This document shows positions 1 through 64,000 of a stretch of DNA of 64,000 nt, in pieces. Numbering within the stretch: the first letter of the stretch is position 1; each line of letters opens with the position of its first letter. The position numbers were made by a program, and so were the translations under genes. This DNA comes from Candidatus Saccharicenans sp. (GTDB lineage Bacteria > Acidobacteriota > Aminicenantia > Aminicenantales > Saccharicenantaceae). The stretch lies in the NCBI GenBank assembly GCA_017992175.1, contig JAGOPD010000004.1:29477-93476 (forward strand), read 5' to 3'. The notes beneath the pieces are model-generated. The model was not told where the DNA came from. It ran no database searches and worked only from the letters and a program-made list of their open reading frames with translations.

Positions 1-1
1 T

Positions 2-235
2 AAACACGGTTTGCTATTTGAAAAACTTGATGAAAAAGGTTGGCCGCTTGACCTGAGGGTCGGACGTCACCTGTCATCTATTATTGTCATTTTAAAGACC
101 TGGTCAGAACTTCGTCCTGACCGGCTGATTGAGGCTGAGGAAATTCCCCATTATTCAGAGATTGTCCAGAAGACCACGGGTTTTTATCTCAAAGATCCGG
201 CCCGGGCAGAAGCTGACCGTCTCTTTTTTGAGTAG
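2..235 (+). CDS. 3' end of a CDS that starts left of the window; function unknown
   Basis: The frame is open from base 2 to TAG at 233-235 (the track lists only 11..235). Its tail overlaps the convergent gene 189..1304. No family is recognisable from the visible ~77 aa. Confidence 0.35.
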   Translation, partial: KHGLLFEKLDEKGWPLDLRVGRHLSSIIVILKTWSELRPDRLIEAEEIPHYSEIVQKTTGFYLKDPARAEADRLFFE

Positions 236-1304
236 GACGGTTAAAAATAACAATGGCTGCACAGGCCAGGATATAAACAGCCAGGAGCAGCCAGAGCTTC
301 CTTTTATAAGAATCTTCCTGCTGAAGTTTTAAATCCTTATCAACTTGAGGTAAGGGCTGCGGATCCCAGGGCAAATTGTAACGCTCAACCAGCCCCCTGA
401 TGTTGAGGAGATGAATTACCGGAATTCCTTCGCTGGCCAGGCGCTGGATCAGCCCACAGCGGTTTTCAGGCGGTATCTTTTTGACCTGAGTCAGTCCGGG
501 GCGAAGCTCCAGAACAGAGGAATCGCGTCCTAAATTGACCAGACTGCCGCCGATATTGATAAAGGCCCCGACAGGCCTGGCACCGGCTGCTTCCTTAAAC
601 AGGCGAACATGGGTTTCTACCATGGATTTAAGCCCGTCAGGTTCAAGAAACTCTAATCCCAGGGCTTGAGCTTCTTGCCTCAGTCTGGATTTTAGATCCT
701 CAGGATACTCCCGGCCGGAATCATCTTCTCCTCCCCAGGTGACAGCCAGGAGGCGGTGCTGGTTAAAGCCAGCCTGACGCAGGCACTTTTCAATCGACAG
801 CCAGGTAAAATCAGGTTGATTGGCTCCCCATTGAGAAGCACCGAGCGAAACAATAACCAGTAGTTTAACCTCCATGGCCCGGGCGGCACAGTAGGCTGCC
901 ACCGCCAGCGCTGGAAAAGAGCCAGAAGCCCCGGCCGCCACCACCTGACCCTTCTTAACTCCGGCCTGGTGAAGGAGGCGGACCAGCAGAGCCGCCATAG
1001 CCGGGTTGGTGGTGGTCCGCTTGGCTTCCAGCTGACCAAGGGTCGTGGTCAGAGGACTCGACTCCAGGCCAATTAACCCGGTCTTCATCGGATCGAACGG
1101 ATTTTTCCCGGGCATCAGGCCAAGTTTTTCCTGACAATTATATATTTCCTTTTCTGCCTCAACCATTAGCCGGGCGGCCTCAGCTTCATCCGGAGCCAGT
1201 TCCTTTCCGGCAGGTTCAAGCCAGAAATAAAAGAGGAGATAAAAAGCCAGGCTGACCGCCGCTAAATAAAAAATAGTTTTATAGCTGACTTTCGCAGTTG
1301 TCAT
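189..1304 (-). CDS. poly-gamma-glutamate system protein (third gene of PgsA-less PGA clusters); N-terminal membrane anchor
   Basis: It lies immediately downstream of pgsB-pgsC with a 3 nt gap. It has an N-terminal TM helix (IFYLAAVSLAFYLLFYFWL) and is 371 aa long. The call rests on context and my recollection of a family of this name, not on a search. Confidence 0.55.
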   Translation of the reverse strand: MTTAKVSYKTIFYLAAVSLAFYLLFYFWLEPAGKELAPDEAEAARLMVEAEKEIYNCQEKLGLMPGKNPFDPMKTGLIGLESSPLTTTLGQLEAKRTTTNPAMAALLVRLLHQAGVKKGQVVAAGASGSFPALAVAAYCAARAMEVKLLVIVSLGASQWGANQPDFTWLSIEKCLRQAGFNQHRLLAVTWGGEDDSGREYPEDLKSRLRQEAQALGLEFLEPDGLKSMVETHVRLFKEAAGARPVGAFINIGGSLVNLGRDSSVLELRPGLTQVKKIPPENRCGLIQRLASEGIPVIHLLNIRGLVERYNLPWDPQPLPQVDKDLKLQQEDSYKRKLWLLLAVYILACAAIVIFNRPTQKRDGQLLPGPDL

Positions 1305-1307
1305 CTT

Positions 1308-1757
1308 TTAGAAAAATAGCTGACTGAGAAAAAAAGTTAAAACTGAAACAAAAATAAGTGAGGCCAGTGAGGGCAGAATCTTTTGCCGCTCGAAACTGGA
1401 AGCCAGAAGGCCAGGGACTACCCAGCCAATTACTCTGAGACCAACTGGTTCAGCCAGAAGATGAGGCAGAGCTAAGCTCCAGGCTTGTCCCAGACAGGCT
1501 CCGGTTAGAATCAGCAGAACAAATCTCCGGCGGCCAAAAATGATGAAATAACGTGATAGAAACCGGCCAATAAGCAAGGTCAGAAAGGCCACCGCCACAG
1601 TACTGAGGGGGCGCCAGGGCTGGTTAAGATACAAAGCAAAATAGCCGGGCACAATCAGGCCGCCGGGAGAAAGGCCGGTAATCTCGGCATAGAGGAGAGC
1701 CAGGAGCAGCCCGAGGAAGAAAGAGCTATAACTTGATGGCATCGGCCTTCCTTTCAA
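1308..1757 (-). CDS. pgsC: poly-gamma-glutamate biosynthesis membrane protein PgsC/CapC
   Basis: 149 aa and very hydrophobic. Motifs align to B. subtilis PgsC: GLIVPGYFALYLNQP, FGRRRF, VVPGLLAS. It overlaps the pgsB stop; the true start may be Met6 at 1742. Confidence 0.8.
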   Translation of the reverse strand: MKGRPMPSSYSSFFLGLLLALLYAEITGLSPGGLIVPGYFALYLNQPWRPLSTVAVAFLTLLIGRFLSRYFIIFGRRRFVLLILTGACLGQAWSLALPHLLAEPVGLRVIGWVVPGLLASSFERQKILPSLASLIFVSVLTFFLSQLFF

Positions 1758-2994
1758 GATAATCTATCATTTCCTGTCCAAAACCAACAATATTGCCCAG
1801 GCCAAAAACTACCGGCTCGGATTGAGTCTGTAAGTCATGATCTGAGGAAATAGAAGAAAAATATGTTAAAATGTCCCGCAGAACAGTTTCCGGCCTGGAG
1901 CCTCTGACAGCATAAACTGATTGGCTCAGGGATGGCTTTAATTTTTTCAAGAGAAGCCGGCGGGCCGGCGCCCCTCCAGGTCCCTGAAGGGCTAAGCCCG
2001 AAAACTTTAACTGTCGCCCGCTCTCCGGATCAGTCAAAAGACCTTTTTGCCATTCCTTAGCCAGAAAATCAACCCATTGCCTGGTGCGGTCTCCACGATC
2101 AGCTCTGAAAGATAACAGGCCATAGACGGCCCTCCCAGCCCAGCCAGTTCTGTCCAGAATTTTGAACATGGCCTCGAGCGAAGACTGCGGATCGTTGGCT
2201 GCAAACAGACTGACAAAATAGAGCTTTTTCTCCAGGCCATCAAAACTTTTTACCCACACCCGGGGACAGCCAGCATCAGGATTAACTCGAGCTAATCCCT
2301 GTCTAATCGTCTCATCACTCAAGCCACAGGCCCGAAGGATATTAACCGCCAGCCTGATATTGGGTTCAAACTCAGGATAAGACAGCTGGCTGGCCAATAA
2401 TTCACTGGCCGAATCTTTTTTGACTGCGATGACCGGAGCCTTTTTCTTCCTGGCTTCAGCCGGCAGCGGTGGAAAAAGCTCTTCCTCAGGAATATAAACA
2501 GGGGTTTGAGGGCGAAAGGCTGAGGTCAAAGCCCGGGCAATTTCTTCTTTGGTCTCACCCAGGGCCTCAAGATGATCAAGCCGGATATTGCTGACCACCA
2601 GTAAGTCCGGCTGCAGAAGATAGTTTGTTTCGGCCCGCAGGCATTCGGGCTGGATACTCATCATTTCCGACACTAAATAATCCGCTTTTTGCCCGGCAGC
2701 CATTCTAACCAGCTTTTTCTGCTCAAGGATGGTCGGCTTCCCTCTTCTCTTTATTTCTTCTTCCTGCCCGTCAGGATAAATAACGGCCGGCCTTGAACCG
2801 GTCGTCTTGGCCATCACCCGGTAACCGGCCTGCCTCAAGCCGGCAGCGATCAATCTGGTGATACTTGACTTGCCCCTGATACCGGTCACAGCCAGCCGGT
2901 GGGGAATTTTTTTAACCAGGCGGCGGTGACTCAGAGCTTCGAACCCTAAGTAAAGAAGAAGGACCAGAAAAGACAGAAGCAAAATCTTGTTCAT
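1726..2994 (-). CDS. pgsB: poly-gamma-glutamate synthase PgsB/CapB (Mur-ligase-like amide ligase)
   Basis: N-terminal TM helix followed by the P-loop-like GIRGKSSITRLIAAGL. FAANDPQS and RADRGDRT match B. subtilis PgsB (GFAANDASS, RADRVDRT). 422 aa. Confidence 0.85.
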   Translation of the reverse strand: MNKILLLSFLVLLLYLGFEALSHRRLVKKIPHRLAVTGIRGKSSITRLIAAGLRQAGYRVMAKTTGSRPAVIYPDGQEEEIKRRGKPTILEQKKLVRMAAGQKADYLVSEMMSIQPECLRAETNYLLQPDLLVVSNIRLDHLEALGETKEEIARALTSAFRPQTPVYIPEEELFPPLPAEARKKKAPVIAVKKDSASELLASQLSYPEFEPNIRLAVNILRACGLSDETIRQGLARVNPDAGCPRVWVKSFDGLEKKLYFVSLFAANDPQSSLEAMFKILDRTGWAGRAVYGLLSFRADRGDRTRQWVDFLAKEWQKGLLTDPESGRQLKFSGLALQGPGGAPARRLLLKKLKPSLSQSVYAVRGSRPETVLRDILTYFSSISSDHDLQTQSEPVVFGLGNIVGFGQEMIDYLERKADAIKL

Positions 2995-3108
2995 CTGAAC
3001 AGCCAGTTAATAGCCACTTTCTGTTTTTGAGTTTATAAAAATAAATAAATAACCGCAACCGGAACAAAGATTTTAAGTCAGGGACCTGGCTACTTTGATT
3101 TCCTTGAT

Positions 3109-3148
3109 GGTAAAGAAGAAAGAGAGGGGTGCTGCTTAGCACCCCTCT
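3109..3148 (-). terminator. intrinsic terminator on the minus strand
   Basis: 10 bp GC-rich stem agaggggtgc (3123-3132) / gcacccctct (3139-3148) with a 6 nt loop. On the minus strand it is followed by CTTTCTTCTTTA. It begins 3 nt after the stop of ORF 3151..3387. Confidence 0.65.
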
Positions 3149-3392
3149 AATTAATTGAAGGAAGGGGGAATGGAAAGAAGGGCAAAGAAGGGCAAAAAGG
3201 AGGCATTTATAAATTTTTGGGTGCGCTCATCGTCTTCAAGATAATAAAAGGAGGGAGAACTCGATTCACTTACTGGCCCAGTTATCCTCAACTTCTCCCT
3301 CCAAGTCCGAATAACACTGTTTATATAAAAAAATGAAGATGTCATTGCTTCTTCTCTAAGAGTTTTTGCTCGACCTTTTTCCTTCATTCTAA
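3119..3392 (-). ncRNA. candidate sigma-54-dependent small transcript (sRNA, or nearly leaderless mRNA for a 78 aa peptide)
   Basis: Bounded by a perfect -24/-12 promoter (3403-3418; predicted TSS ~3392) and the terminator at 3123-3148. It contains a 10 bp stem (3250-3259 / 3293-3302) and a ~48 nt pyrimidine-rich tract (3157-3204). Confidence 0.4.
3151..3387 (-). CDS. hypothetical 78 aa protein (ATG-start version of track ORF 3151..3456); coding status uncertain
   Basis: ATG at 3387 lies only ~5 nt downstream of the predicted sigma-54 TSS and has no SD. The TTG-started N-terminal extension in the track is occupied by the promoter itself. No family recognised. Confidence 0.25.
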   Translation of the reverse strand: MKEKGRAKTLREEAMTSSFFYINSVIRTWREKLRITGPVSESSSPSFYYLEDDERTQKFINASFLPFFALLSIPPSFN

Positions 3393-3402
3393 CTTCTAAT
3401 AC

Positions 3403-3418
3403 AGCAACTTTTGTGCCA
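3403..3418 (-). promoter_or_regulatory. sigma-54 (-24/-12) promoter, perfect consensus
   Basis: The minus strand reads TGGCAC-AAAAG-TTGCT, matching the consensus TGGCAC-N5-TTGCW with GG and GC at the canonical spacing. Confidence 0.7.
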
Positions 3419-3477
3419 GATTGGTCAAGGGGAAAGATAAAAAAATCACCAGTCAAATATAAAAAATATTACAGAGT

Positions 3478-3496
3478 CCGTAAAATAGTTTTACAG
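3478..3496. promoter_or_regulatory. dyad CTGTAAAA-CTA-TTTTACGG; candidate enhancer-binding-protein site (UAS)
   Basis: 8-3-8 inverted repeat with one mismatch, centred ~95 bp upstream of the predicted TSS of the 3403-3418 promoter. An A/T-rich, bend-prone tract lies in between. Confidence 0.45.
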
Positions 3497-3521
3497 CCAG
3501 CCGTTGGTTCCCAGGAAATGC

Positions 3522-4388
3522 CTATAGTTCCAGTCCTGGACAGAAACTTTTTGACCGGGCTAAAATCAGGCTCCCCTGTTTAACTTTGAGATGCCTGGAA
3601 ATAACCTCGCACTTAGCCTTAAGCAAAAAGTAAAACGGGCCACGGGCCTGTTCCAGGCATTCATAATTTCCCTGCCCCTTGCTGATGATGAGACCGGCTT
3701 CTTTCAAAATCCCGGTAAACTCTTCAGAGCATTGTTTTATGACCATTCCGGGGGCCTGGCAGCCGGAAGACACCACCTTAGCCACTTCCTCCAGGCCGGA
3801 CAGCCGGGCTTCTTCCAGGCTGGCATCATTGATAATAGGCCCTTCTCTGACGGCATAGATTACCTTCCGGCCGAGCTGCTCAATTAATAAGCGGTCAAAA
3901 ACGGTTTCTCCGGCATTATCACCCAGAAAAACTATTGTTCCAGCTTTTTTAAGATCAGACCTGAAAAGTTCATAATCATCGAGAGCCAGTTCTTCTGTTT
4001 CGAACAGGCTTTCAGACTGAGGCCAGCTACTGGCTGCCCCGGCTCCCAGGTCAATGATATTTCCAGCTAAGGAAAACATGATGGCCTTTCTCAACCTGTC
4101 GGGCGCCTGTAAGACTCTTTTTTTGAGCTCCGGGTATAGAGCCAGAGCCTGTTTTATATCCTGTCTCTTAATCTCAAAATAAGGATCCTTAACTCCGGTT
4201 AACTCCGCCAGCCATTTATAAAGATCGGCTGAGATTTCTGGCGGGGTCCGGCCAAAGTCGGTCTCAGCCAGAAAACGGCAGGCCTGTCTGGTTATATTAA
4301 GAGCCATCGGCCCTCCGGTTTTTTGAACGGCTAAAACTCTTAAGACCTGAGAAAGATGGCAGAGATAACATTCAGCTTCGGCCAGCAT
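3522..4388 (-). CDS. DUF89 / ARMT1-like damage-control phosphatase family protein
   Basis: N-terminal CYLCHL, GDNAGE and KGQGNYE motifs typical of DUF89. 288 aa. Confidence 0.75.
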   Translation of the reverse strand: MLAEAECYLCHLSQVLRVLAVQKTGGPMALNITRQACRFLAETDFGRTPPEISADLYKWLAELTGVKDPYFEIKRQDIKQALALYPELKKRVLQAPDRLRKAIMFSLAGNIIDLGAGAASSWPQSESLFETEELALDDYELFRSDLKKAGTIVFLGDNAGETVFDRLLIEQLGRKVIYAVREGPIINDASLEEARLSGLEEVAKVVSSGCQAPGMVIKQCSEEFTGILKEAGLIISKGQGNYECLEQARGPFYFLLKAKCEVISRHLKVKQGSLILARSKSFCPGLEL

Positions 4389-4460
4389 GGTCAGAGTTTA
4401 GCATTTTTAAGATTGACCTTTAAGCCCGAAAAACAGGAAATATAGATTGTGTCCCCTGTT

Positions 4461-4820
4461 TTAAGCCAGAAGAAGGTCAATGGTACCAGTCAGGGCTTTA
4501 AGGTCGAGAGGCTTGGTAAAAAGGTGATCAATTTTTAAATTTTGAATTTCGTCCGGTTTTATCTGATCAGGGAAAGCCGAGATCAGAACCACTTTTCCCT
4601 GATAACCGGCCTGCCGGAAATTTTGAATCATTTGCAGGCCATTTTCGCGGGGCAAACGGAAATCAGCAATAATCAGATCTATATCTGCCTTTTGAAACCT
4701 GGCTAAGGCTTCAGCCGCATCCCCGGCTAAATAGACGTTATACTTGGTAACCAGCAGCAAAAAGAATGTCTTGCGGATGCATTCATCATCATCAACCACG
4801 ACAATTCTCTTTTTCGGCAT
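4461..4820 (-). CDS. single-domain response regulator (receiver only)
   Basis: Receiver fold motifs: RIVVVDDDE, DLIIADFRLP, a T/S position, and K in FTKPLD. Start re-assigned to Met12 (ATG 4820), which has SD AAGGAG 5 nt upstream. The track start at 4853 lies inside a sigma-54 promoter. Confidence 0.85.
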   Translation of the reverse strand: MPKKRIVVVDDDECIRKTFFLLLVTKYNVYLAGDAAEALARFQKADIDLIIADFRLPRENGLQMIQNFRQAGYQGKVVLISAFPDQIKPDEIQNLKIDHLFTKPLDLKALTGTIDLLLA

Positions 4821-4841
4821 AAAAACTCCTTTGAAAGTTAC

Positions 4842-4857
4842 AGCAGATTTCATGCCA
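4842..4857 (-). promoter_or_regulatory. sigma-54 (-24/-12) promoter for the receiver gene
   Basis: The minus strand reads TGGCAT-GAAAT-CTGCT with correct GG-N10-GC spacing. The predicted TSS is ~4831, giving a leader of about AAGGAGUUUUU before the ATG. Confidence 0.6.
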
Positions 4858-4926
4858 GAAACGACCCCTTAGCTGACAGGGGAAAGATTTAAGAAATCAG
4901 AGAATCAATTATAAAACTATGAGCAG

Positions 4927-4945
4927 CCGTCAATTTATTTTACAA
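4927..4945. promoter_or_regulatory. dyad TTGTAAAA-TAA-ATTGACGG; candidate UAS related to the 3478-3496 site
   Basis: Same 8-3-8 architecture and GTAAAA core as 3478-3496. It is centred ~105 bp upstream of the predicted TSS, one helical turn further than the other site. Confidence 0.4.
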
Positions 4946-4951
4946 GAAAAT

Positions 4952-6316
4952 TCAATCGGAGGTGTCAATTTTTAAATCATAATCCTTTATTTTCTTATCG
5001 AGGGTTGGCCTGGAAATATCAAGAATCTGGCTGGCCCGGCTTTTACTGCCTTTGGTTGCTTCCAGCACATACTGGATATATCTCTTTTCTATCTCCCACA
5101 AGGGAACTAATTCCTTGCTAAGGAGCGTCTGCCCTTCAGGCGAGGCCGGCGGAGTTGTTTCCAGGGGAAGATACTCTTTTAAGACTATATCCCCTTTGGC
5201 CAGAATGACAGCCCTGATCAGGGCATTTTCCAGCTCCCGGACATTGCCTTTCCAGGGCTGATTCACCAGAAAATCCATTACTTCCGGCGGCACTTTCCGG
5301 ACATTTTTCTTTAAATCCCGGTTAATCTTTTCTAAAAGATAGGCTACCAGATCAGGTATATCTTCCCGTCTTTCTCTGAGAGGTGGCAAATTAATTTCCA
5401 CCACTCTTAGCCGGTAATAAAGATCTTCCCTGAATTTGCCCTGGGTCACCAGGTCCTTGAGATTCTGATTGGTCGCAGCGATAATCCGGGCTTCCGTCTT
5501 CAGGACCTTTTCGCCGCCAACCTTCATAAAATCCCTGTTTTCAATTACCCGGAGAAGTTTTGATTGCAAACCGGAAGAGATATCGCCTATTTCATCCAGA
5601 AATAACGTCCCTTTGCCGGCTATTTCAAATTTGCCCCTGGTCTCGTTCACCGCATCGGTAAAAGCTCCCCGGACATGGCCAAAAAGTTCAGATTCAAGCA
5701 AAGTGTCGGAGATAGCCGAACAATTGATGACAATAAAAGGTTCATCCCGGAAAGGGCCATTGTAGTGAATAGCTTTGGCTACCAGCTCCTTGCCGGTGCC
5801 GCTTTCGCCCTGAATCAGAATATTGGTTCTGGTGTTGGCCACCAGGCCGATTAGCTTGAAGACTTCTCTCATCTGGGGTGAACGGCCGATAATATTATCA
5901 ATTTGATATTCTTTTTGCTTTTCCTCCAGAAGATAGCTGACTTTCTCTTCCAGGGCTTTCATCTGCAGGGCTTTATCAATGGTCAGATCGATCTCAAGGT
6001 TATCAAGAGGCTTGACCAGATATTCGAAAGCCCCGGCTTTAACCGCTTCAACAGTCGTTCGCATATCATCAAAAGCGGTCATGATAATCACTGCCGCCTC
6101 CTGGTCTTCAGCTTTAATCTTCCTTAAAACATCAAGCCCGTTCATATCCGGCAGTTTGACATCCAGCAGGACCAGATCTGGCTGAAATTCCCGGAAAATG
6201 GACAGGCCTTCTTCCCCGTTTTCGGCTCCTTTAACTTCAAAGCCCCTTTTCTTAAGATGAGAAAGCAGTGTCCGGCTGACTAAACTATCATCTTCTATTA
6301 CCATAATTTTAGTCAT
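4952..6316 (-). CDS. sigma-54-dependent response regulator (NtrC family: REC + AAA+ + Fis-type HTH)
   Basis: REC domain (MVIEDD, DLVLLDVKLPDMNG, KP). AAA+ Walker A GESGTGKE, GAFTDA (GAFTGA-like sigma-54 contact loop), DEIGD Walker B. C-terminal HTH SRASQILDISRPTLDKKIK. Confidence 0.92.
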   Translation of the reverse strand: MTKIMVIEDDSLVSRTLLSHLKKRGFEVKGAENGEEGLSIFREFQPDLVLLDVKLPDMNGLDVLRKIKAEDQEAAVIIMTAFDDMRTTVEAVKAGAFEYLVKPLDNLEIDLTIDKALQMKALEEKVSYLLEEKQKEYQIDNIIGRSPQMREVFKLIGLVANTRTNILIQGESGTGKELVAKAIHYNGPFRDEPFIVINCSAISDTLLESELFGHVRGAFTDAVNETRGKFEIAGKGTLFLDEIGDISSGLQSKLLRVIENRDFMKVGGEKVLKTEARIIAATNQNLKDLVTQGKFREDLYYRLRVVEINLPPLRERREDIPDLVAYLLEKINRDLKKNVRKVPPEVMDFLVNQPWKGNVRELENALIRAVILAKGDIVLKEYLPLETTPPASPEGQTLLSKELVPLWEIEKRYIQYVLEATKGSKSRASQILDISRPTLDKKIKDYDLKIDTSD

Positions 6317-7797
6317 TAAATTTTCTCCTTAGCCTGAATCTCTGAGGGGATTCTAATCAGAAAACAGCTGCCCTGCCCTTCCTTCGCTACCACTTTAATC
6401 GTACCTCCGTGCTGTTCAACCAGACGGCGGGCATTAGCCAGGCCGAGTCCGGCCCCTGAGCTTTTGGTCGTAAAGAAAGGTTCAAAAATATTTTCCCAGT
6501 CCTTCCCGGGAATACCGTTGCCTGTATCACAAATTTTTACCTCAAAAAATGATTTTTCACCGTCTTGAACAAGAGATAACGAAATCTCAATTACTCCGCC
6601 CTCGCCCACCGCCTCATAGGCATTACGAAGAATATTAAGAAATACCTGGCGGAGCTTATCACCGTCAACGAAAGCTGGAGGCAATGGCTGTTGATAGTTC
6701 TTTTTGACCTGAACATGTTTCTCGGCCAGTGAAGGCAGCAGGATTTTTAATGATTCATCAATGACCTGATCCAGGCCAAAGTAGTCGGGCTGAAGGACTG
6801 AGACCCGGGTAAAACCTAACAATTCTTTGATAAATTTCTCGATTTGCTCTATGCCTTCCTGGGCAATCGACAGGTGTTCTCTTTCTATCTCGTCCAGCTG
6901 GTCATTATCAGCCAGTTTCTGAATGTTAAGTTTGACTGAAGTTAAAGGATTACGGATTTCATGAGCAATGGTTGCCGACAATTTGCCAATTGAAGCCAGT
7001 TTTTCAGCTTGAACCAGCTTTTTGTTGGCTTCTTCCATCTGCTGCCTGGCCACATTCAATTCTTCAGTCATCTGATTGAAGCTGTCGGTCAGAGCTCCAA
7101 TTTCATCCGAGGAAATAAGAGGTATATGATAGCTGAAATCACCCCGTGAAATCCTTCTGGTCCCTTCTAACAAATTTTCTATGGGCCTGGTCAGCCGCTT
7201 AACCAGGAAGTTGATGCCGGTAATAGTCAGAAGCAAGGCCAGAAAACCGAGGCCAAAGAGGGTCAGCCTGGACTGGTTTATCCTTTGTCTGACGTCGTCA
7301 AGTTTTAAGCCAATTTTAACCGATCCCCATTTAACGTCTGAACCGGTCACATAGATCGGTATCTCGATCTGCATGACTTCATAACTTTCCTGGCCGTTTT
7401 CTAAATGCAGGTTTTGATAAAAAACTGCCTCTGGCGGGACGTTACCGAGGCAGCTGGTCTGATTTAGAATCTCGGTATTGCCGGCAATGCTTTCACTTAC
7501 CACCACCGGCCGCCCGGTGCGGTCGTAGAAAATGACATAAGCTAGATCATCCCTGATCAAGCCGGTGATATTTTCGTCTATTGATTCGAGTTCCCACAAG
7601 GTAAAATGCCTGGCGTTCATCTCAGCTATATATCTGACCATGAGCAAGCCGCGGTTTCTTTTTTCTTCATAAATAAACCTGGTTTCCCGGCTCTGAATGA
7701 CGGCCAGCACCCCGATAATCAGGAAAACCAGAATGACCGACACCCAGAAAACCAGCTGGGCATAAATTGAGATTCTAAATTTCCGGCTCGGATTCAT
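6316..7797 (-). CDS. sensor histidine kinase (2 TM, ~150 aa periplasmic domain, HAMP, HisKA, HATPase_c)
   Basis: H-box ATIAHEIRNPL. N box NILRNAYEA. G boxes DTGNGI and GAGLGL. HAMP follows the second TM. The stop overlaps the regulator start by 1 nt (TAATG). Confidence 0.9.
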   Translation of the reverse strand: MNPSRKFRISIYAQLVFWVSVILVFLIIGVLAVIQSRETRFIYEEKRNRGLLMVRYIAEMNARHFTLWELESIDENITGLIRDDLAYVIFYDRTGRPVVVSESIAGNTEILNQTSCLGNVPPEAVFYQNLHLENGQESYEVMQIEIPIYVTGSDVKWGSVKIGLKLDDVRQRINQSRLTLFGLGFLALLLTITGINFLVKRLTRPIENLLEGTRRISRGDFSYHIPLISSDEIGALTDSFNQMTEELNVARQQMEEANKKLVQAEKLASIGKLSATIAHEIRNPLTSVKLNIQKLADNDQLDEIEREHLSIAQEGIEQIEKFIKELLGFTRVSVLQPDYFGLDQVIDESLKILLPSLAEKHVQVKKNYQQPLPPAFVDGDKLRQVFLNILRNAYEAVGEGGVIEISLSLVQDGEKSFFEVKICDTGNGIPGKDWENIFEPFFTTKSSGAGLGLANARRLVEQHGGTIKVVAKEGQGSCFLIRIPSEIQAKEKI

Positions 7798-9407
7798 TGG
7801 TCTATCCAGGCATCTTTTAGGTTTAGATAAAAAAGGCCCGCCGGCTGAGGTCTGAGATTCTTGATATAAGGCTGATAGGCTGTCCGCTGCTTGAAATAAT
7901 AAAGGGGAATGGCCGGCACTTCATTTCTCAGCAGTTCCTCCATCTGTCTGAAAAGCTTGACCCGCCGCTCCAGGAGGCTGGTGTTGCGCTGCTCATCCAG
8001 CCAGTTATCAAGCTGTTCCTGCTTATATTGAAAATAGTTTGAATTGAGGTATGACCTGGAATAAAAAAGAGGGTAGAGCAAAAATTCCGGATCAGGCACC
8101 GGCATTGACCAGTCAAAATAAACCAGATAGGGAGTCCGGGCAGTTTTTATCTCGTCCAGAGATTTTATCAGTTTCAGCTGTAAATTAAGGCCGGCCGGGC
8201 GCAATTCATTTTTAAGCTCGCTAAAAAGCTTTTCAGCCTGCTCCTGCCCCGACAATTCACAATAAAGGTTAACAGTCAGGGCCTGGTCCGAACGGCCCAG
8301 TCCATGGGCTGCCAATCTCTCTGAGAGACGGCCAAAACTCAATTCTTCAGGGGGAGGAGAAGGCAGAAAACCAGGAAGATAAGGCGGGATGTAATCATCC
8401 AGAACCTGAGCAAAATAGGCAGGAGAAGAAACCAGAGCAGCCAGCTTGCTCTTTTCAACCAAGCGGCCAAGCAGGCTTCTGACCTCTGGCTGGTCGAAGG
8501 GCGGCAGATGGCAGCTAAAGAACAAATAACTTACCTGAAGGGAATTGCTTTCCAGAACCTGGTACCTGTCTCTTGAAATCCGGTAAGAAAGATAAGGAAC
8601 AATTTGAACTTCATCCCGGAAAAAACCCTCCAGCAAAAAATAAGGGCTGACTTCAATTCCGTTGATATACGGTTTACGGCCGAAATACTGGTCATTTCTG
8701 GTCAGGCTGATGCCAATAATATTGAGCTTCGAATCCCTCAGCCAGTAATTGAATTTGAAGGGACCGGCCCCGGCCGGGCGGTCAAAAAACTTTTTCTTAT
8801 CTTTTTCCACCAGCTGACGGGGAAGAACCTTGGCGAAATTAGCAGCCAGAAAATATAAATTGGCCACACTGGCGTACTTCCAGTCGATTTCGATGGTCGT
8901 CTCATCTATGATCTTAAGGCCGCTAACTTCGCTGGCCCGGCCCTGCCAGAACTCTTCGCCGCCTTCAATTCTCTGAGCAAAGGTATAAAAATAGGGATTA
9001 GTCTTCAGCCTGAAAAGCCTTTCCAGGGAATATTTAACGTCAGCAGCCGTGACCGGCTGGCCGTTATGGAAAGTTGCCTTATTCCTGAGATAAAAGATTG
9101 TTCTTCGCCCGCCATTATCAATTACCCAGTATTCAGCCAGCCCGGGGGTGATCTCTGTATCCCGGTCAAGCCTCAACAGCCCTTCATACAGGTTTTCAAT
9201 AACCAGGGGATAGCCCTTCCCGGCCGGGTCAAGATCAGTCTTAAGACTCGAGCCATAGGCTTTAATTTTCAGCACACCGCCGGTTCGCGGCCTGACTGTC
9301 CGGTCCTGGCCCTGGACCCCGTCTGCTATCAGAAGCAGGCAGAATAAAGACAGAATGGCTGACAGGGCAAAAACACCGCCCCGGCGATTTGTCCCCAAAT
9401 TGGTCAT
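7794..9407 (-). CDS. periplasmic solute-binding protein, family 5 (peptide/nickel type), orphan; likely co-sensor
   Basis: Signal peptide and family-5 signature region TIFYLRNKATFHNGQPVTAADVKYSLERL. 537 aa. 4 nt overlap with the kinase start. No ABC permease or ATPase genes nearby. Confidence 0.75.
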   Translation of the reverse strand: MTNLGTNRRGGVFALSAILSLFCLLLIADGVQGQDRTVRPRTGGVLKIKAYGSSLKTDLDPAGKGYPLVIENLYEGLLRLDRDTEITPGLAEYWVIDNGGRRTIFYLRNKATFHNGQPVTAADVKYSLERLFRLKTNPYFYTFAQRIEGGEEFWQGRASEVSGLKIIDETTIEIDWKYASVANLYFLAANFAKVLPRQLVEKDKKKFFDRPAGAGPFKFNYWLRDSKLNIIGISLTRNDQYFGRKPYINGIEVSPYFLLEGFFRDEVQIVPYLSYRISRDRYQVLESNSLQVSYLFFSCHLPPFDQPEVRSLLGRLVEKSKLAALVSSPAYFAQVLDDYIPPYLPGFLPSPPPEELSFGRLSERLAAHGLGRSDQALTVNLYCELSGQEQAEKLFSELKNELRPAGLNLQLKLIKSLDEIKTARTPYLVYFDWSMPVPDPEFLLYPLFYSRSYLNSNYFQYKQEQLDNWLDEQRNTSLLERRVKLFRQMEELLRNEVPAIPLYYFKQRTAYQPYIKNLRPQPAGLFYLNLKDAWIDQ

Positions 9408-9441
9408 GACGATTAAATAATAGCCTAATCCTGGCTTAAAA

Positions 9442-10716
9442 TCACCTCTGAGTTATATTCAATTTTCTGGCTGTCTCATTCACCTGGTTAAAAACTCTGA
9501 AAAAGTTTTGCCCCCAGATTTTGGCCAGGTCCTCATCAGAATAGCCCCGCTTCATTAATTCAACGGTGACATTGATCATCTGACTGACGTCATTACAACC
9601 GCTGACTCCCCCGCCCCCGTCAAAATCAGTTCCAACACCTACATAATCAACTCCAACCAGTTTGACCACATGATCAATATGGTCAACCAGATCCTGAACT
9701 GTGGCCAGTTCAACCGGATACTTACGGTTTAACTCCTGCATTTCAGCCATGATTTTCTCTCGCTGGGCTTCGTCCTTGATATCTCTCCAGTTGCCATATT
9801 TAGCTCTGAATTCCTGGAAAGCTTGATCCCGGTCTGGATTCGGTTTAGGCTTCTTGACATAAGCTGAGAGAAAACAGATCTGTATGACTCCCCCTTTGGC
9901 CGCCAGAGCCTTAATCATGTCGTCGGTCAAATTTCTTGGATTATCGCAAACGGCCCGGACACAGGAATGGGAAGCGATAATTGGCGCCTGGCTGCTGGCC
10001 AGAACATCCCAGAAGCTCCGGTCAGAAGCATGGGAAATATCAACAATCATTCCCAGCCGGTTACATTCCGCTACCACCTGCCGGCCAAACTGGCTTAAGC
10101 CCCGGTCTTCGGGATCATTCCGGTCAGTTGAAGAATCGCAAATATCATTATCCGAAGTATGACAGAGGGTGATATAGCGCACTCCTTCCACATAAAAATG
10201 TTTAATCAGGCTTAACTCCTGGCCGATAGCATACCCGTTTTCGATTCCCAGAAAGGCAGTCAGCTTACCCTGTTTTTTAAATTTTTTAGCGTCTTCGGGG
10301 CTAAAAGCCAGACCAATTACCTGGTTATTGGTGGCGACCATTTCTTTCACAGCCGAAATCAGATTGTCGGCTATCTGGCGGGCAGCCTGATAACCTTCGG
10401 GGGTGCGAGGCTCCTGGGAGACAAAAGCGGCAAAAAACTCGACATCAAGTCCACCTTCTTTCATCCGGGGAAGGTCAATTTTCCCGGCCCCGGGGGAATC
10501 AGGATCATGCCGTTCGGCCGGATTCCAGTTTCCCCGGACAAATCTCATGGCTGTATCACAATGGGTATCGACGGTGATGATTTTCCGATGAAGGGCCCTG
10601 GCTCGCTCCAGAAGCTGCTGGTCGCTGAGCCCGGCAGAACTTTGATTGTCAGCGGGCAAAATAGAGAATAGCATCATCAATAGAACTCCGGTTAAAGCTA
10701 ACCTTCTTGTCGCCAT
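9442..10716 (-). CDS. membrane/secreted dipeptidase, peptidase family M19
   Basis: Signal peptide. M19 metal-ligand motifs VDTHCDT, GIENG, ITLCHTSDN, VDISHASD, ASHS, GTDFDG. Confidence 0.85.
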   Translation of the reverse strand: MATRRLALTGVLLMMLFSILPADNQSSAGLSDQQLLERARALHRKIITVDTHCDTAMRFVRGNWNPAERHDPDSPGAGKIDLPRMKEGGLDVEFFAAFVSQEPRTPEGYQAARQIADNLISAVKEMVATNNQVIGLAFSPEDAKKFKKQGKLTAFLGIENGYAIGQELSLIKHFYVEGVRYITLCHTSDNDICDSSTDRNDPEDRGLSQFGRQVVAECNRLGMIVDISHASDRSFWDVLASSQAPIIASHSCVRAVCDNPRNLTDDMIKALAAKGGVIQICFLSAYVKKPKPNPDRDQAFQEFRAKYGNWRDIKDEAQREKIMAEMQELNRKYPVELATVQDLVDHIDHVVKLVGVDYVGVGTDFDGGGGVSGCNDVSQMINVTVELMKRGYSDEDLAKIWGQNFFRVFNQVNETARKLNITQR

Positions 10717-10786
10717 TTTTATGTCCTTTCATTTTTTGTTTTTTTCTCCTGATAATTGGAAATAAACCAGGTTTAAACAGCCGGAC

Positions 10787-11761
10787 CTATTTTTTCTTTT
10801 TCAACAGATAACAGACTACCGGTTTTCCGGACCGGGCTCTAAGAAAATCAACAACCTCATAACCCTGCCCGAAATAATTTAAAAATACTTCCCGGCTTTG
10901 AAGCCGCCAGTTAACCGGAATATTTCTGAGCTCATCAGACAGGTTAGCGGTTTCATGGAGAAGACGGTAAAAATCAACCGGCACCTCAACCAGAACAAAT
11001 TCCTGAGTCAGCTGGAGCCTGACGTTTTTTACCAGTTGAAGCTCAATTTCAGTCTGACCGGCTTTAAATGTTTTCCAGTCACTTTCCAGAGCTCTGGGCC
11101 ACCGGCTCAAAGCAGGTTCAATCTCATTATCCGCCAGAAAAGGCCGGTGCTCTTTCAGCAAATCCCAGCCCATAAAAAACCGGTCAGACGGCACATCTTC
11201 CCGGTTGAGGCGCCCTCCGTATTCACCATAAGGGGCCAAGCGATAGTCAAGGACCTGCATCCCGAATTGCCTGATATTGCGGTAGGCATTAACCGCCGTC
11301 AACGGATCGTAAGTGCAAACCACGAGCTTCAGGCGGAAAACTGATAGTAAGACTTCTTTTTGGAATTCTTTAATCCTGGTCCCCAGGCCATAACTCAGCC
11401 GGTCAGGCCTGACTCCCATATATTGAGAATAAAACCAGAGATTATCTCCGGATTCAAACCCAAGGCTTTTATTCCTGAGGCCGACAAAGCCATAGCTGAA
11501 ACCAACCAGGTGAGCCTCATCAAAAACAAACTGGCCGCTCTCAACCGCTTCGAAGGCGCCAAGGAACAAACTACTGCCTTCATGTAAAAAATTTTCGCAC
11601 ATCAGATTCCGGCTGCCGGACAGATGATCATCAGCAAAATCCCAGATTACCTGGCGTAAGTTTTCATATTTCTGATAATCAGCCTCCTGACCGGAATCCT
11701 CAACTTTGAGAAGAAACTTTTTATCACCGCTGACTATGAGCTTTTCAGGTAATTCAATCAT
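10787..11761 (-). CDS. hypothetical protein, probably a COG3375-like GNAT-superfamily protein
   Basis: The segment CTYDPLTAVNAYRNIRQFGMQV...YGEYGGRLNREDVPSDRFFMGWDL resembles the TFDPL..NA.FN...LG...YG...N.G..SDR...W pattern I recall for that family. Weak, memory-based call. Confidence 0.4.
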   Translation of the reverse strand: MIELPEKLIVSGDKKFLLKVEDSGQEADYQKYENLRQVIWDFADDHLSGSRNLMCENFLHEGSSLFLGAFEAVESGQFVFDEAHLVGFSYGFVGLRNKSLGFESGDNLWFYSQYMGVRPDRLSYGLGTRIKEFQKEVLLSVFRLKLVVCTYDPLTAVNAYRNIRQFGMQVLDYRLAPYGEYGGRLNREDVPSDRFFMGWDLLKEHRPFLADNEIEPALSRWPRALESDWKTFKAGQTEIELQLVKNVRLQLTQEFVLVEVPVDFYRLLHETANLSDELRNIPVNWRLQSREVFLNYFGQGYEVVDFLRARSGKPVVCYLLKKKK

Positions 11762-12035
11762 GGTCTTTGAATTTTATCACTCTGCCGGCTGGTTGTTAAA
11801 GCCGAATTTTCAATCAGGGCCAAGTTTTTTAAACCTGACTGAGCTGGCCGGGCTGGAAATCAGTCTTGTTACCTATAAAGCAGAAAAGTGGCTGCCTGTT
11901 TATCAATTGGTGAAAATCTGTTAAGATTTAAGGCTTAGCAGCCAGGCGGGTAGTTTTGAGCCAGCGGCTGAGAACTTTTTTAGATTGAGGTTTATGAGAT
12001 TTATCCTCATTCAGAGGACAGGGTAAAAAGGACTG

Positions 12036-12767
12036 ATGTCAGAACTTGATTTTCTTACCCAGCTACCCCTGAAAAAGACCAGGAGGGCCAGACGGACAAC
12101 CATAGCTCTTCTCTCGCTTGAGGTTATCTTGGTAGCCGGGCTGATGATCTTCTGGATCTCGTCGGCTGCCATCAGACATAACAAGAGCCTGTGGGTCCTG
12201 TTTTTTTACTGCTTTCCATCCGAATTTCTGATTTCCTTTGTGCCTCACGAACCGGTCATACTTTTTTTCAGCAAATATTATAGTGCCCTGACAGTCGCTC
12301 TGGTTTCTTTAGCCGGAACGGTGCTGGCCGAGGCTCTTGATTACTCAACCCTTAAGCTGGTAGAAGAGTTAAAATTACTGTCGAAAGCCCAGAAAAGCAA
12401 GCTGGTGGAAAAGCTGGTCAAGGCTTTTGGCCGTCAGCCTTATTTAGCTCTGTGGGTAGCTGCCTTTTTGCCCGTGCCTTTCTATCCTTTTCGCTTTCTG
12501 ACAGTTATGACCAATCTCCCCTTAGCCGGTTATCTGGCGGTTATTATCACTGCCCGTTTCCCCAAGTTTTTGATTCTGGCTTTAATTGGCCGCGTGCTGA
12601 AAATACCGGATTTGATTATCGCTGGCTTTTTTGTGGCCCTGATTCTGGCCGGTTACCTGCCCAATGTCAGGTTCAACAAGAAAAGGAAAAAAGCTAAGGC
12701 TCACTCGCTCCAGCCAGCCCCGGCCCTGAAATCCGGGCAGGAGGATGAGAAGGTAACAGTTAGCTGA
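12036..12767 (+). CDS. integral membrane protein (VTT/DedA-like topology)
   Basis: Five or six hydrophobic helices and a basic C-terminal tail. No catalytic motif recognised. Confidence 0.5.
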   Translation: MSELDFLTQLPLKKTRRARRTTIALLSLEVILVAGLMIFWISSAAIRHNKSLWVLFFYCFPSEFLISFVPHEPVILFFSKYYSALTVALVSLAGTVLAEALDYSTLKLVEELKLLSKAQKSKLVEKLVKAFGRQPYLALWVAAFLPVPFYPFRFLTVMTNLPLAGYLAVIITARFPKFLILALIGRVLKIPDLIIAGFFVALILAGYLPNVRFNKKRKKAKAHSLQPAPALKSGQEDEKVTVS

Positions 12768-12779
12768 AGGCCGGTTTTT

Positions 12780-12808
12780 TTGACAGGCTTTTAATGGCAT
12801 GGTATAAA
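12780..12808 (+). promoter_or_regulatory. sigma-70 promoter for the lipid kinase gene
   Basis: TTGACA (12780-12785), 17 bp spacer, TATAAA (12803-12808), preceded by TGg (extended -10). It lies 37 nt upstream of ATG 12845. Confidence 0.6.
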
Positions 12809-12844
12809 AATAGGCTGTTCAAATAGACCTGGCACCCGGTCCGG

Positions 12845-13822
12845 TTGATAAAAATGGAAGAAATAAAATCTGAAACAGATAAAAAAATCGTCTTCATTAT
12901 CAATCCAGCTGCGGCTAACAGGCGCTGGAAAAAGCGCCGGCGCCTTAGGGCTAAGCTCATAGAGAGTTTGCCTGGCCAATGCCTGGATGCTCCCAGGAGT
13001 AAAGAAGAAACAGTGGCCATGACCAAAGAAGTCTGCCAGGCAGCCGACCTGGTCGTGGCAGTTGGTGGAGACGGGACAATAGCTGACGTTCTTCAGGGTA
13101 TTTTTGAATCTTCGCGCCGGCCAGAGGTAACTTTTGGCGTTATTCCTTTCGGGAGCGGCAATGCTTTTAGAAAATCACTCGGTCTCCCCCGCCACCCTTT
13201 TAAGGCCATCAAGTACCTGAAAGACGGGGACAGCCTGACTGTTGATCTGATCAAAATCGAAGGCCGGGTAGCCGGCTTTGCCAGTGTTGGCTCAACCGCC
13301 GCGGTGACCGGAGAAAAAATAAAGCACGGCATTCCTGGCCTGGCCGGTCATCTATTAGCCGCCAGGAGGCTTTTATTCTATAAAAGAGATGAAAAAATTA
13401 TCGGACTTTATGACGGGATTGATGATAAGGGAAATAAATTTGATTATTTGGAGTTTCCGTCCCGTTTCCTTGATGCGGTTATCGGCAAGTCAAACTATTT
13501 CGGCTATAGCTGGCTGATAGCACCGGAAGCCCGTTTGAACGATGGCTACCTCGACCTGGTGTTGTTTGAGATGCCTCCCCTCCTTTATATTCTATCTTTC
13601 CCCCTGATCTATTTTGGTTTTCTTCAAAAGAAACTGCGGCATTTCAAGGCCAAAGAGATAACCATTAAGGGTCCTGACCTGGATATTCAATATAATGGTG
13701 AGTATCTGGACACTTTCAACACAGTCAAAGCCAGAGTTGTGCCAGCCGGTCTTAAGGTCATAGCTAACCGGAAAAAGGCTAAACGATTCCTTCTTGAAAC
13801 AGAAGACCTTAATTCCAATTGA
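12845..13822 (+). CDS. diacylglycerol-kinase-family lipid kinase (YegS/BmrU-like)
   Basis: DAGK catalytic-domain motifs: IINPAAA, VAVGGDGTIADV, IPFGSGNAF. Confidence 0.8.
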   Translation: MIKMEEIKSETDKKIVFIINPAAANRRWKKRRRLRAKLIESLPGQCLDAPRSKEETVAMTKEVCQAADLVVAVGGDGTIADVLQGIFESSRRPEVTFGVIPFGSGNAFRKSLGLPRHPFKAIKYLKDGDSLTVDLIKIEGRVAGFASVGSTAAVTGEKIKHGIPGLAGHLLAARRLLFYKRDEKIIGLYDGIDDKGNKFDYLEFPSRFLDAVIGKSNYFGYSWLIAPEARLNDGYLDLVLFEMPPLLYILSFPLIYFGFLQKKLRHFKAKEITIKGPDLDIQYNGEYLDTFNTVKARVVPAGLKVIANRKKAKRFLLETEDLNSN

Positions 13823-13861
13823 TGGCTTATTTAACCGGCCAAGATTATTTTTAGCCGGTTG

Positions 13862-15088
13862 TTATTTTTTGTCTTCCTTTTTATCTTCTTTTTTCTCATT
13901 TCCCCAGAGAGTCCCGCCGCCCTGGGCTTCTCTCCAGGCCTGACGCCAGAGATGAATCTCCACCGGACCGATAGCCGGTCTGTTCTGTCTCTCGTCTTTT
14001 GGCCTCATCTGAGGAAAAGGCTTATGAGGTTCTTTCTGATACCAGTAGGCTACGGTGACCAGGTCAAGAGCTAAGCAATTATTATGACCGTGCTCAATGG
14101 TGGCCCGCAGGGATTTTTTAAAGGTGAGGGGAGATTCCAAGAAAAAGTGGTAACAGTGGGTTCGTCCCAGCCAGCCGGTTTCATTGTTGACCCGGGCATA
14201 ACCGAAAAATGGATGTTGATAAATCTCCTTGGGGCACCAGGAAGAATTGAAAAAGTCCTCTGTCCCGGTCCCGGCTAAAGAAGGCGGCCATTTTTCGCCG
14301 TCAATAAAAAACATATCATCTCCTTCGCCATACCACATGGGAGAAGGATTATCCACATAATAATTGATCCCGACCAACTGCCCCTGACCTTCAAGGTCAG
14401 CAATTAAATAATTGCGGGCACCATCCAGGTTGGCTCCAGGCTGGCCGAGAACTGCCCATTCATTTTCTTCCTCTGGCCCTGGTTCAGTCAGCTGCCGGTT
14501 CCAGAAAGCATGAAAGCGGCCAAAATCAGACGGGAGTGAGTCATGCTTTTCGTAGTCAAGATAATAATAGAAAGCATCTATGGGCTGATCTGATTGATTT
14601 TCAAGGGTAACCACCGCCCCGCGGCCGTAAGGCATCGGGAAATAACAATTCAGAGCATTTCCACCGGCGGGGGCCGAGGCTAAAGGTAAGCTGATGAAAT
14701 TATATTTTTCTCCCCAGCCCTGGCCAAAAAAATCACCCAGAGGGCACTCGACACTCGGTTCCTTTTCGCCATCCCAGTAGAATCTAAGCAGCGCATTGCG
14801 GCGAATCATGGGATCACTGCTGGCCACCGTGATCCAGATATGTTTGATGAGGCCAGCTCCACTCAGACGGGCCAGTTCTACCGTCTGGCCGGCCGGGATC
14901 TGAAGACAGTCAGAATTTTTTCCGCTTCGATCAAAGCTGGAAACCCTCAGCCGTTGATAAGTCTTCAACCTGGCCAGATTATCAAGCAGCGAATCCCCAG
15001 AAAATTTTTCCTGGGCCTGAGCCAAGTCTGAAATCAGAAAGAAGGCCAGTAAGATCAGGCCGGCCATTACCAGTCTTTTTTTCTTCAT
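13862..15088 (-). CDS. DUF2961 / glycoside hydrolase family 172-like secreted protein
   Basis: Signal peptide. GEGDDMFFIDGE and GTGTEDFFNSSW motifs typical of DUF2961. Lys/Glu-rich tail. Confidence 0.7.
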   Translation of the reverse strand: MKKKRLVMAGLILLAFFLISDLAQAQEKFSGDSLLDNLARLKTYQRLRVSSFDRSGKNSDCLQIPAGQTVELARLSGAGLIKHIWITVASSDPMIRRNALLRFYWDGEKEPSVECPLGDFFGQGWGEKYNFISLPLASAPAGGNALNCYFPMPYGRGAVVTLENQSDQPIDAFYYYLDYEKHDSLPSDFGRFHAFWNRQLTEPGPEEENEWAVLGQPGANLDGARNYLIADLEGQGQLVGINYYVDNPSPMWYGEGDDMFFIDGEKWPPSLAGTGTEDFFNSSWCPKEIYQHPFFGYARVNNETGWLGRTHCYHFFLESPLTFKKSLRATIEHGHNNCLALDLVTVAYWYQKEPHKPFPQMRPKDERQNRPAIGPVEIHLWRQAWREAQGGGTLWGNEKKEDKKEDKK

Positions 15089-15201
15089 GAAAAGCCTCCT
15101 TGGGTTAATTCAACCTTGATTATCTAACACTGGCCGGTCAGCCGTCTATAAAAAATTGAACTCAGACGGTTTTGAAACTATAATTTCGGAAGATTTGATT
15201 T

Positions 15202-16230
15202 TTGACCATGATGGCTAACATGACTGCGGCGGTGACCGGTGGAACCGGCTTTATAGGTCAGGTGCTGGTCAAAAAGCTCCTGGACCAGGGTCAAGCTGTC
15301 CGGTTAATAACCAGACGGAGCAGTTCGTCCCGTTTCAGCCAGGAATCAGGGGCAGAAATTGTCAGGGCTGATCTAAACCAGGTTGATAGCCTGAAAACTG
15401 TCCTTAACGGCTGCCACCAGGTTTATCACTTAGCGGCCCTGGCTAAGAATTATGATCCTGAGCCGGCCAATTTTTACCGGGTCAATGTCGAAGCCTTTCG
15501 TTCCCTGCTTGAGGCCTCTCTGGCCACCGGGGTCAAACGGGTGGTCTTTGTCAGCTCATCAGTGGTCAAAGGGCCAAGCCGGCTGGGTCCGGTCTCAGAA
15601 GACAGTTCCAGGGGTGACATTCCTTTCTTTACTGATTATGAAAAAAGTAAGGCTCTGGCTGAAACTATAATTCCAGGATATCTTGAGCGCGGGCTGGAAG
15701 TGGTCATCGCCAGGCCGACCAGAGTCTATGGACCTGGCCAGTTAACTGAGGCTAACTCCGTTACCAGGCTGATTACTGGCTGCTTAAAATACAGGATCTG
15801 CCTTTTACTTGACCAGGGCCGGGAAATTGGTAATTACGTCTATGTTGATGATGTGGCCAATGGTTTAGAGTTAATGATGGAGAGAGGCCGCCCGGGAGAA
15901 GACTATATTCTGGGCGGCGAGAATGTCTCTCTTTATGAATTCTACCGGCAATTAGAGGAAGTTTCCGGGCGAAAAGCCTTCAAGCTGAAAATAGGCAGGC
16001 GGCTGGCCATGATGGTAGCCAAGCTGGAAACACTAAAGGCCAGGTGGTTAGGGCTCTATCCCTTTATCACCACCAGCTGGGTAAAAACTTTTCTGGAAAA
16101 CTGGGCTTACTCCCACCAAAAGGCTGCTGAAGAACTGGGTTACCAGCCAAGAAGCCTCCGCCAGGGATTGCAATTGACCTGCGATTGGCTCGGCTATCTT
16201 AATAAAAAGGCAGAAATGGTCAGGAAGTGA
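15202..16230 (+). CDS. NAD-dependent epimerase/dehydratase (extended SDR)
   Basis: GGTGFIG Rossmann motif and YxxxK (YEKSK). 342 aa. Confidence 0.8.
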   Translation: MTMMANMTAAVTGGTGFIGQVLVKKLLDQGQAVRLITRRSSSSRFSQESGAEIVRADLNQVDSLKTVLNGCHQVYHLAALAKNYDPEPANFYRVNVEAFRSLLEASLATGVKRVVFVSSSVVKGPSRLGPVSEDSSRGDIPFFTDYEKSKALAETIIPGYLERGLEVVIARPTRVYGPGQLTEANSVTRLITGCLKYRICLLLDQGREIGNYVYVDDVANGLELMMERGRPGEDYILGGENVSLYEFYRQLEEVSGRKAFKLKIGRRLAMMVAKLETLKARWLGLYPFITTSWVKTFLENWAYSHQKAAEELGYQPRSLRQGLQLTCDWLGYLNKKAEMVRK

Positions 16231-16928
16231 TGATCAGGCTATTTGACCGCCCTGACGACCGGAAGACAACAATTATTCTTCTGGTGACGCCATTTCTATT
16301 AACTTTTTATAGCTATTTTGGCCTGTCACAATTTTATGACGTTCGTTTGGTCAACTACTTCACAGCTTCTTTTTTATCAGGTTTTTACCGGGATTATTAT
16401 AATTTTCTGTCAGCTTTTTTTCTCCTCGGCCTGATTCCCGGCTTGCTGATTAAGCTTGGTTTTAGAGAAAAGCTTAAAACTTATGGCTTAAGGGCGGGAG
16501 ATTATAAATTCGGGCTAAAGGCAGTAGTTTTTTCACTGCCGGTCGTCCTGCTGGCTGCCTGGCTTTCCAGCCGTCAGCTTGATTTCGAGCAGGAATACTC
16601 GGCCTTTGTGGACAACCCTCTTTCCTTTAAGACTTTTATTATCTATGCGGCTGCCTTTTTTATCTATTATCTGGCTTTTGAGTTTTTCTTCCGGGGCTTC
16701 CTCCTTTACGGTTTGAAGCCGGCAGTCGGTCCATTAAATAGTCTGTTGATTCAAACCATTCCCTGCTGCCTGGTTCATATCGGTAAACCCTTAAATGAAG
16801 TTCTGGCGGCCATAGTGGCCAGTCTGATTTTTGGCTATTTAGCTCTGCGGACTGAATCAGTCTGGTATGGGATAATTATTCACTGGCTGGTCGGAGTTTT
16901 TCTGGTGTTATTTATTGGACTGGGGTAA
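16227..16928 (+). CDS. CPBP-family intramembrane glutamic endopeptidase (CAAX protease-like)
   Basis: Polytopic membrane protein with EFFFRGFL (EExxxR-type motif), a conserved HIG region and HWLVGVF. It overlaps the SDR stop. Confidence 0.75.
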   Translation: MMIRLFDRPDDRKTTIILLVTPFLLTFYSYFGLSQFYDVRLVNYFTASFLSGFYRDYYNFLSAFFLLGLIPGLLIKLGFREKLKTYGLRAGDYKFGLKAVVFSLPVVLLAAWLSSRQLDFEQEYSAFVDNPLSFKTFIIYAAAFFIYYLAFEFFFRGFLLYGLKPAVGPLNSLLIQTIPCCLVHIGKPLNEVLAAIVASLIFGYLALRTESVWYGIIIHWLVGVFLVLFIGLG

Positions 16929-17787
16929 TCCGGCTGGCTCTTTTTCTGGCCAGCGCTCCGGCCGTTAATATGGCCAGGAAACCGATAATGATCCCGGCTA
17001 AGATGTCAACCACATAATGATATTGACCATAAACGGTGCTTAAGAAAAAAAGCAGAATTGGGGGCAAAACCAGCCAGAAAGTGCGGCGGCCAGCCTTAAA
17101 GGCCTGATAAATCATAACCATTCCGGCCGCGCAGTGGGCCGAAGGAAATGAGCCGCCGCGGTATTGACCCCAGACTTCCACCTGGTTCATCAGCCACCTG
17201 AAAAAATAACCTGGAGCTGGTTCAATGTCTTTAAAATAAAACCTGGGACTATAAGCAGGAAAAATAATGAAGAGTACAAAGCAGGCCAAATAGGCCAGGC
17301 CTAAGGTAAAAATATATAAATCGGATTGCTGCCGGCCCTTCTGCCTGAAAAGTAAATAGGCCAGAATGACCACTAATGGTAGATAAGCAGCATAAGCCAG
17401 CATCATGACTTCCGTTAACCACGGCCGGTAGAGGCTAACCACCCACCGGTTAGGGCTGACGTCAAAAAGTCTGGCGTCCAGGCCAGCCAGCCAGCTGTCA
17501 TAAGAAGCAGAGGTAATCAATCCCACCAGGCTGCCGGCTAACTTATAAAGATAAGCATAGCCGGCTAAGGGTATAGCCGATAGCCAGAAAGCCAGCTCTG
17601 GCCGGCTTTGATATTTTTGCCTCCAGCCAGGAAGATTCAGGAAAACAAAAATAAGGAATAAGCTAAGCGGTAAAAAATAGACCGCCCGGCTGTGGTGGAG
17701 AAAATAATCAATGACCGCCAGTAAAGAGAAAAAGCTAAGTGACAGCGTTACCAGCCATTCGCTCTCAGACAGCTGACTGTACTTCAC
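16912..17787 (-). CDS. PAP2-superfamily membrane phosphatase / phospholipid head-group transferase-like protein
   Basis: Polytopic membrane protein with PAP2 C2/C3 motifs FPSAHCAAG and QYHYVVD. Confidence 0.7.
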   Translation of the reverse strand: MKYSQLSESEWLVTLSLSFFSLLAVIDYFLHHSRAVYFLPLSLFLIFVFLNLPGWRQKYQSRPELAFWLSAIPLAGYAYLYKLAGSLVGLITSASYDSWLAGLDARLFDVSPNRWVVSLYRPWLTEVMMLAYAAYLPLVVILAYLLFRQKGRQQSDLYIFTLGLAYLACFVLFIIFPAYSPRFYFKDIEPAPGYFFRWLMNQVEVWGQYRGGSFPSAHCAAGMVMIYQAFKAGRRTFWLVLPPILLFFLSTVYGQYHYVVDILAGIIIGFLAILTAGALARKRASRITPVQ

Positions 17788-17811
17788 AGTTTTCCTGCTT
17801 TTTAGCCTGGG

Positions 17812-18231
17812 TCAACTAGCTGACTGATCTTTTACTGTTCTTATTTCAATTTTGGGTGGATGGTGCAAATGGGCCTTAACGGTACATTGATCAGCCGCTT
17901 TGACCACTGCTTCCCGGTATTTGTCTGGAAAACTTTCAGGCAGATGGATATCCATTTTGATATTTTCGACCATTTTGGAGCCAGGGGCTTTCTCCGGTAA
18001 CATGGTCAGATAAACTCCTGCCGGTGAGATCTGTCTCTGTCTTAAAAAAGCCAGAACATAGAAACCCGCACAGGTGGCTAAAGAAGATAGAAAAAGCTCA
18101 AAAGGCGTGGGGGCGGAATCCTGGCCGCCAGCCTGAACAGGCTGGTCAGTCGTAATGGTCCAGCCCCGCCGGCATTCAGCTTTTACTTCGAAACCTTCTC
18201 CAAAGGTAACTTTAATGTCCTGACGGCTCAT
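17812..18231 (-). CDS. OsmC-family peroxiredoxin-like protein
   Basis: OsmC-like core with Cys in LATCAGF and DQCTVKA. Start moved to the ATG at 18231 (SD GAGAGG 6 nt upstream); the track start is 18264. Confidence 0.75.
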   Translation of the reverse strand: MSRQDIKVTFGEGFEVKAECRRGWTITTDQPVQAGGQDSAPTPFELFLSSLATCAGFYVLAFLRQRQISPAGVYLTMLPEKAPGSKMVENIKMDIHLPESFPDKYREAVVKAADQCTVKAHLHHPPKIEIRTVKDQSAS

Positions 18232-18359
18232 GTTGACCTCTCTGAATGTACTTAGAATGATCATTTTACACTATAACCCACAGGGGGCAATAGTCATCCT
18301 GCCAGGCAGGTGCTTATTCTCTCCCCTTGTCTCCCCCGATTTACCCATTCAAATCACCC

Positions 18360-18385
18360 CCTCCGGTGATGACACCAGGTTTTTT
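18360..18385 (+). terminator. terminator-like hairpin plus U-run inside the 5' leader of the OMP gene (possible attenuator)
   Basis: The sequence is CCUCCGGUG-AUGA-CACCAGG followed by TTTTTT, 40 nt upstream of ATG 18426. There is no + strand gene upstream. Confidence 0.35.
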
Positions 18386-18425
18386 ACCATCTATTCTAAA
18401 GCCATGATTGGTCAGGAGGTTTAGA

Positions 18426-19049
18426 ATGAAAAAGTTATTCAGTTATTGTTTGGTAGCTGCTTTTTTGTTTCTTCTGGTCTCCCCTTCTATTTTAAAAGCT
18501 GATGTCCAGTTCGGTCTCAGAGTGGGTGGCAACTCCGCCAAGCTGACCGGGAATGACCTGGAGGATATCGAAGCCACACTTAAAAGTAAAATTGGTTTTG
18601 TTGGCGGTATTTTTCTGGCTTTTAATTTAGGCAAGATGGTGACTATTGAACCTGAAATTCTTTACACCATGAAAGGCGGCACTGTAGAAGATACTACCGG
18701 CGAATACAGCGAAAAAATCTATGGCGATTATCTGGAAATCCCCCTGCTTATCAAAGTTAAGCTTCCCTTAGGCAGTATCAAGCCAGTTATTTTTGCCGGG
18801 CCGGCGGTTGGCTTCAAATTAAAGGAAAAATATGAACTAAATGGCGAGGAACTGCCTCTCGAAGAAAAAATTCTAAAAAATAATGATTATGGAGCTATTT
18901 TCGGGGCTGGACTCGACATTGGACGGCACTTTATGATTGATGTGCGATATAGCCTTGGCCTGCAGAAAATTATAACAGCGGTTGATGAAGGAACGTCGCC
19001 CGACATAAAAAACGGCGTCTGGTCAGCGACGATTGGTATTGCTTTTTGA
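18426..19049 (+). CDS. small outer-membrane beta-barrel protein (porin/OmpA-barrel-like family)
   Basis: Signal peptide, alternating beta-strand pattern and C-terminal aromatic residue (IGIAF). ATG 18426 has SD AGGAGG; the track TTG start at 18408 is rejected. Confidence 0.7.
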   Translation: MKKLFSYCLVAAFLFLLVSPSILKADVQFGLRVGGNSAKLTGNDLEDIEATLKSKIGFVGGIFLAFNLGKMVTIEPEILYTMKGGTVEDTTGEYSEKIYGDYLEIPLLIKVKLPLGSIKPVIFAGPAVGFKLKEKYELNGEELPLEEKILKNNDYGAIFGAGLDIGRHFMIDVRYSLGLQKIITAVDEGTSPDIKNGVWSATIGIAF

Positions 19050-19160
19050 GCAGCTGAATAAGTGATGAGTCGCCAGCCGCTGGTCAGGATTAGATGCTTT
19101 TTTGCCTGGACTAAGGAAAGCAGCCAGCAGGCTGGAAAACAGATAAACGAAAGTTGGTGT

Positions 19161-19213
19161 CCGGTTCTTCCCTCTTTCCCCCCGGCGAGGGAAGAGCCGG
19201 CTCCTTATTTTTT
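19161..19213 (+). terminator. intrinsic terminator of the OMP gene
   Basis: 14 bp stem ccggttcttccctc / gagggaagagccgg (one G-U pair), 12 nt loop, then CTCCTTATTTTTT. Confidence 0.7.
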
Positions 19214-19365
19214 CAGGGTTCCTGTCAAGCCTCAGTTTCAGGCAACTTATCAACCAGAAGTTACCTGATACGATTCTGTCTGGTTCACTCTAAGTTAATG
19301 GCCAATCCCTGATAATCAGAAATAATCGAGAACGTCTTTTTTATTTTTAACCCGGTCTAAAGGCT

Positions 19366-21336
19366 TCAGCTGCTGAGATAGGCCAGAGCCTGGTCAATAG
19401 CCTGATGATTGCCGACCAGAACCAGAACATCATGTCCCTGAAGACGGAAATCAGCGCCAGGCCCGCTCCAGGTTTTCTCATTTCTGACTACAGCTATAAC
19501 AGTCACGCCTGTCTTGCCTCGCAAATCAATTTCGCCCAGGGTCTTACCGGCTATAGAGGCTGTTTCCGGCACCAGAAAAGTCTCGACCACTCCTGCTTCC
19601 AGGAAATCATAAATTTTTTCATCAAGACGGCGGGATGATGATCTGGCACCCCGTAAAAGCCCATAATGTTCGCTCCTGAGGATCTGAACCTGGGTATTGA
19701 TGATATTTCTTGGCAGATGGAATTTTTCCAGGACCCGGACAAATATTTCAATTGAGGTCTCGAATTCTTCCGGAATGACATCACTGGCCCCAAGCGTATA
19801 GAGCTCTTCTATCTCGGAAGCAAATCTTGTCCTGACGATAATAAAAATCTCAGGGTTAAGTTGCCGGGCCAGGCTGACCGCCCGTCTGGTAGCTCGCGGG
19901 TCATTAAGGGCGATAACCAGAGCTTTGGCCCTGTCTATCCCCGCCTCCTTTAGAATTACAGAACTGGAGGCATCACCAAAGATAATTGGCTCTCCTGCCC
20001 GGGAAATCCGGCGATAGGTATCTGGATTAAGATCCAGAATGACATAAGGAATGCCTGTCTCTTTCAGTACTCTGGCCAGATTCTGACCGTTGAGTCCGAA
20101 ACCGGCAATAATAACCTGGTTGACAAGAATGGCCGGTTCGACACCTGATTTTTCTGGCCTCTGGCCGCTCTGGTATTTAGAGCCAACTCTATCAGCCAGA
20201 CGCGGTCCTAACTCTACCAGAAGAGGCGTAGCCAGGATGGTCAAAATTGAAGAAGCAATGAACACCTGGAAACCCTGGCCGGCCAGGAAACCGTTTTCCC
20301 GGCCGACATTGGCCAGAACGAATGAAAACTCGCCGACCTGAGCCAGGCCAAAAGCCGCCAGGAGAGAAGATCTGGGATCAAAGCTGAGCAGCCTGACTGT
20401 AAAAAAGACAGTTATGACCTTAATTAGAAGGATGCCGGCCACCACCGCCAGAACCAGACCCAGAAGACTCCAGACTATCTTAGTGTCAAGAAGCATGCCT
20501 ATGGAGACAAAAAAGAGGCTGTTGAAAACGTCCTTGAAAGGAAGGATATCAGACACCACCTGATGGCTATAATAAGACTCCGATATAATCATACCAGCCA
20601 GAAAGGCACCCAGGGCTAAAGATAGACCGAGGGAAGCGGTCAGGTAAGCCATGCCCAGGCAGGCAAATAAGGAAGAAAGGAGAAAAATTTCCTTTATTCT
20701 GGTACCAACAATCATCGAAATTAAGGCCGGCATAACCTTTCGGGCCAGCAGGAAAACAGCCGCCACGGCCGCCACACTTAGAATGAGATGTTTGCCCACG
20801 GTCAGAAGAGAAACAGTCTGAAGGTTAGCCAGAACCGGGACCAGAGCCAGCATTGGAACTAAAGCTATGTCCTGAAAAATTAGAATCCCAAAAGAAACCT
20901 GCCCCTGAGGAGAATCAAGCTGATTTTTATCGGCCAGAATTTTCAAGACGACGGCAGTTGAGCTCAAAGCCACCAAAAAGCCATCGAGAATCGCTTCCTG
21001 CAACCTTATTCGCAAAAGCATACTCAGGACGGCCGTCAAGCCGATGGTAAGGAGAACTTGCAGGCTGCCACCCAGCCAGAAATACCGTTGAATTTTTTGG
21101 AGCCTGTCCAGCGAAAACTCAAGACCGATGGTGAACAGCAGCATCATGACTCCAACTTCAGCCAGGGCATTAATCGCTTGAAGGTCCTTGACCAGACCAA
21201 ATCCTCCAGGGCCAAGAATTATACCGGTAATCAAAAAGCCAACTACGGCTGGTATTCTTAACCGGTGGAAGATAAAAATAACAAGAATAGAGGCAGCCAG
21301 GACAGTCAGGAGTTCGGCCATCAGAAACAGATTCAT
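19366..21336 (-). CDS. Kef-type monovalent cation:proton antiporter (CPA2) with C-terminal TrkA-N and TrkA-C (RCK) domains
   Basis: ~12 TM Na+/H+-exchanger-like region, Rossmann motif IIAGFGLNGQNLA and a C-terminal TrkA-C-like segment. 656 aa. Confidence 0.85.
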   Translation of the reverse strand: MNLFLMAELLTVLAASILVIFIFHRLRIPAVVGFLITGIILGPGGFGLVKDLQAINALAEVGVMMLLFTIGLEFSLDRLQKIQRYFWLGGSLQVLLTIGLTAVLSMLLRIRLQEAILDGFLVALSSTAVVLKILADKNQLDSPQGQVSFGILIFQDIALVPMLALVPVLANLQTVSLLTVGKHLILSVAAVAAVFLLARKVMPALISMIVGTRIKEIFLLSSLFACLGMAYLTASLGLSLALGAFLAGMIISESYYSHQVVSDILPFKDVFNSLFFVSIGMLLDTKIVWSLLGLVLAVVAGILLIKVITVFFTVRLLSFDPRSSLLAAFGLAQVGEFSFVLANVGRENGFLAGQGFQVFIASSILTILATPLLVELGPRLADRVGSKYQSGQRPEKSGVEPAILVNQVIIAGFGLNGQNLARVLKETGIPYVILDLNPDTYRRISRAGEPIIFGDASSSVILKEAGIDRAKALVIALNDPRATRRAVSLARQLNPEIFIIVRTRFASEIEELYTLGASDVIPEEFETSIEIFVRVLEKFHLPRNIINTQVQILRSEHYGLLRGARSSSRRLDEKIYDFLEAGVVETFLVPETASIAGKTLGEIDLRGKTGVTVIAVVRNEKTWSGPGADFRLQGHDVLVLVGNHQAIDQALAYLSS

Positions 21337-21501
21337 CTAAGCTGCTTTCCCAGAAATTAAAGATTTCTTTATATTAATTATAATAATTTCCAGCATCTGA
21401 CAAGTTGAATTCTGGCTGTTGGTTAGACTCTATCTCGAGGCAGGCCTCTCCAACCCTCCAGCCACCGGAGATTACGGGTTAGCCCTGAATGAGCCCTTAA
21501 T

Positions 21502-21531
21502 TTGACAAAAGGCAGCCATAATAAATATTAT
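21502..21531 (+). promoter_or_regulatory. possible sigma-70 promoter for OMP gene 21569
   Basis: TTGACA (21502-21507), 18 bp spacer, TATTAT (21526-21531). Confidence 0.4.
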
Positions 21532-21568
21532 TAAAGTTTAGAGGTCTTGGTTACAGGGGGAGGTAAAA

Positions 21569-22240
21569 ATGAAAAAAACAGCCATTTTTTGTCTGGCTCT
21601 GGCCTTGATCTTGCTTTCGGCCCCGCCAGCTCAAGCCCTGATTGGCTTTGGAATTAAGGGTGGAATCAATAACTCAAAGATATTGTTTAGCCCTTCGGAT
21701 AGCTTTTCCAATCAGGACTACCGGCGGGGGGCAAGTTTTGGTGTCTTTTTTACTTTTAACCTGGGCCGCCTCGGACTGCAGCCAGAAGTTCTTTATTCGA
21801 GGCGCGGCCTGGATTTTGAAATGCTAATAACTCCACCAATTGGAGCTGACCCTACTGCTTATTTTGCTCCCTGTACAGCCAGGCTGGACTATATTGAAAT
21901 CCCTGTTTTAGTCAGGCTGAATATAATTCCCTTAGGGCCGGTTAAAGTTTATGCTTTTGGCGGTCCTTCCTATGGTATTTTATTGAAGGCTAAGCTGGAC
22001 ATCACCACCGGGGGACAAACTGATACCGAAAATATCAAAAGTGATTTTAAGGATTCGGCCCTGGCTATCGTTGGCGGACTGGGAGTAGATCTAAAAATAC
22101 CTCTGCTCTTCAGGGTAACACTGGAAGCCCGCTATCATTATGGGCTGGATAACATTCTATCTGACACTTCCAGCTGGCTGGAGATGACTGACAAAGCCAG
22201 AAACAGCGGTTTTTCAATCATGGCCGGCCTCAGTTTTTAG
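21569..22240 (+). CDS. small outer-membrane beta-barrel protein (same family as 18426..19049)
   Basis: SD GGGGGAGG, signal peptide, shared motifs with 18426..19049 (GIKGG.N.SK, QPE.LYS.RG, YIEIP.L.) and C-terminal MAGLSF. Confidence 0.7.
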   Translation: MKKTAIFCLALALILLSAPPAQALIGFGIKGGINNSKILFSPSDSFSNQDYRRGASFGVFFTFNLGRLGLQPEVLYSRRGLDFEMLITPPIGADPTAYFAPCTARLDYIEIPVLVRLNIIPLGPVKVYAFGGPSYGILLKAKLDITTGGQTDTENIKSDFKDSALAIVGGLGVDLKIPLLFRVTLEARYHYGLDNILSDTSSWLEMTDKARNSGFSIMAGLSF

Positions 22241-22387
22241 TTAGCCCGGCAAATATTTAATTGAAGAGCAAGCAGCCAGGCAGCCTGACCGCGTTTTCCA
22301 GCTATCAAGGTTACGGCCTGTTTCCTCAGAATTCAATCAGTCTAATTCTTTTCATTCTATCCAAAAATCCCTTGCTGATTCATAATT

Positions 22388-22408
22388 CTTTTGTATAAAA
22401 TACAAAAG
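22388..22408. promoter_or_regulatory. perfect 21 bp palindrome; candidate operator upstream of the CBM9/DUF5916 gene
   Basis: The site is cttttgtat-aaa-atacaaaag (9 bp arms). It overlaps a possible -10 (TATAAA) that is preceded by TTGCTG at 16 bp. Confidence 0.45.
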
Positions 22409-22450
22409 GGTTTACCAAAATCTAATATTTTTGACGAAATTGAGAAGCTT

Positions 22451-24595
22451 ATGTTTTTCAGCCATGATAACAGATTCTATTATCTTAAAATCTTCCTTAC
22501 AGTCTTTGGCCTGGCGGGAATTATACTTTTAGTTCCTCTCCTGTCTCCAGCTCAGGAAAAAAGCAAGGTCCTGAGCGTCCAGAGATTAGCTCAGCCTCCA
22601 AAAATTGACGGCTGGCTCAATGATGAGGCCTGGCAGGCTATTCAGCCGGTTGGTGATTTTGTTCAGTATGACCCGGTTAACGGAGCTCCAGCCTCAGAAG
22701 AAACACTGGTCTGGGCAGGTTATGATGACCGATATATTTACTTCGGTTTTAAACTGAAAGATTCCAGGCCAGAAAAAATCTGGGCTGAGCTAACCCCCCG
22801 CAATGAATTTGAAAACAATGATTCTATTACCGTCATACTTGACACTTACCATGACGGCCGGACCAGTATCAGCTTTACCCTTAATCCAAAAGGAGTCCAG
22901 GAAAACTCGGTTGAAACTATCTGGAAATCTGAAGCCAGGATTAATGACGATGGCTGGTCAGCGGAGATGGCCATTCCCTTCAAATCCCTGCGTTTCTCTT
23001 CGGCTCCGGAACAAGTCTGGGGAATCAATTTCAGGCGTTATGTTCACCGGCTAAATGAGACCGATTACTGGACGGCAGTCAGCCGCGATTTACCCCAGCT
23101 GCAGCAAATGGCCGATCTCCAGGGGCTTGCCGGGATAAAATCAGGGCATAACCTTGAAATCTTCCCCTATGCCGGTGTCCGTTCGACTCGCTGGGCTGGC
23201 GAAAAAGATGATAAGCTGGCAGTTGGAGCTGATCTTAAATACGGGATAAAGCCGAATCTTTACCTGGATGTGACCGCCAGCCCTGATTTCAGCCAGGTCG
23301 AATCCGATCCATTCATTTACCAGCTTTCCCCTTATGAAAGATACTTCAGCGAAAGGCGGCCTTTCTTCAATGAAGGCAGCCAGTATTTCCGTCTGGCCAC
23401 AGAAAACGGATATGACCTGTCAACTGAGGCCAGGCTTTTCTATTCGCGGCGGATCAGCGATCCAAGACTGGCCGCTAAAATTTCGGGCAAAACCGGTGGC
23501 TATTCTTTTGGCCTGCTGGGAGCCTTAAATAAGGAAGAGTACGGCACTTCAGAATTTGGGGTGGTTAGAATTACCAAAGATATTTTCAAAAATTCTCAAA
23601 TAGGTATCTATTATACAGGTGCCGGCGGCGAGACCAGTACCAATCACAATCTGGCCACTGATTATAGCTTCAATTTCAAAGATATTTATTATTTGCGCGG
23701 CGCTCATGTTTTTTCTTTTAACTCCCAGGGAGGAAATGACCGTAACGGGCTTCACTTAGTTCAGTTTAACCGTGAACCTGATGCCGGCCTGCAACTGAAT
23801 CTGGGCTTCGAAAGAATAGAAGACAAAGTTAATCTGCAAGCAGGCTACCTGGACCGGGTCGATTTTCAGTCCTGGCATTCGATGGTAGGTTATGCCTGGA
23901 GGTTCAACCGGGGAACCGTTCAGAGAGTCAGCTGGGATCTAACCGGGACGCTCAGCCAGGATTCCCATGGACAGAAGGTGGCTGACCGGGTTGAATTGAT
24001 GATGTTCTGGAATTTGTTTAACCGGATTGATTTTCATTATGGTTTTTTCACCGGCAAAAATCAGTATCAGTTATTAACGCCCTCAGAAGAGCTGGTCTGG
24101 AATGGCAGCTTTTTAAAAAATTATGGTGGACATTTTGATTTTGGCTGGGAACGTGGCGGATTTCTGAAAGAAATTGACCTGGAAGCCGGCTGGGAAAAAA
24201 GAGGCATCTATAATGATGAATTCACTGCCATCAACCCCGGCACCGAGTTTACCCTGGAAAGCTCTGTGTCTTTAAGACCGCGCAGCAACCTCGAGCTGTC
24301 GGCCGGGGCTGATTGGATAAGTCAGAAGATATCCTCAACCGGTGAAATTGTTTTCGAGGGTTTAACTTACGAAGCCTCTATTCATTATCAGCTGACCAGA
24401 GAACTCTTCTTAACCACCAGGCTTCTCGGCGAGACCAGAGAGGATCAATATAATTTTGATTTTCTGGTTGGCTACTATTTTGGGGCAGGGAATATTGTTC
24501 AACTCAGCTTCAAAAAAAGCCAGAGAAAAGAATTCTTAGAGACTGAACAGGGACACTCTTTTACTCTTAAACTTTCTTATCTTTTCCGCTTGTAG
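22451..24595 (+). CDS. CBM9-like carbohydrate-binding domain + DUF5916 outer-membrane-associated protein
   Basis: Signal peptide after ATG 22451, the IDGWLNDEAW motif typical of CBM9/DOMON-like modules, and a long beta-rich C-terminal region ending in an aromatic residue. Confidence 0.65.
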   Translation: MFFSHDNRFYYLKIFLTVFGLAGIILLVPLLSPAQEKSKVLSVQRLAQPPKIDGWLNDEAWQAIQPVGDFVQYDPVNGAPASEETLVWAGYDDRYIYFGFKLKDSRPEKIWAELTPRNEFENNDSITVILDTYHDGRTSISFTLNPKGVQENSVETIWKSEARINDDGWSAEMAIPFKSLRFSSAPEQVWGINFRRYVHRLNETDYWTAVSRDLPQLQQMADLQGLAGIKSGHNLEIFPYAGVRSTRWAGEKDDKLAVGADLKYGIKPNLYLDVTASPDFSQVESDPFIYQLSPYERYFSERRPFFNEGSQYFRLATENGYDLSTEARLFYSRRISDPRLAAKISGKTGGYSFGLLGALNKEEYGTSEFGVVRITKDIFKNSQIGIYYTGAGGETSTNHNLATDYSFNFKDIYYLRGAHVFSFNSQGGNDRNGLHLVQFNREPDAGLQLNLGFERIEDKVNLQAGYLDRVDFQSWHSMVGYAWRFNRGTVQRVSWDLTGTLSQDSHGQKVADRVELMMFWNLFNRIDFHYGFFTGKNQYQLLTPSEELVWNGSFLKNYGGHFDFGWERGGFLKEIDLEAGWEKRGIYNDEFTAINPGTEFTLESSVSLRPRSNLELSAGADWISQKISSTGEIVFEGLTYEASIHYQLTRELFLTTRLLGETREDQYNFDFLVGYYFGAGNIVQLSFKKSQRKEFLETEQGHSFTLKLSYLFRL

Positions 24596-24621
24596 CCCTG
24601 GTTGAGTGGTTGCCGGGAAGA

Positions 24622-25548
24622 TCAATAAGCAACCAGAAATAAAGTATCAACCACTTTTTCCGGGAAATAAGTTCCCCGCAGGCGCCGGATGTCTTCCAGC
24701 GAAGAGATTTCTTCCGGCCCGATTCTAACTTTACCCTGCTGGCTGAGTTTGAGATAAAGCTCGGCCGCAGCTATAATTGAAGCCCCCAGAGGAATGACTG
24801 CCAGGCTTTTTTCCAGTTCATTAGCTTTCTGGCGGTAATGGACGAAATAAGTCTGAAGGACGGGTTGAACCTCATCCAGAATAAGGGCTGCTGTCTTGAG
24901 CATGATTTTTTCCCGGTCAGTCAGATTATTTTGAACGAAGTTCTCTTCGTTCATTAATCGGGAAGTCTGACTGAAAAGCGGCAGAAAATTTTGAAGCTCT
25001 TGAATGTCGCTCAATAAAGCTGCTGATTTTATATTCTCCACCTCGGCTTTGCTCAAATTCAGGGCCTCCGCAATTTTACCGGCTAAATCTGCTATCTTTT
25101 CGGCCCGTGACTTTCCTTCCTCGCCAACTTCTAAATATTTAAGAACAATGGCCAGAATACCCAGGTAGGCCCTCTTTAAATTTAAAACTTCCCGTTCTGT
25201 TTTTTCACTCAGGGTGCCAACGATCCAGGCCGTCAAAATAAGAAAGACAGCCCAGGAAATCAGAAAAAATAAATCATCCTGGCTTAAGAGAAATTTGACC
25301 CCGATGACTTCATAAGAAAAAACCAGATATAAAGTTTCGAGCAAAATACAGGTAATCGAAATCAGCAGGGCCCGTTTCCGGCCGAGGTAATAACCGGAGA
25401 AAATTACCGGCAGGAAAAAGAAATTAAGCAAAATGAATTTATAATGGACGAAAAAGCCGGCACCCAGAATGACTAAAATGATAATCAGGGCTATAACCGT
25501 TTCCAGCTGCTTGCCTGATAAGCCCTTTTTTCCGGCTGCTGGCATCAT
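24622..25548 (-). CDS. membrane protein with a degenerate HD-GYP-like cytoplasmic domain
   Basis: Four N-terminal TM helices. The C-terminal region parallels HD-GYP landmarks but lacks the metal ligands: AALLSDIQE instead of AALLHDIGK, and no HHE or GYP motif. Confidence 0.45.
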   Translation of the reverse strand: MMPAAGKKGLSGKQLETVIALIIILVILGAGFFVHYKFILLNFFFLPVIFSGYYLGRKRALLISITCILLETLYLVFSYEVIGVKFLLSQDDLFFLISWAVFLILTAWIVGTLSEKTEREVLNLKRAYLGILAIVLKYLEVGEEGKSRAEKIADLAGKIAEALNLSKAEVENIKSAALLSDIQELQNFLPLFSQTSRLMNEENFVQNNLTDREKIMLKTAALILDEVQPVLQTYFVHYRQKANELEKSLAVIPLGASIIAAAELYLKLSQQGKVRIGPEEISSLEDIRRLRGTYFPEKVVDTLFLVAY

Positions 25549-25704
25549 GCCTCCTTGCCCGGTTGATTAGCCCTTGATGAGACTATTCTCTGACCACCTT
25601 ATAGCATGATTCGAGGCCCAGGGTCAACATAAATAATATTTTGTCAAGCCACCCAGAAAATCATTGAGCGGAAGCAACTTAGCCCTTTTCTGGTTCTGAT
25701 CCTC

Positions 25705-26520
25705 TTAAAATTTTATTTTCAAATTTACTCCCAGAACAGGTCCGGTGAGTTCCCATTTAAAATCCTGCTGGGCACCGGTGCTATCGGTGAAGGTTAATTT
25801 CTGGCCAACAGCTGCCGGGTCTTCAGGTGCTTTTTTGATCTTAAAAGAGCTGATTGAACCAAAAGGACATCTAATGATAGCAGCCAGCGAAACCTTACTT
25901 GATAACCTGTATTCTGCTCCGACTTCAGCATGGGGCAGGACAGCATCGCCGGTAGCTACTGTTTTTCTTGAACCAGTATCAACGGTGTCCTCACCCTGGG
26001 TCCAAGTCCAGGACTCTTTTTCCGTATAACGGGCGAAATAATAACCCAGACCGCCTCCCATATAAGCCTTAATGACCGAAAAGGGCAGATTAATTCTGAC
26101 TGTAACCGTGATGGGCAGGACAGACAGGCCGATTTTCCCGGTCTCAGTTACGCCATAGGTTACTGACTCGACTGTCCCCCCCGAATCTAAAGAAGCAGTC
26201 AGAGTCCTGAAAGCATAATCAACTCCGAGAGCCAGGCCAACCTGTTCACTGGCCCGAACTTCAAATTCTCCGCCAAAATTCACCGCCCCGCTCATCTTGC
26301 TCATTTCACCTAAATAATTAGTCAGACCAAAATCTTTGAGATAAGCTTCCAGAGCCTTCAGGTCATTATTGATCACCGGTCTTAATTCATTATTGAACGT
26401 CTTGGAATGAGGGATAAAATAACTTCCTCTTAGGGCAAAGGAAAATTTCCGGTTATCTTCCTGAGCAGAAGCCAGCACTGACAGGGCCAGCAGGGCTATC
26501 ACCAGCTGTTTTATTTTCAT
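25705..26520 (-). CDS. outer-membrane beta-barrel protein
   Basis: Signal peptide, alternating amphipathic strands and terminal ...NLKIKF. Confidence 0.6.
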   Translation of the reverse strand: MKIKQLVIALLALSVLASAQEDNRKFSFALRGSYFIPHSKTFNNELRPVINNDLKALEAYLKDFGLTNYLGEMSKMSGAVNFGGEFEVRASEQVGLALGVDYAFRTLTASLDSGGTVESVTYGVTETGKIGLSVLPITVTVRINLPFSVIKAYMGGGLGYYFARYTEKESWTWTQGEDTVDTGSRKTVATGDAVLPHAEVGAEYRLSSKVSLAAIIRCPFGSISSFKIKKAPEDPAAVGQKLTFTDSTGAQQDFKWELTGPVLGVNLKIKF

Positions 26521-26557
26521 TCTTGCCTCCAGCCTTATATCCGTTTCAAACTAGTCC

Positions 26558-29500
26558 TCAGGGTAGCGGACCATAGATTACCCGGTTATTCGTCTTATTT
26601 TCTTCGGCCAGTTTATTGTCTGGATCAATAACCGCTACTAAATACTTTCCTGAAACATTCACACTGCCCTCCACATAGCGGGTGAACATCAGCTGCCGGC
26701 TGCTTTCAGCCAGCAAGGGCAGACTGATGCCTCTGGTATTCAAAGGTAGATCAAGACTCGTCCCGTCGGAACTCAAATAATAGGCAATTGAATAACCGGA
26801 GGCAGCGGCAGCCTGTCCAATATTATTTAAGTCGAAAAAGCCGGTAAGAATGGTTGTCCGGCCCAAAAATTTAGTTATTTTAAGATCATGCCAGGTCCCG
26901 GTCAGATCAGGCAGCGGCGGCGGGCCAAAGACCGCCATGACGGTCATATTTCCATTGATAATGACCGGAACAGTCGCCGTGGTAGCTGAGATATCTCCAC
27001 TCCAGCCCTCAAAACCCGAATTCTCATCGGGCTTAGCTGTCAACTTGATCAGGGTACCAGAGGTGTAAGTCTGACTGCAAACCGTTCCGCAATCAATCGC
27101 CTCATCATCACTGGTAACCGTGCCATTGCCTGAACCAGATTTCAAAATAGTCAGGGTATAACTGACTCCCTCGGGTGCAAACTTAGCCGTAATAGTTTTA
27201 TCTGAGTCCATCGTCACCGTCACCGAGGTAGCGGTACTGTAAATATCGCCGCCCCAGCCGCCGAAAAGATAACCGGTAGCTGGTGTAGCCACCAGGGTAA
27301 CTTTCTCCCCCGCATCGTAGACCTGAGAGTTATCCAGGCTGGAATCTATACCGCCATCAGTACTGACTACCTGTCCCTGCCCGCTAACGCTAACGGTCAT
27401 CAAATATTGATTGGCTGCCCCAAACTTGGCCACAAAAACATCTGTCCCGCTCAAGCTGTCATCATAGGTTTCATCGGTTACCGGAAAGGCCGAAGAAGAA
27501 GTATAGCCAGTCACATAAACATTCCCGCTGCTATCAACAGCCAGGGCATAACCCAGATCATCACCTGCTCCGCCTAAATAAGTTGAAGCTAATAGCACCT
27601 GAAGATTGGCCGAGATTTTACTGAGGATGGCATCCAGACTGCCGCCAGTTGTGGTGTCGTAGGATCCACTAACTACCGGGAAATCATCTGATCTGGTCCA
27701 GCCGGTCAGATAGACATTATCATAAGGATCCACCGCTATTGAGCGGCAATAATCTTCATCCGCACCGCCCAGGTAGGTGGAAGACAACAGATAATCTAAG
27801 GAGCCAGATAGCTTCGAAATAAGAAGGTCGTAGCTGCCTTTTAAAGAGGTTGAATAAGCACCAGTTAAGACCGGATAATCGGTCGAGGCTGTATATCCAG
27901 CTACAAAAACATTTCCCTGATGATCAGGTGCCAGGGCATAGATAAAATCGTCTCCGCTGCCGCCTATATAAGTCGAAGCATAAAGCTCGGTCAAATCAGC
28001 GCTGATCCGGAAAACAAACCCGTCATAACCACCATTAGCAACCTGGCTGTAAGCCCCGCCGGTCACCGGGAAATCGCCGGACCTGGTCCGGCCAGCGACA
28101 TAGATGGTATATTCATAGCCATTGCCGGCTGGCAGCTGGGTGAGTCCGTGATTCTTTTTAAGAGAAGAGTTATAAATGACGCTCCTGGTGTTAGCTTGTT
28201 TTTTGATTGACGACTTGTCATCTGACTCTCGGTCAGACACCTTTTTCCTTACTTCTGAACCGGTGGTGAGCTGGCTGGTAGCCGTGGTTTGAATTGAGCC
28301 GGGGATAAGGTAAGGGCCGCCCAGAGCCAGAGCCGAACCGATTTCATAGTCGCTTCCACCGACAAAAGTTGAAGCTAACAGGGCCTCTAAGGAGTTAGAC
28401 AGCTTGGCTACATAAGCATCATATCCACCTTGATAAGTCTGGTTATAAGTTCCAGCTGTCACTGGAAAATCAGCCGAGCTGGTAGTCCCGGTTAGATAAA
28501 TGTTGAGAGAACTGTCCAGCAGTAAAGAAGCCCCGTAATCTGTTCCACTCCCGCCAAGATAAGTAGAAGCTAATAAACTGCTTAAATCAGGTGCGAGCTT
28601 GGCCACAAAGGCATCATAATCTCCGCCCTGATAAAAGCCTTGATAAGCACCAGGGATGATGGGAAAGTCGCTCGAGCTGGTCACTCCAGCTAAATAGACA
28701 TTGCTATTGCTATCCAGAACCAGAGAATAAAGATAATCAGTTCCCAGGCCTCCAAGGTAAGTGGAAGCCTCAAGAGTTTTCAAATCAGAAGAAAATTTAG
28801 AGACAAAAAGATCATATTCGCCATGAGAGGTACGATCATAAGCGCCGTCAGTCACCGGGAAATCTCCCGATGAAGACAGCGTATAGCCAGCCACATAGAC
28901 ACGGCCAGTGCTATCAACAGCCAGGCAGAAGCCCCGGTCATTGCCGGTCCCGCCAAGATAAGTTGCCGCTGACAGGATGCTCAAAGCCGGATCTATGACC
29001 AAGGCCATGTCCGGATTATATGAACCGTTTATTTTAAATCCATATTCATTCTGGCCCTTTAGTTCGTAGGCCACTTCAACTCTGGTTTGCTGTCCATTTT
29101 CTTCCTGAAAACCGGCCGGCTTCATCATGGCCAGCTCCCCCTGACCGGTAGAGAGAATCAATTCCCCGGCCTGGTTAACCTGGAGGGAATCAACTCCGTC
29201 CACCCTGACTCTTATCTCCTCGGCTCTGGCCCCGGGTTGCAGATAGAAAAGTTTTTCGACATTCTGGCCTGAAGCTTTTAGCCTGACCTCAATTCCTGGG
29301 TAAATGGACCCCAGTGACAGGCTGTTATAACCGGCCAAACCCCTTTTCCAATTCCGAGGATTATTGCCCTCAAAATAGGATAGGCGGCTGGGAGCTTCTT
29401 CCTGGCCGCAAGGAGAAAAAGTAGCCGGCCAGCCATCAGCGGTTAAAAAACTTTCCCGGAAAAAAACGGGACGCTGGTTACCTCTGGTTCTACTTTCCGT

Positions 29501-29872
29501 CATTTCTGGCTCTGAAGAAACCGGGTTAACTGACCTCTCAGCTTCAATGGCCAGCTCCTTATCATTTTCCTGGTTAACTAAAGTCAACGAATAAACCAGC
29601 TCCTGGTCTGTCACCAAAAATTTGCCGGAAAAAAGTCCGGCTTGATATTTTATCTGGCTTCTCCATTGTCCTTCATTGGCCACGAAGGGCAGAGACAGTC
29701 CAGCCAGCTCTATTTTGGGCCTGGCAGCCTGTATTTTCTTCAAGCCATAATGATCAGGATTCAGTCTGCCAGGGACATTCTTCTCTTTTAAGTCCTTCAC
29801 GACCGTTAAGGCTAAGACCGCGGTCAGGGCCAGAACCACACTACTGATTATCTTCAAAGTTTTTATTTTCAT
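26558..29872 (-). CDS. large secreted SBBP (beta-propeller) repeat protein with bacterial-repeat modules and a C-terminal CARDB-like domain
   Basis: About 10 repeats of YLGG.G.D.......D..GNVY..G.T.S.DFPV. Two ~80 aa repeats of the type G.V.S.....C......Y..G..V.L.A.P...F.GW.GD. C-terminal PDLTG...NNR (CARDB-like). Start set at Met22 (ATG 29872, SD GGAG, signal peptide). Confidence 0.8.
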   Translation of the reverse strand: MKIKTLKIISSVVLALTAVLALTVVKDLKEKNVPGRLNPDHYGLKKIQAARPKIELAGLSLPFVANEGQWRSQIKYQAGLFSGKFLVTDQELVYSLTLVNQENDKELAIEAERSVNPVSSEPEMTESRTRGNQRPVFFRESFLTADGWPATFSPCGQEEAPSRLSYFEGNNPRNWKRGLAGYNSLSLGSIYPGIEVRLKASGQNVEKLFYLQPGARAEEIRVRVDGVDSLQVNQAGELILSTGQGELAMMKPAGFQEENGQQTRVEVAYELKGQNEYGFKINGSYNPDMALVIDPALSILSAATYLGGTGNDRGFCLAVDSTGRVYVAGYTLSSSGDFPVTDGAYDRTSHGEYDLFVSKFSSDLKTLEASTYLGGLGTDYLYSLVLDSNSNVYLAGVTSSSDFPIIPGAYQGFYQGGDYDAFVAKLAPDLSSLLASTYLGGSGTDYGASLLLDSSLNIYLTGTTSSADFPVTAGTYNQTYQGGYDAYVAKLSNSLEALLASTFVGGSDYEIGSALALGGPYLIPGSIQTTATSQLTTGSEVRKKVSDRESDDKSSIKKQANTRSVIYNSSLKKNHGLTQLPAGNGYEYTIYVAGRTRSGDFPVTGGAYSQVANGGYDGFVFRISADLTELYASTYIGGSGDDFIYALAPDHQGNVFVAGYTASTDYPVLTGAYSTSLKGSYDLLISKLSGSLDYLLSSTYLGGADEDYCRSIAVDPYDNVYLTGWTRSDDFPVVSGSYDTTTGGSLDAILSKISANLQVLLASTYLGGAGDDLGYALAVDSSGNVYVTGYTSSSAFPVTDETYDDSLSGTDVFVAKFGAANQYLMTVSVSGQGQVVSTDGGIDSSLDNSQVYDAGEKVTLVATPATGYLFGGWGGDIYSTATSVTVTMDSDKTITAKFAPEGVSYTLTILKSGSGNGTVTSDDEAIDCGTVCSQTYTSGTLIKLTAKPDENSGFEGWSGDISATTATVPVIINGNMTVMAVFGPPPLPDLTGTWHDLKITKFLGRTTILTGFFDLNNIGQAAAASGYSIAYYLSSDGTSLDLPLNTRGISLPLLAESSRQLMFTRYVEGSVNVSGKYLVAVIDPDNKLAEENKTNNRVIYGPLP

Positions 29873-30233
29873 CGATCTCCTCACTTGCTTTTTTATTTTT
29901 TCCACCGCCTGTACCCTGGAGAAAAAGAGCCTCATGGCTAGCGTTTATTATTAAAACTATAAATAAAACAAAACCGATGCAGCCACGATCAACTTCCGGC
30001 TTGACCTGGGTCGTCTTCAGATTCCCCAAGCCTGGCTTATAAGTTTTCGACAGTCGTCACTGCGGCTCTTATTATAACTTTTAGCAGTCAAAAAGTCTTT
30101 AGAAAATCAAAAAATAAACGGCGGCTGGCTGGAGAAAATTCAATTTTTTCAGACCGGTTGATAAATATTTTGATTTTTCCCGTCGTTATATTATATAAAC
30201 TGTAAGCAGGAGATAAAAGCTAAGGCGGGTAAA

Positions 30234-31484
30234 ATGGTTCAACATCGCAAGACCCTTTTAATGACTTTTGCGGTCATAATTGTCATTGTTCTGGCCGCCG
30301 GTGGCTACTGGCTGAGCCAAAAGAAACCGGCCGAAAAATCTTCAGAGGCTGGAGGCCAGCCAGCTTCGGCTGCGGCCAATGAAAGCCAGGCAGTTGCACC
30401 GATCCCGGTAAAGGTTGCCATGGCTGAAATCAAGGATCTGGAAAAAAGGATTAAGTCACCAGGTGAAGTCTATACCGAAAAAAATGTGATCCTCAAAGCC
30501 GAAGTCAGCGGAATTTTGAAAAAACTCCACGTTCAGGAAGGAAAGCATGTTCGTCAGGGCGAGTTATTAGCCGAGCTGGATGACACCTCCTACCGGCTCA
30601 GGCTTGAAGAGAACGAAGCAGCCAGACTGAAAGCTCTATCCGAACTTTTGCTTGACCGGCTATTTCAGGAACCAGGCTTGACCGCACCTAAGACCGAAGA
30701 TAATACCGACCTTAAAAAAGCTGAAGAAGCCTTCAAAAAAGCCGACCAGGCTTACCGGGACGGTCTGATTTCTCAGGCCCAGTTTGAAAGGGCCCGCCTG
30801 GATTATGAACTGGCTCAAATTGGCAGCGGACTCAAGCGGGATGAAATTATTGCTTCCTCCAAAGGCCTGACTCAGGCCGAGGTCAATGCCAAAATCGCCC
30901 GCCTTGAACTGGAAAAGACCAGAATAACGGCGCCCTTTGCTGGAATAATTACCGGAATCAAGGTCGCCCCGGGAGAGACAATTGATACCGGCCGCGAACT
31001 ATTTACCCTGGTCGATGTCAGCCAGTTAAAAATTGCCGCCAAGGTACTGGAAACGGAAGTCAGCAAGATTAAAGTCGGCCGGGAAGCCGACATCCGCTTT
31101 AGTGCTTTTCCCGGTCGGGTTTTCAAAGGAGAGGTAGTAGCCGTCAGCCCCATTATAAATAAAGAAGATAAAACCTGCAGTGTTTTTATCGGATTGAACA
31201 ATCCAGCCGAAGAAATTAAGCCCGGCATGCATGCCGAAATAGAGATTGTCACCGAAATCTTCCCCAGGCGCCTGCTGGTACCTCAAGCAGCAGTCCTGGT
31301 CCGCGGTGGCCGGCCGCTGGTTTTTGTCATTGAAAATGGCCTGGCTAAATGGCGATATATTCAAACTGGTCAGGAAAATGAAGAATATGTAGAAGTCCTC
31401 GATGGGGTCAAAGAAGGTGAACCGGTCATTGTGGAAGGCCATCTGACTCTGGCCCATGATTCAGCGGTGAGAATTGTTGAATAA
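30234..31484 (+). CDS. RND efflux periplasmic adaptor (membrane fusion protein, HlyD family)
   Basis: N-terminal anchor, coiled-coil hairpin, lipoyl/beta-barrel motifs (ITAPFAGIITGI, KPGMHAEIEI). Confidence 0.85.
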   Translation: MVQHRKTLLMTFAVIIVIVLAAGGYWLSQKKPAEKSSEAGGQPASAAANESQAVAPIPVKVAMAEIKDLEKRIKSPGEVYTEKNVILKAEVSGILKKLHVQEGKHVRQGELLAELDDTSYRLRLEENEAARLKALSELLLDRLFQEPGLTAPKTEDNTDLKKAEEAFKKADQAYRDGLISQAQFERARLDYELAQIGSGLKRDEIIASSKGLTQAEVNAKIARLELEKTRITAPFAGIITGIKVAPGETIDTGRELFTLVDVSQLKIAAKVLETEVSKIKVGREADIRFSAFPGRVFKGEVVAVSPIINKEDKTCSVFIGLNNPAEEIKPGMHAEIEIVTEIFPRRLLVPQAAVLVRGGRPLVFVIENGLAKWRYIQTGQENEEYVEVLDGVKEGEPVIVEGHLTLAHDSAVRIVE

Positions 31485-31504
31485 GGGGGCCAGGAGAAGA
31501 GCAG

Positions 31505-34500
31505 ATGAGTCTGGCTAAGTTTTCGATTGACCGGCCAGTTTTTGTCTTCATGTTTTACCTGGCTATTGTCCTGCTGGGTATTGTTTCTTTCAGTCAATTA
31601 AGTGTTGATCTTTTGCCAGCCATCAGTTACCCGCGGCTATCAGTGGTGACTCAATATCCGGGCGTTGCCCCGGAGGAAGTTGAAGCTCTGGTTACCATGC
31701 CTCTCGAAACTTCAGTTAGCCGGATTCCAGGCTTGCGGCGGGTCGAGTCTATCTCCAAAGAAGGCTATTCTTTTATCTCTATTGAATTTTCCTGGGGAAC
31801 TAATATGGATTTCGCCCTCCTTCATACCCGGGAAAGACTGGATTCAGCCAAAGATTCGCTACCTGAAGGCTGTGATAAACCGGTGATTATTGCTCTTGAT
31901 CCTCAAAGCCAGCCTATTATGACCCTGGCTCTGACCGGGGAGCAGAAATTGCTGGATTTAAAAGAGCTGGCCGAAGAATTAATCAAACCCAGGCTGGAAC
32001 AGGTTGAAGGCCTGGCCGAAGTTGAAATTACCGGCGGAGTGGAAAGAGAAATTCAGGTCGAAATCGATCCCGAGAAACTAGCCAACTACGGCTTAAAAAT
32101 TGAAGAGGTCGGCAACAAGATCTCGGCCTTTAACTTCAGCCTTCATGGTGGAAATATCAGAAAGGGTAAATTTGTTTATTCGTTGCGGGTAGCTGGAGAA
32201 TTTCAACAGGTTAAAGAAATAGAAAATATTCCGGTTAAATTTACCTCCGATGGTGGAGTCATCCTTTTAAAGCACATTGGCGAAGTAATAGATACCATCA
32301 AAGAGCGCGAAGGATTGACCCGGCTGAATGGACAGGAGAGTATCGGCCTGCTCGTCAGAAAGGAATACGGAGCCAATACCGTTGAGGTAAGCAGTAAGGC
32401 CAGAGAAGTCATTGATCAGATCAGGCAGGAGAACCCGGACATCAATTTAGCTGTAATTTCAGAACAGGCTGGCTATATCCGGGAAGCAATTAATACCACG
32501 ATTGAAGAGATTATCGAAGGAGCCATTCTGGCTTTCCTGACTTTACTCCTCTTTCTGCAGCAGTGGAAATCGCCTCTGATCATTGACACGGTTATTCCGA
32601 TCTCGATTATCGGCACTTTTAATCTTCTTTTTCTCGAGAATATCAACCTGAATCTGATGTCTCTTGGCGGGCTGGCCCTGGGGGTGGGCATGCTCGACGA
32701 CACGGCCGTGGTCGTCTCGGAAAATATCTACCGCCATCATCAGCTGGGAGATTCCCTGAAAGTATCGGCTGAGCGCGGGACAAATGAAGTCATTAATGCT
32801 ATCACCGCTTCGGCTCTGACCACCATTGTGGTTTTTCTGCCGGTCATATATGTTCAGGGGGTAGCCGGCCAGCTTTTCAAAGATACAGCCTTGACCGTTA
32901 CTTATACCCTGCTCTCGGCTCTTCTCGTCTCGGTTACCCTTCTGCCCATGCTGACTTCAAGAACCTATGGGCGCCCGGGAACCGGCCGGGGGCTGCCCAG
33001 CTTCCGGTTTATCTCTTTTAAGAAATTCAGGCTTGGACTGGGCCAGGGAAACCCCTTTTTCTGGCTCTGGGCTGGTTTTAAATCCGTTATCTATAACTTA
33101 ACCAACCTGCTGATTTTCATTTTCAAGCTCATTTTCAGCCTGCTATCTAAAGCCCTCATTGGCCTGGGCAAGTTGATTGCTCTTCCTTTTAAACCCCTGC
33201 TGGCTATTGTTTTCCGCTGGTTTAACCGTCTTTACAGCCGGTTTACCAAGGGGCATTTACAGACTCTTCTCTGGAGCCTTAATCATAAAAGTCAGACCTT
33301 TTATCTGACCGTTCTGGTTTTTCTTCTGATCTTCGGCCTGGGCTGGTTCCTGCCGCGGGAACTAATGCCTCCGCTTAAGACTTCGACCTATCATCTAAGC
33401 CTTCAGACACCGGTTGAGTATTCATTCAGTCAAACCGAAGAGATCGTGGCTGGCCTGGAAAACTGGCTAAGAGACAGGCCAGGCATTAACCGGGTCTTTT
33501 CTCAGGTCGGCCTGGTTTCAGCCGGGGAATCTTCGCGGCCTGATTTATCAGTTAACTCAGCCGAAATTTCAGTTGAATTAAAAGACGGCCGTCAACTGAA
33601 TAAAATGATGGCTGAAGCCAGAGACTATCTGGCCAGACTGCCTGAAATCAAATACTCGGTTAGCCGGGAGCAGACGACCCTCGGGGAATTTTTGGATTTG
33701 GGCTCAAATGAAATTAACCTGAAAGTTAAGGGACAGAATCTGGACCAGCTCAGAAATATAGCTCTTGCTTTTGCCGGGCAGCTCAGGCAGCTGCCAGGGG
33801 TGGTTGACGTTAATCCCAACCTTCAGCAGGGCAAGCCTCAGCTCTTAATCAGGATCAATAAAGATAACCTGGAAAAATACCCTGACCTGTCACCAGGGGA
33901 AGTAGCCAGCTACTTAGTTGAAGCTATTAGAGGCCAGGTGGCCACCCGGTACCGCGAACTTGAAAAAAAATATGATGTCAGAGTAGTTCTGGAAAGTAAT
34001 TCCCGCCAGAATATCGAGCAAATATTGAATTCCTTTTTCCCTTACAAGAATTCGCTGATTCCCATCAGAGAACTGGTCAGTTATGAGCCGGTAGCCGGTC
34101 CAAACGAGATCAGGCGGGAAAATCAGGAAAGGGAAATCATTATTACGGCTAATCTACACGGTATAAGACTCAGTCAGGCTATCCCGGCTATTCAACGAAC
34201 TATAGCTGGCCTGAATTTGCCGGCTGATTACCGCATCATTTTTGGCGGGGAAAGAGAAGAGATGCAGACCAGCTTCCGGTCGCTCCTGCTGGCCTTCATC
34301 ATGTCCATGATCCTCATTTATATGATCATGGCCGCTCAATTTGAGTCTCTCCTCCACCCGCTCTTGATTATGGCTACTGTCCCGATGGGAATAATCGGCA
34401 CAATTCTCCTGCTGTTTCTGACCGGGCAGAGTATCAATGCTATCTCCATCATCGGGGTCATTGTCCTGATCGGTATTGTCATTGATAATGCCATCGTTGA

Positions 34501-34789
34501 GATTGATTATATTAACCAGCTGCGCCGCCAGGGCAAGGATTTACGGTCAGCGGTGGTCGAAGGGAGCCAGGTCCGGTTGAGGCCAATTATGATGTCGTCA
34601 CTGAGCACCATCATGGGTCTTATTCCTATGGCTCTGGGCTTGGGCCGGGGAGCAGAACTGCTTCAGCCGCTGGCCATCGCCGTGGTCGGCGGTTTAACCT
34701 CATCCCTCTTTCTGACCCTGGTCCTAATCCCGGCTCTCTATGAATATGTGGAAGACATCATTTTACGGAGAAAAAGCGCTCGGGCCTGA
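31505..34789 (+). CDS. RND efflux permease (AcrB/HAE1-like), paralogue 1
   Basis: 1094 aa. MSLAKFSIDRPVF start, 12-TM/two-loop architecture, GLALGVGMLDDTAVVVSENI and VLIGIVIDNAIV motifs. Confidence 0.9.
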   Translation: MSLAKFSIDRPVFVFMFYLAIVLLGIVSFSQLSVDLLPAISYPRLSVVTQYPGVAPEEVEALVTMPLETSVSRIPGLRRVESISKEGYSFISIEFSWGTNMDFALLHTRERLDSAKDSLPEGCDKPVIIALDPQSQPIMTLALTGEQKLLDLKELAEELIKPRLEQVEGLAEVEITGGVEREIQVEIDPEKLANYGLKIEEVGNKISAFNFSLHGGNIRKGKFVYSLRVAGEFQQVKEIENIPVKFTSDGGVILLKHIGEVIDTIKEREGLTRLNGQESIGLLVRKEYGANTVEVSSKAREVIDQIRQENPDINLAVISEQAGYIREAINTTIEEIIEGAILAFLTLLLFLQQWKSPLIIDTVIPISIIGTFNLLFLENINLNLMSLGGLALGVGMLDDTAVVVSENIYRHHQLGDSLKVSAERGTNEVINAITASALTTIVVFLPVIYVQGVAGQLFKDTALTVTYTLLSALLVSVTLLPMLTSRTYGRPGTGRGLPSFRFISFKKFRLGLGQGNPFFWLWAGFKSVIYNLTNLLIFIFKLIFSLLSKALIGLGKLIALPFKPLLAIVFRWFNRLYSRFTKGHLQTLLWSLNHKSQTFYLTVLVFLLIFGLGWFLPRELMPPLKTSTYHLSLQTPVEYSFSQTEEIVAGLENWLRDRPGINRVFSQVGLVSAGESSRPDLSVNSAEISVELKDGRQLNKMMAEARDYLARLPEIKYSVSREQTTLGEFLDLGSNEINLKVKGQNLDQLRNIALAFAGQLRQLPGVVDVNPNLQQGKPQLLIRINKDNLEKYPDLSPGEVASYLVEAIRGQVATRYRELEKKYDVRVVLESNSRQNIEQILNSFFPYKNSLIPIRELVSYEPVAGPNEIRRENQEREIIITANLHGIRLSQAIPAIQRTIAGLNLPADYRIIFGGEREEMQTSFRSLLLAFIMSMILIYMIMAAQFESLLHPLLIMATVPMGIIGTILLLFLTGQSINAISIIGVIVLIGIVIDNAIVEIDYINQLRRQGKDLRSAVVEGSQVRLRPIMMSSLSTIMGLIPMALGLGRGAELLQPLAIAVVGGLTSSLFLTLVLIPALYEYVEDIILRRKSARA

Positions 34790-34822
34790 ATCAGGCCTGA
34801 TTTGATTAGATAATTAGAGACC

Positions 34823-37800
34823 ATGAAATTCTTTATTGACCGCCCGGTTGCCACCCTGATGATCTATTTATCACTATTAGCTCTCGGCCTCTATTCTCTT
34901 TTCCATATTCAATTAGAACTGGCTCCGCAGGAAGATTTTCCTCAGGTGGAGGTTACGGCCAGCTGGCCTGGCACCTCGCCCGAAGTTGTCCAGACTCAGG
35001 TCACTTCCCTGCTGGAAGAAGCAGTTCTGTCGGTCAAAGGGGTGCGAAAATTGACCTCGACTTCTGAGATAGGCACAGCCAGTCTGACGGTTGAGTTTCA
35101 GCCAAAAACTGATCTGGAGATGGCTAATCTGGCTTTAAGAGAAGCCTTAGGCCGGACCTTGCCCGAGTTGCCTTATGGGGTCAAGCCCATAGTTGTGCCC
35201 TACGTCCCGGAGGATTTCAGAGTCCGGCCTTTCCTGACTTACACCATTTCGGGTAATTATCCTCTTCAAACTTTAAGAGAACTGGTCAAAGATAAACTGG
35301 AAAACGGCCTGGGTTCAATCAGCGGTGTTTCTAAAGTCGAAGTCAGCGGCGGATCTGATCTTAATGTCAGAATTACTCTTGACCAGAAAAAGCTCAAAGA
35401 TCTCGGTCTTCATCCTTACCTGATATCTACAGCTCTGAGGCGAGTTTTGACTGTTTATCCATCAGCCCGGATTCGAAAGGGCCAGGAAGAATACCTGTTG
35501 CGGGTGGCCATTGCCCCCAGAGATATTAAAGGCCTCGAAGAGTTAGTGATTACTCAGCTGGGCGGGGTCCCAATTCGAATCAAGGATGTGGCTGAGGTTA
35601 GGCTGGAATATGCAGATATCTATTATCTAAACCGGATCAACGGCCAGCCGACAATTATGCTCCAGGTTCTGAAGGAAAAAGGGAAAAATACCCTTCAGGT
35701 GGCTAAGGAAGTCAAGAACCGGCTGGAAGCCGTCAAAAGTAACCTGCCTTCTGATCTGATTTTCAGGGTGGTAGATGATGAAAGTGAGGAAATTCAAAAG
35801 AATCTAAATAACCTTTATCTTTTAATTGTCACCATTACCGCTCTGATTTTTCTGATGATCTTTGTCGTCATCCGCCGCCTGCTGCCCTCTCTTCTGATTC
35901 TGTCGTCGGTGGCCTTTTCGACTATCATTTCTTTCAATTTTATTTATCTCTTTAAGATTTCCATGAACATGTTAACCCTGGGGGCTCTGGCTCTGGGTTT
36001 TGGCATGTTCGTTGATAATGCCATCGTCGTCTTTGAAAACATTCTCAGGCTGCGTGAATCAGGCCTGGAGCCGGTGGAGGCCGCGACCCGCGGGGCCCGG
36101 GAGGTATTCACACCGGTTCTGGCTTCGACCCTAACCACCATAGGAGTTTTCTTTTGCTTTCCTTTTTTCCAGGGCCGCTTGCGCATCTATTATCTCCCCC
36201 TGGGCATCGTCATGGCTATCGCCCTCCTGACTTCACTCCTGGTGTCCTTTTCTCTGATTCCGGCCCTCAGTCCTAAACTCCTTTTTGTCAGAAAGAAAAG
36301 ACCAGCTAAACCGGGCAGGCTAAGTGTGGACAAAGTCCTGCACTTCTGCCTCAAACATCCAGTAGAAATAATTCTAATCGTCGGTTTGATAACTTTTGGT
36401 AGTTATCGCCTGTTCAAAAAAAATGTGGTCATCGGAGAGTTTTTTCGCTGGTATTCGAAAGACAGGCTGACTGTTTATGTGGCTACACCCACCGGAACGC
36501 GCCTCGAAGCAACTGACGATCTAATTAAAAGCTTCGAAGATAAAGCTTTAGCCTACCCCTGTGAAAAAACCATAAACACCCAGGTCACCAGGGAGAGAGC
36601 TTACCTCAATATAACTTTTCCAGCGGAAGTTGAGTTTTCAGCCCATCCTTATATCCTTAAAGATGAGCTAATTCGTCTGGCGACTAATTTTGCCGGGGTC
36701 AGCGTCGGTGTCTATGGTTTTGATCCCCAGGGTTATAGTTCATCGATGAGTGCCGGGCGCTTTTATGATTCGGTTATCAATTTTTATGGCTATAATTTGA
36801 AAAAACTGCAGGATATTGCCGCCGATCTGGAAACCAGATTAAGAAAAAATCCCCGGATAGGAGACATCAAAGCTATCACCGGCCGGTATTACTGGGGAGA
36901 TACCTCCTCCACTGAATATGTCTTAAGGTTAAACCAGCCCGCTCTGGCCCGCTACGACCTGGACCCGAATTATCTTTCCTTCCAGCTGCAGAGTTTACTG
37001 GCCGGAACATTTGGCGTGCCTTTGCAGGCAATTATTAACGATCAAGAAAGATCAATCGACCTTAAATTTCCTGAAGCCGAGAATATGGACTTGATGACCC
37101 TGCAGGAGGCCGAGCTGGTCACCGTTTCCGGCCAGCATCTCAGACTAAAAGATCTGGTTACAGTCGAAGAGAAAGAAATACCGGGTTCAATTTACCGGGA
37201 AAATCAGCAATTTCAGATGATAGTCATGTGGGAATTTAAGGGACCTTACAAGGCTGCTGAAAATTACCGGAAGGCTATCTATTCCTCGCTCAGCCTGCCG
37301 CCTGGTTTCTCAGCTACTATGGAATATGGCTATATGATGACCAGCAGTGAAAAAGCTCAGCTGAAGTTCGGAATCATCGCCGCCCTCATTATCATTTTTA
37401 TCATTCTGGCTTCTCTCTATGAATCATTCATTCAGCCCTTTATCATCATGCTGTCAGTTCCGCTGTCTTTAGTCGGTGTTTTTCTGGCCTTTGTCATTGC
37501 CGGCTATCCTTTTGATTCTTCCGCTTATATAGGTGTCATTCTTTTAGCTGGAATTGTGATCAACAATTCGATCATTCTCGTTGACCACATGAACCTCACC
37601 AGGAAAAACTCTGGCCTGGGGCTGGTTGATTCTGTCGTCAAGGGTAGCCAGGAAAGGATCAGGCCGGTTTTCATGACGACCTCCACCACTCTCCTGGGCC
37701 TGTTACCCATGCTTTTAATTCAGCTTGATACCGGTCAGAGGCAAATCTGGTCAAGCCTGGCTTTAGCCACTCTGGGCGGCCTGACTACCTCTGCCTTTTT

Positions 37801-37873
37801 TATTTTTCTGGTTACTCCCATTTTTTACTATGAGTTCAGCCGGAACAAAGACCGGTCAGAGCCAAAAACTTAG
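34823..37873 (+). CDS. RND efflux permease (AcrB/HAE1-like), paralogue 2
   Basis: 1016 aa. MKFFIDRPVA start, ALALGFGMFVDNAIVVFENI and LLAGIVINNSIILVD motifs. Confidence 0.9.
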   Translation: MKFFIDRPVATLMIYLSLLALGLYSLFHIQLELAPQEDFPQVEVTASWPGTSPEVVQTQVTSLLEEAVLSVKGVRKLTSTSEIGTASLTVEFQPKTDLEMANLALREALGRTLPELPYGVKPIVVPYVPEDFRVRPFLTYTISGNYPLQTLRELVKDKLENGLGSISGVSKVEVSGGSDLNVRITLDQKKLKDLGLHPYLISTALRRVLTVYPSARIRKGQEEYLLRVAIAPRDIKGLEELVITQLGGVPIRIKDVAEVRLEYADIYYLNRINGQPTIMLQVLKEKGKNTLQVAKEVKNRLEAVKSNLPSDLIFRVVDDESEEIQKNLNNLYLLIVTITALIFLMIFVVIRRLLPSLLILSSVAFSTIISFNFIYLFKISMNMLTLGALALGFGMFVDNAIVVFENILRLRESGLEPVEAATRGAREVFTPVLASTLTTIGVFFCFPFFQGRLRIYYLPLGIVMAIALLTSLLVSFSLIPALSPKLLFVRKKRPAKPGRLSVDKVLHFCLKHPVEIILIVGLITFGSYRLFKKNVVIGEFFRWYSKDRLTVYVATPTGTRLEATDDLIKSFEDKALAYPCEKTINTQVTRERAYLNITFPAEVEFSAHPYILKDELIRLATNFAGVSVGVYGFDPQGYSSSMSAGRFYDSVINFYGYNLKKLQDIAADLETRLRKNPRIGDIKAITGRYYWGDTSSTEYVLRLNQPALARYDLDPNYLSFQLQSLLAGTFGVPLQAIINDQERSIDLKFPEAENMDLMTLQEAELVTVSGQHLRLKDLVTVEEKEIPGSIYRENQQFQMIVMWEFKGPYKAAENYRKAIYSSLSLPPGFSATMEYGYMMTSSEKAQLKFGIIAALIIIFIILASLYESFIQPFIIMLSVPLSLVGVFLAFVIAGYPFDSSAYIGVILLAGIVINNSIILVDHMNLTRKNSGLGLVDSVVKGSQERIRPVFMTTSTTLLGLLPMLLIQLDTGQRQIWSSLALATLGGLTTSAFFIFLVTPIFYYEFSRNKDRSEPKT

Positions 37874-37955
37874 GCAGCCTTCTTACCTCCAGCTGCTTTA
37901 AGTTATATAATTCAAGAGCTAAATTTAGAAGGACAGGGAAAAAGGAGAATTACCT

Positions 37956-39302
37956 ATGTGGTGGGAAGACAAGTTAGTCCGGACTTTAAGGTGCCGGCTT
38001 CGGCAGAAACCAGGAGTCCTTGGCGGCCTGTTAAGTATTTTAGGCTCGGAAAATGCCTATGTGGGTGAAATAAAAACCATCCACATGGGAATGAATTTCA
38101 TGGTAAGAGACATCACCATTTTTGCCGACGATGAGGATCATCTCGAAAGGATAGTCAAAGCTGTCCGGGCTTATCCGTCCGCGGAACTTTTAGAAGTCAG
38201 GGATGAGGTGCTGGAAATGCACCAGGGCGGAAAAATTGCTATTCGCAGCCGTTATGAAATTAACAACATCAGCGTGCTCAGGAAAGTCTATACTCCCGGC
38301 GTGGCTGAAGTCAGTCTGTTGATCAAAAATAATCCGGCCTTAGCCCGGCGCTATACGGCTATCAGGCATTTAGTCGCTATAGTAACTGACGGCAGTGCTG
38401 TTCTTGGCCTGGGGGATATCGGGCCGTTGGCTGCCATGCCGGTCATGGAAGGCAAAGCCAGCCTGATGGAGACTCTGACCGGGCTGTCTGCCATGCCAGT
38501 TCTGATGAATACCAAAGACCCGGATAAAATTGTGGAAAGTGTAGTCAACATTGCCCCGACCTTCAGTGCTATTCAACTGGAAGACATTTCGGCTCCACGC
38601 TGCTTTTATATCGAAGAAAACATCCAGAAGAAGCTTCAAATTCCGGTCATGCATGATGATCAGCACGGGACAGCCTGTGTGGTCACAGCAGCTTTAATGA
38701 ATATTTCCCGTCAGCTTGGCTGTGACCTGACCCGGTGTGAGATTGGCGTTATCGGCCTGGGGGCCGCCGGGCTGGCTATCTCTAAAATGCTGATGTTTTA
38801 TCTCAATAAGGCGGTTCGCGGAGCTGACATCAATCCTGAAGCCAGTCAAAGGTTAAAAGAGGCTGGCGGGCTGGCTTCTGATCTGAATGAAATCATGGCC
38901 AGGAGCCAGGTCATTGTAGCCACGACCGGTGCTCCCGGTTTAATAAAAAAGGAGATGGTCAAAAAAGGGCAGATCATTCTCGCCCTGTCCAATCCAAATC
39001 CAGAAATTGAGCCGGAGCAGGCTCTCGAGGCGGGTGCAATTTTCGCAGCCGACGGCAAAACCATTAATAATGTCCTTGGCTTTCCGGGAATTTTCAGAGG
39101 AGCGGTAGATGCCAATGTCTCTAAGATTACCAGGGAAATGTTGATTGCCGCAGCCGGAGCCATAGCTGATTATGCACCAGTAAGCGAAATTGTGCCTGAC
39201 CCCTTGGACAAAGGGCTGCACCGCTGTGTCGCCCGGGCAGTGGCCAGAGTAGCTCTGGAGCAAAAACTCAACCGGGATGATCTGACCGGTTATTTCGACT
39301 GA
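37956..39302 (+). CDS. NAD(P)-dependent malic enzyme with N-terminal ACT-like domain
   Basis: VTDGSAVLGLGDIGPLAAMPVMEGKA, HDDQHGTA and GLGAAG motifs. SD AAAGGAG. Confidence 0.85.
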   Translation: MWWEDKLVRTLRCRLRQKPGVLGGLLSILGSENAYVGEIKTIHMGMNFMVRDITIFADDEDHLERIVKAVRAYPSAELLEVRDEVLEMHQGGKIAIRSRYEINNISVLRKVYTPGVAEVSLLIKNNPALARRYTAIRHLVAIVTDGSAVLGLGDIGPLAAMPVMEGKASLMETLTGLSAMPVLMNTKDPDKIVESVVNIAPTFSAIQLEDISAPRCFYIEENIQKKLQIPVMHDDQHGTACVVTAALMNISRQLGCDLTRCEIGVIGLGAAGLAISKMLMFYLNKAVRGADINPEASQRLKEAGGLASDLNEIMARSQVIVATTGAPGLIKKEMVKKGQIILALSNPNPEIEPEQALEAGAIFAADGKTINNVLGFPGIFRGAVDANVSKITREMLIAAAGAIADYAPVSEIVPDPLDKGLHRCVARAVARVALEQKLNRDDLTGYFD

Positions 39303-39378
39303 TTATGTTCTATCTCGCTTTACTTTGACTAATATCTCCCTGGCCACTTCTTTTATTGCCCCGATCCGGTACCGTTAT

Positions 39379-39407
39379 TTGACAGGGGACAAAAATTTGA
39401 TTATAAA
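39379..39407 (+). promoter_or_regulatory. sigma-70 promoter for the CBS-pair gene
   Basis: TTGACA (39379-39384), 17 bp spacer, TATAAA (39402-39407). It would give a ~90 nt leader. Confidence 0.55.
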
Positions 39408-39501
39408 AATTAGGTAGTAGGAGTAATCACCAGGGGCCAAGCAGTAGCTCTGGTTAGATGAATAAGTTACATAAGGCAAGCTATTCTTTTGAGGAGGGAG
39501 A

Positions 39502-39939
39502 ATGATCACTGTTAAGCAAATGCTGGAGGAAAAGGGGCACGAGGTCTGGACAATTTCCCCCGAGGCCACAGTTTATGAGGCGCTTAAGATTATGGCTGAT
39601 AAAGACATCGGGGCGCTGATTGTGGTCAAGAACGGGCAGGTAGCGGGAATTATCTCTGAAAGAGATTATGCCCGCAAGGTCATGCTCAAAGGTAAGTCCT
39701 CGCTCGAGACACCCGTTAAAGACATCATGTCAACTGAGATTTATTACGTTGGACCTGAAGCCACGGCCGAAGAATGCATGGCTCTGATGACCGAAAAAAG
39801 GATCCGTCACTTGCCAGTTATGGAGAACGGGAAGCTTACTGGCGTAGTTTCGATTGGCGATGTGGTCAAGTCAATCATTTCTACCCAGAAAGTGACGATC
39901 GAGCATCTTCAAAACTATATTATGGGTAAATACCAGTAA
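39502..39939 (+). CDS. CBS-pair domain protein
   Basis: Two CBS motifs (GALIVV..G...GIISERD and HLPVMENGKLTGVVSIGD). 145 aa. SD GAGGAGGGAG. Confidence 0.8.
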   Translation: MITVKQMLEEKGHEVWTISPEATVYEALKIMADKDIGALIVVKNGQVAGIISERDYARKVMLKGKSSLETPVKDIMSTEIYYVGPEATAEECMALMTEKRIRHLPVMENGKLTGVVSIGDVVKSIISTQKVTIEHLQNYIMGKYQ

Positions 39940-39968
39940 GTTTTGAATTAACCTCGAATTTAGAATAA

Positions 39969-40391
39969 TTAAAAAAGGCCGGTTGAGCCGAAGCCCGCCT
40001 CTCCGCGCCTAGTCTCATCAAGGGCTTCAACTTCTACCGGCTCAGGGATTTCAACCGGCTGGATAAGCAGCTGGGCAATTTTCATTCCGCTGGTAATAAC
40101 AAAGGGCTTCTGGCTGAGATTGGTCAGAACTATTTTGACTTCTCCCCGGTAGCCGGCATCAACCACTCCAGCTAAACGGTGAATTCCCTGAAGAGCCAGT
40201 CCGCTCTTATCCCAGACCAGGCCGGCATAACCAAAAGGAATAGCCAGCTCGAGGCCGGTTGGGACAGCGGCTGTTTCCCCTGGACCTATGATCAAGGTCT
40301 GGCAGGAAAAAAGATCAAGACCAGCATCACCCGGGTGATTGTAAACCGGCAGCCTGGCCTCTGGATTTATCTTTTTGACCAGAATTTTCAT
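39969..40391 (-). CDS. dut: dUTP diphosphatase
   Basis: dUTPase motifs GDAGLDL, GLVWDKSG, IDAGYRGE, FGSTG. Confidence 0.85.
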   Translation of the reverse strand: MKILVKKINPEARLPVYNHPGDAGLDLFSCQTLIIGPGETAAVPTGLELAIPFGYAGLVWDKSGLALQGIHRLAGVVDAGYRGEVKIVLTNLSQKPFVITSGMKIAQLLIQPVEIPEPVEVEALDETRRGEAGFGSTGLF

Positions 40392-40405
40392 TTTCCTTCT
40401 CCTTA

Positions 40406-41104
40406 TTAAAGACCTTCTATCCTGACTTCCTCAAAGAAAGGCTTAAGCAGCTCAGCCCAGGCTAAGAGCTGTTCAGGCGGGAAAGGCTTAATTTTAAGAT
40501 AATCAGGATCAATTGTCTTCTGCGGGAAAAATTGTTGAAGCTGAAAAACCCGGGCTCCTTTTAACCAGTCTCCAATGGCCAGCAGATCTTTTTCCTGATG
40601 AATTCCCGGCACCACCGTTGTTCTAAAAATATAGTTAAGCCCGGAATTTCTAATAATCCTGATGCTTTCCTCGATTTTTCCGGTATCAACGGCCACTCCG
40701 GTCACCTCTGGATAGCGGTTTAAAGGTGCCTTGATATCCATAGCCACGGCATCTACCAGCCCATCTTTGATAAGCTGTTGGAGCCCGTCCGGAAAGCTGC
40801 CATTGGTATCTATTTTTAATTTGAAGCCGCGGTCTTTAATGACTCTGGCCAGAACTTCCAGGTCATCATGAAGGAAGGGCTCGCCGCCACTCAAACACAG
40901 GCCATCGAGCCAGCCCCGCCTGGAATCCAGGTAGCTCAGAAAAAAGCTCAGGTCAAAAGAGGGCAGGCTGTCGGGATGTAAAACCAGATCAGAATTATGG
41001 CAAAAGGGACAGCGAAAGTTGCAGCCTGGTAAAAAGACAGTAGAAGAGATCTGCCCCGGAAAATCCTTCGAAGCGAATTTTTCTAAACCCTTGATTTCAA
41101 CCAA
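40406..41104 (-). CDS. nrdG: anaerobic ribonucleoside-triphosphate reductase activating protein (radical SAM)
   Basis: CNFRCPFCHN radical-SAM cluster motif and the GGEP motif (LSGGEPF). It lies downstream of nrdD. Confidence 0.85.
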   Translation of the reverse strand: MVEIKGLEKFASKDFPGQISSTVFLPGCNFRCPFCHNSDLVLHPDSLPSFDLSFFLSYLDSRRGWLDGLCLSGGEPFLHDDLEVLARVIKDRGFKLKIDTNGSFPDGLQQLIKDGLVDAVAMDIKAPLNRYPEVTGVAVDTGKIEESIRIIRNSGLNYIFRTTVVPGIHQEKDLLAIGDWLKGARVFQLQQFFPQKTIDPDYLKIKPFPPEQLLAWAELLKPFFEEVRIEGL

Positions 41105-41349
41105 CCGTCAAGCTCCCCGGCTGAATTTAAGACTTCAACCGGCACCCCATTTTCTTCAATAATCAGGGTGGGAATCAGGACCGCACCAGATTCATCCCGC
41201 CGCAGCAGTTTAACATAATCCCTGATCCTGGACCGGCCCTCTTTGGTGCTGACATTGAACTCTGCGGCCTTAAGCTGGTTGGCCAGCATGAATTCCTTTA
41301 GCCGGTCACATTTGGAACAGCCGGGAAGCGTGAACATCAAAAGATCCAT
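41083..41349 (-). CDS. glutaredoxin/NrdH-like small thioredoxin-fold protein
   Basis: 88 aa with a CxxC motif (PGCSKCDRL) near the N-terminus. It sits between nrdD and nrdG. Confidence 0.6.
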   Translation of the reverse strand: MDLLMFTLPGCSKCDRLKEFMLANQLKAAEFNVSTKEGRSRIRDYVKLLRRDESGAVLIPTLIIEENGVPVEVLNSAGELDGWLKSRV

Positions 41350-41373
41350 CTTTTACTCCTGTTCAATCAGCCA

Positions 41374-43452
41374 TCAAACTATTTTGGTAAAAGTCGCCCG
41401 TTCCTCAAATTCCTGCTTCTTGCCGTCATTCCAGGTGCCGATTGGCCGCAGGTAACCAACAATTCTGGAATAAACCTCGGTTTCACTGCCGCACTCCGGG
41501 CAGGTGCGGTGTTCGCCCCGGATATAGCCGTGACGTTCACAGACGCTGAAAGTGGGAGTGATGCTGAAATAAGGCAGCTTGGTTTCAGCTATTTTCTGCA
41601 CTAACCGCCGGCAGGTCTGCCAGTCAATGGCTTCAGGCAGAAAGGCATGGAAAATCGTTCCGCCGGTATAAAGGGGCTGGATGTCCGCCTGGTGCTTTAA
41701 AGCTTCGAAAATATCCCTGGTAGCATCAACATTAAGCTGAGTCGAGTTAGTCAGATAAGGATGTTGATCGGTACCAGAAGTATAGATATTCTTATATTTC
41801 TCCCGGTCCAACCGGGCTAAACGGTAAGAAGTTGATTCGGCCGGAGAAGCTTCCAGGTTATAAAGATGACCGGTTTCTTCCTGAAAATCTTTGAGTACTT
41901 CCCTCATAAAGTTCATCGTTTCAATGGTAAATTCTTTGCCTTCCGGTGTGCCAATTCCCTGGCCTAATAAATTCAGGCAGGCTTCGTGCATCCCGCAAAT
42001 ACCGATCGTTGAAAAGTGATTTTCAAAATGGCCGAGGTAGACTTTAGTATAAGGCATCAAGCCCCGTTCGAGCATATTATTGACCACTTCTCTTTTGGTT
42101 TCAAGGGCTTCTTTGGCCAGAGTCATCATTTCCCTGAGCTTGTCAAAAAACTCTTCCTTGGATTTAGCTTCATAGCTGAGACGGTTCAAATTGATGGTGA
42201 CCACTCCGATTGAGCCAGTCTGGTCACCAGCTCCCCACATATTGCCAGGACGCCTTTTGAGTTCCCTCATATCCAGGTTCAGGCGGCAGCACATAGCCCT
42301 GATATCACCTGGATTGAGATTGGTCCCAATATAATTCTGAAAATAAGGGATACCGTATTTGGCCGTAGCTTCAAACAACAGGCGGGCATTCGGGCTATCC
42401 CAGTCAAAATCTTTAGTGAGATTATAGGTAGGAATAGGAAAAGTAAAGACCCGGCCTTTCTGGTCGCCTTCAATCATCAATTCGAGAAAAGCCCGGTTAA
42501 GGAGATCCATCTCGGCCTGATAATCGCCATAGACTGAGCCGAGCTCCTTTCCTCCAACAATTGCTTTTTTATTTTTGAGGTCTTCCGGCACTGTCCAGTC
42601 AAATGTCAGATTGGAAAATGGGGTTTGCCAGCCCCAGCGCGAGGGGACATTCAAGCCAAAAACCAGCTTCTGGACGTCCTGTTTGACCTGCTGATAGCTC
42701 AAATGATCGGCTCTGACAAAAGGTGCCAGGAAAGTATCAACGCTCGAAAAGGCCTGGGCCCCGGCAAATTCGGCCTGCATCGTGCCTATATAATTGACCA
42801 TGTGCAGGGTGGCCGTCTCCAGATGTTTGGCTGGATGAGAATGAACCTGATTGGGCACATGGCCAAAGCCCTTTCTCAGCAAATTTTCCATCGACCAGCC
42901 GGCGCAATAACCGACAATCGGGTAGGAAAGATCATGAATATGAAATTCCCCGCTCTGATGAGCCTTTTTTATCCGTTCCGAATATAAATTATTAAGGGCG
43001 AAATTGGCCAGCACCTCGCCCGAAATTCTGGCGTTGAGCCCGGAAAAGCTAACCTGACCTTCATTGCTGTTTTCACGAACTTTCCAGTCCTGGTCATTTA
43101 TATAGTCTTTGATCAGGCGCTCCAGATTGAGTCCTGTCTCCCTGGCTTCCCGGATAGTTTTATGCTTTTCCCGGTAAAGAATATAGGATTTGGCCACTTC
43201 ATGGTAGCCCTGCTTCATCAGGACCATTTCGACTATGTCCTGAATCTGCTCAACAGAGGGAATGGTATAACCGCCGAACTTTTCTTCCAGCATAAAGACC
43301 ACAATATCGGATATATGCTGGGCCTCCATTAAATCATCTGTTCCCTGAGAACACATGGCTTTATAAATCGCTCTGGTAATTTTTTCCTGGGTAAAATCGA
43401 CAATCGAACCATCCCGTTTCTTGATCCTGGACATCTGGTTAGTTTTGACCAT
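41374..43452 (-). CDS. nrdD: anaerobic ribonucleoside-triphosphate reductase (class III) with ATP-cone
   Basis: N-terminal ATP-cone (IKKRDGSIVDF..EKI..AI), C-terminal Zn motif CxxC (CPECGS) and glycyl-radical motif SRIVGYLRP. Confidence 0.9.
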   Translation of the reverse strand: MVKTNQMSRIKKRDGSIVDFTQEKITRAIYKAMCSQGTDDLMEAQHISDIVVFMLEEKFGGYTIPSVEQIQDIVEMVLMKQGYHEVAKSYILYREKHKTIREARETGLNLERLIKDYINDQDWKVRENSNEGQVSFSGLNARISGEVLANFALNNLYSERIKKAHQSGEFHIHDLSYPIVGYCAGWSMENLLRKGFGHVPNQVHSHPAKHLETATLHMVNYIGTMQAEFAGAQAFSSVDTFLAPFVRADHLSYQQVKQDVQKLVFGLNVPSRWGWQTPFSNLTFDWTVPEDLKNKKAIVGGKELGSVYGDYQAEMDLLNRAFLELMIEGDQKGRVFTFPIPTYNLTKDFDWDSPNARLLFEATAKYGIPYFQNYIGTNLNPGDIRAMCCRLNLDMRELKRRPGNMWGAGDQTGSIGVVTINLNRLSYEAKSKEEFFDKLREMMTLAKEALETKREVVNNMLERGLMPYTKVYLGHFENHFSTIGICGMHEACLNLLGQGIGTPEGKEFTIETMNFMREVLKDFQEETGHLYNLEASPAESTSYRLARLDREKYKNIYTSGTDQHPYLTNSTQLNVDATRDIFEALKHQADIQPLYTGGTIFHAFLPEAIDWQTCRRLVQKIAETKLPYFSITPTFSVCERHGYIRGEHRTCPECGSETEVYSRIVGYLRPIGTWNDGKKQEFEERATFTKIV

Positions 43453-43550
43453 TAGCCTCTCCTTCTATTTTTCTCCAATTTTGTTCGTGGTATTGCCCTG
43501 GAAAGCCTGTTTTGTGCTAAAATCTAAACGGAAAAAGGGAAAACATTGAA

Positions 43551-43566
43551 AAACAATATCTTGAGT
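43551..43566. promoter_or_regulatory. NrdR box 1 (promoter-distal)
   Basis: aaacaatatcttgagt matches the 16 bp consensus acaCwAtATaTwGtgt at 13/16 positions. Confidence 0.55.
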
Positions 43567-43582
43567 CATGATCAGCCCTTGG

Positions 43583-43598
43583 ATACTAAATGTTGTGC
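43583..43598. promoter_or_regulatory. NrdR box 2 (promoter-proximal)
   Basis: atactaaatgttgtgc matches the consensus at 12/16. The box-to-box offset is 32 bp, the phasing characteristic of tandem NrdR boxes. Confidence 0.55.
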
Positions 43599-43609
43599 TT
43601 TCGTGCCTT

Positions 43610-43639
43610 AATATAGTTCCAGGTAAAGCCTGATGTCAA
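43610..43639 (-). promoter_or_regulatory. sigma-70 promoter of the nrdD operon
   Basis: The minus strand reads TTGACA (43634-43639), 18 bp spacer, TATATT (43610-43615). The NrdR boxes start ~5 nt after the predicted TSS. Confidence 0.5.
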
Positions 43640-43683
43640 GTTAATTTTGGGAAATATTTAGAAAATTTTTTCAGGGGGAAAAA

Positions 43684-44088
43684 ATGCTTAAACTGGACGT
43701 TATGACCGCCAGACAGGAAGAATTTATTGACCTAACTGATACAGTGGCCCAGGCCGTTCGAATCAGCAAAGTGGCCAGAGGGATAGTTCTGGTCTATGTT
43801 CCCCACACCACTTGCGGTTTGACTATCAACGAAAATGCTGATCCCGATGTGACCGCCGATATTTTGCTGGCCCTGAGAAGAGCTGTGCCTGATAATCTGT
43901 CTTATGCCCATCTTGAGGGGAACTCCACAGCTCATATCAAGGCTTCTCTCACCGGCAGTTCGCTCCAGATTATGGTCGAAGACGGGGAGCTTCAGCTTGG
44001 CCAGTGGCAGGGAATTTTCCTCTGTGAATTTGACGGGCCCAGGAGAAGGCAGGTCTGGGTCCAGGTCATCCCGGATGGCCAGTTATAA
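43684..44088 (+). CDS. YjbQ/UPF0047 family protein (secondary thiamine-phosphate synthase)
   Basis: Typical motifs VPHTTCGLTINENADP and GNSTAHIKASL. 134 aa. Confidence 0.85.
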   Translation: MLKLDVMTARQEEFIDLTDTVAQAVRISKVARGIVLVYVPHTTCGLTINENADPDVTADILLALRRAVPDNLSYAHLEGNSTAHIKASLTGSSLQIMVEDGELQLGQWQGIFLCEFDGPRRRQVWVQVIPDGQL

Positions 44089-44137
44089 TCTATGTCAGTT
44101 AAGCTGGAGAGAAGCGGCAAAAACTTAATGGATAGGT

Positions 44138-45481
44138 TTAAGCTCTTGGGCGGGCTGCCTCCAGCCTTCCACCTTCCCGGAAGTCAGCTTTCTTCAATAA
44201 GCAGGAGAAGACCAATCCGATTAATCCCAGACTGGCAAACATCAAAGAAGAAGCTGTATAAGAATGAGTTCGGTCCCGGAGAAAGCCATTGAGCAGGGGG
44301 AAAAGGCCCAGGCCGATATTCTGAATGGCAGTCATCAGACCAAAAGCTGTTCCCGTCCATTCTTCCTTGACCACTAAGGGAACCGATGGCCACAGAGCAG
44401 CTGGCACCAGGACAAAAGCCAGTCCCAGGAAAATCATGGGGTAGGCTGGATAAATTGAGGTCAGGCCCATTAAAAGATGACAGGGAATAAGAACCAGAGA
44501 GCCGAGGACCATCAGGCTTGCCCGCCGGCCAAGGCGGTCAATTAATCCTCCAGCTAAAGGGGCAAAAATCATCGAAGCGAAGATGATAATGGAGCTGATG
44601 CCGCCAGCCGTACTGAACAGATGCAAAAAATTATTAAAGACCTGAGCTAAAAAGCCGCCAGAAGATTCAGCCGTTCTGGCGATGCCCCATTTGTCAACAA
44701 AGAAATCGGTGGATAGGGCGGTAAAGGGGAAAATAGCTGAATAAAAGGTAAAGCAAAGAGCGGTGGTATACCAGAAAGTCGGCTTAAAGTTTTTTACCTC
44801 TTTCAGATTTATTTTTTCGGCCACACTTTCATTTTTGAGGCTTAAGACTTTTTCCCCCCGCTTATCCAGCAGGGCATAAAGAATATTTCCGAGAAGAGAC
44901 AGGCCACAGGCTAAAACTGCGGCCAGCAAAGCAAAACGAAAGCCGCCAAAATAACGGGAGATCAGCTCGCCGGTATTAAAAGCAAAAAGAGAGCCTAAAC
45001 GGCTAATAGTTAGAGTTACGCCAAAGGACAAGGCTAATTCTTTACTCCTGAACCAGCGGGCTAACATCGCACTTTGAGCCACGATTAAGGGTTCTGAGCC
45101 GGCTCCAAAAATAAAGCGTCCCAGGAAGAAAACTGGAATGCTCCTGGCTTTCCAGACAATAATTGCACCAACTAAAACCAGGCAGGAAAAAAGCAAACTG
45201 GATTTTCTAGTCCCCAGTTTGTCAACCAGAACACCGCCAATCAGAACAGCCAGGACAGCCGCTAAGCTATACATGGTAAAAAAGGTACCAACCGTCTGAC
45301 GGGCCGCCTGTAACTCTTCGATGAGCGAGGGGGCAATAGCTGAGACGATGTCATAAGCAAAATAGCAGCCAAAGGAGAGAGAAGCAATAAAGGCCAGGAC
45401 TAAATAACGGTAAAATTTGCTGGCCGGATTGAGCCAGCCCGGTCTTTTGGCTTCAGGATCAGTCACAGTCAATTTCTCCAT
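44138..45481 (-). CDS. MFS transporter
   Basis: 12 TM helices, with DKLGTRK and DRLGRR in the loop 2-3 and loop 8-9 positions. Confidence 0.8.
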   Translation of the reverse strand: MEKLTVTDPEAKRPGWLNPASKFYRYLVLAFIASLSFGCYFAYDIVSAIAPSLIEELQAARQTVGTFFTMYSLAAVLAVLIGGVLVDKLGTRKSSLLFSCLVLVGAIIVWKARSIPVFFLGRFIFGAGSEPLIVAQSAMLARWFRSKELALSFGVTLTISRLGSLFAFNTGELISRYFGGFRFALLAAVLACGLSLLGNILYALLDKRGEKVLSLKNESVAEKINLKEVKNFKPTFWYTTALCFTFYSAIFPFTALSTDFFVDKWGIARTAESSGGFLAQVFNNFLHLFSTAGGISSIIIFASMIFAPLAGGLIDRLGRRASLMVLGSLVLIPCHLLMGLTSIYPAYPMIFLGLAFVLVPAALWPSVPLVVKEEWTGTAFGLMTAIQNIGLGLFPLLNGFLRDRTHSYTASSLMFASLGLIGLVFSCLLKKADFREGGRLEAARPRA

Positions 45482-45629
45482 CCAAAGGCGTTTAAGCCAA
45501 ATTATAACACGGGCAGGAATAAGTCAACCGAATTCTTCCCGAGACCGGGCCTCCTCTAACGGCCTTCTTGACCTGTCTGATTATTTTGAAGTTAAATATA
45601 ATCAATAGAAAAGAAGGAAGGAGAAAAAA

Positions 45630-47366
45630 ATGAAAATTGCTTATAATTCAGGTTCGGCCGCCTGGCCGGTGATTGGTCTCATTTTATCTATCATCCTGGT
45701 GGTGGGGGGAGCCTTTACTCTCTATCACACTAAAGGCCAGGCCATTACTGTTCAGGACATCTCCTCAGCTTCGAAAATTGCCGGCCTGGACTTGACCCTC
45801 AAAGAACAAAAGATGCTGCTGCCCAGCCTCAAGGAAAACCTGAGCAGCTATAAAAAAATGCGTCAGATACCTTTAGAGAATTCCGTTTCCCCGGCTCTAA
45901 TCTTTAATCCCCTGCCGGCCGGCTTTGATTTAAAATCAATAGCGACTGAAGATAAATTTGTCTATGCTGAACCAGCCATGGTGGAGGTACCTGAAAGTCA
46001 GGAAACCTTAGCCTTTTATCCGGTGACTGATCTGGCCTGGCTGATAAAAAACAGAAGAATCAGCTCGGAATATCTGACCCGGATCTATCTGGACCGGCTA
46101 AAAAAATATGGGCCAAAGCTTCACTGTGTGATCACTTTGACTGAGGACTTAGCTTTAAAACAGGCCAGGCAGGCCGATGAAGAGCTGGTCCATGGCATTT
46201 ATCGCGGCCCGCTGCATGGTATTCCCTATGGGTTAAAGGATTTAGTCGCCGTCCCGGGATACCCAACTACCTGGGGTTCGCCAATCTACAAAAATCAGAT
46301 GCTGGATGAGGAAGCGACTGTGTATAAAAAATTGAGGGAAGCTGGAGCTGTCCTGGTCGCCAAGCTGAGTATGGGGGAGCTGGCTATGGATGATGTCTGG
46401 TTTGGCGGTCAGACTCGCAACCCCTGGGATCCAGATCAGGGTTCGAGCGGTTCTTCGGCTGGTTCAGCTTCAGCCACTGCCGCCGGCCTGGTGGCTTTCG
46501 CCATTGGAACCGAGACCTGGGGATCGATTGTTTCTCCTTCCACCCGCTGCGGCGTTTCAGGACTCAGGCCAACCTTTGGCCGGGTCAGCCGTCACGGAGC
46601 CATGGCCCTCAGCTGGAGCATGGATAAGATTGGTCCAATCGCCAGGTCAGTCGAGGATCTGGCTCTTGTTTTCCGGGAGATCATCGGCCCGGATGGCCAG
46701 GATCAGACAGTCTATGATCTGCCCTTTTCCTATGATGGCCAGTCTGACTTGGAAAAGATGAGGATCGGCTATTATAAAAAGAGCTTTGACCAGGCCCGCC
46801 GCCATAAGGAAAAATATTTAGCTGTCCTTGACACCTTAAAATCCTTAGGTCTTGAGCTTCAGGAAATAGAACTGCCCGGAATTGATCCGGAGATAATCAG
46901 CTTTATTCTTAATGCCGAAGCCGGAGCGGCTTTTGACCAGCTGACCAGAACTAACCAGGACGAGCTGATGGTCAGGCAAAGAGCTGGTGACTGGCCAGAT
47001 ATTTTCAGGCAGTCGCGATTTGTTCCGGCCGTTGAATATCTTCAAGCCAACCGGTTGAGGACTCTCCTGATTGAGCAACTGGCTTTAAAGCTTAAAGACA
47101 TTGACGTTTACCTGGATACACCCTCTGGCCCCAGCCTCCTTCTGACCAATCTGACCGGACAACCAACCGTAGTTGTTCCCTGTGGTTTTGACGATCAGGG
47201 CCATCCGGTAGGTATAACTTTTATTGCCAATCTCTTTAAAGAAGGTCAGGCTCTCCGGCTGGCCAAAGCTTATCAGCAAGCAACCGGTTTTCAGCTGAAA
47301 CATCCAGATCTGAACCGCCTGGAGCCAATCAAAGATTCTCCTCCTTCAGAAGAGGAAGAAGATTGA
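45630..47366 (+). CDS. membrane-anchored/secreted amidase (amidase-signature family)
   Basis: N-terminal TM helix. AS signature GSSGSSAGSASATAAGLVAFAIGTETWGSI with the catalytic K and S positions present. Confidence 0.85.
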   Translation: MKIAYNSGSAAWPVIGLILSIILVVGGAFTLYHTKGQAITVQDISSASKIAGLDLTLKEQKMLLPSLKENLSSYKKMRQIPLENSVSPALIFNPLPAGFDLKSIATEDKFVYAEPAMVEVPESQETLAFYPVTDLAWLIKNRRISSEYLTRIYLDRLKKYGPKLHCVITLTEDLALKQARQADEELVHGIYRGPLHGIPYGLKDLVAVPGYPTTWGSPIYKNQMLDEEATVYKKLREAGAVLVAKLSMGELAMDDVWFGGQTRNPWDPDQGSSGSSAGSASATAAGLVAFAIGTETWGSIVSPSTRCGVSGLRPTFGRVSRHGAMALSWSMDKIGPIARSVEDLALVFREIIGPDGQDQTVYDLPFSYDGQSDLEKMRIGYYKKSFDQARRHKEKYLAVLDTLKSLGLELQEIELPGIDPEIISFILNAEAGAAFDQLTRTNQDELMVRQRAGDWPDIFRQSRFVPAVEYLQANRLRTLLIEQLALKLKDIDVYLDTPSGPSLLLTNLTGQPTVVVPCGFDDQGHPVGITFIANLFKEGQALRLAKAYQQATGFQLKHPDLNRLEPIKDSPPSEEEED

Positions 47367-47416
47367 ACGCCTTAAAGGGATTGAAGTCTGGCTTCAGGTT
47401 ATATAAGTAAAAAACA

Positions 47417-49081
47417 ATGAAAATATTAGAAGTTAAAAATATTGAAAAATTTAAAAAGGCTCTACAGGGTTCTTTTGAGGATTTAAAGGAGAATCAAATT
47501 GTGGAAAGGATCCTCAAAAGAGATTTTACTATCTGGAAAGACAGGGACGAAGAAATATCCAACCGTTTAGGCTGGCTGGATAGTCTCCAGAGAACCAGGC
47601 CTTTCTTCACCCGGTATGAGCAACTGGCCAAGGAAATTAATGATTCAGGTGTCAGCCGGATTTTACTTCTGGGCATGGGAGGCTCCAGCCTGGCCCCAGC
47701 CGTTGTCAGCCAGATTTATCCTTTGCAACCTGATTACCCCGTCCTTTCCATCCTTGATTCCACCTGTCCACTGACTGTCAGTCGGGCCAGAAACGCCCTC
47801 GCCCGGGAGAAGACGCTTGTTGTGGTCTCGTCAAAAAGCGGCACGACAGCTGAAACCATTAACCTCTTTAGATTTTTTTATGATCAAGCCGAACGAAAAT
47901 CCGGAGTTAAAGCTTCAGAAGAATTTATAGCTATAACCGATCCTCAGACTCCCCTTGAAGCCTTAGGGAAAAAACTCGGGCTGAAGCAGATCATAGCCGG
48001 CTTACCCGATGTCGGTGGCCGTTTTTCTGCCCTGTCGCCTTTCGGCCTGCTGCCAGCGGCTCTGATGGGAACTGACCTTAAAGCCTTCTCGGCTGCGGCC
48101 GAGGATAGCCAGTCTGATCTTCAAGCCCTTAAAGACCAGCACCCGGGAGTTATCCTGGGGACAATTTTTGGCACCCTTTATTCATCTGGTTTCAACAAGC
48201 TGACTCTGGTCATGCCGTCCCGGCTAATAGCCTTTGGCCGGTGGATTGAACAATTGATAGCTGAAAGTACGGGGAAAGAGGGCCAGGGAATTGTGCCGGT
48301 TCTTGAACCTCTGCCTGTTTCACCAGAAGCTTACTCGCCGGACAGGATCTTTGTCACCTTTAGCTTAAGAGGTGAAAATGATCCTTTCTGGCTTAAACGG
48401 CTGGAAACTATCGGAAAATCTGGCCTCCCCTGTCTCCAGCTAAGTCTCTCGCCTCTGGAATTAGCTGAGGATTTCTTTGTCTGGGAAGTGGCTACGGCGA
48501 TAGCTGGATATTTCTTAAAGATTAATCCTTTCGACCAGCCTGATGTCGAGCTGACTAAAAAGAAAACCAGGGAAATTCTCGTCCGGTCCGAAAGCATCAG
48601 TCTGGAAGGTTATTTATCAAGCGAAAAGATGGAGGAGATTGAACTGGCCATCAAATCATTACTATTCAGCCAGACCAGTTCTTCTGATTACCTGAGTTTG
48701 CTCGTCTACTTGCCATCAGATGACAACCTGAATACAGCTCTGGACAATTTAGCCAGGCAGATCACGGATAAAACCCATCTGCCCTGTACCTGGAATTATG
48801 GCCCCGCCTACCTTCATTCCACCGGTCAGCTCTATAAGGGGGATTCAGGTCAGGGATGTTTTCTTGGTCTCTTCCACGAAAATACCGGCGAAGAAGTAGT
48901 TATTCCGCCCGCCTCTGATTGGCCGCCAACTGCCCCTTCTTTTAATCGCCTGTTCAGAGCTCAAGCTCTCGGCGATCTGGCTGCTCTGCAGGACAAAAAA
49001 AGGAGGACCCTGTTTCTTAACCTAAAAGGGAATCTGGTAAAAAATATCTTTACTCTAAATGAACTGGTGAGAAATCTTTAA
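47417..49081 (+). CDS. pgi: glucose-6-phosphate isomerase (the long PGI type also seen fused to transaldolase)
   Basis: SIS motifs LLGMGGSSL and SSKSGTTAET, plus GGRFS. Confidence 0.8.
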   Translation: MKILEVKNIEKFKKALQGSFEDLKENQIVERILKRDFTIWKDRDEEISNRLGWLDSLQRTRPFFTRYEQLAKEINDSGVSRILLLGMGGSSLAPAVVSQIYPLQPDYPVLSILDSTCPLTVSRARNALAREKTLVVVSSKSGTTAETINLFRFFYDQAERKSGVKASEEFIAITDPQTPLEALGKKLGLKQIIAGLPDVGGRFSALSPFGLLPAALMGTDLKAFSAAAEDSQSDLQALKDQHPGVILGTIFGTLYSSGFNKLTLVMPSRLIAFGRWIEQLIAESTGKEGQGIVPVLEPLPVSPEAYSPDRIFVTFSLRGENDPFWLKRLETIGKSGLPCLQLSLSPLELAEDFFVWEVATAIAGYFLKINPFDQPDVELTKKKTREILVRSESISLEGYLSSEKMEEIELAIKSLLFSQTSSSDYLSLLVYLPSDDNLNTALDNLARQITDKTHLPCTWNYGPAYLHSTGQLYKGDSGQGCFLGLFHENTGEEVVIPPASDWPPTAPSFNRLFRAQALGDLAALQDKKRRTLFLNLKGNLVKNIFTLNELVRNL

Positions 49082-49102
49082 ATTCTGGCCTTAATAAGAA
49101 AT

Positions 49103-49130
49103 AAAAAAGGGGAGAAAAAATCTCCCCTTA
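49103..49130. terminator. bidirectional intrinsic terminator between convergent genes
   Basis: The sequence is AAAAAA-ggggaga-aaaaa-tctcccc-TT (stem 49109-49115 / 49121-49127). Confidence 0.7.
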
Positions 49131-49154
49131 TCATCATTAATCAAAAAAGAATAA

Positions 49155-49877
49155 TTAGTACAGCCCGCAGAAGACAACGTCGGCTGAGAAAATTTCTTTA
49201 GTTTTAGCGGTGACTCTTTTATCAACCTGATCTTTAACATTCAAATAAAACCAGAAGCGGTCAAAAAGTCTTAATTTAGAGAGGTAAAAACGGGCATAAT
49301 CGCTTACACTATTGATAATAATTCTGGCTATTTCCTTGCCTTTTTTGTCCTGGATGACCAGATGAGTAACGGTGGCGGTGGTTTGGCCCTGTTTGACTTC
49401 TGATTTTTGCAGAAAACCATAAACTTTAACGTTGGTTTTACCCTGCCATTCATCCGGCTTATTGATAGCAGTGATATTCAAAGCTACATATTGATCTCTG
49501 GCGCTCTGCGGAAAATAGTCACTTAAATCAGGTTCACCAGTCCCGGTATAAATATTACGGTAACCATTAGCCTCTTTGAGATCAATAGAATTGGCCACAG
49601 CCAGATTAGCCTTATCGGGAAGAATAGTAGCTGTCACTTTAATGGATTTACCAATCAGGCTTTCAGTTCCACCCTCAAGATTACCACTGATAACAATATC
49701 TAAGCCCTGAGCTTCTGGCAGATAGAGATATTTGCCAACAGCTGTCTTGACCGTGCCTTCAAATATTTTTTCCTGGGCCGGAGTGCTGGCCTGCTGACCG
49801 AAAACAGCCATTGAGCCAAGGGCGATAAGACCAATATTGAGGATAATACTAAGTGCAACTTTTTTCCAGGAAGCCAT
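49155..49877 (-). CDS. hypothetical secreted protein
   Basis: Signal peptide (ALSIILNIGLIALGSMAVFG) and SD GGAGG. No family recognised. Confidence 0.5.
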   Translation of the reverse strand: MASWKKVALSIILNIGLIALGSMAVFGQQASTPAQEKIFEGTVKTAVGKYLYLPEAQGLDIVISGNLEGGTESLIGKSIKVTATILPDKANLAVANSIDLKEANGYRNIYTGTGEPDLSDYFPQSARDQYVALNITAINKPDEWQGKTNVKVYGFLQKSEVKQGQTTATVTHLVIQDKKGKEIARIIINSVSDYARFYLSKLRLFDRFWFYLNVKDQVDKRVTAKTKEIFSADVVFCGLY

Positions 49878-50015
49878 CTCCTATACCTCCATTTCACGTT
49901 TATAAAGTCAAAGAAATTTTCAGGTTCTTCCCTCTGTCCTTTCTTTTTAGAATGGACCGGAAGGAATCTTTATATCACTGATTTTATTAAAAGTAAAGAA
50001 AAAAGTGAGCCCGTT

Positions 50016-51773
50016 TTAACCCTTTTTATTTTCAGGGCGAACAGGCTGCCGCTGGACGGTATTAGTCCTGGTTCCGCTGGAACCGGGGCTGGTCGAAGTT
50101 GTGTTCTTGAGTCTGTCTGCCGGCAAGGACCGGCTGGTTGGTTCAGCCCGGTAGTTATTATTTACAGTTTTGCCCTGAGCCTGGCTGGAAGGCCTGGTTA
50201 TAGCTCCCCTGGAATCAGAGGAAGAAGTTCTGGACGGACTGATCCGCTGCGCCTCAATTTTTTCCTGGCTGACCCTTTCCGCTCTGGCTGGCTGTCTGAC
50301 AGTTTGACTTGAGGACTGATAAGGGCGGCTGGTGGCCTGGCTTTTAACTATTCTCCGGTCAGGTTCTATCCTTGATGGAAAATTTGAAGTCTGCCGGTTA
50401 TTGATGACGGTCTTCCCTTGAGCTGACCCTGGTGTCAGGCTGGATGGCTGCCGCCCGGTAGATTTTAATGCTGTTCTTGAGACCGATCCGAGTTCTCTGA
50501 CTGTTTTACCTGATACCTTTCCTGGAGAAGACAGGGAAGATGGCCGCAGGCGGTTGCCAGTTGCCGGCCGCCAGGAGGGCTGATTTTCCTGAAGTCTGAT
50601 CTTTTCAACTCCTCTTAACTCAGAGGGGCGGACATCTGCCCGGATGGCATGAGGTGATTGAAGCTGGTTTCTCTTGACCATGACCAGGGCTCTGGAGTTG
50701 ACAGGATAATAAGCCTCATTATATCTTTCATAAACATAATTATTGATCACCACCACCGGCCGGTTGTAGTAGCTCAGAGGGCACCAGCCAACATAGTTAG
50801 CGTCATAATACCAGCTGACCCAGGCTGGCCCCCAGTGAACCGTCGGGATCCAGTACCAGCCGAGGCCCAGCCGCCAGTGCCATCGTCCGTAATGATAAAC
50901 AGCCCAGCCCCAGGGTTCAGCTGAAATCCAGGTCCAGCCAATCCGGGGATACCAGGTCCAGCGCCCGACAAGATATGGACGCCAGTCAACAACGGTAACT
51001 GCCGGCACCCAGACATAACCATAAGGCCGTTCATAGACCCAGCGGCCATAGGACGAGAGTTCTGGTTCATATTCCCGGATTTCTTCCGGTAAATAGTGAG
51101 AATTAGAAGACTCAGCCATCTGCAATAATCCATCCCGCTCTTGATTCCAGCTGGCCAGTTCATCGTTGATATAAGCCAGGTCAGTAGCCCCTGGTTCGAC
51201 TTCTCCATCCGAGGCCAGCCCGGACTCACCGGCCTGAAGGGCTAAAGACTGGTTTTCGCCTGAAGCTTCCAGGCTCCCTTCGAGGGCTATAGCCACTGTT
51301 CCTTCCTGTTCGTTTGCTTCGAAACGGTAGAGCCCGCCTTGAAGGACATAAAAAGAAGCATCACCGGTGTGGACTGAAAACGATTTTTCCTGTTCTAAAT
51401 AATTAATCCGAAGATAAGCCCGGCCCTGATATAGATGAAGGGAAAAATCTCCATTTTCATCCTGGGGCAAGCGGGCTATTTCTAAGACTGAATACCGGTC
51501 AAGTCTTAAGAAATTTTCACGGCCAAAACTCAATTCGACCAATCCATTTTCAGTGACAATCTTATCTCCGCTGCCCAGGGCAAAATTGACTTCGGCTGCT
51601 TCCACTCCAAGGTCAGAAGCCCGTTCGACCTTAGCTTCTCCCTGGAGGTAGCTGATCCGGGCATAAGAATAAGGATAATAAGATTCTTCCTGCGCCTGAG
51701 CCGGAAGGCAAAATGAGAACGAGAAGAAGAGGAGGGCAGCAATCATTAAACTTGATTGATTTATCTTTTTCAT
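50016..51773 (-). CDS. secreted FecR-domain protein with a Trp/Tyr-rich WxxGxW-type repeat region and an S/T/R/P-rich low-complexity tail
   Basis: Signal peptide. FecR-like beta region (aa ~40-200). YGRWVYERPYGYVWVP...WGWAVYHYGRWHWRLGLGWYWIP block. ~200 aa disordered basic tail. SD AAGGAG. Confidence 0.6.
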   Translation of the reverse strand: MKKINQSSLMIAALLFFSFSFCLPAQAQEESYYPYSYARISYLQGEAKVERASDLGVEAAEVNFALGSGDKIVTENGLVELSFGRENFLRLDRYSVLEIARLPQDENGDFSLHLYQGRAYLRINYLEQEKSFSVHTGDASFYVLQGGLYRFEANEQEGTVAIALEGSLEASGENQSLALQAGESGLASDGEVEPGATDLAYINDELASWNQERDGLLQMAESSNSHYLPEEIREYEPELSSYGRWVYERPYGYVWVPAVTVVDWRPYLVGRWTWYPRIGWTWISAEPWGWAVYHYGRWHWRLGLGWYWIPTVHWGPAWVSWYYDANYVGWCPLSYYNRPVVVINNYVYERYNEAYYPVNSRALVMVKRNQLQSPHAIRADVRPSELRGVEKIRLQENQPSWRPATGNRLRPSSLSSPGKVSGKTVRELGSVSRTALKSTGRQPSSLTPGSAQGKTVINNRQTSNFPSRIEPDRRIVKSQATSRPYQSSSQTVRQPARAERVSQEKIEAQRISPSRTSSSDSRGAITRPSSQAQGKTVNNNYRAEPTSRSLPADRLKNTTSTSPGSSGTRTNTVQRQPVRPENKKG

Positions 51774-51799
51774 CTTCTTCTCCTTTCACTCATCTACAT

Positions 51800-51815
51800 A
51801 GCAAGATTTATGCCA
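51800..51815 (-). promoter_or_regulatory. sigma-54 (-24/-12) promoter for the FecR-like gene
   Basis: The minus strand reads TGGCAT-AAATC-TTGCT. The predicted TSS is ~51789, giving a 16 nt leader that contains AAGGAG. Confidence 0.65.
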
Positions 51816-51863
51816 GATATAACAGGGTAGAAACTCACTCCAGGTTCTAAAAAATAGGGCTAT

Positions 51864-51881
51864 TGTCCTCGAAACAGGACA
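51864..51881. promoter_or_regulatory. dyad TGTCCT-N6-AGGACA; candidate UAS
   Basis: Perfect 6 bp inverted repeat centred ~83 bp upstream of the predicted sigma-54 TSS. Confidence 0.4.
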
Positions 51882-51918
51882 GGAACGGCCACTGATCTAT
51901 TTTGTTTTTCCGGCAGGC

Positions 51919-51947
51919 AAAAAAAAGGGGCAGCTGCTGGCTGCCCC
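51919..51947 (-). terminator. intrinsic terminator of the Spy/CpxP-like gene
   Basis: Stem ggggcagc (51927-51934) / gctgcccc (51940-51947). On the minus strand it is followed by eight T (51919-51926). Confidence 0.8.
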
Positions 51948-51975
51948 CTCTTTGTCTTTTGAAGCCGGTTTAATA

Positions 51976-52485
51976 TTAATAAGTCTCCGGTCTGGAAAGA
52001 CCAGGTCTCATCATCATTCTGCCTTTTCTTCCCATCCGCCCCTGCCTGGCTTCACGCCGAAGCTTGAAATCCTGGCGATATTCCTGGAGCTTTTTGAGCT
52101 GCTCGGGAGTAAATATCTTTTCCCAGGCCTTTTTACTCTGGTATAAAGCCTTCATCCGGTCAGCCCGGAGTTTGGCCATCTGGTCAATGAGATTATTGAT
52201 TTTTTGGTCATCGGCCTTTGGATCACCCATGAGTTTTCTCAGTTCATCCCTCATCGGAGCCATTTTCTCCTGGTAAGCCTTAGTCTCGTTCCGTCTGGCC
52301 TGACGGAATTCTTCCAGCTTTTTCTCCTGCTCGGGTGTCAGCTGCAGAGCATCCTTCAGCACTTGAGGAAAGGCTCCTGGCTGTCCGGCTCTCGGCGGGC
52401 GAACTGCCTGGGCGTTCACCGTCGAATAGATGAAAGCCACCATCAGGGCCAAGCTTATCAGGCCAATCATCTTTTTCTTTGTCAT
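51976..52485 (-). CDS. Spy/CpxP-family periplasmic chaperone-like protein (LTxxQ motifs)
   Basis: Signal peptide. Two LTxxQ-type motifs (LQLTPEQEKKLEEF and IFTPEQLKKLQEY). Helical and basic. Confidence 0.7.
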   Translation of the reverse strand: MTKKKMIGLISLALMVAFIYSTVNAQAVRPPRAGQPGAFPQVLKDALQLTPEQEKKLEEFRQARRNETKAYQEKMAPMRDELRKLMGDPKADDQKINNLIDQMAKLRADRMKALYQSKKAWEKIFTPEQLKKLQEYRQDFKLRREARQGRMGRKGRMMMRPGLSRPETY

Positions 52486-52596
52486 TTTTTCCTCCTGAGT
52501 TTTTATTTTTTTAAATCATTTAATTATTGGTCATTCGTTTCATTATAGATAGACAGCCCGGCTTCAATTTCCTTGGAAAATTTTTTGCCTGGCGGA

Positions 52597-53592
52597 CTAA
52601 TTCTGGCTATGGCGCAGCCGGTCAAGAGTGACCGCCACGATGATGATGGCTCCGATTATAATCTCTTGAAAATAGTTTGGCCAGCCCATCATCGTACAGC
52701 CGTTGCGCAGAAAGGACATGATAAAAACCCCGATCAAGGTCCCCAGGATGCTGCCTTCTCCCCCGCTGAGGCTTCCGCCGCCAATGACCACGGCCGCAAT
52801 GATATCAAGTTCCAGTCCCGTGGCTACCGTCGGGTCGCCGACCGTCAAACGGGAAAATTCCATGACGCCGGCCAGCCCGCAAAACAGCCCGGACAGGGTA
52901 TAAACTATAACTTTGGTCCGGTCGGTCCTGATCCCGCACAATCTGGCCGTGAGTTCATTTGAACCGACAGCCTGAACCTGACGCCCGAAGACAGTTTTTT
53001 TCAAAAGAATGGCCATCAAAACTGACAGAATAATGACCAGCCAGATGCCGGGTGAAACCAGCAGCCAGCCAGGCTTGGGATTCCTGGTCATGAGCTCATT
53101 CAGCCAGGTCAGCGGAGCATCAATTTTCTGGTTTTTAGCTACCCATTTGGCTGCTCCCCTGGCCATGCCCATCATGCCGAGGGTGACAATAAAGGGCACC
53201 ACCTTCAACCTGGTAATTAAAAAGCCATTAAAGAAACCAACCAGACCGCCCGTCGCCAGGCCAACCAGAGCCGCCAGCCAGGGAGGCAGCCCGAGATTGA
53301 TCGAAAAAGCGACCAGGACACAGCTTAAGGCCAGGTTAGAAGCCGCTGACAAATCAATTCCCCCTGTAACAATAATAAAGGTCATGCCGAGCGCACAGAG
53401 AGCCACCATAACCGATTGAGTAACCACGCTTTTAATATTGGCTAAGCGAAGAAAACGGTCAGATATTTCCGGCATAAGAGAGAAGATGGCCAGGACGAGG
53501 ATTAAGCCAATAAAAGGCCCTAAGGAAGTAGTTAATCTTTTCCAGATAAAATTTTTAGGCTTCATCCTCACACCTCTTCCCATTGTCTTCAT
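52597..53592 (-). CDS. sugar ABC transporter permease (RbsC/AraH-like)
   Basis: ~10 TM helices and a family-2 branched sugar permease pattern. The true start may be Met10 (53565). Confidence 0.85.
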   Translation of the reverse strand: MKTMGRGVRMKPKNFIWKRLTTSLGPFIGLILVLAIFSLMPEISDRFLRLANIKSVVTQSVMVALCALGMTFIIVTGGIDLSAASNLALSCVLVAFSINLGLPPWLAALVGLATGGLVGFFNGFLITRLKVVPFIVTLGMMGMARGAAKWVAKNQKIDAPLTWLNELMTRNPKPGWLLVSPGIWLVIILSVLMAILLKKTVFGRQVQAVGSNELTARLCGIRTDRTKVIVYTLSGLFCGLAGVMEFSRLTVGDPTVATGLELDIIAAVVIGGGSLSGGEGSILGTLIGVFIMSFLRNGCTMMGWPNYFQEIIIGAIIIVAVTLDRLRHSQN

Positions 53593-55135
53593 CTGTTTTG
53601 CCGGTAACTGCCGCTTTCATCAGGCTGGTCTCTGTCCAGTCAGCCGCTGGCCGGACAGCAATCAACTGGCCGCGATGGAAAACAGCTAAGCGGTCACTTA
53701 CCCCCAGCAGTTCTGGCAGATAAGAACTGACAAAGATGACTGTCTTTTTCTCTGCGGCCAGGCGGCCCATAATTTCATAAATCTGAGATTTGCTCTTAAC
53801 ATCAATTCCCCTGGTTGGCTCATCCATTAAGAAAATCGAAGCTTGTTGATGCAACAGCCTGGCCAGAGCTACCTTTTGCTGATTGCCACCGGACAGAGTC
53901 CAGACTTTTTCTTCCGGCGATTGAGTTCTGATTGATAGCTTCTCGACCCAGCTGGAGGCTGCTTGTTTTTGCTTCCTGCCGCTGATCAGTCCCTGCGAAC
54001 TATAAGGCCGCAGATAGCTCAGGGTTAAATTATCAGTCACGCTCATTCTTAAAGCCAGACCTTCTGATTGCCGGTCCTCACTCAAAAAGCCCAGTCCCCG
54101 CTTGATGCTAAATTCTGGATGAACCGGCCTGAATGACTGGCCCTTAAGCACTACCAGGCCGCCTTCTACCCGGTCAAGTCCGAAGAGAGCCTTTAAGAAT
54201 TCTGTTCGTCCGGCTCCGACCAGTCCAGCCACCCCCAGTATCTCGCCTTCCCTGACTTCCAGAGAAACAGGCTGGGTCATTTTCCGGCTTTTAAGTCCGG
54301 CGCACTCCATGATAGTCTGGCCAGGCTGGTGAGGAATCCGCGGATAAAGCTCGTTTAACCTCTGACCGATGATCATTTCAATTAATTGATCAATTGAGAT
54401 GTCGCAGATTTTTCCCCGGCCAGCCACCTGTCCATCCCTTAAGACCACAAACCGGTCGGCCACCTGTCTGACTTCTTCCAGAAAATGGCTGACATAAACA
54501 ACAGCAGTTCCCTGGCTTTTAAGCTTCTTGATTATTTCAAAAAGATAATTGGTATCTTCCCCGGACAGGCTGCTGGTTGGTTCATCCATAATCAAAATCC
54601 GTGATTGCCTGACCAGAGCCCGGGCGATCTCCACCACCTGCCGGGCTCCAGCCGACAGCTGGCTTACCCGGACCTCAGGGGAAATTTCAGGATGATGCAA
54701 GAAATTCAGCACCTCTCTTATTTTTTCCAGGTTTCTCTTTCTGTTGACCAGGCCAAAACGGCTGACCTCCTGGCCCAGCATGATATTTTCTTCGACGGTT
54801 AAATGGGGAGCTAAGTTCAGTTCCTGATAAATAACGGCCAGACCTTGCCGGAGGCCATCAACCGGGCTGGAGGGACAATAGGCTTCACCGGCCAGCTTCA
54901 TAACCCCACCGTCAGGCTGATAAGCGCCGCTTAAGATTTTAATCAGGGTGCTTTTCCCGGCACCGTTTTCCCCCAGAATCGCCTCGACTTCCCCTTCTCT
55001 TAGATCAAAATCAATATTATTCAGGACAAGGTTGTGCCCAAATCTTTTGCTTATTGAACTTAATTCAAGCAGCTGGCTTTTCCCGGTCATAAACAAAGTC
55101 ATTCCTGGCAGGAAGGCAGACTGGCCTGCCGGCAA
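53555..55135 (-). CDS. sugar ABC transporter ATP-binding protein (two fused ABC cassettes, RbsA-like)
   Basis: Walker A GENGAGKST and GLVGAGRTE. Signatures LSAGARQVV and LSGGNQQKV. Walker B ILIMDEPT and IFLMDEPT. Confidence 0.88.
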   Translation of the reverse strand: MPAGQSAFLPGMTLFMTGKSQLLELSSISKRFGHNLVLNNIDFDLREGEVEAILGENGAGKSTLIKILSGAYQPDGGVMKLAGEAYCPSSPVDGLRQGLAVIYQELNLAPHLTVEENIMLGQEVSRFGLVNRKRNLEKIREVLNFLHHPEISPEVRVSQLSAGARQVVEIARALVRQSRILIMDEPTSSLSGEDTNYLFEIIKKLKSQGTAVVYVSHFLEEVRQVADRFVVLRDGQVAGRGKICDISIDQLIEMIIGQRLNELYPRIPHQPGQTIMECAGLKSRKMTQPVSLEVREGEILGVAGLVGAGRTEFLKALFGLDRVEGGLVVLKGQSFRPVHPEFSIKRGLGFLSEDRQSEGLALRMSVTDNLTLSYLRPYSSQGLISGRKQKQAASSWVEKLSIRTQSPEEKVWTLSGGNQQKVALARLLHQQASIFLMDEPTRGIDVKSKSQIYEIMGRLAAEKKTVIFVSSYLPELLGVSDRLAVFHRGQLIAVRPAADWTETSLMKAAVTGKTDEDNGKRCEDEA

Positions 55136-55145
55136 TTTAGAATTA

Positions 55146-56153
55146 TTATTTTAGATATTCACTGATATCTGGTTCAAGCAAAGATTTGATCTCCGGATCA
55201 TTCATATTGTCAGGAGTGGCTATTTTCACTCCAGTATCAATCCTCTTTTCGATCGGCCGTTTCTCGAGATAATCAATCAAGGTCTTGACGCCCAGATAAC
55301 CCATATTGACTGGATCCTGAAGCACCAGTCCCTGAATCTCGTTAGCTCGCAGAGCTTGAATCAATTTAGCCGAACTATCGAAGCCAACCAGCTTAACCTG
55401 GCCGGCCAGACCGGCAGCCTGGAGGGCCCGACAGGCCCCGAAAGTGCTTGATTCATTGGGAGCAAATATCCCGTCAACCTGAGGAAATCTGCTTAGCAGG
55501 TTCTCGGTCAGTTGATAGGCAGTTTCAGTCGTCGTGCCGGCATACTGATCTTTGACCAGAATATTTATATTCGGATAGTCTTTGATCATAGTTTCGAGAA
55601 AGCCTTCTTCCCGGTAGGTTGTGCTGGCCGAACCCTCCAAATATCTGATCAAAAAAATATCGCCCTGACCGTTCAAGACCTCAGCCAGCCGCCTGGCAGC
55701 CAGCACCCCGCCTTGATAATTATCAGTGGCCACAAAGCTCAGGTAATTATCTCCCTGAAGATTCGAATCAATGATGACCACCGGGATTCCTTCCTGTCTG
55801 GCTTCGTCTACCGGCCGGAGTAAAGCCCGGTCATCAAGTGGAGCCAGGACAATTCCATCCACCCGTCGGTTAATAAAATCTTCAACCACTGTTATCTGTT
55901 GAGCCCGGTCATCCTCTTTCTGGGGACCTTTCCAGAAAATCTGGGCTCCAAATTCTTTAGCGGCTTTTTCCGCTCCGGCCCGGACAGCTTTCCAGTATTC
56001 ATGAGTTGTTCCTTTCGGAATGACGGCTAACTGATATTTTTTAACTTCTGCTTGAGAAGTATCGCCGCTGTTTCTGGACTGACAGGAAAAGAGCCAGAAA
56101 AAAGAAAACATTAATAAAGCCAAAATTTTTAAGGCCTGGATGCTGTTTTTCAT
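55146..56153 (-). CDS. sugar ABC transporter substrate-binding lipoprotein (RbsB-like, periplasmic binding protein family 1)
   Basis: Lipobox LFSC and the typical PBP1 pattern (AVIPKG..H.YW..V..GA). Confidence 0.85.
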   Translation of the reverse strand: MKNSIQALKILALLMFSFFWLFSCQSRNSGDTSQAEVKKYQLAVIPKGTTHEYWKAVRAGAEKAAKEFGAQIFWKGPQKEDDRAQQITVVEDFINRRVDGIVLAPLDDRALLRPVDEARQEGIPVVIIDSNLQGDNYLSFVATDNYQGGVLAARRLAEVLNGQGDIFLIRYLEGSASTTYREEGFLETMIKDYPNINILVKDQYAGTTTETAYQLTENLLSRFPQVDGIFAPNESSTFGACRALQAAGLAGQVKLVGFDSSAKLIQALRANEIQGLVLQDPVNMGYLGVKTLIDYLEKRPIEKRIDTGVKIATPDNMNDPEIKSLLEPDISEYLK

Positions 56154-56261
56154 GCCCTCAGTATAATGCAGAGCTAAAAATTAAGTCAAAGAAATTTATC
56201 AGGGGAAAACTACGGAGGGAAAATTAAGACAAATAATTACCTGGTCACCGCTGGCCGGCCG

Positions 56262-56313
56262 GAAAAAAAGGAGAATGAAGAGGAGCTATTTTCAGCCATC
56301 TGAATAGCTCCTC
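56262..56313 (-). terminator. intrinsic terminator after the 65 aa gene (second of two tandem hairpins)
   Basis: 11 bp stem gaggagctatt (56280-56290) / aatagctcctc (56303-56313). On the minus strand it is followed by a T-rich run that includes TTTTTTT (56263-56269). A first 9 bp hairpin lies at 56321-56342. Confidence 0.7.
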
Positions 56314-56360
56314 CTCAGACAGCAGGGAGATTACTCCCTGCTTATCGGCTTTAAAGTTAA

Positions 56361-56558
56361 TCAGCCTTTCTTTAGAATCGGCATGCCAGTCTTAGCTGTT
56401 TCTACTACTTTATAGCCAGCCGGCACCGCCTCGAGGGCTCCGGGCCGGACATCTCTGGCAAAATAGTAGATAGTTTGCTTTTTGCCGCCGCGCAGCTCAA
56501 CTTCACGTGAATGCAGGTAGTAAGTAACTCCCTTTTTGTTTTTGAATTCGTAAGGCAT
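56361..56558 (-). CDS. small conserved-looking hypothetical protein (65 aa, basic)
   Basis: Good SD (GGAGG, 8 nt spacing) and its own terminator. The sequence MPYEFKNKKGVTYYLHS...IYYFA looks like a small beta-rich domain. No family name recalled with confidence. Confidence 0.6.
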   Translation of the reverse strand: MPYEFKNKKGVTYYLHSREVELRGGKKQTIYYFARDVRPGALEAVPAGYKVVETAKTGMPILKKG

Positions 56559-56592
56559 GAATTAAACCTCCAAAAAAAATTTCAATCAGAAA

Positions 56593-57867
56593 CTAAAACT
56601 TGTAACCGAAAGTAAACCCAAGCAACTGGCCCCGGGTATGATATTTTCCTTCACCGAGTGAATCAGGATAAATATTTCTGTTGGGTGAAGTTCGGTCAGA
56701 AAAAATTTCATACTGATAACCTAAATTGACTTCAAATCTGCCTTTAGTATAGCCAAAACCCGCCGTAAAAGCTACCCTGTTGGCATCAGGCAGGGAAGGA
56801 TCCATCGTCTCTATCGGTTGAGGTGCTTGATCATAGAGGGCCCCGACCCTCAGGGCGATATTCTCCTTAACCAGATATTGAGCTCCGGCCCGTAGAATGA
56901 TGGTGTCTTTGAAATTCTGCTCGACCAGCTGCTCATCAGTGCCGTCGTTGGCATAATTTATTTCAATCAGGTAATTGTCATAATTGCTCCAGGTAAAAAG
57001 CTGCCCTTCCACCGACAGCAGGAGTTTGGGTGTAGCCTGATAGGCAAAACCGAGTCCGAAAATACCAGGGTATTTGAAAGTCAGGGCAACGTCAGCCGAA
57101 GACGGGATATAGGGTAATAGAACCGAAGGAACCCGGCTGGTATCAAGAGTCAGTGGGCCGCTAAGATCCACATTAAAACTACTTCGCCAGTTAAAGCCGG
57201 CAGAAAATTTATCCTTTTTGAACAGCAAGCCGGCATTAAAGCCAACAGTATCCCCTTTGGCCTTGGACAGCGAGGCGGGAATGTCACCGGCCCAGGTATC
57301 AGGAATTTCTACGTGCTGAACCAGGTTCTGAGAAAGAGCGGCGTGAATATAAGAGACTCCGGCACCAATTGATAAGTGATCGGTTAACTTGATTCCAATG
57401 GCCGGATTAATAAACATGGTCTGGAGCGAAGTCTCGGTTGAGATGTAGCGCAGAGGATAATTAACTGGCCAGGAAGTTCCTAATCCATAAGGAGCAAAAA
57501 AGCCCAGACCAACGGTCACTCTTGAACCCAGTGATTGGGTCAGATAAAAGTGAGGCGGGAAAAAGGTCTGATCTAACTGATAAACTTTTTGATAAGCAGG
57601 GTCAGGCCAGTTGGGTAGCTCTAACCAGCCGGCGGGGAAAACAAAGGTTCCGCCAACATTGACTTGAGTTCCACGGAGCCAGGCTATCCCGGCCGGATTG
57701 TAAAAAATAGCTGTCGGGTTATTGGCAATACTGACGAAAGCGCCAGCCATGCCCATGGCGGCTGCTCCATGCTCATAGATCAAAAAGCCTGAGCCTGAAG
57801 CCAGCGAATAAACCAGGAGTAAAGCCACTGCTAGAATTGAGATTTTTTTCACCGTCCTTCCCTCCAT
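56593..57867 (-). CDS. outer-membrane transport protein, OMPP1/FadL/TodX family
   Basis: Signal peptide, N-terminal GSGFLIYEHGAAAMGMAGAF hatch-like motif and a C-terminal ...GFTFGYKF beta-signal. GTG at 57855 with an upstream GGAGG is an alternative start. Confidence 0.8.
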   Translation of the reverse strand: MEGRTVKKISILAVALLLVYSLASGSGFLIYEHGAAAMGMAGAFVSIANNPTAIFYNPAGIAWLRGTQVNVGGTFVFPAGWLELPNWPDPAYQKVYQLDQTFFPPHFYLTQSLGSRVTVGLGFFAPYGLGTSWPVNYPLRYISTETSLQTMFINPAIGIKLTDHLSIGAGVSYIHAALSQNLVQHVEIPDTWAGDIPASLSKAKGDTVGFNAGLLFKKDKFSAGFNWRSSFNVDLSGPLTLDTSRVPSVLLPYIPSSADVALTFKYPGIFGLGFAYQATPKLLLSVEGQLFTWSNYDNYLIEINYANDGTDEQLVEQNFKDTIILRAGAQYLVKENIALRVGALYDQAPQPIETMDPSLPDANRVAFTAGFGYTKGRFEVNLGYQYEIFSDRTSPNRNIYPDSLGEGKYHTRGQLLGFTFGYKF

Positions 57868-57954
57868 TCAATAAGATTTAATTTAATCAAACAGGATCTG
57901 GCTATCTTTTATTAAATTTATCTCTCGGTGTCAAGATTAAGCTGATTTTTTTAC

Positions 57955-58257
57955 TCACTGGATAAAACCGACTCCTGGGGGCACTTCAGCCGGGATAATC
58001 GGGCCGAACAGGTCTTCATATCTCTTTAAATTCTCCTGTAGAGCTTCGGCAAATCTTTTGGCATGGGCTGGACTGACAATCAGTCTGGCCACCAGCTTGC
58101 CCATCGGGCCGTCAGGAAAGATAAAAGCGAAATCAAAGATAAACTCTTCGCGGCTGTGCCGGATGGCCGCCAGGTTAGAATACTGGCCGATCGCCGTTTG
58201 TTCATCCACCTTAATATCAATCTTTCTCTCGGGATTATTATCCTGAGCCATAGCCAC
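57955..58257 (-). CDS. DUF3467 family protein
   Basis: 100 aa. The pattern YSNLAAIRHSREEFIFDFAF...RLIVSP.HAKR is typical of DUF3467. SD AAGGAGG. Confidence 0.7.
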   Translation of the reverse strand: MAMAQDNNPERKIDIKVDEQTAIGQYSNLAAIRHSREEFIFDFAFIFPDGPMGKLVARLIVSPAHAKRFAEALQENLKRYEDLFGPIIPAEVPPGVGFIQ

Positions 58258-58325
58258 CTCCTTGGCCGGACTTAGAATTCTAAATTATTGTCCCGGCTTT
58301 TTCCTGCTCCTAATTTTAATCCAAA

Positions 58326-58352
58326 TCAGGTCAGGAAGCGAGCCTGACCTGA
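58326..58352. other. perfect 10 bp stem-loop (possible distal minus-strand terminator)
   Basis: The hairpin is tcaggtcagg-aagcgag-cctgacctga. On the minus strand it is followed by TTTGGATTAAAATT. Confidence 0.45.
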
Positions 58353-58509
58353 GATTGCCAGATGCCCGGCCAGCTATTGCTCGATAAGGAAAGACAGCTG
58401 TCTGTTCTTTTCAATAGATAAATATTGTTTTTGTGAAAACGTTAACGCAATTTACCCGATTATTTTGCTAACTTATTGAATTTAAATAAATAAAAAATAT
58501 AAAAAATCC

Positions 58510-58537
58510 TTGCTTTTTGACTTGATTGGCCTATAAT
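58510..58537 (+). promoter_or_regulatory. orphan sigma-70 promoter with an A/T-rich UP-like element; no annotated + strand gene downstream
   Basis: TTGCTT (58510-58515), 16 bp spacer, TATAAT (58532-58537). It is preceded by ~45 nt of almost pure A/T (58465-58508). Confidence 0.45.
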
Positions 58538-58805
58538 GATAATGGCTTTCCTGGGCGGGCTGGGGAAAGCCCCCACCTTTTTGGTTCCCATCATCAACCC
58601 CCCTTTTGCTGACAACAGCCCGCTTTCTTATCAGTCAACCAAAAACAAATAGCTTTAAACTATGACTGGAATTATGAGTTGAAACGAATAGTTGATCGGC
58701 TAAAGATGGCAGTCAGCTAACCAACATATCGAAAAGATAGTAAGGAGAATCCTTTCTCTGGCCCTCAAATTTATATCAGACTATGGCTCTTTATAGAGCA
58801 GCCAG

Positions 58806-60287
58806 TCAGTCAGAATAAAACTTAATCATCTGCTTGACGGCTTCCAGACAAACCGGGCAGTAGGGCTTCGCCCCTTTAGTAAACATGATGCAGTCAACCG
58901 CTGGCCGGTAAAGCCCGGTCGAGGCATAACCGGCGCCTTCAAAAACACCAACCTTCCCGGCATATTTGCTTCTGGCCAGAAACTCTTCCACCTTTTTGCC
59001 CTGCTCTAAGGATAATTTTTCACTTTCAGTTTCGAGTTTGGTTACTTCATCCTTGGGGGCCCCTTCTCTTTTCATTCTGGCTATCCGTTCATTGAGCTCC
59101 TGCCTGACCTTCTGATAGGCCAGATCAAAGCGGTCGAACTCCTCTTTTTCCCAGGGGGTTGGGACAGCTATCCCCGGTGTTAACAGCTTTTTCCACTTGA
59201 CATCTTTTGGGTTCAACAGGGCAGTGATATTAGGCTCAACCGGCTCTATGCCCGGCGGATAAAATTCATTATAGGCTACCTGGGAGGTGTAATATTCATC
59301 AGCCAGGCCGGTGAAGGAATGACCAAATTCATGGAGCATCAGGTATTCATACCACTGGTTGTCAGTAGTAAAGGTGCAATAAAGGTTATAGATACCACCA
59401 CCGCCATAACGGTTATGATTGACCATAATCATCAAAGCATCATAAGGAACATTGGAGGCCAGGTCTCGCAGCCGCCGGTTATCATCGGTCAGAAGATAAC
59501 GGTCAGAGCCAAGAGAATCAAAGCTACAGCCCAGAGCAGTCTGCTTGAATTGCCCGTAGCCAGGCTCATCACAACCGCTCTCGGCTGACGGTTTAAACAC
59601 TCCATAGATATTGAACTTATTCTTAAGGCTTTTATATGGCTCCTGGGAGAAAAAGACGGCCACGAATTTATCCAGATCCTGCTTGAGTTTTCCTTCTTCA
59701 GCGGCAGTGTAGCCCTCAGCCAGAAAAGCCAGGTCTACTTTCTGGGCGGGAGGCCCGCTTTTTAAAAGCTCAAAGACTTTGACCCCTGGTTCAGGTTTTT
59801 CTTTGACAATAAAGATGGAGGCCGGGTCTATTTCCTGGGAGAAAATTTGGTGAAAATTATTATTTTTGTCTCTGACCTCAATCGCCAGGCTGATTTTCTG
59901 CTTCGGATAAGGAATTAGGACAGTTTCCTGAAAAGTCCGTTTGATGCCTTTTAAAGCTTCGTCGGTCGTTTTATATTCGCCAAACAGGCTATCGAAAGCC
60001 CGGGCAAAAATTAACTGGCCAGTGGCCTGGTCATAAACCCGGGCGCAATAGCGGCCTCTCATAAAGGGATCAATCAGAGTTTTAACTGGACCGGCCCAGA
60101 GACCCTGATCATAGATCTTATCCAGGGCTATGACCTCCTGCTGGTTATCGCCCAGGTGATAATAATCAATCCTCATTGTCCGGTCGAGAAAGAACCGGTT
60201 GAAATCAACTTTGGCCTGATTGCCGAAAGCCAAAAGAAACGGAGACAAAATAAGCAAGGCAAGAAGCAGAATATTAATCTTTTTCAT
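58806..60287 (-). CDS. secreted M64-family (IgA-peptidase-like) zinc metallopeptidase
   Basis: Signal peptide. HEFGHSFTGLADEY zinc motif. 493 aa. Confidence 0.8.
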   Translation of the reverse strand: MKKINILLLALLILSPFLLAFGNQAKVDFNRFFLDRTMRIDYYHLGDNQQEVIALDKIYDQGLWAGPVKTLIDPFMRGRYCARVYDQATGQLIFARAFDSLFGEYKTTDEALKGIKRTFQETVLIPYPKQKISLAIEVRDKNNNFHQIFSQEIDPASIFIVKEKPEPGVKVFELLKSGPPAQKVDLAFLAEGYTAAEEGKLKQDLDKFVAVFFSQEPYKSLKNKFNIYGVFKPSAESGCDEPGYGQFKQTALGCSFDSLGSDRYLLTDDNRRLRDLASNVPYDALMIMVNHNRYGGGGIYNLYCTFTTDNQWYEYLMLHEFGHSFTGLADEYYTSQVAYNEFYPPGIEPVEPNITALLNPKDVKWKKLLTPGIAVPTPWEKEEFDRFDLAYQKVRQELNERIARMKREGAPKDEVTKLETESEKLSLEQGKKVEEFLARSKYAGKVGVFEGAGYASTGLYRPAVDCIMFTKGAKPYCPVCLEAVKQMIKFYSD

Positions 60288-60309
60288 TTTTCAGACCTCC
60301 ACGGCGATT

Positions 60310-61167
60310 TTAATCAGCCGGCTCGGGTTTGATCGCCCGGCCAGCAATTTCTTTAAGAAGTTTAAAAGCCAGAGAGGCGGTGATGTCTGAGACATCCCGT
60401 CCTGGATTGAGTTCGACCAGGTCAAAACCGACAATGGCCGCTTTCAGATGGTGAATTAAGTTGAAGACCTGGCGCGGGGTTAAACCGCCTGGTTCATGAT
60501 GGGCCACCCCGGGAGCAAAAGCCGGATCGAAAACATCAAGGTCAAGAGAAATATAAAGCGGGTTTTTAAACTCCAGAACCAGGTCATCAGTCAGATTCCA
60601 GGCTTCAATTGTCCTGACGCCATGTTTTTGAGCCAGCTCCCTCTGCTGAGGGGTAAAAGATCTCTGGCCAATCTGAACGAGTTGCTCCACCAGCCCATCT
60701 TCCAGAATTCTGGCTAAGGGGCAGGCATGTGATAAGCGGTCTCCATAAAGCTCGTCATACAGATCAGGGTGAGCATCTAAGTGAAGAAGATCAAGATGCT
60801 CAAACCGGCCGGCCATGCCCTTAACTGAAGGATAGGTAATAGAATGATCGCCACCCAGAATAATTGGAATGGCTCCGCGATTGACCACTTCAGACACTGC
60901 CGCTTCTATTCCGGAGAAAGTTTTGTCAACATCACCTGAAGTATCAACGTCACCCAGGTCAACCAGAACGGTTTCCTCAGCTAAATCAACTTCCAGTTCG
61001 GTATCGGGGTTGTAAGTTTTCCCGGTGGACACCCGGCGGATAGCAGCTGGCCCGCCGGCTGCTCCCCGGATAAAGCTTGATTTTTCATCAAAAGGGACAC
61101 CTATTATTCCCAGGGTAAAATCAGGATGAAGACTGCGATTTTTCAGGGCACCGCCAAAATCGGTCAT
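60310..61167 (-). CDS. speB: agmatinase / ureohydrolase family enzyme
   Basis: Arginase-family Mn ligand motifs GGDHSITYP, LDAHPDLYD and SLDLDVFDPAFAPG. Confidence 0.8.
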   Translation of the reverse strand: MTDFGGALKNRSLHPDFTLGIIGVPFDEKSSFIRGAAGGPAAIRRVSTGKTYNPDTELEVDLAEETVLVDLGDVDTSGDVDKTFSGIEAAVSEVVNRGAIPIILGGDHSITYPSVKGMAGRFEHLDLLHLDAHPDLYDELYGDRLSHACPLARILEDGLVEQLVQIGQRSFTPQQRELAQKHGVRTIEAWNLTDDLVLEFKNPLYISLDLDVFDPAFAPGVAHHEPGGLTPRQVFNLIHHLKAAIVGFDLVELNPGRDVSDITASLAFKLLKEIAGRAIKPEPAD

Positions 61168-61359
61168 TTTCTCCTCCAGTTTTAGTAAAATTATACTGAA
61201 TAAACCGGTAAAACTAAAGATAAGTTTGATTTTAAGAAATGGCAGGAAAGCAACAGAAGGTAAATCTCCAGAAGATCAAGGGAAAATTAGAAGCTGGTAA
61301 AATCGTCAGGAAAGCGTCTGAAAGCAGGGAAAAAATTTAATAGAGCTAAAGGCTAAACT

Positions 61360-61387
61360 AAAAAAAATCTCCCCCCGTCCGGGGAGA
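61360..61387 (-). terminator. strong intrinsic terminator on the minus strand with no annotated upstream gene
   Basis: Stem tctcccc (61368-61374) / ggggaga (61381-61387) with a 6 nt loop. On the minus strand it is followed by eight T (61360-61367). Confidence 0.65.
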
Positions 61388-61498
61388 AAGCGGGAGGAAA
61401 GAGGAGAGAGATCTCCTGCCCCCTCCCTTTCCTCTGCAACCTTGGCCTGCCTCGTTTAGAGGCAAGCGTAGGATTCCATAGCCAGGAATTTAACTCAA

Positions 61499-61530
61499 TC
61501 ACCCCTCCAGGGGTATTGGAGGGTGATTTT
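61499..61530 (+). terminator. terminator-like hairpin on the + strand
   Basis: The hairpin is tcacccctcca-ggggtat-tggagggtga (one bulged C) followed by TTTT. It lies upstream of the likely promoter of the ferritin-like gene. Confidence 0.4.
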
Positions 61531-61618
61531 CAAGCCGGAAAAACCATTTTTCTTTCACCCCCAAAATGATTATAATTTTTTAACTGCAGACTAATCAGGA
61601 AAGAAAGGAAGACAGTTA

Positions 61619-62596
61619 ATGGAAAAATTTTATGAGATTGATGACCGTGAAAGCCTCATCAGGTATTTAAACCTCGCTCTTGAGCATGAATGGGCCGTCA
61701 GCTTTGAATATATCATTCACGCCTATTCCATGCCCAAAGCTAAATATTTTTATCAAGACCCGGTCATGGACGACCGCTTCGATGTCCGGGCTCAGACTAT
61801 TCAGATAGGCATAGATGAAATGTATCATGCTCTCGAGATAAGCCTTCTCCTGAAACAGATCGGAGCCGAACCTTCCTTCCGGACAGCCGTTATCAAACGC
61901 TATCCGCTAATCATAGATAATTTAAGCAGAGACAAGGCCACCGAAGATGAGGTAACCGAGTATTATCAGCAGGTCAAATTCAATAATATCGATGAGCCAA
62001 AGATTCAGAATATGCTTTTCAACATGGCTGCCGATGAAACGAGGCATGGCCGCCAGTTTGAGGCTATGATTAAAATGATGGAAAAAGAAGGCCTGACCGG
62101 AGAGCTGATTTTTAAGCCCAATCCTGAAGCCGGCAGCCGGGAGGATCTCAAGATTCTTCATGAACTCACCAGGCTTGAAAACTCGATGATGCATGAATAT
62201 CTTTATTATGTCCTTCTCTTTAGCGAGCATCAGGACCTCGGTCAGAGGCTTTTTAAAAATTCAATCAACCATATGCGTCACTGGGACAAACTATCAGGTT
62301 TGCTGGTTAAGCTGGGAGATGTCATCCAGCTGGAGAATGTCCAGCCCGCAGAGAACGGTGGCGAGCAAAGTTCGATGCCCATGCCTTATGCTTATCCGGG
62401 GAAAACACGGGTGGAGGCCCTCGACAGCACCCTTCGGGGTGAAAAGCAGCTAATAGAAAAGTATCAACAGGCTATTGATCTGGTGCCAGGAGAAGAGATT
62501 AAAGCTCAGTTAAAAGCTCAGCTGGCTCTTACCCGTGAACATCTCTACACCCAGGAAAGATTACTGGCTAATACCAGAAGAACGAAGATAGTTTAA
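61619..62596 (+). CDS. tandem ferritin-like (rubrerythrin/bacterioferritin-type four-helix bundle) domain protein
   Basis: Two halves each carry E...ExxH-type di-iron ligand patterns (LEHEW, DEMYH, ADETRHG; MMHEY, INHMRH, TREH). SD AAGGAAG. Confidence 0.55.
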   Translation: MEKFYEIDDRESLIRYLNLALEHEWAVSFEYIIHAYSMPKAKYFYQDPVMDDRFDVRAQTIQIGIDEMYHALEISLLLKQIGAEPSFRTAVIKRYPLIIDNLSRDKATEDEVTEYYQQVKFNNIDEPKIQNMLFNMAADETRHGRQFEAMIKMMEKEGLTGELIFKPNPEAGSREDLKILHELTRLENSMMHEYLYYVLLFSEHQDLGQRLFKNSINHMRHWDKLSGLLVKLGDVIQLENVQPAENGGEQSSMPMPYAYPGKTRVEALDSTLRGEKQLIEKYQQAIDLVPGEEIKAQLKAQLALTREHLYTQERLLANTRRTKIV

Positions 62597-62763
62597 GGCC
62601 GCCAGAAAATTATTTGATTCGGCCAGGCAGAAATTCGCCCGGAAAAAGTGATTAAAGCTAATTAACCAGGATATAAATAAGGGTAGTGGAGACCTCAGGA
62701 TTAAGCTTCTAACAGAACAAATTTAAAAAGATAGCCAGTATTAATTCGGAAAAGGAGGTGGCG

Positions 62764-64000
62764 GTGAAAGGCGAAGCTTTAGTTAAACCCGGTGAAACTA
62801 ATTTCTGGTTGCGGCTTTTTATCACCTGTTTCTGCCTGAGTTTGGGTTTTATCTTTTTTAATTCATCTTTGGCTGGTGCTCAAACAGAACAGTCCCAAGA
62901 GAACAAGCCGCAACTTACCTTAGAAAAAATAATGGCCGGCGAAGAATTTTATGGCACGCCACCTTCCAACCCGACCTGGGCGGTTGACGGAAAGACATTA
63001 TACTTTCAGTGGAAAAAGCCAGGTGAGAAAAGTTCAGAGATCTATGCGGTGAGCCTCAAGAATCCAGTCCCGGTCAAAATCACCCGCGAACAAATACTGC
63101 TTAACCCACCCGATGGCGGACAGATTGGTGGAGGACGCTTCCGCGGACGTGGTGGTTTCGGTTTTGGCCGCTTTGGTTCGCAATGGAGCTGGGATAAGGA
63201 TCATCAGCGGTTGCTCATCACTCAAAACGGAGAAATTTTCCTCTACCGTCTGGCTGATAAAAAAATTCAACAGCTAGTCGCCGGGACAGAAAGAACGAGT
63301 GGTGCCAGCTTTACCTTTGACGAGAAAGGCGTTTATTTTTTAGTTAAAGAAAATCTTTATCTGCTGTCTCTGGCTGACGGGACTTTGAAGCAATTAACCT
63401 CTTTTACCAGAGAAAAACCGCCGGCACCCAGGACGCCGGGAGAAGTGGAAAAATGGTATGAAGATCAGCAACGCGAATTATTCAAGGAAGTCTTCAGAGT
63501 GGGCTTTGAAGGTGGCGAGCAGTTAAGGCGTGGCCAGGACTTTTTGCCCCCTTTGAGCCGGGAGACACCCAGGAAAAAACCATTTTATCTGACTGAAAAG
63601 CAGCGGCTGCTGGCGGCCGAGCCATCACCCGATGGGAAGTATGTTCTTTTTACGCTAAGCGAGGATCTGGGAGCAAAAATGGCTATGGTTCCAGCTTACG
63701 TCACAAAGTCAGGATATACAGAATTAGTCCCCTCTCACACCAAAGCCGCCGAAAACCCGACCGCTTATAAGCTCGGCATTATGAAGACCGACACGGGTGA
63801 AGTTATCTGGGTTGACTATGGTCAGGGCGAACGTCAGATAAATCCCGGCCTGTGGCTGTGGTCTCCAGACGGCAAGAAATGCCTCCTTCAAGGAGAGGCG
63901 GAAGACCGCAAAGATGCCTGGCTCTGGCTTCTTGAGCCAGCTACGGGGAAAACCACGCCGGTTGAAAATATTCATGATGACGCCTGGGTTGGTCCACTGG
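62764..64000 (+). CDS. S9-family serine peptidase, DPP-IV-type N-terminal beta-propeller region (partial; runs off the right edge)
   Basis: This ORF is absent from the track because it has no stop in the window. GTG 62764 follows SD AAGGAGG (62752-62758). It has a signal-anchor helix. LTLEKIMAGEEFYG...WAVDGKTLYF and WLWSPDGKK...DAW blocks are typical of DPPIV_N. The frame is open to base 64000. Confidence 0.6.
   Translation, partial: MKGEALVKPGETNFWLRLFITCFCLSLGFIFFNSSLAGAQTEQSQENKPQLTLEKIMAGEEFYGTPPSNPTWAVDGKTLYFQWKKPGEKSSEIYAVSLKNPVPVKITREQILLNPPDGGQIGGGRFRGRGGFGFGRFGSQWSWDKDHQRLLITQNGEIFLYRLADKKIQQLVAGTERTSGASFTFDEKGVYFLVKENLYLLSLADGTLKQLTSFTREKPPAPRTPGEVEKWYEDQQRELFKEVFRVGFEGGEQLRRGQDFLPPLSRETPRKKPFYLTEKQRLLAAEPSPDGKYVLFTLSEDLGAKMAMVPAYVTKSGYTELVPSHTKAAENPTAYKLGIMKTDTGEVIWVDYGQGERQINPGLWLWSPDGKKCLLQGEAEDRKDAWLWLLEPATGKTTPVENIHDDAWVGPL

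Follow-up and report, generated by a model that had tools for sequence, protein, structure and literature searches.

What does a sigma-54-type promoter transcribe when it lies between the operon of an NtrC-type regulator and the poly-gamma-glutamate (PGA) genes of a Candidatus Saccharicenans sp.? A sequence-only reading of the window (the whole stretch of DNA that was analysed, 64 kb) had proposed a self-contained mini unit that depends on sigma-54 and an enhancer-binding protein (EBP), lies beside its likely activator and yields either a non-coding sRNA or a nearly leaderless small protein. The features on which the answer depends are collected in Table 1.

Table 1. Features of the unit and of the neighbouring module, in positions of the window
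Feature	Position	Strand	Description
Upstream activator-site dyad	3480..3494	minus	GTAAA-N5-TTTAC, conserved core
A/T tract	3455..3473	minus	TGTAATATTTTTTATATTT; just downstream of the dyad; conserved
Sigma-54 (−24/−12) promoter	3403..3418	minus	TGGCACaaaagTTGCT (TGGCAC-AAAAG-TTGCT)
Predicted transcription start	3390..3394	minus	about 11-13 nt past the −12 GC; inferred from sigma-54 promoter geometry
ORF-track entry, 101 aa	3151..3456	minus	TTG start; spans the promoter
Conserved small ORF, 78 aa	3151..3387	minus	ATG 3385-3387, TAA 3151-3153; tail INASFLPFFALLSIPPSFN
Hairpin P1, inside the ORF	3250..3302	minus	purine arm GGAGGGAGAAgTTGA pairs with TCGAgTTCTCCCTCC; RNAalifold
Invariant C/U-rich block	3153..3207	minus	AATGCCTCCTTTTTGCCCTTCTTTGCCCTTCTTTCCATTCCCCCTTCCTTCAATT; contains CCUCCUUU and the tandem 10-mer TTTGCCCTTC twice
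Intrinsic terminator	3112..3148	minus	stem 3148-3138 / 3133-3123, loop AAGC, U-rich tail to about 3112
NtrC-type EBP, presumed activator	4952..6316	minus	Response_reg + Sigma54_activat (AAA+) + HTH_8 (Pfam, NCBIfam)
EBP operon, in order			SBP 7794-9407, HK 6316-7797, EBP, RR 4461-4853, DUF89 3522-4388

The promoter fulfils what is expected of the sigma-54 class, that is, GG at −24 and GC at −12 at a fixed spacing. It is the sole zero-mismatch match to TGGCACN5TTGCW in the 64 kb, where 0.03 would be expected by chance (3 of 100 shuffles yielded one match), and the form TGGCA[CT]-N5-TTGC[AT] is kept in 40/40 distinct units for which upstream sequence is available, so that the letter-perfect −24/−12 element claimed from the window alone is borne out. 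A second good −24/−12 motif, at 51800-51815, precedes a gene. The rpoN gene was not found within the 64-kb window, the whole genome being outside the scope, and a literature search for Aminicenantes with sigma-54 or RpoN found no papers.

The midpoint of the dyad core (3494..3480) precedes the predicted start by about 95 bp, and the core was found in all 39 homologous units with enough upstream DNA. Its centre is separated from the promoter by 68-72 bp in 31 units and by 79-82 bp in 8, two spacing classes that differ by one helical turn; 39/39 units fulfil what is expected of an upstream activator site, an inverted repeat that keeps to one face of the helix at some 80-150 bp before the promoter. 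The presence and position of this dyad had been read correctly, but not its description as a perfect 8-3-8 repeat, since the arms of the longer CTGTAAAA-CTA-TTTTACGG, spanning 3496..3478, are complementary at 7 of 8 positions. Throughout 505 kb of related loci the promoter motif and the dyad are essentially confined to the unit. The A/T tract is common to all units, as TGTAAT(A)TTTTTT(T)A or TTAAACTTTTTTTA; its function is inferred, and it is possibly a bend, an IHF-like site or a second half-site.

The presumed activator has the sigma-54 interaction and DNA-binding domains that define an EBP, its loop motif being GAFTDA, not GAFTGA, and is syntenic with the unit in every locus extending far enough. 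Its binding to the dyad is inferred; GTAAA-N5-TTTAC is presumed to be the site of this neighbouring protein, without binding data. The locus starts with a family-5 (peptide-type) SBP gene that overlaps the kinase gene, and peptidases are found on the flanks. The unit, which is single-copy, recurs in 53 related Aminicenantes/Saccharicenans loci representing 40 distinct sequences, always with the SBP-HK-NtrC-type EBP-RR module on one side and the PGA genes on the other. Where this module stands beside PGA genes the unit is present in 53/53 loci; 15 PGA loci that have no such module, or break off before reaching it, do not have the unit. As an ascertainment check, the PGA loci without an nhmmer match were found to be also without the EBP module, hence no diverged copies are being missed. 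Metagenome loci were recruited with a 27-mer taken from the C/U-rich block, and therefore only the 18 loci found independently via PgsB are unbiased for that stretch. The sequence-only reading had proposed a conservation check on syntenic relatives; in the 40 distinct homologous units promoter, dyad, ORF and terminator are all kept. In two loci (L023/L027) weak GG-N10-GC motifs precede pgsB by about 400 nt; they are inside a coding region and were rejected as an analogous unit. Locally, no promoter other than that of the unit appears to be a target of the conserved SBP-kinase-EBP system. Aminicenantes occur commonly in anaerobic digesters, sludge and subsurface sediments.

At its downstream end the unit is closed by a terminator whose stem (3148..3123) has 11 pairs, 7 of them G-C, with a 4-nt loop and a CTTTCTTCTT tail. 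Its onset, 244 nt past position 3392, agrees with the GC-rich intrinsic terminator that had been placed about 245 nt downstream of a start near 3392. Every unit has this same stem with a loop that is variable, and the distance from stop codon to stem, 2 nt here, is always 2-3 nt. Directly past the terminator, 30 of the 53 loci carry a convergent NTPase gene. Within the window clade, pgsB follows the unit on the same strand at a distance of 125 nt, and between terminator and pgsB there is a promoter-like block (3025-3060) that is conserved separately. Comparison across loci establishes the unit as a stand-alone transcription unit, and the self-contained, sigma-54/EBP-dependent character proposed for it is strongly supported by the conservation of the −24/−12 element, the phased dyad and the terminator and by the strict co-occurrence with the NtrC-type module.

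Whether this transcript encodes a protein was addressed by the evolution of its reading frame. The ORF-track entry had been criticized, and rightly so: most relatives have in-frame stops between promoter and ATG, hence only the ATG-initiated ORF is conserved, and a conserved full-length 101-aa ORF, which would have refuted the earlier interpretation, is not found. The 78-aa version does start about 5 nt past the predicted transcription start, as had been claimed. In 39/40 units this ORF is uninterrupted and starts with ATG at the homologous position (GTG in L066), and an in-frame stop is absent in 33/34 aligned sequences. Stop codons occupy no alignment column in the ORF frame, against 32 and 30 such columns in the remaining frames. 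Of the 13 gap blocks, 11 have a length divisible by 3 (P=2e-4), and the stop codon stays at one fixed position while alternating between TAA, TGA and TAG. A short variant of 37 aa (L029/L055) keeps start, frame and tail, the large deletion in L029 being in frame; the ORF or its tail is broken in two natural variants, by a 1-nt deletion (L065) and by a 10-nt deletion (L003/L064). These comparative signatures demonstrate selection for the ORF to stay open, and the transcript appears to be translated into a protein of about 75 aa, translation being inferred from them only.

The product, of 72-81 aa across units, has a fixed C-terminus of about 19-25 residues (..DERTxKF-INASFLPFFALLSIPPSFN) behind N-terminal two thirds that are nearly free to vary. 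Outside the terminal codons the amino-acid constraint is weak, with a pN/pS of 0.77 in the ORF frame vs 0.83-0.89 in the off-frames and a codon-position entropy of 0.84/0.88/1.03. Among 1.84 billion representatives no more than 5 clusters were found for it at 50% identity, each of them belonging to the same clade; the invariant tail is common to 25/25 public 'hypothetical protein' clusters, none of which has a Pfam domain. Neither the 78- nor the 101-aa product matched Pfam or NCBIfam, PGA accessory families included, at E<=0.01. No signal peptide was found in the small-ORF product, AlphaFold2 did not give a confident fold from an 18-sequence alignment (pLDDT 61.5, pTM 0.21), and a canonical Shine-Dalgarno sequence is absent before the ORF, although neighbouring genes have one. 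The public annotation is inconsistent: the gene appears as a 101-aa ORF that includes the promoter, as a 47-aa ORF that starts at an internal TTG, or is uncalled.

The same stretch is constrained at the RNA level. The C/U-rich block also codes for the last 18 residues and is nucleotide-identical in all units, including the 18 PgsB-derived ones, with the exception of L003/L064, in which the 10-nt deletion removes a repeat unit. At columns with an invariant amino acid the codons are identical for 19/19 terminal codons of the ORF vs 0/76 for PgsB, 6/270 for the EBP and 1/46 for PgsC; synonymous sites are otherwise saturated in these genomes, with 0-2% identical codons in those three genes. Within the block, CCUCCUUU is identical to the anti-Shine-Dalgarno core. 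In hairpin P1, 7/17 pairs are changed on both sides and 0/500 shuffles attain the covariation score; one compensatory pair, G->A with C->U in L009/L016/L060, replaces Glu by Lys and Pro by Ser, so the changes are non-synonymous. P2 and the terminator stem never vary, and thus neither provides covariation support. These alignments demonstrate selection on RNA sequence and structure, in the 3' third and in the internal hairpin.

Searches for a known family or a partner of the block gave negative results. The window had no Rfam match at gathering threshold, the best scores for 2800-3700 at E<=10 (about 19-20 bits vs thresholds of 37-79) are sub-threshold noise, and nothing was found with the homologue L015. 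A weak Rfam alignment to RsaE spans exactly the C/U block and the terminator, and membership of that family is ruled out (19 bits vs a gathering score of 79, E=1.7). RNAduplex pairing of the block with 43 translation-initiation regions in the window was not above that of random windows, and exact complements of at least 11 nt in 570 kb were scattered chance matches only. Among the conserved neighbours pgsC had the best site (AAGGAAGG, median −23 kcal/mol), yet within background. Pairing of the 5' purine-rich region with the block was also discarded: it is energetically favourable, but with a mean z of just −0.6 vs shuffles the effect is compositional and not position-specific.

The account favoured here, with moderate confidence, is that of a stand-alone sigma-54-dependent small gene that would be the local output of the adjacent SBP-HK-EBP system and would produce a dual-function transcript. 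The phosphorylated EBP would bind the dyad and, with DNA looping allowed by the A/T tract, would remodel the sigma-54 RNA polymerase at TGGCAC-N5-TTGCT, some 95 bp away from the dyad when counted to the start. The resulting transcript of about 280 nt, from near 3392 to the terminator, would be translated from a 5'-proximal AUG, behind a very short leader, into the 72-81-aa protein (78 aa here). Its 3' third consists of 55 nt of unpaired C/U-rich sequence, in which CCUCCUUU and repeats of GCCCUUCUUU occur, and of the terminator behind them. Together with the compensatory changes in P1, the nucleotide-level fixation of this part is what would be expected of an RNA module acting in trans, which may be a seed that pairs with purine-rich (Shine-Dalgarno-like) targets or an array to which a protein binds; since the ORF extends across this block, there would be competition for it between ribosomes and the RNA partner. 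Which protein is the activator, where transcription starts, translation as such, how and on what the RNA part acts, and any link to PGA synthesis are all inferred. The choice between a non-coding sRNA and a nearly leaderless small protein offered by the sequence-only reading does not hold as an either/or, since the comparative data indicate both coding and RNA-level selection; the purely non-coding, Qrr/GlmY-like half is the less likely one, because the ORF is under selection to stay open.

An ordinary mRNA from a small protein gene, in which the only effector would be the product with its hydrophobic, Pro/Phe-rich C-terminal tail, is unlikely. Such a product could be a membrane-associated, MgrB-like modulator of the sensor kinase, a PGA synthase accessory (PgsE/CapE analogue) or a pro-peptide sensed by the peptide-type SBP. 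The family-5 SBP, whose gene overlaps that of the kinase, and the peptidases flanking the locus are compatible with this view. The strong conservation of the ORF, the tail that is protein-invariant in 25/25 public clusters and the short L029 variant, which retains just start and tail, also agree with it. The difficulty is the nucleotide invariance, as selection on one protein cannot give 19/19 identical codons where the neighbours show 0-2%. It would have to be attributed to translation kinetics or to a second overlapping frame; a +1-frame ATG ORF (MPPFCPSLPFFPFPLPSI..) does exist inside the block, and two overlapping constrained frames would freeze every base, but this ORF is without RBS and in most clades has no stop before the terminator. 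Moreover, the compensatory P1 changes are non-synonymous, the N-terminal two thirds are almost without amino-acid constraint, and signal peptide, confident fold and Pfam/NCBIfam family are all missing.

It is rather doubtful that the C/U block, instead of being an ordinary seed or just the end of a protein, acts as a translation-gated decoy. In that case the 55-nt single-stranded array of CCUCCUUU and repeated GCCCUUCUUU units would titrate a conserved partner in the cell, be it purine-rich ribosome-binding sites or a pyrimidine-binding protein, and ribosomes on the ORF, possibly paused on the block by the fixed nascent tail, would switch the decoy off. If true, PGA production, or translation more widely, would be under the control of a peptide-type SBP-kinase-EBP sensor via one sigma-54 transcript that is mRNA and decoy together.

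Sigma-54-dependent sRNAs are known to lie directly downstream of an HK-EBP operon, the position that the unit occupies. A non-coding sRNA only, in the manner of Qrr, CrcZ or GlmY, would use the block as a seed or protein-titrating array, and the open frame would be a by-product of the purine-/pyrimidine-rich composition. An invariant unpaired block followed by a terminator, a covarying P1, the lack of a canonical Shine-Dalgarno and the weak amino-acid constraint fit such an RNA, and one lineage tolerates the loss of a repeat unit and another a frameshift. It is nevertheless improbable, for stops at 62 alignment columns in the other frames face 0 in the ORF frame, indels are multiples of 3, the large L029 deletion is in frame, and start and stop codons are kept despite changes (ATG<->GTG; TAA/TGA/TAG). 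With the ORF maintained in 39/40 units, the unit does not qualify as a non-coding transcript of the Qrr, CrcZ or GlmY type.

A leader or attenuator that acts in cis on the PGA operon, in which the sigma-54 promoter would be that of pgsB and translation of the leader ORF would decide between terminator and read-through, is suggested by the same-strand position upstream of pgsB in the window clade, by a stop codon so close to the stem that its 5' arm would be hidden under a ribosome terminating or stalled there, and by a fixed C-terminus of about 19 aa with a free N-terminus, resembling ribosome-arrest peptides, but it is most improbable and is rejected as a general explanation because the downstream gene is convergent (the NTPase gene separates the unit from pepP-pgsB in 30/53 loci), with no conserved antiterminator alternative in consensus or single-sequence folds, the separate promoter-like block before pgsB in the window clade, and the nucleotide invariance left unexplained. 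The likeness to the pyrBI leader, tnaC and secM-type systems is confined to a short ORF with about 20 fixed C-terminal residues, a drifting N-terminus and a stop 2-3 nt from the terminator stem; such leaders do not show invariant synonymous sites, and in most loci of the unit the downstream gene is convergent and no antiterminator was found.

The dual-function transcript shares traits with several characterized RNAs. Qrr, next to its activator LuxO, is a sigma-54/EBP-dependent sRNA (PMC3730234; 10.1101/2021.07.01.450815). In Qrr-LuxO, CrcZ-CbrB and GlmY-GlrR, as in the unit, a −24/−12 promoter with an upstream activator site directs a short transcript with an intrinsic terminator, the gene is located beside or downstream of an HK-EBP operon and an unpaired region is strongly conserved, with repeated short motifs in CrcZ; the SBP-kinase-EBP cascade upstream of the unit resembles LuxP/LuxQ-LuxO. 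Those RNAs are non-coding and proteobacterial, with unrelated motifs, whereas the unit has a selected ORF of 72-81 codons through its conserved region, is single-copy, belongs to Aminicenantes (Acidobacteriota) and has no Rfam match. The C-rich sRNAs of the RsaE/RoxS type, which pair with Shine-Dalgarno regions, likewise have unpaired C-rich motifs before the terminator, which in the unit include the anti-SD core, and differ from it in promoter type, length, ORF and phylum.

A small ORF and an RNA-level part on one short transcript are combined in SgrS/SgrT, SR1/SR1P, Spot 42/SpfP, AzuCR and VcdRP. Spot 42/SpfP and AzuCR have coding and RNA-active regions that overlap, implying competition between ribosome and RNA partner (PMC12612679), and in the unit the ORF overlaps the presumed RNA-active region. 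Both coding and RNA aspects of SR1 are conserved across species (PMC3526287), as both are kept in the unit. The unit departs from these RNAs in having a product longer than most (<50 aa) and evidence that is comparative only. None of the described dual-function sRNAs is known to be RpoN-dependent, and RpoN is unmentioned in the review PMC12612679.

With both constraints the unit would be a previously undescribed dual-function regulator. If true, it would be the first sigma-54/EBP-dependent dual-function RNA, and no riboregulator candidate of any sort would have been described before it in the uncultured Aminicenantes. As it is apparently the sole local promoter target of the SBP-kinase-EBP system, the output of this pathway becomes directly testable. 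The family, inconsistently annotated in public databases, can now be annotated correctly. A 55-nt stretch frozen across species amid otherwise saturated synonymous sites is an unusually clean signal of a specific reader, and the partner of the C/U block could reveal a new RNA-binding mechanism.

The reading best supported by our comparisons is a chain from a sensor through an NtrC-type enhancer-binding protein (EBP) and sigma-54 to a small RNA gene, the unit; all conclusions on it are comparative, and transcription, translation and function are inferred, not demonstrated. A PgsB-based scan with one genome per species gave 34 loci, all of them in uncultured Aminicenantes/Saccharicenans or one of a small number of other MAGs, and a profile of the intergenic region located the unit in 18 of them, plus one truncated copy; a 27-mer taken from the unit led to 29 further metagenome contigs, the total being 53 loci and 40 distinct sequences. 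The gene order is constant: solute-binding protein (SBP), histidine kinase (HK), EBP, receiver, (DUF89), unit, (convergent NTPase), (Xaa-Pro aminopeptidase), pgsB, pgsC and gGlu system protein. The unit lies immediately 5' of pgsB in 18 loci, the window's clade, where every flanking gene in the window shares its strand, and immediately 5' of pepP in 4, while in 30 a convergent NTPase_1 gene separates it from pepP-pgsB. In the 15 poly-gamma-glutamate (PGA) loci without the unit the HK-EBP module is missing or the sequence ends before it, so that, judged by gene order, the unit accompanies the regulator module and not the PGA genes as such.

Features of the unit and its neighbouring genes
Feature	Position	Strand	Basis or detail
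TIGR04332 'poly-gamma-glutamate system protein'	189-1304	-	Pfam/NCBIfam
pgsC	1308-1757	-	Pfam/NCBIfam
pgsB	1726-2994	-	Pfam/NCBIfam; after the intergenic unit
Intrinsic terminator stem	3148..3123	-	11 pairs (7 G-C), 4-nt loop, U-rich tail
ATG ORF, 78 aa	3151..3387	-	ATG version of the listed ORF
TTG ORF, 101 aa	3151..3456	-	ORF list
-24/-12 promoter TGGCAC-AAAAG-TTGCT	3418..3403	-	Motif match
Dyad CTGTAAAA-CTA-TTTTACGG	3496..3478	-	Arms 7/8 complementary
ARMT1/DUF89 phosphatase	3522-4388	-	Pfam/NCBIfam; then the intergenic unit
Single-domain receiver	4461-4853	-	Pfam/NCBIfam
NtrC-type EBP	4952-6316	-	Pfam/NCBIfam
HAMP histidine kinase	6316-7797	-	Pfam/NCBIfam
Family-5 solute-binding protein	7794-9407	-	Pfam/NCBIfam

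The SBP gene overlaps the HK gene start by 4 nt (7794-7797, minus strand), an arrangement suggestive of a sensor that relies on the SBP, as LuxQ does on LuxP; together with an M19 membrane dipeptidase just upstream (9442-10716, minus strand) and the Xaa-Pro aminopeptidase found between unit and pgsB in relatives, this hints at a peptide signal. The sigma-54 contact loop of the EBP reads GAFTDA, the canonical form being GAFTGA.

The sequence-only reading had described a letter-perfect minus-strand promoter, and TGGCACN5TTGCW without mismatch indeed occurs only there in 64 kb, with 0.03 matches expected by chance and a match in 3 of 100 shuffles. The 8-3-8 dyad is also in place, albeit with imperfectly complementary arms. 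TGGCA[CT]-N5-TTGC[AT] is present in all units having upstream sequence, and GTAAA-N5-TTTAC in 39/39 of those with at least 140 bp of it, followed by a conserved A/T tract. Measured from its centre, the dyad lies 68-72 bp from the promoter in 31 units and 79-82 bp from it in 8, two spacing classes that differ by one helical turn, as would be expected if activation depended on the face of the helix. Dyad and promoter motif are essentially confined to the unit in 505 kb of related loci, and neither pepP nor pgsB nor the sensor operon has a -24/-12 motif in front of it; from this confinement it may be inferred that the unit is the single local target of the EBP, whose binding to the dyad is itself an inference. 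A near-perfect second motif, TGGCATAAATCTTGCT (51800-51815, minus strand), lies directly after the upstream gene's terminator, 27 nt 5' of the ATG of a DUF6600 gene (50016-51773, minus strand), and is followed by an ordinary Shine-Dalgarno, AAAGGAGAAG; it is likely another sigma-54 promoter of this genome, and would lend indirect support to sigma-54 being in use.

The listed TTG ORF had been considered misleading, and rightly: it is not conserved, and most relatives carry stops between promoter and ATG. The ATG ORF is open in 39 of 40 units, with 72-81 aa (37 aa in loci L029 and L055), from a start at the homologous place 8-24 nt past TTGCW (GTG in locus L066, otherwise ATG). Between start and stop, stop triplets occupy 32 and 30 distinct alignment columns in the off-frames and none in the ORF frame in 33/34 sequences; a codon-naive MAFFT alignment has 13 distinct gap blocks, 11 of which have a length divisible by three (P=2e-4), and the stop codon is fixed in position while alternating between TAA, TGA and TAG. 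By these signs the ORF is under selection, translation being inferred. Over its first two thirds the product shows hardly any constraint on amino acids (pN/pS 0.77 in frame versus 0.89 and 0.83 in the off-frames; codon-position entropies 0.84/0.88/1.03); AlphaFold gave no confident fold, and the product has no Pfam or NCBIfam family. Among 1.84 billion representatives it is sorted into 25 'hypothetical' clusters when the identity cut-off is 90% and into 5 when it is 50%, all named source organisms being Saccharicenans and every cluster ending in ASFLPFFALLSIPPSFN. Public calls (window 3151-3456, minus strand; entries P0001, P0002, P0017-P0023) disagree: some give 101 aa from the TTG upstream of the promoter, others 47 aa from an in-frame TTG after the SD-like GGAGG of a hairpin arm, normally sequestered in hairpin P1, and some assemblies (locus L035) have no call. 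In locus L065 (1494-1774) the GGGG run in the hairpin arm has lost 1 nt, which breaks the ORF; in L003 (5597-5878) a 10-nt deletion removes one TTTGCCCTTC repeat, the tail becoming ..FFPFPLPSID, and recurs in an independent contig/assembly, L064. Either the RNA part tolerates these variants or they are defective alleles.

The 55 nt from AATGCC to TTCAATT (3207..3153), the last 18-19 codons, are identical in all units except for the L003 deletion, including the 18 loci whose recovery did not involve this block. As control, codons identical in all genomes were counted at invariant, degenerate amino-acid columns in the same 17 genomes: 0/76 in PgsB, 6/270 in EBP and 1/46 in PgsC, against 19/19 in the block. 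Synonymous sites are thus saturated, and selection on one protein is insufficient for such identity; a gene acting through its protein only, with which the preserved frame would agree, is hence rather unlikely. The block is C/U-rich, predicted unpaired, and includes CCUCCUUU as well as three repeats punctuated by G (GCCUCCUUUUU and GCCCUUCUUU twice). The hairpin 5' of it, in which a purine arm (GGGGAGGGAGA..) pairs with the complementary stretch, shows changes on both sides in 7/17 pairs, its covariation score being reached by 0/500 shuffles; in L009/L016/L060 the paired replacements G->A and C->U (Glu to Lys, Pro to Ser) are compensatory in the RNA and non-synonymous in the protein. The RNA, as inferred from these patterns, is also under selection, its function being conjectural. 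A purely non-coding sRNA would fit this constraint and not that on the ORF, and is improbable; the earlier choice between sRNA and nearly leaderless small protein appears to give way to both. Overlapping +1-frame coding, which could render the block invariant, is unlikely because that ORF lacks an RBS and, in most clades, is not closed by a stop ahead of the terminator. No Rfam family matches the unit (best matches about 19-20 bits; RsaE, aligned over the block, reaches 19 bits where 79 are required). The Logan contigs L036, L037 and L038, assembled from separate runs, all start at the identical base within the block, where the tandem 10-mer probably interrupted assembly; a biological end is the less likely reading.

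The terminator proposed earlier is present, with a stem of 11 pairs where 10 bp had been described; GAGGGGTGC...GCACCCCTC is identical among units, which vary in the loop only. With a convergent gene directly beyond it in most loci, the inferred self-contained transcript of about 270 nt holds, the predicted length being about 280 nt. The NTPase_1 (THEP1-like) gene (L015 3874-4596, minus strand, and equivalents in 30 loci) converges on this hairpin, which may thus be bidirectional; its long ORF call nearly abuts the pepP start, so the gene probably begins at a Met inside that call. Between terminator and pgsB ATG, a promoter-like block GGTTGCGG..TTTATTTTTATAAACTCAAA (3025-3060, minus strand; in full GGTTGCGGTTATTTATTTATTTTTATAAACTCAAAA) is separately conserved, solely in the clade with unit and pgsB adjacent; it resembles a promoter belonging to pgsB itself, perhaps sigma-70-type, with atypical TTGCGG-15 nt-TATAAA spacing. 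This block and the terminator speak against the sigma-54 promoter being simply that of pgsB with a long leader. Cis attenuation of pgsB, for which adjacency in the window's clade might be invoked, seems very improbable, other loci having genes in between.

In the favoured sensor-to-RNA chain, the sensor of SBP and kinase would give rise to phosphorylated EBP, which at the dyad would drive sigma-54 open complex formation and yield the RNA ending at the terminator. Translation would begin at the 5'-proximal AUG after roughly 5 nt of leader, a length that reaches about 14 nt in relatives, and the 3' module of block and terminator would act as RNA, with ribosomes and an RNA partner competing for one stretch. 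The RNA part may pair with purine-rich sites or bind a protein; target searches for it gave nothing above background. A natural short unit in L029 (4232-4399) and L055, with N-terminal region and hairpin deleted in frame, retains promoter, ATG, about 17 codons, invariant block and terminator, and defines the minimal conserved module.

Qrr-LuxO, CrcZ-CbrB and GlmY-GlrR are sigma-54/EBP-dependent sRNAs with genes beside their activators. The unit resembles them as a putative RNA gene of this kind adjoining its presumed activator (Qrr-LuxO: PMC3730234). No RpoN-dependent case is mentioned in a review of dual-function RNAs (PMC12612679), and our literature search found no paper linking Aminicenantes with sigma-54 or RpoN. 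The unit belongs to no described family; like the dual-function RNAs Spot 42/SpfP and AzuCR, it has an ORF overlapping the presumed RNA-active region (PMC12612679).
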